Part shown: piece by piece, positions 1 to 64,000 of the stretch | How positions within the stretch are numbered: position 1 is the stretch's first letter | How the letters are laid out: each line of letters opens with the position of its first letter | Assembly (NCBI RefSeq): GCF_018977255.1 | Contig: NW_024704742.1 | Location: forward strand, 86,678,001 to 86,742,000 | Direction: 5' to 3' | DNA from: Callorhinchus milii | Lineage: Eukaryota | DNA: 64,000 bases | Made by a program: the position numbers and the translations under genes | The notes under the pieces: generated by a model | Told to the model about the DNA's origin: nothing | Database searches by the model: none | Seen by the model: only the letters and a program-made list of their open reading frames with translations

Positions 1-770
1 TAATGGTTATACTGCAGTTTATATCAGAGAGTCACGATCCCTCACTCAATACAGTTTATCTCATTTGATATACCTCAACTAGGGCACAGGGTTGTCCTGC
101 ACAGTGGTCCGAGATGCTATCCTGCATGAAGGGCCCTATATAAATGCAAATTGTTGTCAAATTACCTTGAGAAGAAGATATTTTACTAGCAACAGAAGCA
201 AAAACACATTACCAATGGCACAGTTTATATTTTGCAATGTGTGGGAGTTACAAGGATATGCACTGCTTTTTCCCTCGCCACAAAGTCACTTGGAAAATAT
301 TCTATCACTGTTTGGCAAAGTGGAACGAGATTTAATGCTGCACTATATTCCGAGATGAGGTACATCATGAACATTTATGTCATAAGCCAGCATGGTGCAA
401 CCTGCTGTGACTGTGCATCTATAAGAAATAGCTACACACATTCAATTCAGACTCACAATAGTAGTGAACTCCAGTGAAGTACTAACACATAAGAGAGATC
501 TCGAGGGTAGAAGGGACAGATTGAGGTTGCTTGTTCATACCTCCCAGCAACATTGTCTTCAGCCTGGGAACGAGGCACTTATTTATACCCACTCAGTCGA
601 GAGATTGTACATGACTCATGGAGAACCTAAAGAGGTGAGATACATAACTTGTAAACATTTCTTTACACAAAGGGCTATGAGAATGTGGAAAACACTGAAT
701 CAGAATGCAGGAGATGTAGAATTCTTTGGGTGTTTAAAGGGAGATAAATAGAAGGGAAGCCAATTGATAT

Positions 771-1420
771 ACAACAACAACAACTTGGATTTATATATCG
801 TCCTCCATGCCGGACGGCGTCTCAGAGCGCTTCACAATAACGGATCCCGGGGCTGAGCCAGGGGGAGGGGGAGGAAGGTGACCTGAAGCCGAGACCTGAA
901 AATAGGAAGAGAGGGGGCGAGAAAGGGAGTTCCAGAGCCTCGGGGAGTAGTGGCTGAAGGCGGAGGACTCGAGGGACAAGGAGGAGGCCAGTCCCGGTGG
1001 AAAGCAGGCAACGGGCACTGTTGTGAGGAGAGAGGAGGTCAGAGGTGCAGAGGAGAGGAAGGATTTGAAGACAAGGGTGAGGATCTTGAAGTCGAATCTC
1101 TCCGGGACAGGCAGCCAGTGCAGTCTGGCAAGGACTGGGGTAATCGGGGAGCGGAGTTTGGTGCGGATAAGAATGCAGGCGGCAGAGTTTTGTATGACCT
1201 GGATTTTACAGATGGTAGTGGAGGGGAGACCGGCGAGGGAGGGCATTTGAATAGTCCAGCCGAGAGGTGACAAAGGCATGGATCAGGGTTTCAGCGGCTT
1301 TTGGAGTGAGGTATTGGCGGAGACGGGTGATGCGACGGAAGTGCAAGAAAGCGGTGCTGGTGAGGGACCGGATGTGGGGGAGGAAGGATAATTGGGGTTC
1401 GAACCTGACGCCTAGGTTGC
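771..1420 (-). mobile_element. L2-clade LINE, 5'-truncated and internally deleted 3' fragment
   Basis: ORF 791-1279 gives RT C-terminal motifs (LAGLP..IQNSAA..LHWLPV..FKIL); ends in a stem-loop tail plus (TTG)n. Confidence 0.85.
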
Positions 1421-2063
1421 ATACGGGATACAGAGAAAGTCAGAGAAATAGGATTAAATGATTTGACACAATTTTAAAAAATGAGAGGGTTTGTTGAGCT
1501 CAATGGCCAAATCGTCTTTCTATATTTATAAAAATATAAAGCAAGCCTTTCGAAATTACTTCACTGCTTACCTCACATTGACTCCAAAAACAATTTGCTT
1601 TGAACACTTCTGGCATTGGAGACGTCTTGCAGATTGATGTGTTTTGATGTCATTTGAATAAATTGAGCAGCTGGTCTCCTGTCAGTCTTGGTGAAACCAG
1701 CAGCACGCTGACATCACCATAGATCAGGTAGCAAGTAACCTAAGAAGCCACTGCCTGAGTTGCATCATCTTCATTTATAATGTCTCAAAATTGGTTAAAT
1801 ATATGAAAGAAACAATACAAAAGATTATTGGGAAAGAACAGGGAATTGGGATTAGCTCCAATGGAGAAGCTGGCATGGAATGGCTTCCTATGCTGCAATG
1901 TCTATGATTTTATGAAATTAATCATTGCTCCTGAAAGGATTTTTTTATTATTTAAACCCATTACCAATAATCTGTGGTGCACTGCAACATTTAGTACTAA
2001 AGTGTTTAGCAGTGATCAACGAGTTTTGAAACGTGTACTTTAAAAAAATTATGGTTCTTGGAA

Positions 2064-2422
2064 AATAATAATAATCCTTGCATTTAAATATGGTGCCTTA
2101 TCACATCGTTGAGATGTCTCAAAGCGCTTCACAGAATATACTGCAAAGTGAATTGACTATATTTTATCGGCGAAAAGAAGCAGCCAATTTTGCTCAGCAA
2201 TGTCCCACAAACAGTCATGGGGTTGAGTGACTGAATTATTTTTCTTTTGAAAATATTACCCCTGGAAATGTGATCCGTCAATCGACGAACAACCAGGTTC
2301 CTACTTACTGCTAGGTAAACAGAGCCGTGTAAACTTGTCTAAATTTTCACTCTGCTCAGGAATTGAACCCGGGTTCTCTCGCTTGTGAGGCGAGTGCTCT
2401 AATCAATTTGCTACAGGACCCC
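2064..2422 (-). mobile_element. tRNA-headed SINE with L2-like tail (long variant)
   Basis: A/B-box head, GTTTGTGGGACA core and (ATT)n tail; more than 10 related copies in the window. Confidence 0.85.
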
Positions 2423-2525
2423 ACAAGTTTATGAGTAAGCTAGTTTTGAAAAGTGCACTTTAAAAACTTGTGGCTCTTGGTTGCCAGTGCATATCTGATG
2501 ACTCAACTATTCTGTCTTCTTACAG

Positions 2526-2666
2526 ATCTGTAGCCTTATGCGAGGAGGAATAGCAGAACGAGGAGGAGTACGGGTTGGTCATCGGATCATAGAAATCAAT
2601 GGGCAAAGTGTAGTAGCAACACCTCATGAAAAGATAGTCCATGTTCTGTCCAATGCAGTTGGTGAG
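2526..2666 (+). CDS. APBA1: APBA1 (X11alpha/Mint1) penultimate coding exon, PDZ2
   Basis: tacag|ATC...GAG|gtaagt; 47 codons [47 protein letters not shown]. Confidence 0.96.
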
Positions 2667-5600
2667 GTAAGTAGTTCAATTTATCTCTGTCATACGTAAT
2701 GAATAATTGATGCAGTTTAATTTCCTTCATTTCAAACAAAGCGTTTTGAGGAATCAGATTATAGCTATGGGAAATCAGAGTTTAGCAATGTTCCTTTTTT
2801 TTCACGTATGTTAATTTTTTAAAGGCCTGCTGCTAATGGGTTCAGCATTCTCCAAAAGAGTGATTAGCAATGATTCTCTGCTTCTCAATAAATTTTATCA
2901 CAAAACATGGAATAACCCCCTTTTATGTTTATGTCCTTCAGTTCTACAAGTGAAAATTAAAATATACTTATAATTAAATTAAAACATAACATTTTATAAA
3001 ATTAAACTTCTATAAAATTAAACTATACTTGTTAAAAATTGCACCCACGTTGAGTGAGACTCCAGTTTTGACCAACAATTTTTATGATATGTTCCCAATA
3101 ACATTATTCTGGTGTGAAGGTACCATCATTTGTGTTTCTCTGTTGAGGTTGAGGTTTAACTTCTGCAATGCAAAAACAAAGCATCCGAACATGAAGGAAC
3201 AAGTTGCAAACATTTTTCAGAAGTCACCCCTCTGATTGCAGCTGGAGATGTATGTCTGCACTGAGCATGACTAGACTTGAATCTATCAGTATGAATGGTC
3301 AATCCTGGCGGAAGTTCTCTCCAAATGAATCCTGCCTCACCCATTCCTCCAGCCCTGTAACTAAAAATATTTAAGCTTTCAAAACCATCACCTTACATAC
3401 CCTGCTTTGTTCTCAATTAAAACCCATGGTAACATTCTCTTTCATTAATAATCCTAATAAATAATACTTAGATGTCATTAAATCTTCCCATCTTGGCTTA
3501 CTTCTAATAACTTGTGGGGAATCCTTGCATTCGCTATTGTGATAGTGACAGGAGGAAATTCAGTTGTAAAAAGAAATGACGGTAGATGCACCTCTCTGTG
3601 TTTTACAGTAGAGAATTTTACTTGTTTCGCTTTTTCAGTTAGAACAGAGTAAAACAGGGCATCACAGTGCGTCAGCGTGTTGAGCGAGTATGCTTTGGTT
3701 CTCCAGTGTGCTGTCCTGTAACAACTACAACAACAACTTGGATTTATATAGCACCCCTCACGCAGGGTAGTGTCCAAGAGAGCTTGTAAAGAAATCACAC
3801 AAAAAAACTGTAAATGTATGAGACGATGTAGTGAAGGAATTAAATCAGAATTTTTTTTATATCGTGTGTCTGACCTTTACTGAGATGGCAGATGCTGCCA
3901 CAGAGTTGCAGCTTTAAGGCCTGTATTGCATTATAAATTTGAGCAGAGTGGGCGAGCATGAAAGTCTTAAGTGTAAGCTTGCAAGTGAAGTGCCTCCATT
4001 GTGTGACATTCCCACCGGTTCTGCAGCTAGTAAATGTAATTAGCTGTATTATCTCATGTGACCTTGAACTTGCCTTAATAGCGGAAAAGAATAGCTGAGG
4101 GCTGACTTGAATGCCAAGCAAATTTACAGCTTTCACATTGAAAGAACCTTAGGATGAACAGTAATTTGCGTGGCTGACCTCTTCAGACATCTTGGCTTAC
4201 TTATTAAAGTATCCTTTTTGACATGTTTCTTAGAAGGTAGTTGGAGTAAACTTCATTCTGAGACAATCAGCAGGACCAGGGAATAACAGGCTCTTCATGT
4301 TGGCCATTTAAAAGAAAGGAACAAAAAATGATTTCATTGATGGTAATAACACACTTCAAATGTAGCTTATTGTTAATAATTAATCATTTGCAAACAAAGA
4401 GCATACTCCTAAAATACGATATAATAAAATATACTTTACAAACCCTTTTGAAATCCCTATCTTCCGACGTGAAAGGCGCTATACAAGCGCAAGTTGTTGT
4501 TGTTGTTATTGTTGTTGTTGACTTCTCTTTAGTGCCTGAACTGCTGTATTCTTTTCTTAAATTTAGCTTTGCTTTACATCTGCTAGACCTTGTTCTAGTC
4601 ATTTTACATTTAGCAAACTTTCAAACATTTCATCTGTTTTCCTGAACTCCCTCCGGTGGGCGTATCAGGAGAACACACCTCCAAACTGCAAAATAGCCCT
4701 CCAGTTGAGTTAGCGGAAAGCGAAGCTAAAAGACAAGGTCTTCAGCTAATGGAAGTCCCAAGAGTCCTGACCATTGATCCAATCCTGTCAGATCAGACAC
4801 TGCCTGTGTCAATGTTTTGACCTGACTTAAGCATGACACCACAGAATGCTGATGCTGGACATTTCTCACTGTTGGCAGTAGCAGCCCATTGAAACCAGGA
4901 CAAACTAATTCTATGACACTCCAAGGAGATTTTTTTTAAACCATAAATAGGTCTGTATTCTATTTTGTGAAGAAATTCTGCCTTGCTCTTCCCTATCTCC
5001 GTGACCTGTTAACTCAACAGTAACCTGTCCGCTCCCTCCACTCAACGAGCTCCGGCCTGCTCCATGTCCCCCACCTGGCTTGCCCCACCTTGGGGGTCCA
5101 GCCTTCAGCCTCTCTGCCCCCACCCATTGGAACTCCATCCCAAAGTCCCTTCACCTTGTCATGGTCACCCTCCTTTTTTTTACATAACCTGTCTGTCTGT
5201 AATAATTATCTTTTCTGTTATTTAATGTATGTGTTGGAAACTTTAACCTATTGAACGTGTTTAATGTTTCTATTTTGTAGTTTAAAGCATTGATTGCTTA
5301 AATGCGGTTATTGTCTGACCCAAATGCACTCGGGTAAACCCGTACTAACGTAGAAAGTTTGAAAAAGAACTAGCAACGTGGGGAGCCAAGTGCAACGTCT
5401 ACACCCTTAATTTATATCTCCACGATATGGCTCGCTCCTCCCTCGCAGAGTGTACTGGGTGGCCTCTGTAAACGCATGGCACATAGTGAGCATATGGAGT
5501 TTGCAGCTCATCACACTGTTTACATCCATTAAGTTTGTCGCAAACCACGTTTTGCTTCTTGTTAGCCAGGTGTAGTGAAATCGGGCCAGAAGGAACTGGA

Positions 5601-6349
5601 TCCTTTCCATGGTAGTTAAATACAGTGCAAACACTTTGTATTAATGTATCTACTACTTATATAGATCATTCTTAATCTTTATTTAAGGTGAAAACCTGAG
5701 AGTTTTGTAATAATTAGGGCTTAATGCAACCAAGATTGTTCTGAATACAGAACATATAACTGTTAGTGAGGAGTTCACGGACACAAGAGAATCCCACTCT
5801 CATGTGCCATTCATTTAATTTCTAACTTTGAATTGTCACTTTCTTTAAGTATTAAAAACGTAAATTTGTTTCAGCAGTTCTCAATTGTCAGTATCGAAGG
5901 GGCTGAACTCCCACTTTATTTCTTGTACTGTCCATTGACTTTCTAATTCACTTTTTAAATATATATATATTTTATGATCTATTTGTGCTCATCAAGACAT
6001 GTTGAAGGTAAAAAGGGAACATTACCCTCTTTGATCATCCAGTTTCAGCCTTGTCAGGTGTCAGGTCAGGTGTAGCCCTTGTCAGATTTGCAGTGTAAAG
6101 TTCCCTCTCCCTGTCACAAAACCAACCTCAGAAGAATACCTTATAGTCCAGTAATTTGGATTTAATCCAAGAGCCGAGGTTTTAGAAGTGCATGCTCATA
6201 CCTTCTTGACCCGATCAGAGAATATTGACTTTAAAAACACAGGTGTTGTTTACGCCCCTCCCATTTTAATCTGTCTTTTCTGTCTATCTGTGTAATTTTA
6301 TGCTCTCTAATTTGATATACTTGCTTTCTTGCTTCGTGTGATTAGAAAA

Positions 6350-7050
6350 ATGGCAGTTAATAACATAGGAGTAGAGCAATGGTCCAGCTTCCTAAAAGGT
6401 TCCTAAAACAGGTCAATCTAGTTCCCTAATTAACCCGAATACTTCTTGTGTCTAAGAACTTGTCTGGTTTCTTTTTGGAAAACTTGCATAGTTCTTGTTT
6501 CACCACTTGTACTGGAAGATTGTTGGTATTCTGGAGGGATGAGTCAGATGGACCAAACAGCCTTCTTCATCCGAACCAATCTTGTGATATAGGGGAATAT
6601 AATAGCATGAACAGCTGGGCCTAGCACTGATCCTTGCAGGACAGCACTGGTCACAGCATGACAATCAGAAAGTGTCCCTTTGAACCCAACTCTGTCTTAC
6701 CTCCCAAGACAATCTCCTAGCCATAGAGCTAGGTTTAGATTGGAAATTGGAGAGAGGGAAATCAGTAACAAGAGGGTATAAGTTAAGTATTACTAGAGAG
6801 AAAAGAGGAATGTTAAGTATTTTTAATTTTAGGATTTAAGAATATCAAATGTGTTTCAACAAATGGCTATTGAAGCTGTGTCCACAACAGCATTTCAGAG
6901 GGAATAGGATAATTACTTAAGGAAATATATAATAAGTATAGGGAAAGAGCAGGGGAATAGGATAAGAGTGTAAGTAGTAGTGGGGAAATGAGCAACAGCA
7001 CAGATGTGATGGGCTGAATGGCCTCCTTCTGTATTGTAAGCTTTCTGCTG
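6350..7050. mobile_element. Cluster of decayed CR1-clade LINE fragments in both orientations
   Basis: CR1-type 3' ends (gggctgaatggcctccttctg; gatggaccaaacagccttctt) and RT-region remnants. Confidence 0.6.
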
Positions 7051-7207
7051 TGTGCAAAGGTGAATTTGCAATCACTTTAAATAGCAATGAAAATACAAAA
7101 GTAGTTAATAAGTTAGATTTGTCATTGTATCTATCGGCTATTGAGTGTAGATGATGTTTCTGCTCTGTATGAATCCACCTTAATCTATTTCCTAACGTCT
7201 GGCCTAG

Positions 7208-7279
7208 ATCCACATGAAGACCATGCCAGCCGCTATGTACAGACTGCTGACTGCCCAGGAACAACCCGTTTACATCTGA
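7208..7279 (+). CDS. APBA1: APBA1 terminal coding exon
   Basis: cctag|ATC...; IHMKTMPAAMYRLLTAQEQPVYI-stop; the EQPVYI end fits APBA1 rather than APBA2 (ETPLYI). Confidence 0.96.
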   Translation: MHMKTMPAAMYRLLTAQEQPVYI

Positions 7280-10200
7280 GGGGCTAAAACGTCAGTCACC
7301 ATAAAGTGGACACGTCTGTGTGGTTTGGTTGTGTTAGCATTGCTGCATTTCTGTGATGGCAGATTTTTTTTAAAATGTGTTGTGTTTTGACAAAATTTGT
7401 TAACTCTGATGTTTTTCGGAGGTGCAGCTTTGTGTGGTTTCTAGAAATTAATGTAAATAAATATAATGCGGACTAATTTTCACAAATTTCTCCACACTTA
7501 GGCTAGGTACCTGAACACGTATATTCTTTTGCAAAGGTTTTGACATTGTTAAGGGAGCACTTTTCAAAGAAGTATGCTGTTCGAACACACACAACGATTG
7601 AATGAATGCCTCATTGGGAAATGGGTTTAAGCCCAAAAGAATTTTTAAGGAACATTTAAAAATTGTGATATTTGCTGAAAGCCACATGTCCCACTGAGAA
7701 GGATTGTGCAACGCCTCGCTCCTAATGCTTTATTTTGTACCTTTTAACATTCCAGCTGAATTGTGTTATTTATTTTGTTTGCTTCACTGAAACATTCTCA
7801 CAAAAAGAACGTGAAAGATCAAAACCATTGTTATTTGACAATCTCAAAAACTAAATTGAAGAAAGTCGTCTTTGTTTCATAAGATAATAATAACCTTGCA
7901 TTTGGTTTATAGCAGGGATTTTATTTTCAATATTTGTTACATGCATTCTGTACCTTTAAGGAAAAGTAGCCGATGAGAAGGTTTTATTTGAGCTGTGTTT
8001 AAAACAATGTGTTTACATCTAACTCTTCTTTTCATGACTTCTGCTTTGATGTAAAATGAATCCACCAATGGGATCCTTCGAAACTGCTGTTCTGATTTCT
8101 GATGGGAACGTGAATAGAAAACTCGACTTAAAACCCAACATGTGGTGGGTGAGAGTATACGACTCAGTTAAAGGCAAGAATCTGACTAGGTTATCAATGG
8201 TCCCTAACTTGTGCTCACACTGATCCCATCAGCAGTGAAACTGAGTGGATGGTAGTGTTAATATGTACTCTCATGTCGCTGCTGCTGTTTTCACAGAGAA
8301 GAAAACATTGAGATGCAATTCCCCTTTAAGACAATGTAGGTTCCCCCTCCACACATACACACACACACATAGACACATTTTAATTTTATATAAAAGAAAC
8401 TATATGCCATACAAAAGTAGATGTCTTATGAAACTCCTAAACTGTACAGTACTTTGCAGTGCATTGCATCAGGATCGTTCCGTATTGTGGCCTGAACCTG
8501 TCATCTGCCTTCATTCCTGAATTACTGTACACTGCTGTAATGTGCTGCTAAGTCTAATGTGCTGATTGTCCTCTACATCTCTGTAGGGCTGGGACTAAAC
8601 TGGTTGCCTGATATGGACCACATACGCCAGAACGGCCCACTAAAGGCCCTGGTGTATAGCCGAGGAGGCAGCTCCAGGCACTGACAATGATGGGTTAAAG
8701 CATTAAGTGACAGCAACGTCCCTTGATCCGGGGAGGAAATGAAGAAACTTCCCACCTCTTCCCCCACAACACAAGCAGTAATTCAGTACAATGATAAATT
8801 TACCTTTAGACAAGCATTACCCAATGGGGAGTGTAAAACTAATACATTTATCTGACGTTGATAGGCATGTTTCATTATGACTGGTTAAGAGCATTGTCCA
8901 ACATGGCACACATTTCTGAGCACTAAAATAATGGCAATAGGTAGCTTTTGGAGTGGAGGGTGGTGGGGGGACCATTAATACAGCTTCACTTTTGTAAAGC
9001 TTATTTATTGACTCTTGGAGCTAGGTTAATTCAATATAAAAGAACAAAGTAGGGTTTTTTTTCGAGAGAAAAGAGACTGAAACTATAAGGATTCACCTCT
9101 GTTGGCAGAGCTGCTTGAGATTTTCACACACTACTGCTGTTTACACATGAACCAAAAGGTCACATTACACTTACTCCTCGTCTTGCTCTGTAGCATTGTT
9201 ACTTGAAGTAATTCCAATGGCATGATACAAACTAATGGTTTCAGTCATTCAGTGGCTTGTGTGTTAATATTTATAGTCAATTTCTGCAGCTGCTGATGTG
9301 ACTTAATGTAAATATTTTACGCAGTACTAGAAATATCAAGTATATCATATTTTTTTTCTCTTGTAATGTGGTGCAATAGAGAATAATGTGAAACATCGGG
9401 AAAGTATAGTATTGCAATGGTAACAAATCCGTTCTTTGTAAACTGATGTCAATTCATGTGCGTCAGCTATTAAGTATGACTTGAATAATGCACTGCTAAT
9501 GAATGTAGTTTCTCTTCAATATTATTTGATCATATATCTACAATATCCATTCTTGTTTATAATACAGCAGCAATGTTTATTTATTACTTTCAGGAATACT
9601 GTTTGGAGAGTGATATGTTTAACAAGCTACTTTCCTTAACATTCTTGTTCCTCAGCAGCTATGAAGGGAAAGAATGAACACTTCCTTCACTCCTCATGTG
9701 TTTCCATTCATTTCCCCCCCTCTAAATTGTTAACTTTTCGAATGCTGAATTACACACTGAGAACAATGCATAGAATACATGGAACATAAACAATCTAAGG
9801 ATAGTCGAAGTGTCTTAACCCGATGCCTTTGGACACAAAGCTCCAAGGCTCTGGCGGAGTTCCCCACAATGGATTTAATTGACTGAACAGGACAATTGGC
9901 AGCAACTCCCAGATACCTGACGAACCCAGGCCACTCAGAGAAAAGAAACTGATCTGTGTGTACTGTAGACATGATGGGTGTCACTGCATTTTCCTTTTGA
10001 CAGAATGGAAGGTAATGAGAAGGGAGAAAGAGGGGACAATAAACCTTTGCGGACACTGGACTGCATTGCCACTCTTTCTCCTTTTCTTTGGTGTTTTGAA
10101 ATTCTGTTGGTTGGAAATATTACACTTGAAGTTTCACGAGACTCCAAAGTACAGCATGAGAACAGGCCAACATGCAGACAACAAGCAAAGGCGTTCTTTA

Positions 10201-10690
10201 AATCCCAATTAAGTGGGCGTGCATTAAGTGGTGTCTTTTCTTATCCATTACTTCTGCCTCGGGGCCGCGGGTAGGAGAGGGGAGGTTGAGAGGGAAACAA
10301 GTGCTTTGAAAATGGGCTAAACAACATCATTTCCTTTTTCTCCAAAGATAATGGTGTATTTTTAAAAAAATATATATTGTCGTTAAATTCTAACAAATGC
10401 CTACACTAAGCTAAGACAATAGGACTGTAGTAAAGGCGTCTCTTTAAGAGGGAAGTGCGGAGCCTTAACTACCTTAAATTGTTGAATGCCTTTCCTTGTT
10501 GGCTTGTCATGCACTGCACTTCTCTCTTTTTGACCAACGTTCCCCCATGTTGCCTTTCTGTAGCTGTCTCAGTAGCTGCTGTGCTATGTGTTGCATGTAT
10601 TTACCTCTGTAACAGGTTGTGTTCTGTCACTGTATGCACAAGGCATGTGCCTCGCAACTCTGACCAATAAAATTTAACACAAACAATAGC
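7280..10690 (+). other. APBA1: Probable APBA1 3'UTR (~3.4 kb)
   Basis: Follows the stop codon, has no recognisable interspersed repeats, and ends at AATAAA 10666. Confidence 0.65.
10666..10671 (+). terminator. Candidate APBA1 poly(A) signal
   Basis: AATAAA at the end of the repeat-free block with T-rich sequence downstream. Confidence 0.6.
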
Positions 10691-10954
10691 TGAATGGTGT
10701 CAAAACTTTCTTTTGGGCCTCCCACTAATTTTTCTCTTTCAAATTTTGTTTCCCATCTTGAAGACATTGTGGCTTTTCCCACATGGCTGCATACAGAGTG
10801 GCCGAGTCTCCCGCCTTGACTCTTGCCAAGCTGTGGTGTGTGTGAGCTTGGGCCTTGGGCCTAGGGGTGGAGAGCTGGGCAGTAGATGCTTTCTGAGAGA
10901 CACAGTCAATCTTTTCTGTTGGATAAGATTAATAAGAGTTATGTTTCTCTATTG

Positions 10955-12022
10955 TACAGGGTGAAATCTTAGGCAAGTTTCTTCACTCCGCATGCCTCTA
11001 GGAACTGGGTTCTTACTTACTATTTGCCTAGCGGTAACAACCAGCAACAAAATTAAATTTATAGAGTGCCCTTCACGTCGGGAGGACATCCCAAGGGATC
11101 AGGACCTGAGCGTGGGGGGAGGTGGGGTAGGGGTGAGGAAACGCAAAGAGGTGGGAGGGTGACCGAAGGCACAATCGAAGAGGAGGGTCTTGAGACCAGC
11201 CTTGAAGGAGGCAAGGGAGGAAACGAGGTGAAGGGACTGTGGGATGGAGTTCCAGAGCGTGGGGGCAGAGAGGCTGAAAGCTTGGCCACCAATGGTAGGG
11301 CAGGTCGGGTGGGAGACATGGAGCAGACCAGAGCCTGATGAACGGAGAGAGCGGGCAGGTTGGTAGGGAGTCAGCAGGTCAGAGAGGTAGGAGGGGGCAA
11401 GGCCATGGATGGTCTTGAAAGTGAGGACGAGGATCTTGAATTTGATCCTCTGGGGGATGGGGAGCCAGTGGAGTCGGGTGAGGGTGGGAGTGATGGGGTC
11501 ACGGAGCCTGGTGCGTGAGAGTACACAAGCTTCGGAGTTTTGGATGATCTGCAGCTTGTGAAGGGAAGAGTTGAGAATGCCGATGAGGAGGGAATTTCCA
11601 TAATTGAGGTGACAAATGCATGGATAAGGGTTTCGGCAGCCTGAGGGGTGAGGCAGTGGCGGAGTCTGGCAATGTTGGGGAGGTGGTGGTAGGCAGTGCT
11701 GGTCATAGCGCGGATGTGGGGGAGAAAGGACAGTTCAGGTCAAACAAGACACCCAGGTTCCTGACTGGCTTAAGTAAGTAGAGACCTGGTTGTTAGTCGA
11801 TTGGTGGATCATTTTCTGGGGATAATATTCCCTCCAAAATTTAAAAAAAATTTGTTTACTCAATCCATGACTGTTAGTAGGTCAATGCTGGGCACAATTG
11901 GCTGCCGCTTTTTGTTGACATAACATACACTCAATTCACTTTACAGTATATTCTGTGAACCGTTTTGAAATGTATCAATGGCGTGATCAAGCGCTATATT
12001 AAATGCAAAGGATTATTATTAT
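10955..12022 (+). mobile_element. tRNA-headed SINE (head truncated) split by an antisense L2 fragment (~11038-11773)
   Basis: SINE body stops at gcggtaa and resumes at gtaagtag; the insert encodes L2 RT motifs (NIARLRHCLTPQAAETLIHAFVTS). Confidence 0.8.
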
Positions 12023-12024
12023 AA

Positions 12025-13154
12025 GGGCTATAATAGAAAAGTGCAGCCACAATTTTTCCACAGAATCTGCTATGAACCCACTAAATTCTAAGTTTCTGGC
12101 GTCTGAGCCTCTTGTGCTGTTTATCCGACGCAACTGTGTGTGGGGAAACATCGTCCGGGACTGGTCAGTATATGGCTCAAGCGGGAAATGGGCTATGCTC
12201 CACTCGGAGGCCCCAATGTTGTGATTGCCTGCATGTGTGTCTCTTAAGTATTTGTGAGTGTGTCTTTGTGAGTGAGTCTCTCTCCTCTGTATGTGTTTGT
12301 TAGTGTCTCTGTGAGTATTCTGTGTGTGAGTGTGTCTCTCTCTGTGTTTGTGAATGTCTATAGGAGTGTCTCTCCTGTATGTGTGTCTGTAAGTCTCTGT
12401 GTGTACTCTGTATGTATGTGTTTGTGAGTGTGTGTGTGTGTCTCTTCTATGCGTGTTTATGAGTGTCTGTGAATGTGTATGTGTGTCTCTCTGAGAATGT
12501 ATCAGTATCTGTGAGTGTGTCTCTGTGTCTGTGAGTGTTTATGTGTCTGTGTGTGTATCTCTCTGTGCCTGTGTGTGTCTGTGAGTGTGTCTCTGTCTGT
12601 GAGTGTGTGAATGTGTGCCTCAGTGTCTGTAAGTGTGTGGGTGTGCCTTCCTGTGTCTGTGTTTGCTTGTGCCTCTATGTGTGTCTCTTTGTCTGTGTGT
12701 GTGTGTGTGTGTCTCTCTGTGTCTGTGTGTCTCTCTCTGGGTCTGTGAGCATGTGTGTGTCTCACACTCTGTGTCTGTGAGTGTGTATCTCTCTCCGTCT
12801 CTGAGTCAGTGCGCAGTGCTGAGCCCCGAGAAGTGGTGAGTTCCTGTAGCTCCGCAGTCAGGATACTGTCTGTTTTGGTGGATCTGCAGGCCTTTTGGGC
12901 TGGTGCTGGTGTCTTCCCGCTCCCCCCACCTCCCAAATGGGCCACCCAGTTTTGTTTAAAGAAATTAATCATTCATTTTTGCAACTTCTAATATGTTATA
13001 TCCTCATATTTAGTTTTGATCAATAAAGTGAAAAAATGTAGGTTGGCAGTAAAATGTACCTCATTAGCACCAAACAACCCCTGCAATTTTCCACAAATTT
13101 TGACAAATTTCCTCACAATTTTAGTCAAATATTTCCACACTTTTCTATTGGCCC
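12025..13154. mobile_element. Non-autonomous TIR element carrying an internal microsatellite
   Basis: Imperfect TIRs GGGCTATAATAGAAAAGTG / CACTTTTCTATTGGCCC. Confidence 0.55.
12230..12805. repeat. Degenerate (GT)n/(CT)n microsatellite
   Basis: Low-complexity gtgtgt/ctctct/gtgag units seen directly. Confidence 0.95.
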
Positions 13155-14425
13155 AGAATATGACATTGGATTTGTGGGGAAAACAGAAAGAGAATGATAA
13201 AATACTATTTTTTTAAAAAAATGGTCTTCCTCCTTTTATTATCACTATTATTGGCTTGTACAGAAAAATAATCACACACGGGCAAAAATCAGCTTCACAT
13301 TTTAAGTGTATTGAAATGAAAATTGAGTTATTTTTAAAAATTTATATTAACCTTACAATTCCAGTTAGCCATAAAATACAGAGGTTTGCCATTGTGCAGT
13401 CTCACAGATTGAGTGTCAGCTTGGCTCAGCTAGAAGAACTCTCACCTTTGAGTCAGCAGATTGTGGGTTCAAGTCCTTTGAACTCACAGTGAAGATTGAT
13501 ATGTCAATACAGTGCTGTCCTTTGGATGAAACCAATGTCCCATCTGCCTGTTCAGTTGGGTGTTAAAAGATCTCATGGCACTACTCGAAAAGAGAAGGGA
13601 GTGTCTCCTGGTGTCATGGCCAAAAATCCCCCAAATAAAATTGTTCCTCTCACAAGCTTCTGTGTTTATCATTCAGAAAAGGTTCCCTGTACTGTCTTTC
13701 AACTAATAAACCCAATTCCTCATCTTCCCCTTGTCCCGCAACCCCCTTCCCTAAAGGATCCATACAGATTTTCATAGAAGAATTAGAATTGTTGACAATA
13801 CAATTACTTACATTTGTATTGCATTTTCCACACACACAAAAAAGCCTGCTTTACAGAATGAGATTAATTTGAAATGACATGTTGAAGCTAATTTGCACAG
13901 GAAACGTCCTGAAAAATGAGCCAAACAGCAATCTGAGTAGTTAACTCATGTGAATTTGGGAGTGAATGTGGATGTAATGTAAATGTAAATTGGTATAACC
14001 AGTGGGGAAAACTCCATATTTCTCTGAAATAACTGCATGTAGCAAATACATAGAACTCAGGAAAACAAAATCTGGTATTATTGTCAAGAGATACCACAAA
14101 TATAGCCTAAACTGGACCGAAACTGTAACTCTAATGTTATGTATATAAATGTGTATTCAAATGTAGACATTCTTATATCTAACAATTCATTCTTAAATGA
14201 CAGTAAACTGTAAATCACAGGATTTAAAATATATAGTAGCACAACAGCACAATTAGCTAACTGGTAAACATTTATTTCTTCAAAGTAGTAGCCATTGCCT
14301 GCAGTCCCCATTCTCCTTGTACATTCATATCTTCACCCAGTGCACAAGTAATTTTAAGAACATAGTTGAACTGCATTGAATCAAGTCAGAATGATAAAAA
14401 AAATGTTGTCTGTTCTTTTTCTTAC

Positions 14426-14739
14426 TAATAATAATAATCCTTGTATTTGATACAACGCTTTTCACGTCTTCTAGTCGTCTCAAAGCGCTTCACAAAATAT
14501 ACTGTAAAGTGAATTGACTGTATATTTGTGGGAGGAATGTGGCAGCTAATTGCGCACAGCAGTGTCCCACAAACAGTCGTGGATTGAAGTGACCAATTTA
14601 TTATTGTTTTTTTTTCTTGAGTGATTATTATCAGGCGTGTGGAGTAAAGAAACTTGCCCAAGGTTTCACCCTGCCGGGAATTGAACCCAGGTCTCTCACT
14701 TGTAAGGCGGGTGCTCTAACCACTGAGCTACAGGACGCC
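14426..14739 (-). mobile_element. tRNA-headed SINE (short variant)
   Basis: Full head to (ATT)n tail; lacks the ~60-bp cctagcagtaagtaggaaccc block. Confidence 0.88.
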
Positions 14740-14769
14740 ACAAGTCCTGAAGTTACTGAACAATAACTT

Positions 14770-15215
14770 ACAATTATATAGTGCACTCCACGCCAGCTAA
14801 ACAATGGCGGAGCACAATGCTAAGCTTGGGGGAGAGGGAATGTGACCATAGGCGCGGTCGAAGAGGAAGGTCTTCAGGCGTAACCTGAAAATGGGGAGAG
14901 GGGGCAAGGAGAAGGGATTGTGGGAGGAAGTTCCATAGCTTCAGGCAGTAGTGGCTAAAGGCACAGTCGCCAATAGTGGAGTAGAAGATTCGAGAGACAA
15001 GGAGGAAGCCGGAGCCGGTAAAGCAGAGGCAGCAGGTAGTGCTGCGAGGAGAGAGGAGGTTGGACAGATGGGGGGGTGCCAAGGCATGAAGGGATTTAAA
15101 CACCAGAGTGAGGATCTTGAAGTTGATCCGCTCTGTGACAAGGAGCCAGTGGAGTTTGGCAAGGACTGGGGTAAACGGGGTACAGAGTTTGGTTTGGGTG
15201 AGAATGCGGGCGGCA
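14770..15215 (-). mobile_element. L2 LINE 3' fragment
   Basis: FKSLHALAPPHLS..IGDCAFS..LWN motifs in ORF 14774-15103. Confidence 0.8.
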
Positions 15216-15394
15216 AGTTACTGAACTACCTGACTAAGCACTGTTCACCCTATTTCAGAATGAGGTGCATATGTCGTGACTAAACTCTCTGAAGAGGATT
15301 CAAGCCGTATCATGCATTCATGTTAGACACTTGGGATAGCTTCTTGCGGTTGTTAACCTTTTGAATACTAAAGACCCACAATTAAGATGATAAT

Positions 15395-15885
15395 TAAGAT
15401 TGTCCTCTATGGCAGTCTCGGTAGTCCAGTTCCTGAGCCAGGCAGTCTGCAGTACTCCAGGGCACTGCTGATGGTAGACCAGCTGGGTCATTGGTAGGAC
15501 TTGGGAGGGACAGATCAGTCACTGGGGGCACTCAGCTCCTGTTAACCCTACAAGCCAAAGCCCCAATGGGCACGATGGTCCAAGTTGGACAAGCAACTGG
15601 AAAGCTTGCCACAGTGCTGTCAATTGCAAGCTACATGGTTTTAGTTGGTTAGACTCCACCAGTACCTTAACTCACACTCTGGGTTCTCCAAGTCTTTACT
15701 CTTGCTGAATCGAGTACTGTCCGGAATGCAGAGATAGGATCCATCCTTCCAGGGAGATGGCCTGTATTCCATTCCAGACACAGTAATTATCAATGTTTAG
15801 ATGGGATGTATGGAACTCGCAATCAGTTTTGGATACGCTTAAGAATGGTGATGGGTTTCTGCTTGAGTCAGACACACAGCTGACC
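15395..15885. repeat. One arm of the fold-back repeat family (see 29214-30293)
   Basis: Shares ttagttggttagactcca...ggtgatgggtttc...cagctgaccc with the other copies. Confidence 0.75.
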
Positions 15886-16422
15886 CCTAAGTGGTTTACT
15901 GTAAGGGACAAAGGTGCAAGGAGTGGTGCAAAGATTAACACACACTTTTTCAAATCTGGTAGCTGTGGACAGAGCCCAGTCCAGAAAAGCACAAAGTTCT
16001 CTCACTCTCTCCGCTGTGTTTTAAACGCCCCGATAAGCTGTCTGGCATGAAGGGCGCTATATAAATGCAAGTTGTTGTTATTGCAAGGCTCCTGCATGAC
16101 ATCAGTTTATATCATCAGAGCACAATTCCTGCCTTCATTAAGTCCACAGCACAGTACAACTATGGCCCTCTCTCGATTTAGCATTCTCAACTCAGAGAGC
16201 TTTCTAAGAAAAGCGAGGGTGTGAAACGGAAAAAGAAATCACAGCACACTACAGCTGCTGGACATTGTTCAGAGAGAGAGTGTACAGAGCTTTCCCCTCT
16301 GCACTATTTGGCTCGGGAGCCCTCAAGTGATGCAACTGGGTTCCCACAGTAAGAAAGTGTTTGATTCTCTCGTGTCACAAAGACCTTTTGCTCAAATGAA
16401 GTGACAAAAAAAATACCCTCAC

Positions 16423-16428
16423 TTTATT
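16423..16428 (-). terminator. Candidate ENTREP1 poly(A) signal
   Basis: AATAAA on the - strand ~740 nt after the stop, followed by a T/GT-rich tract. Confidence 0.55.
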
Positions 16429-17170
16429 AACCATCAGAGCCAATATTTGACAGGGAGCAAACCCTGACATTTTAACCTAATTTTAGGCATCGCAATAATC
16501 AAACTCAGAAGGTATGAGACCTTATTGTAGTATCTCAGAGAGCTGTGCGTTTGTGACCAGCTCTTGTGGTTAACATACAAAATTAGAAACATAAAATAAT
16601 TCTCTAAATCTTTTGACATGACACACATCTAGAAGTGCAAAGGGTGTGTAGTCAGTGCTCAAAGGGTTAACCGAAATGTCTGCGATCAAACGTGACATTT
16701 TCTCACATACTGTCTTGGCCAGATTTGGCAACAGCCAAACCTTTCTGCTTCTAACAAAATAAATAGCTTTACCCTTTGAGATGATGTGCTCACTGTTTTG
16801 TTACTGATGTGGCCGATGATATGAAGGTGTCCTTAGAAAATCTGGCTCTCTGAGCAGCTATTAATTAGTCTGTTGGCCTGACACAGACATGAGCATACGA
16901 GTCTCAATGCATTAAGACCCAGTGAATTTCACAACTGTAAATGGCAACGTTCATTATTGTCGGTCGAGGTAAGAGTATCATAAGCCGTTTTCGCTGCTTT
17001 TGATAAGTTATATTTACACACATCGTTCTCCAGTATGCTAGGTAGCCTCACATTGAACAGATCCCCCCTTCCCCATATTGCACTGTGACCCTAGACATAT
17101 TCTCTTCGAGGCTTGGCTTTTTTTCTAAAGCAGCCTTGGTTTAGGTTACAAATTTAACTTCACTCTCTTT

Positions 17171-17374
17171 TCAGAGAATGGTCTCCTGGGCTCCCCCAGC
17201 CAGACTGTGGGGCCTTTCCTGGTCGGGTTTGTGCTCGCTCCTTTCTTCTGTCTGTGATTCGGCAGTGGTGAAGGTGCTGAGGTCCCCACAGCTGTGCAAA
17301 TGAAGCAGCTGAGCACGTCGTCTTGACTGAGGGGTCTCCAGCCCTGGTATGTTTTGCTCAGAACCAGTGATGAC
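17171..17374 (-). CDS. ENTREP1: ENTREP1/FAM189A2 terminal coding exon
   Basis: aacag|GTC; ...LLHLHSCGDLSTFT...ERPHSLAGGAQETIL-stop, matching the FAM189A2 C-terminus as I recall it (LLHLQSCGDL..ERPHSL..RETVL). Confidence 0.93.
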   Translation of the reverse strand, partial: VITGSEQNIPGLETPQSRRRAQLLHLHSCGDLSTFTTAESQTEERSEHKPDQERPHSLAGGAQETIL

Positions 17375-17399
17375 CTGTTCAAGAAAAAAAACCAAAAGC

Positions 17400-17850
17400 T
17401 GCTGGTAACTTTGCACACTTGCCTATTAGGGAACATATGACCAGTCACTGGGGGCAGGGAATCATCCCATTCAACTCCTATTAACCCTGCAACCCAAAGC
17501 CCTAACAGGCAGGGTGGTCCTAGCTGGACAAACAGGGAGAAAGCTTGCCAGATAGTACTATCAATGGCAAGCTATGCGATATCAGCTGGTTAGACTCCAG
17601 CAGTACCCCAACTCACACTCTGGGGTCCCTAAACCTTGGCTCCTGCCAACCTGCGCCTAATACTTTCTGGAATTAGGTAAGCAGGATGCATCCCTCCAGG
17701 GAGAGAGTGCACATTCCATTCCAACAATCTATCTCTGGGATTTACATGTGTAGGTGGGATGCATGGAAATCTCAGCTTGGTTTGGATACTCTTATTAAAC
17801 ATGGTGATGGGTTTCCGCATGTGTCAGACACCCGGCTAACCAAAAAAAAA
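17400..17850. repeat. One arm of the fold-back repeat family
   Basis: Ends cacccggctaacc followed by an A-run; aligns by eye to the other copies. Confidence 0.8.
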
Positions 17851-18284
17851 CCTACTTTGATTAGGAAAGTGTTAAAGATCAGGATTTATAGTCTCGGGTG
17901 ACCTCCAGTGCAGTCGTGAGAGAGCGCTGGATTGTCAGTGGTGCTCCACTTCGATTGAGCTGTTAAACTAAGATCCCACCCGGCAATTAAAGATCCAATG
18001 AGGCTATTTGAAAAGGGAAGGGAAAAGAGAAATCCTCCAGGTAAATTTATTTTCATTTTGTGACGTGCCGGACACAACTAATCATAAATTGACTGGAAAT
18101 GGCATGAATATTTCAAAAACCTTTGATAAGACTTCCTGTAAATTGTGAATATTATAGGAGAATGTTTCAGTCGTGCTCAAGTCAATCGCTAACTGAACAT
18201 TTGTTTGTGGAATTTTAGCTGGCAAACACTGAATATTTTATGATACAAAAATGAAGAGCGACAGGACTGCAAAGTGCCTCTTAC

Positions 18285-18574
18285 TTTATCAATGATGTTG
18301 GCACTTGCCACAGCCTCATCCATGTGCTCTTCATCTGATTGCAGGACTGATTTAATGTTCTCCACCAGCTCCTGAACCTCAGGAGTCATGCTACACGAAG
18401 ACTGTTCCAGAAATCTTGCAACGAGTAACTTGGTGTCTCTGTAGCTGTTGTAATCTACCAATGACCTGGGTCTCACTCTCGCTGCCCGTGACCTGCGCCC
18501 CTTCCGCAAGGTCACACCCTTCAGCTCTGGCCTCTCCTCAGTTTGTGTTGCAGCTTCGCAGCTCACCACAGCAT
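18285..18574 (-). CDS. ENTREP1: ENTREP1 coding exon
   Basis: atcag|AT..AAA|gtaaga; VSCEAATQTE..RPRSLVDY..DTKLLVARFLEQSSC..ELVENIKSVL.SDEEHM. Confidence 0.95.
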
Positions 18575-19104
18575 CTGATAAGAGGAGAAAATGAGGGAGA
18601 CCAGACATGGAGTTCTCAGGAATGATTCGATGATTATTTCTCGACAGATGCACAGGATTGATACCGCAATCTTTAAGCATTCTTCACAAGTTACTCAAGA
18701 GTTCACTCTTAGCAACACCACAGCATTGTTGACACTACTGAGAACTAAATAAACATGCAATTAAATGTACATTTTATAGTAAATCTATATAAATATATAA
18801 TAAATATATAAATGCTCTATGTATATAATATATATAATATGTGTATATATACAAACATGCACAGCTACAAGGGGTATGATTGCAGGACTGTAACCTAATG
18901 TCAGGATTCAGATGGTTAATTATAAATGTATTTGAATTTTACTTGCGGGTAGTCTTGTGAACCTTCTCAATTACTACCAGGAATTAATTATTCTGTATCA
19001 TAAGGTATCAAAATCACTAACAGATAGACTTGAGTACAAAATCTATCAATCTTAAACTGAATTATCAACCTTGATCTTACAGTGAACTCCAGTGAATGAC
19101 AAGC

Positions 19105-19420
19105 AAAAGCAGCAAGAAAGCTTACTAGACAGTGTATAATGGCAAGCTATGCAGTTTTAGTTGGTTAGACTCCAGCAGTACCCCGACCCACACTCTGGGG
19201 TCCCCAAGCCTTCACGCTTGCCAACCTGCACCTATACTTTCCGGAATTAGGTAAGCAGGATGCTTTCCTCTGGGGAGAGAGTGCACATTCCATTCCAACA
19301 AACTATTTCCTGGATTTCCAAGTGTAGATGTGATGCATGGAAATCTCAGCTTGGCTTGGATACTCTTAGCACGGTGAGGGGTTTCCACATGAGACAGATG
19401 CCCGATCAAACAAAAAAAAA
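19105..19420. repeat. One arm of the fold-back repeat family
   Basis: Same core sequence and A-run terminus. Confidence 0.8.
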
Positions 19421-21333
19421 GCTCTGCCATGAGGGGCAAACACACAGACCGAACCACCCGCTTCCACTATAGCATGTTGGGGAAGTACTGCCGGCTAGAG
19501 CATAAAGCCATACATATACCAAAATCCTGCAGGTTTTGTTCCCTGTCTGATCTCTCCCATTAGACTGTATCATTGACTGTATAGAGACTGTACAGCACAT
19601 GGTGCAGCCCACATGATCAGTGAGAACAAAACCCAGGCTCAGATCTAATGAAGGTAGCAGACTCGTGAAATCTTGACAGCTGGCTGTTAAAACACCTCAT
19701 ATTTATTTTAAACCTCAAAATTTGAAAAGAAACACAAAATAAATGCCAGCTAAATGAATAATCCTTGCATTATATTTAGAAAGAATTAATTCGGAGTTTT
19801 ATACCCCCTTAGCATGTTGAAACATCTCAAAGCATTTGAAACATACTTAAGCATAGTAACCTTTTTAGGTAAATACAGTTGCCATTTTTGCCAGCAAATT
19901 CCAACATCCATGAAATTAACAATGATAATAATAATCCTTGAATTGAATATAGTGGCTTATCACATCATTGAGACGTCTCAAAGACTTCACAAAATATACT
20001 GTAAAGTGATACGGAAATACGGAAGCCAATTGCGCACAGCAGTGTCCACAAACAGTCGTGGACTGAGTGAACCAAATTATTATTATTTTTTGAGAGACGG
20101 AAAGCGATCCGGGAATTAACTATCAACTGGATTCCTACTTACTGCTAGGTAAATAGAGGTGTGTGGAGTAAGGAAACTTGCCTAAGGATTTCCCTCGAAA
20201 AACCAAACTGAGATTGACCTATTAATCAATGGGATTCCTAACCCCAGTACCACGAAGAACTTCCTATTCTTTTCAATATGTGTCATTGGATCTCTTTAAC
20301 TTCCACCTAAACAGACAGCCAGGACTTCCATTTGATATTTGATCTGAACAGGCCCTAACAACAACAAACTCTATTTGTATTGTGCCTTTCAAGTCGGGAG
20401 GATATCCCAAAGTGCTGGACACCCGAGCTGGGGGTTCGGATCAGGAGGGGTGAAAAGCAGAGAGATATATTAACAATGCAGCACTCCCCCAGTACTGCAC
20501 CGGAGTGTCAGCTATGAACAGTGATCTGTGGAGTTTCAATGTGCAGTTTGATTCCATAATGTTCTGACTGAAGAGTGCTACTATCTGAGCCAGGGAGCTG
20601 CAAAAGGATTCATTAAAATGCCAGCAGCAATCAGAGATATTTCTGATTTCAATATCAGTTTTATTGTTGCAATCCCCCCCCCTCCCGCCCCTGAAAAAGC
20701 TAGAAGAATATTTTTGAATAAGTTTTAGCAATTTCTACATTTTAAAACAGATTGTGATTTATGGAACTATCTCAGTCAATCTTCAGCTATTTATTAAAAA
20801 AAAGGTTTCGAGACATTACGCAAAGCTTTGACATCAGGATAATAAAATTTGTCAGGGATTGTTGATGAATTTCCTATTAACTTGAAAAGTTGAGCTATTT
20901 ATCAAATTGTCTGCTGCATTCTATAAATTGCACAGACGTGAGCATTTGTTATAAGTGATCTGCCAATTCCAATGCCAAGGTGAGCCTGGCGGAAAGTAAA
21001 CTTTGCTCTCTACTGGACTTGGGAATTGACATAGGATTGAAATTGATAAATCGGTTTGCTTGCATTACTTTGATTTTTTTTGTTCAGGTAAATTAGTCAC
21101 CTATGAAACAGCAGACCAATGCACAGCTGATTTCATCTTGGTGCAACCACTCAGAAAGGTGCTGTGTGAATGGGGGTTAATTATCATTAGGTCACTAAAT
21201 TCAATGTATGTGTTAATTAGCGTATCACACTGCAATTTTCACTGGTGCCACATTGATGATCTCGCTCAACAACACCCACCATCCACCCAATCCCACTCCG
21301 CTCCCTACCCACACCACCACCATCATTCATTAC

Positions 21334-21492
21334 CTTCTGTAACTAGGTCCTGGAGTAGTGGGTCACTGTTGGATCGCTTTAGGTTTGAATTGCTTGATTT
21401 CTTGCATGCTGTTTCGGAGTTCCTGCTTCGGGGAGGGTGCACGATGCACAGCTGCAGAGAGTCAGTGAGAGAGCAGCTTGGAGAGGCATTGT
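21334..21492 (-). CDS. ENTREP1: ENTREP1 coding exon
   Basis: ctacag|AC..G|gtaatg, phase 1-1; ...LKRSNSDPLL resembles the RSKSDP motif; joins both neighbours in frame. Confidence 0.85.
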
Positions 21493-21674
21493 CTGTAGAG
21501 TAACACAGAAAGCAATCACCTCACACCCCAGGACCTTTGGTCCTTCCAGTCACTTTTCATTCCTTTTTTTTACGCAGTCTGTCTGCATAATTAAGGTTCT
21601 GGACCATCTGTGTCACTATTCCCCTCACCTCTGGAACTCCATGTCTCCAGTCCACCTGCCCTCTCTATTTCTAT

Positions 21675-22029
21675 GGAGACCTGTAGCATATTGGTTGAGA
21701 ATTTGTCTCACAAGCGAGAGGACACGGGTTTCATTCCCAGGTGGGGAGAAACCTTAGGCAAGTTTCTTACTCCATGCACCTGTTTACCTAACAGTAAGTA
21801 GGAACCCGTTTGTTAGTGATTGGCAGATCGCTTTCAAGGGGTAAGAATCCTTCAAAAAAAATTGGCCACTCAATCCATGACTGTTTATGATGCACCACTG
21901 TGCACAATTAGCTGCCACTTTTTGCCCACGAAATATACAGTTAATTCACTTTACAATATATTTTGTGAAAAACTTTGAGGCATCTCAAGGACGTGATAAG
22001 GTGTTATATCAAACGCAAGGATTATTATT
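21675..22029 (+). mobile_element. tRNA-headed SINE (long variant)
   Basis: Head, core and tail present. Confidence 0.85.
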
Positions 22030-22739
22030 CCTGTTTTATGTGTTGGTGTATATGTATAAGAATATGAATTTTTAAAGTAATATTGGAAATACTGCAGAAA
22101 GAAGGTGTTCTTAAGAATATCTATGTATATTTTTTCCAGATCTTTTTAAAAAAATGTTCCCCTGCACCATTCTTTTGCCATGGCTGGGAGGTCATGTATC
22201 TGTTGTCGACCTCCATTTCCACTCTATTTAGCCACTAGTCAGCGAGCAAGAACACCATAACTTTATGGAACTTCCCATCATAAACTAACACCAACAAGGC
22301 CTGTAAATCTTCTGACGCTCAGATAGTTTTGCACAAGTCATTTGGATCAGGCACAAGTCCAGCCACGGCTAAATCTCAGACCATTACTGGGCATCCCACG
22401 GGCCGATTTCATCCGCCCCCTCCCATCTGGCCCACCCGCTCCCTCCATAACCCGTAAATGTTATGTTTCTGGAAGGGAAACACAAAAATATTGCTTATGC
22501 AGCTTGGGGACGATTCACAAATAAGGCATTCAGCCCTCAGCAGCCAAAAAGTTGGACCACCCCTAATGTTTTAAAGGATAATGTGTATATATATGCTCAG
22601 TTAACAGTCCAAGGTTCAGAGGCTGCAGGACAGTGAGCAGCTCGTATCAGCTAGCCAATAGACCTCTGAGACTCTTGTGTAATGTGTTCGACTTGTCCTG
22701 CCTGGGGAGTGTCTGTAGCAAATGAAAGCTCTTGTGCAG

Positions 22740-23125
22740 GACTAGGACTGCAGTAGCCCTAATGGATAAAGGTACCAAGCCACACAGACCAGAGGTTGCA
22801 AGTTCACTGTACATAACCCAAATTGTAATCGTTGATGATTCATCAGTCTGCACTCAGTTAGCTGTTCTCGGGACAGAGCAGCAACTGAGGTGTTACAATT
22901 GGCCTCTGTGCTCCCTAAATGAAGAAAGGAAAATTAATCTGCGCATCCCTCCTTCTGCTCAGCAGAGACGCCTACTGCCTACTGGGAGGTGGGCATGTGT
23001 GGACAAGGAACAGTGAAAGGATCAGGTTTAGCTGTGATGTCCTTCTCCCAGCCTGTCAATGCTCACGGCCAAGACCTCTGCATGAATAATGTCCATTTGG
23101 CAGCGTAGTGGAAGGTCACTGGGGT
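22740..23125 (+). mobile_element. Old, highly diverged SINE-like repeat
   Basis: Related pieces near 27280, 28165, 41830 (-) and 61430. Confidence 0.5.
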
Positions 23126-23964
23126 CTATAGAATCTTAGTCCGTGGGAGGCAAAAAAAGGAATCAAACTCTTCCAGAAGAGGAGGGTGAGAAATTGGAAT
23201 AGAAAACAAAACAGAAGTTCACATAAGGAATTCTCATCTTCATTTAGCAGCTGCTCTAAAGCAGTTAATTCTGTATAAAATCTGGGATGTGGATAGGCAT
23301 AGAATATCAATACCATTGGCTCGGATTCAAGAGCTTCTGCCTGACTCAGCAGCTCAGCAGTAACCATGGCTTTTTACTGTGAGCTCACTGTGGCTGAGTT
23401 TAGAGGCAGGCTGCAGAATTAGCACAGTAAGACATTCCAGAGAGGGCATCTCAAGTCACTTACCAAAGCAGAGCAGAGTTTTGCAAGAGCGCAAGCAGGT
23501 TGTTTTTTGGAGAATAACATCACACTGCTACTGCTGCTATTTTCTCTCTCTTTTTGGAGCAGGTCCCACACTGCCCAAGCCTCCCTCAGGCAGTGCCACC
23601 CAGAGGCCAACGCTGGCAAGAGATGGAGAAGGACAGCTCCAGGGTTGGGGGTCAATTCTGCATGTACCCTGGAATTTCTCTCTAACACTCTGCTCGGACT
23701 CCAATCTCTGTTTTGACGTTTGTACTGTTGTCTGGGCAAACGGCAAGAGATGTGTAGGTGCTGTGCACATGTGATGGAAATCCGAGGGGAGTTCCAAATT
23801 CGCTATTTACAAATCCTTTTACAAATCGCGCAATTTACCCCCAGTGACATCTCTCTCTGCTTATTGAGGAAGCCTTCCCCCAGCCAGCGCCTCCCCACAG
23901 CCACATGACTGAGAGAGATTTGGAACTCATCACTCATCGCAGGATCACACCTACACTGTAACGT

Positions 23965-24458
23965 TCTATTAGTCAGAGCACTCGCCTCGCAAGCGAGAGG
24001 ACCCGGGTTTAATTCTGGCAGGGTGAAACATTAGGTAAGTTTCCTTACTCCATGCACCTGTTTACCTAGCAGTAAGTAGGAACCCAGTTCTTATTCGATT
24101 AGTGGATTGGTTCTGGGAGTAATAATCCCTCCAAAAAAAATAATAATAATTTGGTCACTCAATCCACGACTGTTTGTGGGACACTGTTGTGCGCTATTGG
24201 CTACCATGTTTCGTCCACAAAATATACATAAGAATATAAGAACATAAGAAATGATAGCCAAAAAAAGACCAACGTCTATCCAGTTTGCCTTCCACCCTCC
24301 TGGCGGTCGCATGCACATGTCCCGAACTACCTATGTTCTATGTCCCATAATATTATTTCCTATACAGTCAATTCACTTTACAGTATATTCTGTGAAGTGA
24401 TTCAAGACGTCTCAATGACGTGATATGGCGCTATATAAAATGGACGGATTATTATTAT
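23965..24458 (+). mobile_element. tRNA-headed SINE interrupted by a short CR1-tail-like insert (~24229-24360)
   Basis: Insert begins with (taagaaca)n-type repeats and is flanked by duplicated tataca. Confidence 0.75.
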
Positions 24459-24836
24459 AACATTTGCTTGTCTGAATCATTTAAAGGGACACACAAACAA
24501 AAGAAAACAGAGAGCTGTGGCTGCAATCATTCTACAGATATTTGTGAGATTCCTGATCTTCACGCCATCTGCAGACTAGGATCCTAATCTGGCATGTGAC
24601 ATCAACAGGGATGTAGCAGGCTCTGGGGGAAATTGAGCAGTGCTTGCTCTCGTATTGGTAGTTTCCTGCCTCTCCTGGATCTTTAACATTCACCTGGAGA
24701 ACAGGCAGGCGGGAACCCAGTTTTGTGTTCCCTTAAACCCTAAAACCAAACTCCTCAAAGGTTGACCAAGACTTTTGCTTGATGGCCAATGGTGAAAGTG
24801 ATGCTAGAAGAGATAAGTGGAAGGATTCTCTTTTAC

Positions 24837-24909
24837 CTTCAGTCGTCACGTGAGGCCTAATTCTTTCTGAAGGTCCGTCCATCACCTCACTGACCAGTAG
24901 ATTTGAAAC
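24837..24909 (-). CDS. ENTREP1: ENTREP1 coding exon (poorly conserved linker)
   Basis: ttttgtgttgacag|GTT..GAAG|gtaaaa; phase 0-1, exactly what is needed to join exons 33815 and 21492; VSNLLVSEVMDGPSERIRPHVTTE. Confidence 0.7.
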
Positions 24910-26507
24910 CTGTCAACACAAAAAATTGGAGGCATTTGACTATAAGAAATTCTTCAAGGCCTTAGCATTCAAATTGAAGTTTTAATGCAGTTATAAAGTA
25001 CCAGAGCCAAACTAGGGGCCTGAAATTCTCCCTCCTCTTAGGCTGTAAGACTACAGACTGAGAACCGGCTTTCAAAATAATTTGGCTATTGTGCAAGATT
25101 CTCCTTGATCTTAAATTCTAAGGCTGAGACCAGGGAAGCGAGCAGAGATTAAATACATATTGGGTTATCCACTAAGCCTTCAGAGAAATGTTTCAATATT
25201 TTATAACAAATTTAAATGAAACAAGATTCCTGGATGCTACTCTATGCAAATGCCCAACACAAAACTATTCGCAGATCAGATTTGTTATATTTTCAGCTTT
25301 GTAAAATTCATCACCAATGAATTATAAACCTCATGGGCAAAGTGTGCAAAAAGAAGGCCAGCCAGCAAAACAGATACGTTTTAATTTCTCATCTTTTGGA
25401 CTTTGCCACTTTAGGATTTGCGATTAACCTGCCCTGGATTTAACTGGCCCAGATTTCACCAACCCCAGATTTCACTAGCCACAAATTTCACAAAACAGAA
25501 AGCGCAAATTCACACAGCAGAGTCTTGAAATTTCACCTTGTCTTAACCTGTGAGACCACTTGTGTCTTAATTAAAATTTTAAATACATTTCAGCCACTAC
25601 GCCCTGAAGCTCTGGAACCCTCTCCCTCAATCCCTCCGCCTTGTCCCCTCTCTCACCTTTTTCAAGTCCCGCCTAAAAACTTCCTTTTCGACTGTGCTTA
25701 CAGTCCCTCCCCTCCCCACACCCAGCTCTGAGTCAGGCTCTGCCACTGTTAAGCACTCTGAGACACTACCCTGCGTGGAGGGCACTATAGATTGTGCAAG
25801 TTGTTGTTTAAAAACTTTTAATCAGGTCTTTTTACCGTTCTACAAAAGAATTGGCTTCCAAATTGAAACAACATTTAAGAATTATCGGCACTTCTATGTG
25901 ATTTACAATTTTAAGGCAACACGGTCTAAGATCACTGTGCTATCTGGTCTCAAATCTAATTTTGTGAGTGTTGCAAATTCGATCCATTGTTGTAGTTTCC
26001 AGGCACCAGGTGAATGGCCCGTGCATGTGAAGAGCTTGTTTCTTGGACTGCAGACTGTTTTCCTGCTGTAAATCATGGTCTGTTCATCCAGTCGATTTTA
26101 AGCGATTTCTCCCAGCTTGTGCCAGTCGCCTTCAAATCATGTAGTCAAAAGAGAGTCTCTCACAGGGCCTCTTGACAAACAGTGCATGACACTTTTTTTT
26201 CCTCATCTCAGAATCATGTACATCCCTTAGGATCTCATAAGCATTTCTCGTCACAATGGGGGAATTGAATATAAGGGAGTAAATGGAGGTTGACATGCAG
26301 AGAACAAAGCAAGGCTATGAATCTTAAAATAAACAAATTAAGCTGTGCTCTTCATCTTTCATCTCTACCTCCCTGTCCTCAAGAAATACAATTCATTTTA
26401 TATCAACTCAATTATTTTACTGCTATTTCTTAAAATTTTAAAGACCGGCCCATATAATGTCTCTACTAGGCTTTTGGATAACATCTGAGTAATAACTGAG
26501 CTCAATT

Positions 26508-26800
26508 ACAACAACAACAACTTGGATTTATATGGTGCCCTCCACGCCGTACGGCGTCTCAGAGCGCTTCACAATAACGGATCCCGGGGCCGAGCCAGGG
26601 GGAGAGGGAGGAAGGTGACCAAAGGCGCGGTCGTAAAGAAAGGTCTTTAGCCGAGCCCTGAAAATAGTAAGAGAGGGGGAGAGGCGAAGGGATTGAGGAA
26701 GGGAGTTCCAGAGCCTCGGGGCGTAGTGGCTGAAGGCACGGCCACCGATGCTGGAGTGGAGGATTCGGGGGACAAGGAGGAGGCCAGACCCGGTGGAGCA
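26508..26800 (-). mobile_element. L2 LINE 3' fragment
   Basis: Same tail family as 771-1420. Confidence 0.85.
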
Positions 26801-26809
26801 AATTAGTGG

Positions 26810-27262
26810 TGGTGGCCCTATCTTTCAGAGGAGATATTAAACCGAGGTCCCGTCTGCCTGTTCAGGTAGACGTTAAAGATCCCCTGGCCCTAATCGAAAA
26901 GAGAACAGAGTTTTCTATCCCAGTGTCCTGGCCAACAATCCTCCAAATAACATTGGTTATTTACTTAAAACAAAAACAGAGAGAGCTGGGAAAATTCAGC
27001 AGGTCAGGCTGCTATGGAGAAAGGAAAGTGAGTCAATGTTTCGGGTCCACAACCCTTTGTCAGAACTGTTTTTATTTCAGATTCCAACATCTGCAGTATT
27101 TTGTGTTTTGTGTTGGTTATTTACTTCATGGCTGTTTGTGGGGGATTGCTGTGTGCAAATTGACTGCTGACTTTGCCTACAAAATACACAGTATATCCTG
27201 TGAAGAGCTTTGAGATGTCTCTACGATGTGATAAGATGCTAAATCAAATGCAAGAATAATTA
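26810..27262 (+). mobile_element. Deu-domain-type SINE with a Penelope-like insert (~26970-27110)
   Basis: attaaaccgaggtcccgtctgcctgttcagg core; insert contains gtttcgggtc..cagattccaacatctgcag. Confidence 0.55.
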
Positions 27263-29213
27263 TATTGTAGCATTATATTGGTGGGGGCTACAATTACGCT
27301 TTGTGCAGCGGCCCTGGGCTAGCGAGAGAAAATCATATATATGTGGGTTGAGGACAAGATGGGGCTCAACTGTGAACCCTGCCCCCACCCTCCCCCATTG
27401 ATAGATTGTTAGAAAGAAAGGTTACACATGAAGAGTACAGAGCTTTGGTATGCGACACAACTTTTGATGAGATTTTTCATGGGATAGAATATAATTTCAA
27501 AATAAAATATGTTATATTTTACTGTGCAGATTGGGAATTTTTTTCCTCTTGTCTTGACCCTGAGAAATATAGAAGTCTTACGGCTTTAAGGTGTTTGTGA
27601 GAGAGGAGACAGTCACCTATCAGCATGCTGTCAGTGATTCTGATAAGCCTCAGACTGACAATTTACACAGCTAAGATTGCAAAAGCGATCGGGCTGAACA
27701 AATGGATATACAGTAATTCAGCTTTCAAAATGATATTAATATCTGCTGACAGGCAAGAGTTTACTCTGAAGACATCTGTATTATTCAGTGGAGTATTTGC
27801 AGTTCACAAACAAATCAATACCAGTTTGCATACCCAATGTGGGAATCAAACTATGTCCGATTTTTAAAACACAATCGAGGGGACAAAATAGGCAAGGACA
27901 AAAGTCAATTGCCTTCAGCAAAGTGTTGCTAACTCCATTACTTCAGGAATGTCACTCATACCTCAAGGCACCGTTTCACCTATCCTTCTCGACTTTGAAT
28001 CTATTTCCAGTTGTGCTTCTGCTTCACTGAGCTAGAACTGCGGAGAGCGTCCTGGGAATAAAATGGCCTTGAGTGACGTAGCAGAGACACACAGACACTT
28101 CCGCCCAGAGGACAACACTTTGAAAGATGTTCACTTTAAAAATATATACATTTTACGACGCTAGCGGTTCCAGGTTTGATCCCTGATCATTACTGACTGA
28201 GATGATAACAGCTTCAGTTAACCTCAGTATCCCTTGGCGCCAGGGTTCCCACTCCCAGGACCTGAAATTTCTCATGTTCTTAGGCTTAAAACCATTGTAT
28301 TCAAATTTAATTTTGGAAAATTCATAAATTCAGTCTAAATGTGGAAGCTGGATTTCTGCAGTCCTTCTGGGTGCTGTGGAATACCACCTTCCAAACTAAG
28401 ACTCAATTGCTTTGAAACAATTGATTTAAACATAGAATGGGCAGTATGCAAATAAATGTCACTGCTATTATTATCATACTATTAGAATTAATAAATGATG
28501 GAATAGTAAAATGTTTTACACAAAACTTCTGGTGTTTGGGTTTTTGTCCTGTGTCCTGCATTGTCACTGAATTGATGTGATGTGAAGTATTGGTGCACTT
28601 ACTGCAAATCGTGCTGCTGCAGATACAGATTGGACTGAGGGTCATAGCCTGAGGATCAATGAAACCACCGTGTGACAGCACGTCAGTGTCAATATCATCA
28701 AAACACCAAAATAAACCCAGACAGCGGATTCAAAGATAACTGAGAAGCTATCTGAATTCTGCTATTTCCCTCTTTCTTGAGCAGGAGCCAAGCTCCTCCA
28801 GCGAGGCCTGAGATGCAAATAGATGAACTGAAATGTGTCTTTATAGAGCAGCAAGTTAAAGTTTGTTCCAATTTCTAATCACAATTTGGACACTATCCCA
28901 TCTATTCACTGTTTATTTCAATTCAATATTAATTTGAGAAAATGAGGGCAATGAATATCAGGTTAGGAGTAGGATTGAAGCTTATAGGGATTAAAAATAG
29001 ATGGTGATAATCAAATACTCCATGGAACACGAAGGCCGGGGTACTGCTGGGATCAAGGAAATGTGATCTGTGAAATGCAGCCAGGGTGAATGATGGAGAC
29101 ATGGGATAGATGGATGTCATGGAGTTTCATGTGTTTACTTTCAGGGAATTATTTATTGGTCACCCAGGTGTCCCGTGAATATGGAAACCTTAAACCCTTA
29201 GTGTCGATTTTTT

Positions 29214-30293
29214 GGGGTCAGCTGAGTGGGTGTCTGACCTGGAAACCCATCACCATGTTTAAGAGTATCCAACCAAAATGACATTTCCAAGCATCCCACC
29301 TACACATGGAAATTCCAGAGATAGATTGTTGGAATGGAATGCGCACTTTCCTCCAAGAGGGACACATCCTGCTTTCCTAATTCTGGAACATATTAGACGC
29401 AGGTTGGTAAGAGCCAAGGCTTGCGGACCCCAGAGTGTGCGTTGTGGTACTGCTGGAGTCTAATCAGCTAAAATTGCATAGCTTGCCATTGAAAGCACTG
29501 CAAGCTATCCTACTCCTTGTCCAGCTAGGACCACCCTACCCATTAGGGCTTTGGCTTGCAGGGTTAACAGGAGCTGAGTGGGAAGAGTCCCTGCCCCCAG
29601 TCACTGGTTCGCCCTTCCAAGTCCTGACGATGATCCAGGCTAGCTGTGCTATCATCAACAGTGCCCTAGAATACTGCAGACCAGTCTGGTTCAGGAACTG
29701 GACATTACCAAACTACCACAGAGGATGGGCTTGATTCTAACATTCTGCTAACAAATTTGTCACCTTGGAGCTAGTTCAGCTCCAAGGAAACCCAATTTGC
29801 TTCCCTGCCAAAGAGAGAGTAAACTAGTGTCTTTCCTGTTTGGAGAAGGGCGGGGCAATGTAAATGCTGTCTCTTTGGAGCTGAGTTGCCTCCAAGGTGA
29901 TGTGGGAATGGAATGTCGGAATCGAGCCAACCTCAGTGGTGGTCTCGGAAGTCCTGAATCGGACGGTCTCGGTATTCCGGTTCCTGAGCCAGATGACAAG
30001 CTCAACATCACCTGGAGTGCCAGAATTAGGACAGGGATGCCTCCCACTAGGTTTCTGTTAACCTTGCAAACCAAAGCCCTAATGGGTAGGGTGGTCCTAA
30101 TTGGTAAGAGGTGGGAAGCTTGCAGACAGTATTCTCAGAAGCAAGCTATGCGATTTTAGTTGGCTAAATTCCAGCATTTACCCCAACACACTCTGGGATC
30201 CCAAGCTTTGACTTTGACCAAACATACACCTTATACTGTCTCCAATTAGTAAGCAGGCTGCATCCATATATGTCAAGGCATCTGGCTGACCCC
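29214..30293. mobile_element. Palindromic fold-back element (~1.1 kb)
   Basis: Termini tttGGGGTCAGC / GCTGACCCCaaa; arms are reverse complements about ACTAGT at 29823-29828. Confidence 0.7.
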
Positions 30294-30299
30294 AAAGAT

Positions 30300-31017
30300 A
30301 TGGGAACCCATCACCATCACCATGTTTAATACTATCCAAACCTACACATGGATATTTTGCTGTGTCTGGAATTAAATGCACCCTCTCTCCCTGGGGTACT
30401 GCTGGAGTCTAGCCAGCTTGTCTAGCAAGTTTCTCACTGCTTGTTCAGCTTCGACCATCCTGTCCGTTAAGACGTCAGCTGGCAGGTTGCCTTCCATATA
30501 TATGCGGATGACACCCAAATTTACTTTTCCTCCTCCAGCCATGACCCCAGGTCAGCTACTGTTCTGTCTTCTTGTTTGTCAGACATCAGGGCCTAGATGA
30601 GCGCCAACTTTCTGCAGCTGAATGTTGACAAGAAGTAAGCCAACCTCCTTGGCTCCCATCCACATCTTCTCACCCACAGCTCCGACATTGTTAGTCTTTC
30701 CGGCCTATTCCTCAGACTTACTGCTTCAGCATCAAAATCTGTCGCTATTAAGTGAGAGGCTATCCCATGTTAAGGGTGTTATATAAATGCAAGTTGTTGC
30801 TCTTGAGTTAGAAGAGCCCCTCCAAGTGATGCCAACAAGCCAAGCTGGTTAGTCAGTCATCAACATTGCCTTGGAGTAGTGCCTGGCTCAGGAACTGGAT
30901 AGCATAGACCATCATCAAGGATTGACTCAAATTTGACATTCTATTGCCTGGCATACCACCTTGGAGCCAACTCAGATCTAAGGATTCCCTGCTTACCTTC
31001 TCCCCATAGACACTAGT
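30300..31017. repeat. Deleted fold-back arm interrupted by an L2 fragment (~30450-30800, +)
   Basis: Starts ggaacccatcaccat and ends at ACTAGT 31012; the insert carries a YADDTQ-encoding motif. Confidence 0.6.
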
Positions 31018-32639
31018 TAGTCATTAGATATCTGAGAAACTCAGGTTAGGGCCCTCACTAGATGGATAGCAGGTACCAGGATCCCTTTCCAAACTTTTTG
31101 TTCAGCAGCATCTTGAAATGTGTGAGAACAATGCCACCATCCTCCCTTATGTACAGACTTGAACAAACATGGAGTCATGACAGAGCCATGCACAGATTAG
31201 GACATTGGGTGTGCAAGCGAGAGCACATGGCAGCTCAGGTTGCAGCGTGGCATTAACGTGTTTATTGGAGGGATTTAACTGTTTGACTTTACTTTCTTCA
31301 GAGCATAGTCAAGGACTCCAGATAAGTAAGAATTTCAGTTTGGGCGAAACCAATGTGAAGGATCTCGCAGGAGTGCCCTGATCCATGGGAGGGAACCTTG
31401 TAGACTCTGTCTGGGTGGCGATCCTATGTAAATTGTAGCTCGAGGGGATGGAAATCTATTTACTATTTAAAACATAAATGGGTTTTTACATTATCCTCAG
31501 ATTAGCCAAGGATTAAAGGAAAGCTTCATTAATATGCTTTTATGGATCAAATGGCTTTTTTTTCTCCTTTTCATAGGCTTCCACATGAATGTTAAGCAGT
31601 ATTTTAATCAAAAAAATGACCCAGTTATTCACCTTTTCATTTCTACAAAAACATTATTTTGTTAAGTGCTAACTTATTGATACTCACTAAGTGGAGCTGA
31701 CTCTAGCCCGGCAGTGCCCACATTAGACAGTGGAATCTAGCCAATGTAAATAGTATATTCAGGGCAACTCCAGTGATCCCAAACTGTCATTATATTGTAA
31801 ACATAAGTCAAAGTATTTCCAACTGAACTCAGTATGTTACTCTACATCCATACTCCCAAGTATGGATCACTAAAAATTCCTTCTCATGTCCTTAGCCTTA
31901 AGACAATTGTCTTAAAATTCAATATTTTGTGTAATTTTGGAAAATTCTTGTATAAAGTTTATTATTATCATTATAACTATATCAAATATAGTGCTTTTCA
32001 TGTCAGGAGGATGTCCCAAAGTGGTTCACGGATATACTATAAAGTGCAGTGACTGTGTGTTTTGTGGGCAAACTCAGCAGCTAATTTACACTCAGCAATG
32101 TCCCACAAACAGCCATGAAGTGAGTGATCTATTTTATCCGATGATTGTTGACCAGGAGAAACTCCTTTTTCTTTTCAAATAGTGCCATGGAATCTTTAAC
32201 ACCCACAGGCAAATGGGACCTCAGTTTAATGCCTTAACCAAAAACGTCTTGATTTCAAAGCTATTTTTCTGCAGTTCTCAAAAAGTAATGAGGAAAATCG
32301 GCTTCCAAATAAACACTGAATTTAAGACTGTTTTCCAAAATTCCAAACACTCTAGAATTTAAAATACTGGTTTTAACCCAAGAACATTAATAATTTTATT
32401 CCTCAAGTAATCAGGTTACAAATGTGAAAAATCAGTTGTGGACTTAACATAAAGGTGCTACAATAGTGAAGGACAATGATGAGATAAGTTTTGTGATGAT
32501 TTTCACCAATGCCTTTCAACTCAAAGATTGAATTACATCATTTTTAAAGACTTTGTAGTACTTTAAAGACATTGATCACTTTAAAGTTTAAAATCAGGAT
32601 TTGTGTTAAGGTTCCAATCTAAAGCAATGTCTTGTTCAA

Positions 32640-33238
32640 TCTCTTGTTCACGCCTTCATCACCTCCAGGCTCAACTATGCAAACGTCCTGATTGTCGGCC
32701 TTCCCAACTCCTCCCTCCACAGACTGCAGACAATCCAGAACTCTGCAACTCAGCACCAAGCTCTGTGACCCCATCTCCCCCACTTTTGCCCGATTCCACT
32801 GGCTCCCTATCCTTCGGAGGATCCAGTTCAAAATCCTGGTCCTCACATACAAAGCCCTCCATGGCCTGGCCCCACCCTACCTCTGCGACCTCCTAACCCC
32901 CTACCAACCCGCCCGTTCCCTCCGCTCAGTTGACTCTGGCCTGCTCCACGTCCAACGACCCACCCGCCCCACCATTGGCGGGAGAGCCTTCAGCCACTTA
33001 GAACCAACCTCTGGAATTCCATCCCCCAGTCACTCCGCCTCGCCCCCTCCTTAGCCTCCATCAAGTCCCGCCTCAAGACCCTCCTCTTCAATCATGCCAT
33101 TGGCCACCCCCCTTCCCCTCCCCTCCCTTACCCCCCCAACCCCAACTCGGATCTGAAATGCTGTACACTATTCAGCACCTTGGGATATCCTCCCGACGTG
33201 AAAGGCGTTATACAAATGTAATCTTGTTGTTGTTGTTG
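32640..33238 (+). mobile_element. L2 LINE 3' fragment
   Basis: FHWLPILRRIQFKILVLTYKALHGLAPPYL; (TTG)n tail. Confidence 0.9.
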
Positions 33239-33814
33239 TGGTCTGTTTCTTACTTGTGTTTTTCCTCCTGAACAGTAATCCATTGCCCACCCATGTCCCT
33301 TAGTTCAGCTAGTTGAAATTGGAGCCCACTACCGTCTAGACCATTTCTTCTACATATTCAGCCAGCGAGAGCGCACCTCCACGGGTCAATTTTAGGGAGG
33401 GGGAGACAGTCACAATTTTCTCATTCTTCCTATCAGGACAGTACAACTTAAAGTCGTTTCAAGACCATCCTCTTCAACCGCGCTTTTGGTTATCTACCCA
33501 CCACCCTTCCCCTCCACCACTGTTGACTCCAGCCCGCAGCTCGGGTGCAGACTCTTGACTGTTCAGACCTGGGGACATTCTCCTGGCCTGAAAGGTGCCA
33601 TATAAAAATGCAATTTGTTGTTGTTCTTCCAGTCAAGAACCAACAAATTTCATTCAAACTGGGCAAAGTGAGTCTAAGTGATGAGAGAACAGTCCTGGTG
33701 CTCAAACCCATGATCTTTGGTGGTTGGGTGGTTAGTGGTTTGAGCTTCATCGTTTGCAGTTTTCAGCCAATCTCACTGGAATAACTACCTTCACAAAGTC
33801 TTTATTTCAGGTAC

Positions 33815-33944
33815 CTGATCATTGTTTCGGTTGCTCACAACCGCTTCGTACGGAGGAGGAGGATCAACCGGACAAAACACCTCAATCCCTTTCATCCTGG
33901 TTCCATAGATATGGGTCAGTGGAATCACGTCATTGCTGAGAATC
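33815..33944 (-). CDS. ENTREP1: ENTREP1 coding exon with PPxY motif
   Basis: tgcag|G..CAG|gtacct; ILSNDVIPLTHIYGTRMKGIEVFCPVDPPPPYEAVVS. Confidence 0.95.
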
Positions 33945-34000
33945 CTGCAATAAGCATATCAGATAGTCAGCACCAGATGTCAGAGCACAGCACCAAATAA

Positions 34001-34317
34001 TAGTAATAATAATAATAATAATCCTTGCATTTGATATAGCGCTTTTCACGTCTTCTAGGCATCTCAAAGCGCTTCACAAAATAGACTATAAAGTGAATTG
34101 ACTGTATATTTATGGGCGGAATGCGGCAGCCAATTGCACACAGCAGTGTCCCACAAACAGTCGTGGATTGAAATGACCAATTTATCATTTTTTTTTAGGG
34201 ATTATTATCAGGCGTGTGGAGTAAGGAAACTTGCCCAACGGTTCGCCCTACTGGGAATCAAACCCAGGTCTCTCGCTTGCAAAGCAAGTGCTCTAACCAC
34301 TGAGCTACAGGACTCCA
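34001..34317 (-). mobile_element. tRNA-headed SINE (short variant)
   Basis: Near-complete copy. Confidence 0.88.
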
Positions 34318-34519
34318 TTGTTGATTTGTAGTTTTTGCAAATTGTCTTTTATCTTCAGTTATCAACTTTACTGCTCATTATCAATTTCATTGACAGTCTC
34401 TTCTATGAAATTTAGAAGTATTTTTTAAGATTGTTCTTTACCAAACATATTGCAGCAATGCTGTCAAAACTGTGATAGAAATAGGATTTACTGTATATTG
34501 ATAAAATGTGTTGTTTAGG

Positions 34520-34925
34520 TAATAGTAATAATCCTTGCATTTTATATAGCGGCTTCTCACATGGTCGAGACATCTCAATGCGCTTCATTCGATATACTGT
34601 AAAGTGCAGTTATTGTATTTTCCCGGTGAACATGGCAGCCAATTTGCACACAGCAATGTCCCACAAGCAGCCATGCAATGCTCCCAATTTGTTGGCCAGG
34701 ACACCGGGATAAACTCCCTTCTCTATTTGAATAGAGCCATGGGATCTTTAACGTCCAACCGAACAGGCAGACGGTACCTCGGTTTAACATCTCATCCAAA
34801 AGACACTTCCAGCACTGTACTGGATTATCATCGCAGGCTCTGTGAGTTCAAGTCCTGATGTGGGGCTTTCACCCTCAACCTTCTGACTCTGAGGCGAGAG
34901 CGCTACCACAGAGCCAGGCTGATAC
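34520..34925 (-). mobile_element. Deu-domain-type SINE
   Basis: Head (cagcctggctctgtggtagcgctctcgcctcagagtcaga), Deu-like core and L2-like tail. Confidence 0.7.
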
Positions 34926-36274
34926 ACGTACTAGATAATGCATTGAATAATACCATCCTTCAGGCTAATCGGCTTTCTTTCTCTTGATGGTGTGGGATGG
35001 CAATAGCGATACTGTGTTATGTCGATGTTATCAAAATACACTTTTGCTGTGGAAGACCATGTGCAATATCTCACTGCTAATTGAGTACAGCATAAACTGT
35101 TATAGAACACACTGTCATACTGTATCGTTGTGAATCCCTCTCTGTTGAACAGTGAATCTGTTTCAGTGGAACACATAAATGAAGTCTATCACCACCTTTA
35201 GTTATGCCAAGGCAGTAGCACAAGAGGGCACAGATCCATGGTGCGAAGGGAGATTTCATGGCAGAAACCAAGAAGCATTTCTTCACCAAGTTTTTTTTTA
35301 ATTGTGTTATTAATTTCGATTCCATCTGCCTTATGATTCAAATGTGAACATTGCAGTATTTGTTCCTTTTACCACACCCTCCCCCAGCAGCTATTTGAAA
35401 GAAAACTGGAGGTTTTCCTTGGAGGTTTTATAATCTCCTCATTCAACTTCAGATCTATGGGTTTGTCATCTCACTGCTGTTTATTGGATAATATAAATAT
35501 TATTATACTTGCATTTGATATAGCTCCCTATCATATTGTTGAAATGTTTCAAAGTGCTTCACAGAATATACGGTAAAGTGGATTGAATGGGTATTTTGTA
35601 GGTGAAATGTGGCAACCAGTTATGCACAGCAATGTCCCACAAACAGCCATGGAGTGAATGACCATGGCTGTTTGGGGGATTATTGGCCAGGACACTGGGA
35701 GAAACTCTCATCCTTTTTTGAATTGTGCCATGGGATCTTTAACACCCAACTGAATAGGCAGACATGACCTCGGTTTTACCTCGGTCTCATCCAAAGGATG
35801 AATGTTACTGCACAAATTGGCTGCAGCATTCGTCTGTAAACCAGCATTCATTTAACTTCTAATCAATTTTATTTTGTGAAGGGCTTCAAAATGTTTATTT
35901 TATGTGAAAGTCGCTATAAATATATTCAGGCTACTATTAATAATTAACAGCTGAGTAGGTTACCAGGAAAAGTGGTTGAGGGCACTGGACTGATTTAAGA
36001 AACAGCTTCACACTGTTGGTGTACAGGAAGGAAGAGATCAAATTGGTTGAAGCACCTTCTTTCTCAGAATCTTTCTTGTGATCTAAGATCTAATTAAAAG
36101 CAAGGAGTGAAAAGATGACTGATGACTGTCGCACAGATAATAATAATAATCTTCGCATTTTATTTAGCGCCTATAACGTCACAATATCTCAAAGTGTTTC
36201 ATAGTAATTACAGTTAAGAGTAGTGACTGAATATTTGATGGCAAATGTAGCAGTTAATTTGCACACAGAAAAAG

Positions 36275-36785
36275 GATTTATATAGCACCCTCCACGCTGG
36301 ACGGCGTCTCAGAGCGCTTCATAGTAACTGATCCCGGGGCCGAGCGAGGGGGAGGGGGAGGAAGGTGACCAAAGGCGCGGTCGAAAAGAAAGATCGTCAG
36401 CAGAGACCTGAAAATAGGAAGAGAGGGAATGAGATGAAGGGAGCGAGGAAGGCAGTTCCAGAGCCTCAGGGTATAGTGGCTGAAGGCGGAGGACTCGCGG
36501 GACGAGGAAGAGGCCAAACCCGGAGGAACAGAGGTAAAGGGTACTGTTTTGAGGAGAGAGGAGGTCAGAGAGGTAGGGAGATGCAGAGGAGGGACTTGAA
36601 TACAAGGGTGAGGATCTTGAAATCGATCCTCTCTGGGATAGGCAGTCAATGCAGTCTGGCAAGGACTGGGGTGATCGAGGAGCGGAGTTTCGTGCGGGTG
36701 AGAATGTGGGCGGCAGAGTTTTGAATGATTTGGATTTTATGAATGGTAGTGGATGGTAGACCGGCGAGGAGGGCGTTAGAGTAGC
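36275..36785 (-). mobile_element. L2 LINE 3' fragment inserted in an older SINE
   Basis: LLAGLPSTTIHKIQIIQNSAA; closely related to 771-1420. Confidence 0.85.
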
Positions 36786-37796
36786 TAGGACACAGGGAGA
36801 AATTCTCTTCTCTCTTCAAATAGTGCTGAGCATTCTTTAACATCCCTCTAAAGAGGCAGATGTGTCCTTAGTCTCACGTCTCATCTGTAGGATGGCACAT
36901 GCGACAACGCAGCCATCCTGCAACACAACCTAGACTATGAGCTCAAAGTCCCTGATGGAGCTGTTCCAGGATACGCATATCCAAATTCCTCCCTGTTGTG
37001 CATTTTGTTGTCTATAAATTAATATATATTTAATTTTTTTCCCCCATGTTAATTCTCCTTTCCCTGCCTTTCCAGAAGGGACAGACTCTTCTGGAACAAA
37101 ACCCAGCAAATTATCAGAATTTTTACACGTGAGGACTAGGGACACGGAATGAATGAAGTCTAAGTGTCAGCTCCACCGAGTGAGCATCAGTCCAGGGCAC
37201 CAAAGGTCAAATATAAAGGGCTATACATTATGGTTTAAAGACTGCAGATGGTGCTGAAAATAAACAAAAGGGGAACACACAAAGGGAATGTAAAGAGTAT
37301 AGAACTAATCTATGAAACCACCAACACATTGAAGTTTCTAGGCCTTAGATGATTTATACATGTCAATGGTTATTGTGAGACGTGTTTTTAATGGTGTGGG
37401 AGCTTCAATGCAGCGTGTGCTTACACAGCAGGCGCTTGGAGAGATGGGACAAGCAGGTCACTATAGAGGGTTTCTGTTGAACAAAGAACTGTTTTTTGCT
37501 TGTTTGTGGTCTTCATGATCACAGCATTGAAGCAAAGAAAACAATGTATTGTGAGAAACACAAAGGTATTGCTGAAGGTCAAGCGACCAGAGCAGGCCTG
37601 CATTAACCATTTAATTCCAATCTCCTCTTCCAACTGGTGCCAACAATCTCCTTTAACTGCTCAGTGATTGAACAGCTGAACCTTCCCCAAATTCAAGTTA
37701 ACGCTGTTTATATTCAATCTGTTTTCAGAGTAGGGTTCCCTTAAGTCACTTTGATGTGCAGGATATACTTCCAATCACTGGGAGGAGATACACTCA

Positions 37797-38108
37797 GATT
37801 CCTGTAGCTCAGTGGTTAGAGCACTCTCCTCGCAAGCGAGAGACCTGAGTTGAATTCCCGGCAGGGCGAAACCTTGGGCAAGTTTCCTTATTCCACATGC
37901 CTGATAATAATCCCTCAAGAAAAAAAACAATAATAATTTGGTCACTTCAATTCATGACTGTTTGTGGGACACTGCTGCACGCAATTGGCTGCTGCATTTC
38001 GCCCACAAAATATATAGTCAATTCACTTTACAGTATATTCTATGAAGCGCTTTGAGATGTCTAGAAGACGTAAAAAGCGCTATATCAAATGCAAGGATTA
38101 TTATTATT
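37797..38108 (+). mobile_element. tRNA-headed SINE (short variant)
   Basis: tagctcagtggttagagc A-box head through (ATT)n tail. Confidence 0.88.
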
Positions 38109-38364
38109 TATTTTTTCATTGAAAAAAATCTGATAACAAACAACGCCAACCGTACATACAAAGTATTGTATTTTCTCTTAAAAGTTAAGTTTCTTTCTTT
38201 TCATAACATAAAATCTGTCCAGTTTGAGTGGTAAGGTTTTGCGTTTTATACTGAATTCCTTCCCATGTCCCCCTTGACGTCTAACCAGACAGTGACACAT
38301 CGCTCCAGGGCTTGTCAACTTAGGATCCGCGACGGTCCGCCAGGTGTCAGGAATTTCGGTTCTG

Positions 38365-38765
38365 AGAAAATGTTTAGGAAGTTGGGATTGTTTTCTTTGA
38401 AAAAAGGAGAATTTAAGGTGACCTGATTAAAGTTTTTGATGTCCTAAAGGGAACTGTTAAAGTCGATCCAGGTGAATTGTTCACTTTGGCAAAGAGTTGA
38501 AATCTTAAGGGACATTGGTTAAAAATGAGGAAGCTAGGAGTAAGAAAGAAAATCAGGTGGAATTTTTCACCCAAAGTGTAATTGACTGTGGAGCAGTTCA
38601 CCAGGGAAAGCCATTGAGGCAGATCATGGAAAAGTTGCAATTGAATGGTTTTGTGGAGAGAGAAGCATTAAGTGATATGGGGAGAAGGTGGGTGAGAGTT
38701 GAGAACTACCAAAGGACAGCCTACTTAGGCTTAATGGCAATTTCCTGTTTCTAAAAATTCTTATG
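38365..38765 (+). mobile_element. CR1 LINE 3' fragment
   Basis: Decayed LGLFSLEKRR..GDLI..FFTQ.V..W-type coding remnant and tail. Confidence 0.65.
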
Positions 38766-39157
38766 TACCAACGTGTCACCATGTCTCCTCAGCCATACCA
38801 ACATCCTTCCCTATAATAAATTGTGTATCACGATAGATTGGCTGGATTAGGCCTGTTTTCATGAGAGAAGAGATGTTTAAGAGGGGATCTAATAGAGGTG
38901 TTTAAATTACAAAAGGGTTCGATAAAAAATAATAATTTTACAAATAAAATAATTTTACAAGTAAAGTAATGGGATATTTCAACACACAAAAAACTACTGA
39001 TAATGAATGAGCCAGCTGGGTTCCTAGAACATTTCTTAGCTTCTATCCTAACCAGGGCAGTGAAGGCTTTGGGCACAGTGAAGGGACTGGAGTGATTTGA
39101 TCAGTATAGAGCTCCATTCCCTACAGGGAACTGGGCTAGGAATAGCATCTTCCCTAC

Positions 39158-39291
39158 CGTGGATTGATCCGGGGCGTGTAGGAGCAGAAGGTGGAGAAGT
39201 ACGGAGGAGGTGGAATTGGAGGAACAAATTCCTCAGGGTCCGGCGGGTGGATTGGCTCTTCAGATTCTTCTGGGGGAATCTGGGCTTCAAC
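39158..39291 (-). CDS. ENTREP1: ENTREP1 coding exon with PPxY motif
   Basis: ttcag|GTT..CG|gtaggg; VEAQIPPEESEEPIHPPDPEEFVPPIPPPPYFSTFCSYTPRINP. Confidence 0.93.
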
Positions 39292-39914
39292 CTGAAGAGA
39301 AAATCACAGTAAGTGACAAGGACAAACACCATGAAGACATTTTCACTACGTTGATACCAGAGCTGCAGGTTACTGCTATCATGATGGACTGGTTAGGTTA
39401 GACCAGTTTTCACTAGAGAAAAGATGTTTAAGAACGGACCTAATACAGGTGCTTAAAATTATAAATGGGTTCAATAGGGTTAGCATAAACAGGCTGTTCC
39501 CACTGGTTGGGGAGTCTGTAACTAGGGGACACATGTATAAGATAGTGACTAGGGGATGTAAAGGGGATTTAGGAGGAATACTTCATGCAGAGAGTAGTGA
39601 GATTGTGGAACTCACTGCCCAAAGGTGGCAGTTGAATCAGTTGGTGTAGATGCATTTAAGACAAAGCTGGACCTTCATGTGAGGAATTAGAAAGATACTG
39701 GAGGGAGCAAAATAAAATTGGTCATTCACTTCATGGCTATTGTAGAACATTGCTGTGTACAAATTGGCTGCTGTGTTTGCCCACAAATACAGTCACCTAC
39801 CACAGTAAGTCCTGTGAAATGCTTTGGGACGTCCTCCCAACGTGAAAGGCGCAAGAGCAAATGCAAGGATTATTATTTTATTTAATGCATAAAATTCTAA
39901 GTCAATAAACTCAC

Positions 39915-40022
39915 CATCCGGGGTCGTCTGCCGGCAAATATCTGCAGGTACTGCAGGGCAGCAGCCACCACACACACCGTGGTGGTCAAAGCATTAAGGA
40001 CACAGATAGCAAAGAGAAGATC
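39915..40022 (-). CDS. ENTREP1: ENTREP1 coding exon (transmembrane segment)
   Basis: ttcag|GAT..ATG|gtgagt; DLLFAICVLNALTTTVCVVAAALQYLQIFAGRRPRM. Confidence 0.95.
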
Positions 40023-42125
40023 CTGAAAGAGAGAGGAAAACACATTGAACGGCTTGTTCATCTCTTAGCAACCTTAACCCTACTTCACTATCTTTTTGCT
40101 ATTAGTATGCCATTGGGAAGTCTTATTTATTCTTTATGGTGGGCAGACGTTTTGGAGATATGATAGTTATAACCAGTGAGAATTATCACATCACATGCCA
40201 CACAAATTTCTCCCCAACCCCCACCATTCCATTGGTTGACTTTAGTTCATAATCCCTTTTAGCCTTTCCCATCTCTCAATTTGCAGCTTTTGTATACTTT
40301 TTTTTGTTTTTCCTTTTTATTATCAGTCCTGGAAATGCTACAAGCTTCCCTCTTTTTCAGATTTGATCTCAACTTTCTATTCGTCTACGCAACCTTTAAT
40401 ACAGTCCCTTTTATCTTTGCTGTAATGTAAATAATCCTTGCATTTGATATAGCGCCTTATTACGTCGTCAAGATGACTCAAAGTGCTTCACGTGATTTTT
40501 GCCGTTAAATGTAGTGACTGTGTATTTTTTAGGCAAACACGGCATCCGATTTGCGCACAGCAATCTCCCAGAAGCTATGAAATGAATAACTAATTTAATG
40601 AGGATTATTGGCCAGGAGAAACTTCTTTCCCTCTTCAAATAGTGGCATGTTATCTTTATAACACCCACTTGAACAGGTAGACGGTTTAATGTCTTAATTG
40701 AAGGATGACAACCCTAGCACTGTATTTAAGTATCAGTCAAAACTGTGACTGGCCTTACTACCTTCAAAATAAATATCTCCCATATTTAAGATCATACCAC
40801 CCACCAAGTCAGTTTACTCCAAGCTCAGCCGACTACTTTGATCTTGAGCCCAGAATGACTAGCTCCCTGACAGTTCACTGCCAACCACTCAAACCATTTC
40901 ATAGCTGATAGCAAAATACACACTGAAAACCTCCACTTTCAACCCAAGCAAATTTGGTTTGTCTGGATGGCAAAGGCCAATGTGCTTCTGGTGTTTCAGT
41001 AAAGTTCAATTTGTATCCAGCTGCACCCACTCAACTGTTATATTAAGTTTGAATACATTCCACAAAGTAGGACTGTCTCATTGTACTGTACAGCCTCTTA
41101 TAGGAATATAGAAACGGGAGATGGCCATTCTCTTGATCATGTACCCCATTTTGCTGCCTTTTCTCCATTTTCCTTAATAAACTCACTTCCCAAATATTTA
41201 TCTGTTTTGGATAAATGTTTTGAGACAAGAATAAGGCTACCGGATTGACCCCAAATTTTACACAAAACTGATGTAAGGCTAATTGGCCTATAGTTCTCTG
41301 CCTTATCCCTGGCACCCTTCTTAAAAAAAGGCACCATACCTGCCACCCTCCCATCCTCTGGCACCCCACCAGACTCAAAGGATATAGAATCCATTGATGT
41401 TCAGCTGTTTTACGCGCCAAAAGTTAACTCTAAATTATGCTACAGAAAACTCGCATAAGTCTGATCTGTATAAATTGTATAGTCGCCTAAGTGGTACATC
41501 TGCCCAAGTCCTGTTCAAGAGTTTATATTCTATGTAAGCTTGACATAACTGAAACTTTGCATAAATCATATTAAATATATAGTTCCAAGTGATACAACTC
41601 ATATGAGATTGAATGTACCTTGGGAGATGGGAGGAGGGGGAGGGTTGGGATTTATATGAGGTATCAGTCATCACAAATAGATTAGAAATTGTGATATTTC
41701 ATAACAGACTCTATCACATCAGAACTGTTAGGAAATATTAATATTTCCAGCCTATGATTTTTTTAACAACTAGTGTGTGGAATTAATATTTTATTTGTTC
41801 TTCCCGGCCTCTCAGCTCCCAGTCTGACCTCCTCTTGCTGGAGTGCAGTTCCACAGGGGCTGGCTTGCCTCCAGTAACCTCTGCCCAGTGGCCACTGCTT
41901 ATATGTCAGCTCTGGCAGGTCACTCGGCTGTTGAGGGTGTCATGGCTGAGCTTGACCTGTTCCCACTCAGCTACTGCACACACACACAAGTACGCAACTA
42001 GTAAAGGATGTTATAAAGGGGCCAGCTGTCCCCGATTTACCAGACATTCACTAGTTCTCTTGACACTTTGCCAGAGAATTGCCGTTTCACACTACATCGG
42101 TCTGTCACTAATGCCTGAACAGTAC

Positions 42126-42260
42126 CTTCAGCACGAGCCGGACAGTGTCGCACGAGACTGAGAGCACAGGGTACAGGATCAAGATTTCTTTCTTATCAGT
42201 GCATCTTGTTGCTTGACTTCCCTCACAGCAGAAGCAATCCCTGCCCTCCACGACTTTGAC
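42126..42260 (-). CDS. ENTREP1: ENTREP1 coding exon (Cys-rich loop)
   Basis: aaag|GTC..AAG|gtactg; VKVVEGRDCFCCEGSQATRCTDKKEILILYPVLSVSCDTVRLVLK. Confidence 0.92.
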
Positions 42261-42439
42261 CTTTGATCAAAAGTGGAGAAGAGTGTTACAGATGTATCCT
42301 GAAGAGGATGAACAATGATAGTCTTGGCTGGTTACCCTCAGCACTGAGTGGCTCTCTAGACACAGAATGTCCAAGACAACAACAACAAACTGCATTTACA
42401 TAGCGCCTTTCACATCAGGAGGACACCGCAAGGCGATGG

Positions 42440-42742
42440 AAAATAATAATAATAATTGTTGAATTTGATATAGCGTCTTATCATGCAGATGAGACGTCTC
42501 AAAGCGCTTCACAGAATATATTGTAAAGTGAATTGACTGTGTATTTAGTGCGCGAATCGCGGCAGCCAATTGCAGACAACAGCAGTGTCCCACAAGCAAT
42601 CGTGGATTGAGTGAATTTTTTTGAGGGATTATTTTACCCCCAAAAAGCAATCCACCAAATGACTAACAATCAGATTCCTACTTCCTGCTAGGTAAACAGA
42701 GGCATGTGGAATAAGGAAACTTGCCTAAGATTTCACCCTGCC
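42440..42742 (-). mobile_element. tRNA-headed SINE (long variant, head truncated)
   Basis: Core and tail present. Confidence 0.8.
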
Positions 42743-42866
42743 CAGAAAACGCTGGCAGACCTTCATGATTTGTCAAGTACTGTTATTCATACCTTACTAA
42801 ATATTTAACCCACACAGTATCTGTGAGACATACAACAGTATATTGTCTACAATTCCCTTAAATACA

Positions 42867-43084
42867 TGGGGAGAAATCCACCCGGGTCTAGAGCTAATCT
42901 ATTTATGTGGCATTTTAGAGCATCTATTCTTAAACACAGCTTTAATTTTGAGGATTGTTTTCTGTTAAGAATTGCAGAAAATTAACTTAAAAGTCAGGAC
43001 TAAATTCAACAATTTGTGACTTGCTGGGTGCTCTGAAATGCTACATAAATAGTATAAATCTGGAACCAGCGGAATTTCTCCACA
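42867..43084. mobile_element. MITE-like element with ~65-bp imperfect TIRs
   Basis: tggggagaaatcc...ctatttatgtggcattttagagca versus tgctctgaaatgctacataaatag...ggaatttctccaca. Confidence 0.65.
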
Positions 43085-43339
43085 ATCGCCTTGGTACAGC
43101 ACCCTATATAAAGCTTTTTCTAGATACAATGGTCCTTACATTCAAGCACTTTTCATGTCAGGAGGATGTATCAAAGCACTTCACAGTGTAAAATGTAGTG
43201 TCTGTTTACCCTGCATGCTGTAGGCAACCAAATTGTGCACAGCAGTGTCCCACAAACAACCATGAAGTGAATGATCAATTTTAATTTCACTTTGAACAAG
43301 TACTTTGATTAATGGCTGAGTGAACCTATTGGACTTGAA

Positions 43340-43728
43340 GGAGGCAGAGAGAGGGTGAGGCGGGGGATAAAGGGATAGAGTGCTAGACCTTAAGCAGGTC
43401 GGTGTCTGCTTAGCGGAGGGAGTGGACAGGCTGATATAGGGTTAAGAAGTCGGAGAGGTAGTAGGGAGCAAGACCGTGGAGAGCTTTGAAAGTGAGAACG
43501 AGGGTTTTGTACTCGATTCTCTGAGGGATGGGGAACCAGTGAAGCCAGGCAAGAACGGGGGTGACTGGTTTGCAGAGCCTGGTGTGGGAGAGGTGTGAGC
43601 TGCAGAGTTCTGAATAATCTGCAGCTTGTGAAGGGAAGAGTTGGGAAGCCCACCGAGCAGGCAGTTGGAGTAGTCAAGCCGGGACATGATGAAAGCGTAG
43701 ATTAGGCTCTTAGCGGACTGTGGTGAGA
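43340..43728 (-). mobile_element. L2 LINE fragment
   Basis: LIYAFIMSRLDYSNCLLGGLPNSSLHKLQIIQNSAA. Confidence 0.85.
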
Positions 43729-43880
43729 GGTCTAGTATTGTTAAACTGAGTAGCATCAGTGACCTGAAGCCTCTCCATTCCCCAATTAGACTCTTTCACT
43801 TCTATTTACTTTCTCCCCACCGCCAGACAGACAAAACACGATTTTAAAAAACAAGTCTTGTTTAGTTTCGTTCAATGAGT

Positions 43881-43886
43881 TTTATT
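43881..43886 (-). terminator. Poly(A) signal of the nested crystallin gene
   Basis: AATAAA ~320 nt after the stop, then a GT/T-rich downstream element (cttgtttttaaaatcgtgttttgtctgt). Confidence 0.7.
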
Positions 43887-44202
43887 TTTTTTAGTATCAG
43901 GTTCAATACTATTTCACATTCCCTTCGGAAAGCCTGTTATACTCCTCCCCCCACCCTTATTGTTGTTGGATCTTGATCTGGAGCAGCTTGTAGCTTGTGA
44001 TCCCCTCCCGCCGAATAAATTCATAACACTTCAATCAGGGAATATCTTTAAAAATCTGCTGAACGTCCACCGGTTCACGGACAAGTTCTGCGACGTGGTC
44101 TCAAGTTCGCTGCCTCGTCCCCGAGGGGTTCGAGGAGTGCTCCGTCCCCATTATCCCCCTTCCAGGCTTTCCCTCCCCGGTGATCTCCAAATGTGGGGCC
44201 CT

Positions 44203-44847
44203 TCAGTTGAAGCAGCCGGCCTTGTGCCACTGCATGTCACGGATCCTGCGCATGGACTGGATCTGGGGCTGACGGCCTCCCCACTGGTTCCAGTGCTTGT
44301 AGTCGTTCTTCTCAAACACGTACTGGTAGCCACGGTAGCCGGGATACTGGTACCCCACCCAGGTGCCACAGCCCACGCTGACACTGCCGACGCGGTCGGT
44401 GAACCCGTAGGAGAACAGGCTGGGCACGTCATTGTCGGTGATCTCCATCTTGCGGCCCTTGAACTCGGCCATCTCGTACAGGCAGATCTTGTGCTGCTCG
44501 GACTCCATGCGCACGGGCCTGAAGGACATGATGTACTCGCTCCTGTGGCTATTGGACCAGGAGTCCCAGCGAGGGTACTCTCCCTTCTCTAGGATGAACA
44601 TCTCGCCGCAGAAGTTGGACAGCTCGTAGAACACCCAGGGACCGCAGTCCACCTGGATGGAGCCCACCCTCTCAAAGCCACTTTCACACAGGTTCATGCA
44701 CTCGCCAGAGAACTCCTTGAAGCGTCCCTGGAAGTTCTCCTGCTCGTACACGGTCATCCTGTACGAGTTCATCCCCAAGTCGAGTTTGCGGGCCTGCATG
44801 TGTTTCCTCTCGGCCTGAGGAGTGGTCCTGGTTGGTTTGTCTGACAT
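44203..44847 (-). CDS. Intronless betaB1-like beta-crystallin, 214 aa, four Greek-key motifs
   Basis: Kozak gcagcc[69 protein letters not shown]; uninterrupted ORF resembling fish crybb1-like proteins. Confidence 0.95.
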
Positions 44848-44972
44848 GGCTGCTGCTGGGTTGCTTTCGAACAAAGTTGCTTTTTGCCTCTCACTGCAAC
44901 TGGGCTGCTCCAGTGACTTTCACTCTGTCTCTGAGCTAGAGAACTCGATACTGTGGAGTCGGGCCATCTACC

Positions 44973-45135
44973 CTTTTATATGTTGCTTTGGCCCCAGAGG
45001 GGGATTAACCTGGACAAAGGGAAGTGCAGAATCGACACATGGATAGAATGAAAATCCCAAGCGTCAGGGAAGATCACGTGTGAGCCGACAAAAGAGAGGG
45101 GGGGGGGCGAATGAGAAAAAGCCAGGTCAGCAAGA
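44973..45135 (-). promoter_or_regulatory. Proximal promoter of the crystallin gene
   Basis: TATAAAAG 44973-44980; TAATCCC 45001-45007; CTTTGT 45014-45019; GCACTTCC 45020-45027; CACGTG 45075-45080; TGCTGAC 45126-45132. Confidence 0.7.
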
Positions 45136-45351
45136 AATACTCTGTTCTAGCACTGCACAGGGATAGAGTGAGGGCAGGGGAAACAACGATGGGACATTGC
45201 ATCAAGTGTCCTGCCATAACTGGGGAGAGAATCCATCTCGCTCTAGATTAACTTTATTTTCTGGGCATTTCGGAGATTGTATTCGCAAATTTCTGAATTA
45301 ATTCTTCAACAGTTTATAGCTGTTTTTTTGTAGTTCTTAAAAGAAATATAG

Positions 45352-45792
45352 GTGTCAGCCTGGCTTAGTCAGTAGCACATTCGCCTCTGAGTCAGAAGAA
45401 TGTGGGTTCAAGCATTATGTCGTGAATCTGAGCTCATATAGTCTTGGCTGACACTCCAATGCAGTGCTAGGGTGCACTGTGTTGTTGGAGTTGCCATCCT
45501 TCAGATGAAACATTAAACCAAGGTCCCGTCTGTCTATTAAGGTGTATGTTAAAGTACTTGTGGCACTTTTCAAAAAGACATGGGAGTATCTCACAGTATC
45601 CTGGTTAACAAATCTCCCAAATAAAATTGATCACTCACTTTATGGCTGTTTGCTGGACATTGATGTGCACAAACTGACTGCCGCATTTGCCTACAAATAC
45701 CCAGTCACTCCATTTCACAGTCAAAATCGTGTGAGACGTTTTGAGATGTTTTGATGATATAAGGCAAAAATATCAAATGCAAAGATTAATAT
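45352..45792 (+). mobile_element. Deu-domain-type SINE, near full length
   Basis: Head, cagatgaaacattaaaccaaggtcccgtctg core and tail. Confidence 0.7.
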
Positions 45793-48700
45793 ATTTTATG
45801 GAATAACTTATTAGTGTTATGCCCCTCGCCCACCCATCCCCACCATCTTTAGTGGAATACTGACTACGTTCAAAGGTCATTCAGTTTTTCTCTGAAGAAT
45901 GAAGCCATTCTATACATTATATATGAAAAAAGTTGTCTGTGCTGATGCTGTTGATTCAGCGATATTCATGGGTGACTGCTTCTGTCTCAATGCAGGCTGG
46001 GCAATGATAGCTGGGAACTGCAGCTCTAGTTGGATGCCCGTGAGCAGGAGCATTGCAGTCAGTGCACATCCACCCTCACTCAGTTTCTATTACACAGAAC
46101 CGCACGAGTTAACTCCTGACATGGGATTTCCCAAAGCCTCAGCAGGCAGAAGGGCGCTGCAGAGTACTGTAGGCCAGCAAGGATCAGTAAAGTTCCAGTG
46201 GAACCCCTGTTTCACACAGATGTTGGTTGATAATAATTGTAATTCTTCTATTATCATGTCGAAAAATCTCCAAGAATTGTCTGTTAAGTATAGTTAAGTT
46301 TAAACGCTCTGAGACGCTACCTTGCGTGGAGGACGCTATATAAGTGTACGTTGTTGTTGCCGTTGTTGTAGTGTCTGTGCATTTGTAAGTGAAGGCAGCA
46401 ATTTTGCTCACAGCGTTGCTCCAGAAACAGCTGTGAGGTGAATGACCAGTCAAAGAGTGAAGTCAAAGAATGCACTGCATGGCCATTCAGCCCAAGCCAT
46501 GCCGGTGTTTACACTTCACACAAATCTCCACCCATTTCTTTACTCTCTCCCATACCCTCTTATTTTCCTCCTCAAATAAATAAATAAAAATAATTATTTG
46601 GTCACTCAATCCACGACTGTTTGTGGGACACTGCTGTGCGAAATTGGCTGCCTCATTTCACCTACAAAATATATTCTGTGAAGTGCTTTGAGATATCATG
46701 AAGACATAATAAGGCGCTATATCAAAAGCAAGGATTATTATTATTATTCTTTAATCCATTCTGCTACCTCTCCCACAATTCCACATGCTGCTAATTTAGT
46801 GTTGAGCCTCTCATGTGGCACTTTGCCAAAGGTTTCTGGAAATCCAGATAAGACTACATCCACTGCATTTCCCTCATCTACTTTATCAGTTACATCTTCA
46901 AAGAATTCAAAATGGTTAGTCAATTTTTTTTTTAATCTGGTGGATTGTTAGCCAGGACAATGAGAGAAACTCCCTTTTCTTTTACAATAGTATGGGATCA
47001 CAGCACAGAGAAAAAATAAAAAATTAATTTGGATACATCTCACAGATGAACAATCTGCAACGTCCAGATTCACACAAAGAATTACAACTTGGATAAGTTA
47101 GTGCAGGGCAGCTTTTTCCTTCAGGATTTTGTGCTTTAAGACATCTCAACGACGTGATCAGACACTATATCAAATGCAAGGATTATTATTATAACTGAGG
47201 CCGTCTGCCACTTCTTCAGGTGGACAACAACAACAAATTACATTTGTATAGCGCCTTTCACATCAAGACGATATTCCAAGGCGCTGGATAGATAGTGATT
47301 TGTGCCCGAGCTGGGGTTTGGGATCAGGAGGAGTGGAGGGCAGGGAGGGTAGGGGTAGGACAGTGACCAAATTTTCAATTCTTAGTGTGTTTAATCTTCT
47401 ACCGATGAGTACTAACTAGTAGTTCCACCCCCTTAGGATATCTTGCTTGTTGAAAGCCAGCAAAGCCTGGGTGTTGACGTTTCCTAATCACCTTGCCTGG
47501 ATGATAATTAAACTGCATTCCTGGGTAGGAGGAGGGATTGATAAGACTGAAACATTCTTACTTGTTGAAGAGTCACAAGCAGTATTCTTTCTACCTGGCT
47601 CTGTTACACTGGTAGCTCTCATTCAGTGCTTAGAACTGTATTGCATTGTCTGGGTGAAAAAATAAGATATGTGGGGGGTCAAAATTTCATTCAGCATAGG
47701 GTGTGTCTGAAGCCTCTGGTGATAATGGGGATAAACCATTATTCGGTCACAGTCACACCACTTTACAATGTATCCTAGGAAGTGCTTTGAGACGTCTCGA
47801 TGACTTGATAAGGAGATAATCGAATGCAAGAATTATCATCATTATTATTATTAACATTGATGCTTAATGCGAATGGACATTTTACCAATTGGTGTGCTGA
47901 TTGTCACACTGCTGGAAATTGCAGTTAAGCCCGGTTTTGATTACTGATCAATGGTGTGACTTTGTCTTCCCCCCAATCCCATCTCCCCCATCCCAATGCA
48001 GCATAAAGATTGGGTCCACAGCCTCCGGTGAATGCTGTTGGGAATTGTGGAGTCCAGCGCTTCACAGGGGACTGGTTGAGGTTTGTCGACATCACATTTC
48101 GCCCACAAAATATACAGTCAATTCACTTTACAGTATATTCCGTGAAGTGCTTTGAGACGTCGCGAATCCTCACCAAATGCAAAGATTAATCCCTCCAAAA
48201 ACCCAAAACAATAATAAAAATTGGTCATTTTCAATCTACGACTGTTTGTGGGACACTGCTGCCGCGTTCGCCCACAAATATACAGTCAATTCACTTTACA
48301 GTGTGTTCTGTGAAGCGCTTTGGGACGTCCTCCCGACGTGAAAAGCGCTATATCAAATGCAAGGATTATTATTATCCCACGATTTGCCACTCAAACAGGA
48401 ACGCCATCGGCAGCTGCTGGAGTCTTCGGGTCAGCTTCGGGTTAAACCGCTGTGCCAAGGTTCGGCCAGGGAGGGGTTGAAACACTCGGAGCTCATGGTT
48501 ATCGACTGGTTTGACTACAATTTTTGGTGACGGGATAGTGCAAACTCTTGTTCTACCTCAGGACTGGAAGTCAAAGATGCAATCCAGAGGCCGACACCTA
48601 GAATGGTGTCAAGGAGTAAGTGTCTGCCTCGGGCACATCTGGGAGTTCCTCTTTGATACTTTATGAATATCTTAAGTTAAACTGCACCCAACATCTGCAC

Positions 48701-49486
48701 ATTGAAAGGGACACATTTACTGCAGCAAATCTTGTTAAGCACTTTTTGACAATGTGATAAGGCGCTGTTCCGCCCACAAAATATAGAATCGGTTTCACCC
48801 ACAAAATATACAGTCAAGTCGCTTTACAGTATATTCTGTGAAGCGCTTTGAGACGTCTCGACGACATGATAAGGTGCTGTACCAAATGCAAGGATTTTTA
48901 AATATATCAAATGTAAGGATTGTTCTTATTATATTTTACACTTTGGGCTCAGCATCCGGACCACTTATGCAGATTAGAAACAAGAGTCCGAACAGCAACT
49001 CTTATGGGTATCTGTTCAGCATTCTCTCATTGCCACCCCCAGTCTGACAATAACATCTCATTCCATTATCTTCCCATGTCCCATTATTAACCTTTTTTAT
49101 ATTAAGTCCCACATGGAGCTTTGCCAAAAACTCTCTTGATAGTTTAAACATTATCATATTCAGTGTTAATTCCAACCTGTAACAACGTTAAATAAGTCAG
49201 AGAGATTTGTTAGACATTGATCCTGATTGAAACCCATGCTGGAGGTTTGCTAATATGATATTGTTACAGAAATATTCCTGCAGCTTGCCGTTAGATTATA
49301 TTCCATTCCATTGTTGATGGTAAGCTAAACGGCCTGCTATGTTCTGGCTTAGTTACATTATTCTGAGCAAATATCCCCATCGCATAGTTCTTCAGAGCTT
49401 CATTTCACTGTCACGCATGAAATTCATTGCAGTATCTAACCCTCCCAACCCTCACTTCTCATAGCACCAACCAAAAGGAGGCATCA

Positions 49487-50125
<639 letters not shown>

Positions 50126-51769
50126 TTGTTTCCTTCACTCCACTTTCAGTTATCAAGACTCCAGGGTTCATGCCTCTGGCCTCTAGAATACTCTTCCCAA
50201 AACACTTTGTTCTGTTACCACTGTCTCTGCCTTCAAAACCTACTTAAAAACATCTCTTTGACCTTTGTTTGGTATCTTTAAATTTCTTATCTTCCTGCTG
50301 GGTAACCACAACTTACTCATAAAGCTCTTGGAGGCATTCTTTTATGTGAAAAGCACTGTGGAAATGCAAGAGATTTGGCTTTTTACCCCATCTCATCTCC
50401 AGGGAATGTTATTTTAATATTTTGTCATGAGCCACCTTATCTCAATTACAGCTCTGCACTCCTAAGCTGTATGGCCACTTCACTGGAGAAACTCTGTGCC
50501 AGGAATAAAGATGCATGTTTCAATGTTACAGAGCAAAACAACCAAGCGTTTGTACAGCTGGTCACTGACCAGATAAAACTCACGAGTTTCACAGCTTTGG
50601 TACAGGAGAAACTTAGGTTAGAAATGGATGTGGGTGCACTTTTACAACTGGGATGTGTACATTTCACTGTGAAAAACAGAAATTAAAATACAACAGCTAA
50701 AACATTTGTAAGCAAAAGCACTATACAAAACTTCTCAATGAGGCTGGGAGGAGAAAAGTCTTAAACAATAATAAAGCCACCCTGCATTGGGCTCATATTA
50801 AAGGAGCATATTACTTCTGTTTATTTTTTGTTCAATTGGGTATATTGTACCACATCTCATCTCTAGGGGATGTTATTTTAATATTTTGTAATGACAAGCA
50901 CTCTGGGACGCTACCCCGCTTGAAGAGCGCTATATAAATGCAAGTTATTGTTGTTATTGCACCGCCATTTCGCAAGAAGTTACTTAAAAAAACAAAGCTC
51001 TTGCACACTCACTCCCTGACTGGTTCCAACTTGCTCCTGATCACTGAGGAGTGGCTCAGTGGCAGTGAGTTTGTCAAGTCTGTCACTGTGACCAGGGGTG
51101 TCTGTGAAGTGCAGTCAGACTACAGGCAGTTCTCAATCGCTAACCCCCACCCTTCTGTATTTCAGTGAACCTATCAAGGACAGCTGCTCAAGAAATTTAT
51201 TTAACTGTACAAAAATCTGACGTGTTTGTAATTGGCAGATTGTTACAGGAGCTTTTGCACTCACAGCTGAACAGGCTTCAAATTAGAAAATGCAAGCCAA
51301 TAAACAGGAGACCAGATACTTAAAGGTCAAGTGAGAGAGCCACATTTATCTTGCTCCATTGAGAATAATAAGCTCATTGAATAACCATAGCAACACATGT
51401 TGTTTTCCAAAACGACAAGGAAGCGATGATGTTCGTTCCATAATTCTTCTGGCAGAACCCCTTGAACTGAAATGGTCTGTTTGTCTCACACAGTGCATGT
51501 TTCTGGTGCCAGGACATAACTCCATCCTCTCAAATCACGCTGCAGCGGTCTGGAGTGACAGAATAGCCTGCACCACTCCAGGCACTGACTGACTGCCCTG
51601 TGTCAGGGGACAGGGCTGGCCGCAGAGATATACTGAACTGGTCACCATTGCAAGGAAGGAAACTTTGTATCTATCGTTTAATTAATAAGGAAATAGTGTG
51701 CGGACAATTTGGATGTTAAACAATTGTTTCCTATGATAGTTCCAGCTGGTAACTGTCGACCTTCAGATC

Positions 51770-52235
51770 TGGAGGATGTCTCAAAGCGCATCACAGAGCC
51801 TGGGGGTCAGAGTGGGTGGGGGAGCTGAGGAAGTGTGTGGGGGTGGAACAAAAGCAAGGTCAAAAAGAAACGTCTTTAAAAGTGGGGAGGGAGAGAGTGA
51901 TCCAGATAGAGTTCCAGAAAGGGGGAGGGCAACATGGCTGAAAGCTCATCTTGTGAGGCAGAGGACATGAAGCAGGTCGGAGTTTGCTGAGTGAGGGAGG
52001 AGGCAGAGCGGCAGGGTTGCAGGAGGCAGATTGGGGCAAAGTCATGGATGGATTTGAAACTGAGCACGAGGATCTTGAATTTGATCTGCTGGGGCAACAG
52101 GGGAGCTGAGCGAGGATGGGGATGATAGGCTCGCAGAGCCTGGTTCGGGAGAGGACACGAACTGCAGAGTTCCGGGTGATCTGCTGCTTGTGCAGGGAGA
52201 GCCAGGGAGGCTGGGAATATTAGAGTCTGGAGCTG
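51770..52235 (-). mobile_element. L2 LINE fragment
   Basis: QIKFKILVLSFKSIH motif. Confidence 0.75.
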
Positions 52236-52439
52236 TGTTCCTCCACACCTGCACAGGCATCAGGGGTCGCTGCATTGAATGCTTCATCAATCAAGAGAAA
52301 TCCAAGCTCCAAAAAATAGTGTTATACGTTTCTCAACAAGTTTAGACAAGCGAGTCGTGAGAGTAAGTATCTCAGAGGGGACCTCATAGTGGTGTATTAC
52401 ATTTTGAATGGGACTGAAAAAGTAAACAAAGAACAATAA

Positions 52440-52700
52440 TTTGGATGCACCAAGGCAATAGAACGAAAGGACACAGGTTTAGAGTTGTGAAGGGCAATTT
52501 CAGGACAGGAAGTTTTTCTTTACCAGAAGGTAAATAAATACTGGAACAGGTTGCCGGGAGGAATGGCTGAGGACAGGACACTGGTCTCATTTAAAAGGCA
52601 GCTTGATACTGCGAATGGGAGGAGAATAGGTGAGCGTTCTAGAAGGATGAGAGAGGTCGAAAGGTCTTCTTCATCCAAACTAATCTTGTGATGTTGTGAT
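52440..52700 (+). mobile_element. CR1 LINE 3' fragment
   Basis: T.GH.F..K..F....R..FF...V...WN.LP-type remnant. Confidence 0.7.
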
Positions 52701-54104
52701 AAGTGATTTTTTAAAAAGAAAGTAACTACCCACTTTAATACACCCACTATCAAAACTTTTTATACTGTCTAAAACAAATATATAGACAAAGAGGTGTCTG
52801 CGGAGCTGAAATGTCAACTTGACAGTCACCTGTCATAACATGTTTAAACGTTTAAAAGGCCTTTAACGAAGCACCATAAAAGAGACTCCCTCACTGTCAA
52901 TCCATATCAAGAGTAAGATAAAGGTGTTGTTTTTAAAATAACAGGACAAAGGGAAGGAAGCACAGGGTAGTTGTAAGAGCATCCTGTTCATGATTGGGGG
53001 GTGGGGAAGAAAAGGAATTGAGGAATTCCTCAGTAGTTCATTGCAACTCCACATTCAAAAAGGGACAAATCTCTTATTTCTTCATGAACTCAAATGTAAA
53101 TGAGTTGAAATATCATGATAATAAAGTGGTTTTACAACCCAGTAATCAGGTGTATCCATCAATGATTCCTGTGATCACAGGACCAAACCTAACGAACTCC
53201 AAAGGGAATTTAACCATCTGTAGCAACACTTAACCTTGAGCGTGCATTCTCATTTTCAATCAGATCTTTGACAAGCTTGATTTGTTGACACAGGATTAGA
53301 CATTTTTGATGGGAGAGTCTTCCCAACATGTACTGTTCTCCAAAGGAAGAATGTTTGCTAACATAATATTCATGTCTTCTTATTCTGCAATCACATTTAA
53401 AAAACCTGCTTCAATTTATATCATCTATTCCTTTCAGCCCTTTAAAGATATGGATTCCCTCCCTCCCATTCAGATAAAAGCCTCAAAATGTTCAGCAATG
53501 AAAATCCCTTCCCAATAACTTAAAATCAAAGCTTGGAATACAAATTTACATTTATATAACACCTTTCACAATGGGAAGACGTTTCAAAGTGTTTCATACT
53601 GATTGAGTTGGGGGAAGGGGGGAGGCAACCAAAATTGCAGTCAACAGAGGCAACCAGTGATTAGGACTAGAGGGGGTTCAGCCCCTCTCCAAATTTATCT
53701 ACAGCTCACCTCTTTAAGGGGAGCTGGGAAGGAAAGCCCTGAGCCTTGAGGAGGACCACAAGTTAGAGGGAAAGTTCCCTGAAAATTCACCTACCAATGC
53801 TGGGGCAGAGAGGGTGGGAGTCATGAAGCAGACTAGCATTTGCTGAGCAAAGGGAGCAACCGTGGCAGTAGGGTTGCAGGGGGTCATAGAGATAGACTGG
53901 GGCAAGACCATGAAGGGATTTTAAAGTGAGGATTTTAAATTTGATCCAATTGGAAGCCTGTGTAGTGAGCAAAGATGAGGGTAATCGGCTCTTGGAGAGC
54001 ACACAGGCTACAGAGTTTACTCTATTGTATCCAGCACCCATAGTCTTTTGTGACCATTGCGTTAACAAATACAAAATCCTGAATCTATAGCTCAAATCTA
54101 TATT

Positions 54105-54345
54105 ATCTATGCAGTTTAGCCGGTTAGACACCTGCAGTACCCCAAAGCACACTCTGAGGTCTCCAAGCCTTGGCTCTTGCCAACCTGTGCCTAATACTTT
54201 CCGAATTAGGTAAGCCAGATGCATCCCTCCAGGGAGCGCATTCCATATGTGGATGGGATGCATGGAATTCTCAGTTTGGTTTGGATACTCTTAAGCATAG
54301 TGATGGGTTTCCGCCTGGGTCAGATTCTCGGATGACCAAAAAAAA
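54105..54345. repeat. One arm of the fold-back repeat family
   Basis: Same core, ending ggatgacc followed by an A-run. Confidence 0.75.
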
Positions 54346-54727
54346 GCAATTTAAAGATATGGATCCTATCTCCCTTTGTATTTTCGAAGAGTCTTGCAAC
54401 AAAAACTGTTAATGCTATGTCAACTAACACCTCTACAAGACAGCCTCTCAAATAATCCACTGTAGTACACAGTCCATCAGGCCCTTTACAATAAGTCCAT
54501 GATGATGGATCTGCTGGTCGGATGGACGTATGCTCAGTTATATGTCTACTCATGAACACACACAACTGCTACAATATTGTTTCCATGTGCAAGTTGTTTG
54601 TCCTTGGTTAGTAAGTCCTGGATTCTTTCCCACCATCTACGTTTGCCTTCTTCAACGTGACCTTTTTCAATTGAATTGCATGGTAAGGGCAAGGAATATC
54701 TGGTTAATTGTGTTTAGCATCCTTCAT

Positions 54728-55600
54728 TAATAATAATCCATGCATTTAATATAGCGCCTTATCGTGTCTTCGATATATATTCTGTGAAGCTCGAAGCACT
54801 TCACAGAATATACTGTAAAGTGAATTGATTGTTTATTTTGTGGGCGAAATGTGGCAGCCAATTGCGTACAGCAGTGTCCCACAAACACGTGGATTGAGTG
54901 ACCACATTTTTTTAAGGGATTATTCCCACAGAAAAACGATCCACCAATTGACTAACACCGGGTTCCTACTTACAACAACAATAAAATTACACTTGTAAAG
55001 CGCTTTTTATGTCGGGAAGATGCAAGGGAGCGATCAAGGCGAACAGGATCGTGGGATGGAGTTCCAAAGGGTGGGGGCAGAGAGGCTGAAAGCCAAGCTG
55101 TCAATGGTAGGGCGGGAGACATAGAGTGAGTTAGAACCTGCTGAATGGAGGGAGCAGACAGGTTGAGCAAGTCAGAGAGATAGGAGGGGGCAAGGCCTTG
55201 GAGGTGCTTGAAAGTGAGGACGAGGATTTTGAATTCTATTCTCTGAAGGATGGGGAGCCAGCGGAGCCAGGCGAGGGTTGGGGTGATGGGGTCACGGAGC
55301 CTGGTGCGGGAGAGGACATGAGGGGTAACGCAGTGGCGGAGTAGGGCAATGTTGCGGAGGTGGGGGGAAAGCAGATCGGGTCATGGCATGGATATGGGGG
55401 AGAAAGGACAGTTGAGTGTCAAACAAGACGCCCAGGTTCCTGACTAGCTTGATGAGCTGGAGTGTGCATCTGTGGATGCTGCCAGTGCCTGATTTGCGGA
55501 GGCGCTGGCGCGAGACAATCTGTTCACTTAGTAAACAGAGGCATGTGGAGTAAGGAGACTTGGCCAAAACTTCGCCCTGCGTGGGAATCGATCCCTGGTC
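54728..55600 (-). mobile_element. tRNA-headed SINE split by an L2 fragment (~54974-55513)
   Basis: SINE stops at gggttcctacttac and resumes at gtaaacagaggc; the insert encodes VRNLGVLFDTQLSF. Confidence 0.8.
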
Positions 55601-57384
55601 CCAGGTCCTAAAGACCAAATAGCACGTGTAGCTCAAGCTTACTTAACATGGACAATACTGTTCTTATTGGAGTTAGATCTGCCTCCAATAATTTACTTAA
55701 TTGTTGTTTGAGAGAATAAGCATTGTATTATATCATTAAATTTCATACAGAATTCAGAGCAGTGGGATTGTCATAGGTGTTTGATTCCTACTTATAAATG
55801 TGAAATAACATTATCCCACACAGGTTGATTCAAGACCTCATGTTATACAGTATGTTGCCTCCCTATAATTAGAGGACCAAAAAGCATGCACAAAGGGAGG
55901 ATTATGCACACCAGATTTAGAGTTAACATTCATTCAGCAGCAAAATTGTACTCAAAAGAGGTTTTAAATATAGTTTTGGCTAGTAGCCTGTTCATCTCCA
56001 AGGAGACCCTTTATACCTAAACCCCTCCCTGAATTTCATCATTCCCTAAGGAAGTTTTTAAGAGAGGGCTCTGCGAGACTCACACTGATGCTTGCTTTAC
56101 AGAAGCCTAAAGAGGGAGGAAGTCAATCATCTAAATTTAGGTTCAATCCAGGTCTACAATAGGTGGAGCTGGCACTTCAGTTAACACAGTGAACTGACAA
56201 GAGTATTAATCAGGAACGGTGTTGATGTAAATTTAGAATCCATTGAATCTGCTACAAAATGGTGCGTTTTTCAACCCTCACTAACTTAGCTGTAGAACCG
56301 AGCTGGTTGTTCCTCTGTGCACTCTCTGGCCATTTTGCTCTGTGACCTTTGCCGACATTCTAAAATTGCAACTGGCCTATGTGTAAATCTCTCCAATTAG
56401 ACAGTGTTCGATATTAGCAACTGGAAGTAGCAAATAACGGTGCAGGTTATCATGGCAACATACACTATTTGGTTGCCAGTGCAAGTTCCAAGGGTTTTTC
56501 TCTCAACCCTAGCGAGAGAGAACGTGCCCCTCCCTCCTCACCACTGTGTGAAGAGCATAGCGATCATTCACAACATGTTTCACTGGTACAATAAACTCTG
56601 GATAACTCGATCCTGGCTTAGCTAGTTACCACTTAAGTCAGCATCCCGGCTACTTCCCCTTTACTTGTCAGTCGCTTAACACGTAATTGGTCACATTCTA
56701 GAAATTCTTGTATTTACAATGTAAAATTGATCGGATAACTCGTCCTATAAGGTGGCGTCTTGAATAACAGAGGCCTCCCACCTTATCCTGTAACTGGTGA
56801 GGGGGAGGTTGGGTGCACGTGCTCAGCTGCATTGCAAAAGCCTTTGGTCTATTGGAAGGCTGTGTTGTGGCCTCCCGCCCCACCTCCCACCTTACTCTGG
56901 CACAGAATAGGGTGGGAGGCCAAGGCATGGCCCTCCAATAATCCAGTATCACCTGCAAAGCACCTCAGCATGTGTGCCCAACCTTCCCTGCACCAATCAC
57001 AGCACCTTCTTTTGGACCAGGAGAACCTATGCCTAACTCGCCAGTCTGGATAACTAGTTGCTTTGCCCTTGGAGTGATGAGTTAACAGGAGTTTACTGTA
57101 TAATCTGAAATTCCACACTCTTATCATCATTTTATGCAATTCCAGTCAAATTGTCATTTTTTACTTTCGCTGTCAATGTCTGTTACTTTCTTCTTTGTGT
57201 GAGAAAATCTCCATAAGAATGTTGATGTCATATCACAGGAAGGAAGATTGTAAGAGTGATTTATTGAAAGTGCTGTCAAGTACATAATATGATAGGGAGG
57301 AAGCATTACACTGATGCTTGATAGCATGTTCTCTCATCAAGATCCTTTACCTTGAATATGTTGCAGAACAATGTCATTTATAAT

Positions 57385-57670
57385 GTCCCGTAGCTCAGTG
57401 CACTTGCCTTGTGAGCAAGAGACCTGGGTTCGATTCCTGGCAGAGCAAAACCTTGGACAAGTTTCCTTACTCCACACTCCTGACAATAATCCCTCAAGAA
57501 AAATAAATAAAATTGGTCACTGCAATGCAATACCGTTTGTGGGACACTGCTGTGTGCAATTGGCTGCCGCAAATATACAGTCGATTTACTTTATAGCGTA
57601 TTCTGTGAAGGGCTTTGAGATGTCTAGAAGCCTGAAAAGCACTATATCAAATGCAAAAATTATTATTATT
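57385..57670 (+). mobile_element. tRNA-headed SINE (short variant)
   Basis: Head with B-box ggttcgattcc, core and tail. Confidence 0.85.
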
Positions 57671-57739
57671 TAATGGTCTGCATCAATCTTTCTGTCAATA
57701 AGAGACCAAGGATCAATACAAAAACAAAGGAGAAAACAA

Positions 57740-58460
57740 TCAACAACAACAAGATTACATTTGTATAGCGCCTTTCAGGTCGGGGGACATCCCAAGGCGC
57801 TGGACAGAGTACAGCATTTCGGACCCGAGCTGGTGTCGGGGGGGGGGGCGGAGAAGGGAGGGGAGGAGAAGGGGGGTGGCCGATGGCATGGTCGAAGAGG
57901 AAGGTCTTGAGGCAGGACTTGAAGGAGGCTAAGGAGGGGGTGAGGCAGAGTGACTGGGGGATGGAATTCCAGAGGTTGGGGGCAGAGTGGCTGAAGGCTC
58001 TCCCGTCAATGGTGGGGCGGGTGGGTCTGGGGATGTGGAGCAGGCCAGTGCCGGCTGAGCGGAGGGAGCGGGCGGGTTGGTAGGGGAGGTCGCAGAGGTA
58101 GGGTGGGTCGAGGCTATAGAGGGCTTTGTGGGTGAGGACCAGGATCTTGAACTGGATCCTCTGAAGGATAGGGAGCCAATGGAGTCGGGTGAGAATGGGG
58201 GAGATGGGGTCATGGAGTTTGATGCGGGAGAGGACACGAGCTGCAGAGTTCTGGATTATCTGCAGCCTGTGGAGGGAGGAGTTGGGAAGGCCGACAAACA
58301 GGGCGTTTACATAGTTGATCCTCGAGGTGATGAAGGCATCAACAAGAGTTTCAGCGGCCTGAGGGGTGAGGTAGTGGCGGAGTCGGGCGATGTTATGGAT
58401 GTGAGGGAAGGCAGAGTGGGTCATGGCTTGGATGTGGGGAAGAAAAGACAGTTGAGGGTA
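57740..58460 (-). mobile_element. Relatively intact L2 LINE 3' end
   Basis: ORF 57666-58424 gives ~190 aa of L2 ORF2 C-terminus without stops. Confidence 0.92.
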
Positions 58461-59479
58461 TAGGACAGGGGATGATGGGTTAACGAGGTGTTAATGATGC
58501 AAAACAAAGTGGGGGGTTTGAAACAAAGCAGGGAAAACAGGTGTTAATAATGCAAAATAAAGTGTGTGTGGAGGGGGCGGAAATTGCAACAAAACAGGCA
58601 GACCAGAGAGAGAAAAGGTGTGTTTGGGACCCAGATGATGTGGTAATGGGCATAGAAGAATGGGAGAGAGAAGGTGAGCTGTTATGGTCTGAAATTATTG
58701 AAATCAATATTGAGGCCGGAGGCTGTAAGGGACCTCACAATATTAGCTACAAATCTTTAGGAGCTTCATAAACAGTGGACTGGAGCTCAGAATTGGAAGA
58801 TATTCTAAAACAAAAGAGTTAGACATGAAACTGGAAGCTACGGGTCAGTTAGCCTAACCTTTTTAGTGAACACTGTACAAGAAGTTATCAATGCTCCTAA
58901 TTCGCTCTGTTATAACGTGGATTTGCTTATAAAGCTATCTCTTATATGAGCATTGATAACTTCCTGTATAGAGTTTACTAAAAAATGTTAGGCTAACTGA
59001 TCAGTAACTGTTTTGAGGAGAAACATCAAGGCAGCAAAAGAATAATAATCCTCACATTCGATATTGCTTCTTTCACATCAGAAGGACTTCTTGAAGCTCT
59101 TCACAGGAGTTTACCATAAAATCTAGAGCCTGTATCTTGTTGGTCAAATGAGGAGAGAATCATAAAAATAATCTTTGTGTTTGATGCAGCAACTTATCAC
59201 GTTGTGAAAACATCTCAAAGTTCTTCACATGATTTACTGGGAAGTGCAGTGACCGTGTATTTGTAGGTAAAGACGGCAGCCATTTTGGGTACAGGAGTGT
59301 CCCACAAACAGCCATGACGTGAATGACAACTTTATTCAGGGGATTGTTGGTCAGAAAATTGCAAGAAATCATGAGAAGAGGATAAAGAGGGAGAACAGAG
59401 AGAATTTTTCCTCCCATTTGCAGGTAATTTATTTTTCTCCTCTGTTTCCACTCCTGTACCAAGCACCTTTTTTGTTATT

Positions 59480-59972
59480 TTTTTTCGGTCAGCCGGGTGT
59501 CTAACACATATGGAAACCCATCACCATGCTTAAGAGTATCCAAAACAAGCTGCGAATTCCATGCATCTCACCTACACATGGAAATCCCAGAGATAGATTG
59601 TTGGAATGGAATGCGCACTCTCTCCCTGGAGGACGCATCCTGCTTTCCTAATTCTGGAAAGTACTAGGTTCAGGTTGGCAAGAGTCAAGGTTTGGGGACC
59701 CCAGAGTGTGCGTTGGGGTAAATGCTGGAGTCTAACCAGATAAAACCGCATAGCTTGCCATTGATATTGCTGTCTGGCAAGTTTTCCCGCTGTTTGTCCA
59801 ACTAGGACCAACCTATCCATTAGAACAGTGGCCTGCAGGATTAACAGGAGCTAAGTGGGACAATTCCCTGTCCCCAGTGACTGGTCTGTCATTCCAGGTC
59901 CTGCTGATGAACGAGGCTGGTTGTGCTATCATCAGCAGTGCACTGGAATACTGGGAAGCTGCCTGGCTCAGG
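59480..59972. repeat. One arm of the fold-back repeat family (opposite orientation)
   Basis: T-run followed by cggtcagccgggtgtc terminus. Confidence 0.8.
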
Positions 59973-60989
59973 TACTTTCTTTGGGAGAAGACTGAGCTGA
60001 AGATCAGTTCCAGGCCTCCCCCAAGGCCTGCTTAGCCAATGTTGCGAATGATTCTTGAGCAAGACACTGCTTAGAATTATGGCTCACAAGCAAACCTTAG
60101 TGAGTAACACTGAATTGGACTATCTATATCAGGCCCTTACTAAATTTAGACTCCCTAACATTTTTTAGATAACTTCAACCAAGTCAAAACTCACATGAAT
60201 TTTGTGCCTCAGAAAGAACCCACCTTATTGTACTTATTGTATACCCTTTCAGTGACTGTTTTTAATACCTAATGGTGCTTGATGTATTAGAAATCCTTTT
60301 TTTTTAAAAACGTGAAATGTTTGGAAGTAAAGAATGACAACACAATATCTGGATACAATATTTTATTTATTTTGTTTGAAAGAAAACAGTGCTGGTATGT
60401 AAAAAAAAACACAAAATACTGTTTGTTGATGCAGGTATGTAAATGGCTGAAAAATTGTATCTGAAACATAACCATGTACATTTTACCTCTGCAAACAGCA
60501 GTCTTGACAACAGTGACAAGATTCTGAAGCTGTTGCTTCAACAAACACTTACATCACATCTTTCTCATAGGATTAAATCATGAAATACTTTGTAACAATG
60601 CTGCAGTTGATTTTCAGTTCTTCAAGATGATACGTTACAGTTGGCTCTTATACCAAGAAAAAATTCCTATATTACTCCCTCGCTGTGTAACTCAAAATAA
60701 CTCCTATTACCTGTAACACACTCTGAATGCAATTTCTTCTATGTTGATATGTTTCTGCAGAAACATTTCTTTTTTAAAGAAAAGTTAGGCACTGATAGCA
60801 AATAGTATATCATGTCTCACAGTATAAATATTGTATTATCGTATTAATACACGCTTGCATACCCTTTCAGTGACTGTTTCTGAGCCTGATCCATCCTGAA
60901 TGGAAGGCTGAATGGAAGATTCTGTGAGTGTCCTGCATGTGTGGAGGAAAGAACCAAATCAATGCAAGAGAGGATCAAATGTTACCTAC

Positions 60990-61046
60990 CAAAAGCAACA
61001 TCGGCCTTTTCCATGTTGTTAAGCCTAGGATTCCTGAAAGGATCAC
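60990..61046 (-). CDS. ENTREP1: ENTREP1 coding exon (most 5' exon found in the window)
   Basis: ctgcag|GTG..TTG|gtaggt; VILSGILGLTTWKRPMLLL, in frame with the exon starting at 49609. Confidence 0.92.
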
Positions 61047-62499
61047 CTGCAGAGAAGAAACATGGCACATCAATCCACCACTCAGTCCCTGACTACATCA
61101 TGAGGCAACTTCAACAAAAAAACAAAATCAGATTGTACCAGGTTTCCATAAGGGAATCTGACTAAAAGCTCCCACAATCACTCAGTTTGTAAAGCCACTT
61201 TGTAAAGTGAAAAGTAATGTGAACTCAACAGTCTTTATCCAGAGGGTAATTAACGACTGGAACAAGTTACCAGGAAGGGTGTTTGATGTCACGACCCTGG
61301 ACTCATTTGAAAAGCAGCTTGATGTTGTGATGGGAGGGCAATGCAGTTTGGTATTCTGGAGGGTTGAGTTCAGATGTACCAAAGGGTATTCTTCATCTGA
61401 ACCAATCTTGTAACCTAAAAGCCACATGTTTGATCCCCAGTCTGAGTTAGTTGGCTGATCCCTGGGTAGGGAGAGGGATATCAATCAGCGTTTCTGCTTC
61501 TGGTAACTATTCACAGATGTCTACTGAAAAATGGATGGGTTTAGCATAAGATTAGGATCGGTACTCTCAATTGTCAAATAATTGACAGAGATTTGAAGAA
61601 CAGCCTCTTGGGTGAGATAGTGCAGATTACTGCTGGGACACTGCTGTGCGCAATTGGCTGCTGAGTTTCGCCCACAAAATATACAGTCACTACACTTTAC
61701 AGTATATTCTTCAAAGCGCTTTGAGACTTCTCGAAGATGTGTAAGGCATTATATCAAATGCAAGCATTAGTAGTATTACGCCCACCTCCTAAACAAAGAA
61801 AACTGAAGGTTAATGTTATGTGTTGCAGAACCGATTTCACATACTGCCATCTAATCTCATTAAACAGGCTGTTTACAATGTATAAAAAACATTTTCAAAA
61901 TGTCTTTGAAGTTCATTTAAAAAGAAACACATTAGACTTTTAGGAAATTCCCCAGATCACAATCAGACATCTATTTATAATGCAGCATCTCCCTAGTCAC
62001 GCACAATCACTGCACATGTTTTGTCCTTAAAATAACCATTCTTAGTTTACCTCCTGTTCAATCAATGCCATGTAATACAAACACACCTCAAATAGCTGAG
62101 GAAGTTACACACAAGCTAGAAGACAAACACGGTAGGTAATGTTTACAAAAAGCAGGAAGAAATGTCCATTAGCACTCAACAGATACAATAGCAGGCAGCA
62201 GGCAAGACTTGCAGCGCTGTGTCTCGGCAACAACAAATAGCATTTATATAGAGCGTTTCACATTGGTTCATGTCTCGAAATGCCTTGCAGTGGCGGTGCT
62301 AGACGCCAAATAGGGAGGATGGGGGAGGAGGGAGGTGACTGCAGACACAGTCAGGGAGACAGGTTTTTAGCAGTCTTCTAAACAAAAAACTTGCATTTAA
62401 TATATTGTAATGCTTTCCATGTCAGGAAGATGTCTCAAAGCGCTTCACAGGATTTACTGCAAATTGCCAGCCAATTTGTGCACAGCAATATTCCACAAA

Positions 62500-63250
62500 C
62501 AACAACAACAAGATGACATTTGTATAGCGCCTTTCACGTCGGGAGGACGTCCCAAGGCGCTGGACAGTGTACAGCATTTCAGACCTGAGCTGGAGTCAGG
62601 GGGGGGAGAAGGGAGGGGAGGAGAAGGGGGGAGGCCATGGAGGGCTTTGTAGGTGAGGACCAGGATCTTGAACTGGATCCTCTAAAGGATAGGGAGCCAG
62701 TGGAAGAGATGGGGTCACAGAGGTTGGTGTGGGAGAGGACACGGGCTACAGAGTTCTGGAGGGAGGAGTTGGGAGGCCGACAAGCAGAGCATTTACATAG
62801 TCGAGCCTGGAGGTGATGAAGGCATGAACAAGAGTTTCAGTGGCCTGAGGGGTGAGGTAGTGGCGGAGTCGGGCGATGTTACGGAGGTGAGGAAAGGCAG
62901 AGCTGGTCGTGGCTTGGATGTGGGGAAGAAAAGACAGTTGAGGGTCGAACAAGACACCTGGGGTCCTGACTAGGTTGGTGAGTTGAAGTGTGCAACCATG
63001 GAGGTTGATGCTGCCAGAGCCTGAGGTGCAGAGGCGCTGGTGTGAGCCAATCAGGAGGGCCTTAGTCTTGTTCACATTCAACTGTAGGAAATTTGCCCTC
63101 ATCCAGGACTTGATGTCCGACAGACAGTCTGTCAGGACAGCAGTGGTCCTGGAGTTGAGGGTGGAGGCAGAAAGATAGAGTTGGGTGTCATCCGCATACA
63201 TGTGGAAGTTGACCCCATGTCTGCAGATGATGTCACCAAGGGGGAGCATT
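62500..63250 (-). mobile_element. L2 LINE fragment with RT core and internal deletions
   Basis: HGVNFHMYADDTQLYLS...FLQLNVNKT. Confidence 0.92.
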
Positions 63251-63484
63251 TAGATATTAAAGAGATATCAAACAACCATGAAATGTTGCCCTGGACACTG
63301 TGATAAAAACTCTCTTCTCTTTTCAAATAGTGCCATGAGATCTTTAATGTCCACCTGAACAGGCAGACTGGACCTCAGTTTAACATCTCATCCAAAGAAC
63401 GTCACCTCCAACAATTCAACACTCGCAGTACTGCTGCTGAAGCGTCAGTCTACAAAATGTGATATATCCCATATTTATAATCCC

Positions 63485-64000
63485 CAAACAGAAAACAGAG
63501 AGCATGGTAAAGGGTAGCTACTCAGACTGGCAGGGTGTGGGCAGTGGTGTTCCACAAGGATCAGTATTGGGACCATTGTTGTTCACAATATACATTAATG
63601 ATTTAATTTATATTGTCAGCAGTGCAATTTCAAAATTTGCAGATGACACCAAATTGGGGGGAGCAGTTAATACAGAGGAGGACTGCAACAAATTACAGCA
63701 AGACATTAGTAAACTTACTGAATGGGCATTTAAATGGCAAATGCATTTCACTGTAGAAAAGTGTGAGGTGATACATTTTGGTAGAAAGAATAAGGAAGTC
63801 ACATACATCCTGGAAAATAAAAACCTAAATGGGGTAGAGGAGCAAAGGGACCTATGGGTATACATACATAATTCACTAAAAGTAGCAATGCAGGTTAATA
63901 AGGCCATAAAAGAGGCAAACCAGGCATTGAGGTTCATTTCTAGAGGGATAGAAATGTAAAGCAGGGAAGTTATGGTAAACTTCTATAGAACCTCGGTTAG
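63485..64000 (+). mobile_element. CR1 LINE RT fragment (runs off the window)
   Basis: SGVPQGSVLGPLLFTIYINDL..ISKFADDTKLGG..LGFISRG-like. Confidence 0.92.

Follow-up and report, generated by a model that had tools for sequence, protein, structure and literature searches.

The distribution of exons over Greek-key motifs is a textbook marker for tracing the evolution of lens proteins: beta-crystallin genes have one exon per motif and gamma-crystallin genes one exon per domain, as given in an excerpt from PMC2929430. The elephant shark Callorhinchus milii carries a betaB1-like crystallin reading frame that lies in one exon inside an intron of another gene, ENTREP1, and the locus raises the question of whether this is a working gene and how it came to be both intronless and nested. 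The window, i.e. the whole stretch of DNA that was analysed, comprises 64,000 nucleotides of contig NW_024704742.1 (86,678,001 to 86,742,000). We put the probability at roughly 70% that the locus is an ancient, selected retrogene of the crybb1-like branch, nested in ENTREP1 and transcribed as a unit of its own. It would then be a beta-crystallin gene without any introns, apparently kept by selection through chimaeras, sharks and rays, and would offer a case, dated and open to testing, of a retrogene with a working promoter, gained or retained, within the intron of a host; in one lineage it may also have replaced its parent. A literature search did not find a published description of an intronless, ENTREP1-nested crystallin, although subscription journals or supplements could hold one.

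Coding sequence and host intron

The crystallin coding sequence occupies 44203..44847 on the reverse strand and runs from ATG to TGA as a single exon of 214 codons with no internal stops. The protein matches Pfam PF00030 (Crystall; E = 2.8e-54) in two stretches, equivalent to two domains with four Greek-key motifs, and its closest solved relative is human betaB1 (PDB entry 1oki; E = 7.2e-88, residues 19–213 aligned). It has the N-terminal arm and C-terminal tail of the betaB group, with 30 residues before motif 1 and a short tail of about 10 residues after motif 4. An AlphaFold2 model (mean pLDDT 76.7, about 90 in the core) has the two-domain betaB1-like fold, with low confidence and disorder at residues 1–26 and 206–214. 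The top PDB match to this model in Foldseek is 1oki_A, which has the closed two-domain form (E = 6e-25, target-normalised TMt 0.92, r.m.s.d. of 1.7 Å over 180 columns). As modelled, the product is a normal two-domain, four-Greek-key betaB crystallin. The exact protein is present in NCBI/nr, where the gene already exists as a predicted protein.

The canonical CRYBB1 gene of the same genome (C8:11,079,769-11,082,126, at about 11.08 Mb, head-to-head with another beta-crystallin-like gene) has four coding introns, the positions of which map to R30|M31, P70|W71, M114|E115 and T163|W164 of the window protein. None of these four sites interrupts the window ORF, and the beta-type structure of one exon per motif is absent from it. 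The missing introns are a derived gene structure and not the mark of a separate protein family. The ORF also stands out in composition, with a GC content of 58% versus 43% for the window, a CpG observed/expected ratio of 0.66 versus 0.37 and a GC3 of 87%. A preliminary description of the locus, made from the sequence alone, had reported the intact 214-codon frame with all four Greek keys in one exon and the retained CpGs, and had suspected an existing annotation; the ORF scan, the Pfam and 1oki alignments, the CRYBB1 comparison, the base composition and the database entry agree with it on these points.

The host intron (42261..49498, reverse strand) is 7,238 nt long with GT..AG ends. It is bounded upstream by the ENTREP1 (FAM189A2) exon at 49499..49636, with the donor GT at 49498-49497, and downstream by the exon at 42117..42260, both on the reverse strand; these boundaries are exactly the exon edges between which the gene had been placed. 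The crystallin gene lies on the strand of its host, with 4.5 kb separating it from the donor and 1.6 kb separating it from the acceptor. Record 17 of sequencing run X5 splices the 49.5-kb ENTREP1 exon to the 42.2-kb exon, so that the gene has host exons on both sides and the host mRNA is spliced across it, as in a nested gene on the same strand.

Evidence for the same arrangement in other cartilaginous fishes comes from gene models and contig sizes. The whale-shark model P0174 consists of crystallin residues 1–205 fused to an ENTREP1 exon, the one next downstream of the gene in the window; this part of the model is 93% identical to shark ENTREP1. The merged model calls for caution in using the existing annotation. 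It is the single case of its kind and came from a later protein set; no ENTREP1–crystallin chimera was found among the 121 crystallin proteins of the first set. The crystallin and ENTREP1 are on contigs of equal listed size in Chiloscyllium plagiosum, Narcine, Carcharodon and Mobula. PIP5K1B proteins of 548 residues, placed in one 90% cluster together with the crystallin, were also considered; they have no BLAST similarity to it and correspond to no exon in the window, and we regard their grouping as a clustering oddity. The nested arrangement thus appears to be common to chimaeras, sharks and rays and would be hundreds of millions of years old, which would make the ENTREP1 intron with its crystallin a clean synteny marker for chondrichthyan genomes.

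Relatives of the gene and its age

Orthologues of 211–214 residues were found in 15 elasmobranch species, among them XP_038660016 (catshark), XP_041042722 (white shark), XP_048451237 (whale shark), XP_032874000 (thorny skate) and XP_069778465 (Narcine). They are 74–83% identical to the window protein and align with it without gaps over 214 columns, 119 of which are invariant. Canonical B1 proteins from the same lineages are 80–86% identical (three comparisons), a chondrichthyan rate of change similar to that of the window gene. In a search of the C. milii genome the window locus was the sole match in a single piece, and the exons of other paralogues were at most 74% identical to it. The gene is not a young pseudogene because no paralogue exon exceeds 74% identity and the elasmobranch orthologues are conserved. 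These comparisons, made at the protein level, support an old gene that is under selection, as had been proposed from the single sequence; the nearly identical, intron-containing parent that would have spoken for a young copy was not found in the C. milii genome.

The placement of the gene in the crybb1-like group of fishes, also part of the preliminary description, is recovered in two trees. In a quick tree the window protein groups with the crybb1-like (crybb1l1/l2) clade with an SH-aLRT of 99, and in a more careful tree the crybb1l clade is supported at 100/98, as is the window-type clade within it (12 rows). The grouping excludes both the crybb1l3/B3-like clade and CRYBB1, which forms a clade of its own (100/95) and has a longer N-terminal arm than the window protein in addition to its four coding introns. 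The bony-vertebrate members are teleost crybb1l1 and crybb1l2 and the B1-like genes of gar, bichir, sturgeon, coelacanth, lungfish and salamanders; their proteins are 63–72% identical to the window protein, have 212–221 residues and share its domain layout. In the careful tree all of them fall in a clade separate from the window type, and according to their models they bear introns.

The same clade contains a second elasmobranch crybb1-like type (213 residues; for example P0029, P0192 and P0102 from Pristis, and XP_072354131 and XP_072420699), which occurs alongside the window type in the same species and is 64–66% identical to it. Its listed contigs are other than that of ENTREP1: in all five sharks listing both types, the listed contig size, a proxy for location, differs from that of the window type or ENTREP1. 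The unconstrained tree places the window type (A) outside a group of the second elasmobranch type (B) and the bony-vertebrate type (O), i.e. (A,(B,O)), and an AU test does not reject a union of A with B (p = 0.178). The unconstrained topology would point to a copying event before the gnathostome split, and the AU result leaves room for an origin on the chondrichthyan stem. It is possible that the second type descends from the parent gene of the window locus. A search of the C. milii genome with second-type queries yielded no further gene, an absence that an assembly gap could explain; the multi-exon betaB loci of C. milii are CRYBB1, a B2-like gene and a crybb1l3-like gene.

The intron content of these relatives was read off mis-predicted or alternative protein models and not off DNA. 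Six aberrant crybb1l models from bony fishes have inserts exactly at three of the CRYBB1 intron sites, each starting with Val (GTN): after ...SYK in P0076, P0054 and P0055, after ...FRPVRM in P0075 and P0069, and after ...SCGT in P0067. Variants from bichir, from coelacanth and of the second shark type begin, end or switch at canonical intron sites; for the second type, isoform X2 of Stegostoma ends with ...SCGT, and a model from Cetorhinus begins at the first motif. Judging from these aberrant models, the bony-fish members of the clade and the second elasmobranch paralogue keep the canonical introns. Relatives within the clade break at canonical intron sites, and the intronless state of the window gene is therefore derived, as expected of a retrogene, in which none of the introns found in the parental type of gene remain. 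The elasmobranch orthologues are probably intronless as well, and in principle the intronless state could be younger than the nesting in ENTREP1.

One part of the preliminary description was not supported. It had the gene lost from the ENTREP1 locus in mammals, and our analysis gave no indication that the gene was ever present there in bony vertebrates; in lungfish, the sole such species listing both, the crybb1-like protein and ENTREP1 are on contigs of differing listed size (again a proxy for location), unlike the window gene and its host. Stray shark DNA in metagenomes was searched as a further source of relatives, and none was among the 43 pattern matches.

Transcription and integrity of the locus

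Two sequencing runs have transcriptome-like contigs over the gene. Those from X5 cover 44007-44287 and 44383-44706, and those from X3 span 44047-44963; both runs cover none of the other single-copy bins of the intron. An X5 contig joins two ENTREP1 exons, and X5 is therefore RNA. The RNA labels are otherwise our guesses, as none of the runs is on record as RNA and their tissue is not stated; contig depths in X3 and X5 are low (5–21), and the contigs give neither strand nor transcript ends. The contigs from these two studies show the crystallin gene to be transcribed colinearly with the genome and unspliced. A third run, X1, was rejected as evidence of expression, as it covers single-copy stretches of the intron and looks like DNA.

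The 5′ UTR, as delimited by the contigs, occupies 44848..44963 on the reverse strand and is colinear with the genome without an intron (X3 records 9 and 10, 44047-44963). The X3 contigs end at 44963, 12–17 nt downstream of a TATAAA box at 44975..44980 (reverse strand), which lies 133 nt upstream of the ATG, is presumed to be the core promoter and is probably the one in use. The ATG context, GCAGCCATGT, has a purine at −3 but T at +4; the Kozak context, which had been called good, makes only a fair match. The predicted 3′ UTR extends over 43860..44202 (reverse strand). The contigs reach 44007 (X5) and 44047 (X3), short of the AATAAA, and the remainder is prediction only; the predicted polyadenylation signal AATAAA at 43881..43886 (reverse strand) is followed by a T/GT-rich stretch, and a poly(A) site is likely to be used there. 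The TATA box about 130 nt upstream and the AATAAA with its downstream element had both been noted from the sequence and are present.

The gene is intact, conserved and transcribed, as a functional retrogene should be. The absence of introns and the isolated, GC-rich composition of the ORF against its surroundings could also be produced by a young processed pseudogene, by cDNA contamination or by another assembly artefact. We consider this reading already refuted and its residual probability negligible: paralogue exons in the genome diverge too far for a recent copy, the frame is intact and conserved across the 15 elasmobranch species, and the DNA itself is continuous. A 1,741-nt contig of the DNA run X8 (43673 to 45412) takes in the gene and extends into the flank on either side, and X1 contigs likewise bridge the 5′ side of the gene. 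A synonymous variant at 44626 is present in three runs. The depth of a DNA run is that of single-copy sequence from about 43,830 to 45,130 and 10^3–10^6 in the flanks, which agrees with the repeat-free island reported earlier.

Origin and role

The most likely course of events is that reverse transcription of a spliced crybb1-like mRNA gave a copy that entered the ENTREP1 intron, at the latest in the last ancestor shared by chimaeras, sharks and rays. The gene is transcribed within the host intron as an unspliced unit of its own, predicted to measure about 1.1 kb between the TATA box and the AATAAA signal, and the ENTREP1 pre-mRNA is spliced across it. The elephant shark has no other member of this clade, and the window gene thus appears to have outlasted there the intron-bearing gene from which it was copied.

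Retroposition as the mechanism would have left no visible relics. No A-tract was found beyond the AATAAA region, and no pair of repeats above chance was found in the 1.6 kb around the gene; a 12-mer pair at 44035-44046 and 45064-45075 (11 of 12 identical) was rejected as a target-site duplication, being one of five pairs at chance level. This absence of a poly(A) tract and of a target-site duplication had already been remarked on. Retroposition is therefore unproven by its hallmarks, the loss of which is expected at such an age. The TATA box is atypical for a copy of a normal mRNA and must have been acquired, or copied from a transcript initiated further upstream.

The missing hallmarks and the promoter are also what an origin in place, at the DNA level, would predict. 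The gene would be the ancestral crybb1-like locus, or a copy made by DNA duplication, and would later have lost its four introns through recombination with its own cDNA and kept its original promoter, with the TATAAA box at its present distance from the ATG. Over-long crybb1l models (teleosts, sturgeon, salamander) translate across an 'AYK' (TATAAA) box that lies about 30–35 codons before the ATG with no intron between, and the layout from promoter to ATG is therefore similar to that of the window gene. We nevertheless regard this origin as unlikely. It requires four coding introns to go missing all at once, and so short a motif as a TATA box can arise or be captured by chance. The intron-bearing relatives (the second shark type and the lungfish type) are on contigs of other listed size than that of ENTREP1, which would mean that location and intron content changed together, and a single retroposition is the simplest explanation. 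PRKACG, which lies within PIP5K1B in the orthologous part of human 9q21, is an example of a functional retrogene nested in a host intron. The window gene resembles such retrogenes in being an intronless copy of a multi-exon gene, on the strand of the host, with its own transcription and with the host spliced across it; it differs from most described ones in being much older, in the lack of its parent in the elephant shark and in having no poly(A) or target-site relics. A more far-reaching version, in which the retrocopying preceded the split of cartilaginous and bony vertebrates, as the unconstrained tree would have it, and the copy fully replaced its parent in chimaeras as their only crybb1-like lens crystallin, is tentative and on balance doubtful. 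If true, the gene would rank among the oldest vertebrate retrogenes that still function, and would be an 'orphan' retrogene in the parental role.

On the retrogene reading, the product presumably has a structural role in the lens and pairs there with other beta-crystallins, like its zebrafish clade-mates, and expression in the lens is probable by analogy with them. The gene could instead be functional but not, or not mainly, a lens crystallin, having taken on a new expression domain and role after the move into ENTREP1. Distal lens enhancers are not inherited by a retrocopy, the contig depth in the two RNA-like runs is low for a gene whose lens RNA should be very abundant, and the zebrafish crybb3 and crybg genes are precedents for betagamma-crystallins outside the lens. 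Contig depth, however, says little about expression, the protein retains every structural determinant of a betaB crystallin, the rate of change is near that of canonical CRYBB1, and the closest bony-fish relatives, crybb1l1 and crybb1l2, are reported to be expressed in the lens; we therefore consider a non-lens role improbable. An excerpt from PMC11979377 gives zebrafish crybb1l1, crybb1l2 and crybb1l3 as lens-expressed and crybb3 as not lens-expressed.

The sequence upstream of the promoter contains a motif match that could bear on lens expression. About 150 nt upstream of the TATA box, at 45126..45132 on the reverse strand and preceded by T-rich sequence, is a TGCTGAC, which we take, from the crystallin promoter literature, to be a candidate Maf-type half-site and treat as a lead only.

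Gene structure and genomic setting

The window gene is probably a functional nested retrogene encoding a beta-crystallin; as the preliminary description had allowed, its predicted protein is already annotated, with an exact match in NCBI/nr. The intact one-exon ORF that it reported runs from ATG to TGA over 214 codons (44203..44847, minus strand), and its placement, on the same strand between the ENTREP1 exon ending at 49499 and that starting at 42260, proved exact; the intron is 7,238 nt long with GT..AG borders. A 68-aa frame at 49487-49690 (minus) has 100% identity to Callorhinchus milii FAM189A2 (ENTREP1), and tblastn with the 474-aa C. milii protein gave ten exon pieces between 61070 and 17174, all in minus orientation. 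The window occupies C1:86,678,001-86,742,000 of the C. milii assembly, and PIP5K1B, also on the minus strand (G000:C1:86,887,491-86,930,073), is 145 kb distant, consistent with the human 9q21 neighbourhood.

The gene signals proposed from the sequence are all present. A TATAAA box lies at 44980-44975 (minus), 133 nt upstream of the ATG, and a T/GT-rich stretch comes after the AATAAA at 43886-43881 (minus); the ATG context, GCAGCCATGT, has a purine at −3 and a base other than G at +4. CpG is retained in the ORF (58% GC, GC3 87%, CpG observed/expected 0.66 versus 0.37 for the window). The stretch ~43,830-45,130 is a repeat-free island, with single-copy depth in DNA run X8 against up to 10^3-10^6 in the flanks. 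Repeat tails of a SINE/LINE 3' module, with the peptide motif ...SRLDY.N.LL.GLP...L.KLQ.IQNSAA..., are abundant in the window (43442-43756, 11102-11734, 57669-58490 and others, minus strand); one copy adjoins the 3' end of the crystallin, and these stretches reach depths of 10^4-10^6 in X8.

Across the whole 991.5-Mb C. milii assembly, the sole single-piece match to the window protein is the window itself. The other betaB-like matches are exon by exon with ≤74% identity. They fall on C8 (CRYBB1, and a B2-like gene with its neighbour) and C10 (a crybb1l3/B3-like gene), and no locus among them is of the window's type. A 1,741-nt contig of X8 spans 43673-45412, so that the crystallin is continuous with both flanks; the paralogue identity and this contig together rule out a young copy or an assembly artefact. 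Elsewhere in the assembly, head-to-head beta-crystallin pairs are found at G000:C8:11,073,500-11,082,200 (CRYBB1 and a weaker betaA-like partner) and G000:C10:5,726,000-5,735,800 (the crybb1l3/B3-like gene and a betaA-like partner), a tandem pair at C8:9.67-9.69 Mb, and dozens of clustered gamma-like exons at C6:19.5-19.7 Mb.

Protein fold and transcription

Pfam places PF00030 (Crystall) on two stretches of the window protein (E 2.8e-54), and the top match of solved structure is human betaB1-crystallin (PDB entry 1oki; E 7.2e-88, residues 19-213 aligned). The AlphaFold2 model, built from a 39-sequence alignment, has a pLDDT near 90 in the globular part, with residues 1-26 and 206-214 disordered; 1oki is also its top match in the PDB (TM 0.92, target-normalised; r.m.s.d. 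1.7 Å over 180 columns). The predicted form is the closed two-domain one, as in betaB1/betaB3, rather than the open form of betaB2. All of the invariant positions of the alignment are kept, as is the betaB1 fold. At 44626, a G>A difference (C>T on the minus strand) changes codon 74 synonymously from TAC to TAT in runs X1, X3 and X5 and is absent from the reference and X8; it is probably a polymorphism.

Evidence for transcription comes from assembled contigs of sequencing runs whose RNA labels are guesses. In run X5 one contig runs straight from the 49.5-kb ENTREP1 exon into the 42.2-kb exon; X5 is therefore RNA in which the host is spliced across the crystallin, and it also has crystallin contigs covering 44007-44287 and 44383-44706. 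A different study supplied run X3 (only 25 Mb of contigs), in which two overlapping contigs, colinear with the genome over 44047-44963, take in the full ORF and untranslated sequence on its 5' and 3' sides. Neither X3 nor X5 reaches the remaining single-copy bins of the ENTREP1 intron, and X3 leaves the ENTREP1 exons uncovered as well. This shows that the crystallin unit has an unspliced transcript that is more than host pre-mRNA, the contigs giving neither strand, exact ends, level nor tissue. The X3 contigs end upstream at 44963, 12-17 nt short of the TATA box, which is compatible with use of this putative promoter.

Relatives and their introns

The closest database proteins, named ‘beta-crystallin B1-like’, belong to 15 elasmobranchs, of which nine are sharks and six are rays, skates or sawfish; two of the 15 are species of Chiloscyllium. 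These proteins have 214 residues (211 in Narcine). They align without gaps to the window protein over 214 columns at 74-83% identity, with 119 columns invariant in all 16. Canonical betaB1 has 80-86% identity between the same lineages (three comparisons), so that from chimaera to elasmobranchs the window gene evolves at a rate little above that of CRYBB1.

A quick tree (59 rows) and a careful tree (52 rows), with rows hand-picked from the best 120 protein matches and cluster members and over-long or fused models excluded, gave the same groups. As had been proposed, the window gene falls in the crybb1-like clade (32 rows, 100/98), apart from the canonical CRYBB1 clade (14 rows, 100/95), with crybb1l3/B3-like proteins as outgroup. 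Within it are group A, the window type (12 chondrichthyans, 100/98); group B, a second elasmobranch type (213 aa; six sharks, 100/100), which is also the best match of a Pristis protein; and group O (94/93), the bony-vertebrate genes, from lungfish, coelacanth, salamanders, bichir, sturgeon/paddlefish, gar and teleost crybb1l1/l2. No type B gene was found in this C. milii assembly. Among the rows used, amniotes appear in the CRYBB1 clade only. The preliminary observation holds in every detail, and its interpretation is right at the core: the gene is old, functional and retrogene-like and belongs to the crybb1-like group. The further claim of loss from this locus in mammals is wrong or unsupported.

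Beta-crystallin genes follow a rule of one motif per exon, as stated in excerpts from PMC2929430. Four introns with AG/GT borders interrupt the coding sequence of canonical CRYBB1 of C. milii (C8:11,079,769-11,082,126), whose exon pieces are 84-100% identical to the annotated C. milii betaB1 protein (below 100% where pieces overrun exon ends). These introns fall on the window protein at R30|M31, P70|W71, M114|E115 and T163|W164, and the ORF runs uninterrupted through all four sites. The introns of other vertebrates' crybb1-like genes were deduced from mis-predicted protein models. Six bony-fish crybb1l models have inserts that coincide exactly with canonical sites, three of the four being represented (after ...SYK in P0076, P0054 and P0055, after ...FRPVRM in P0075 and P0069, and after ...SCGT in P0067), each starting with Val (GTN, a read-through donor); sequence switches at canonical sites are also seen in bichir and coelacanth variants. 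For type B, Stegostoma isoform X2 ends at ...SCGT and a Cetorhinus model begins at the first residue of motif 1. From these models, B and O genes appear to retain beta-crystallin introns, so the intronless state of A would be derived. Over-long crybb1l models from teleosts, sturgeon and one salamander (P0023, P0025, P0026, P0052, P0070 and P0196) read through ‘AYK[SRTG]’, a translated TATAAA(A/G) box ~30-35 codons before the true ATG; these crybb1l genes therefore have no 5'-UTR intron, unlike canonical CRYBB1.

Origin, age and conserved nesting

That all four introns are missing and the location is apparently new is accounted for most simply if a spliced crybb1-like mRNA was retroposed into the ENTREP1 intron. 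Type B is listed on contigs differing in size from those of type A or ENTREP1 in five of five sharks (S. torazame, Mustelus, Carcharodon, C. punctatum and Rhincodon), as does the lungfish O gene from lungfish ENTREP1. Neither a poly(A) remnant nor a target-site duplication survives at the crystallin flanks, in agreement with the preliminary description; such absence is expected at this age. If the elasmobranch orthologues are also intronless, the event preceded the chimaera-elasmobranch split. The free tree, (A,(B,O)), with B+O at 98/79, would place it earlier still, before cartilaginous and bony vertebrates parted. In the AU test A+B as a clade is not rejected (delta lnL 1.86, p 0.178), and a copy of the B gene made on the chondrichthyan stem is equally tenable.

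Zebrafish clade-mates are expressed in lens fibre or epithelial cells according to excerpts from PMC11979377, and crybb1l1 serves as a lens transcript in part of PMC7132282. Since these clade-mates are reported as lens-expressed and the invariant positions and betaB1 fold are kept, we expect, by analogy, a structural role in the lens. In the literature on intronless, retrogene or intron-loss beta-crystallins (most subscription journals lay outside its scope) we did not find this gene described, and excerpts from an account of catshark crystallins (PMC11979771) mention five beta-crystallins and not an intronless one. What appears to be undescribed is that the gene has no introns, that its nesting in ENTREP1 is conserved and that the elephant shark has no other crybb1-like gene.

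The nesting recurs in the whale shark, where the 323-aa ab initio model P0174 joins crystallin residues 1-205, through 73 unrelated residues, to a 45-residue stretch 93% identical to shark ENTREP1; this stretch corresponds exactly to window exon 42260-42117, so that the whale-shark crystallin must lie shortly before that ENTREP1 exon, in the same orientation. Crystallin and ENTREP1 also lie on contigs of identical size, a proxy for the same chromosome only, in Chiloscyllium plagiosum (146,811,608), Narcine (494,489,450), Carcharodon (205,643,877) and Mobula (199,023,498). The 90%-identity cluster containing the window crystallin is represented by a 548-aa PIP5K1B-like protein and mixes PIP5K1B of eight shark species with 214-aa crystallins, two kinds of protein with no similarity by BLASTP; as PIP5K1B is a near neighbour of ENTREP1, the link may be a fused gene model that is not listed.
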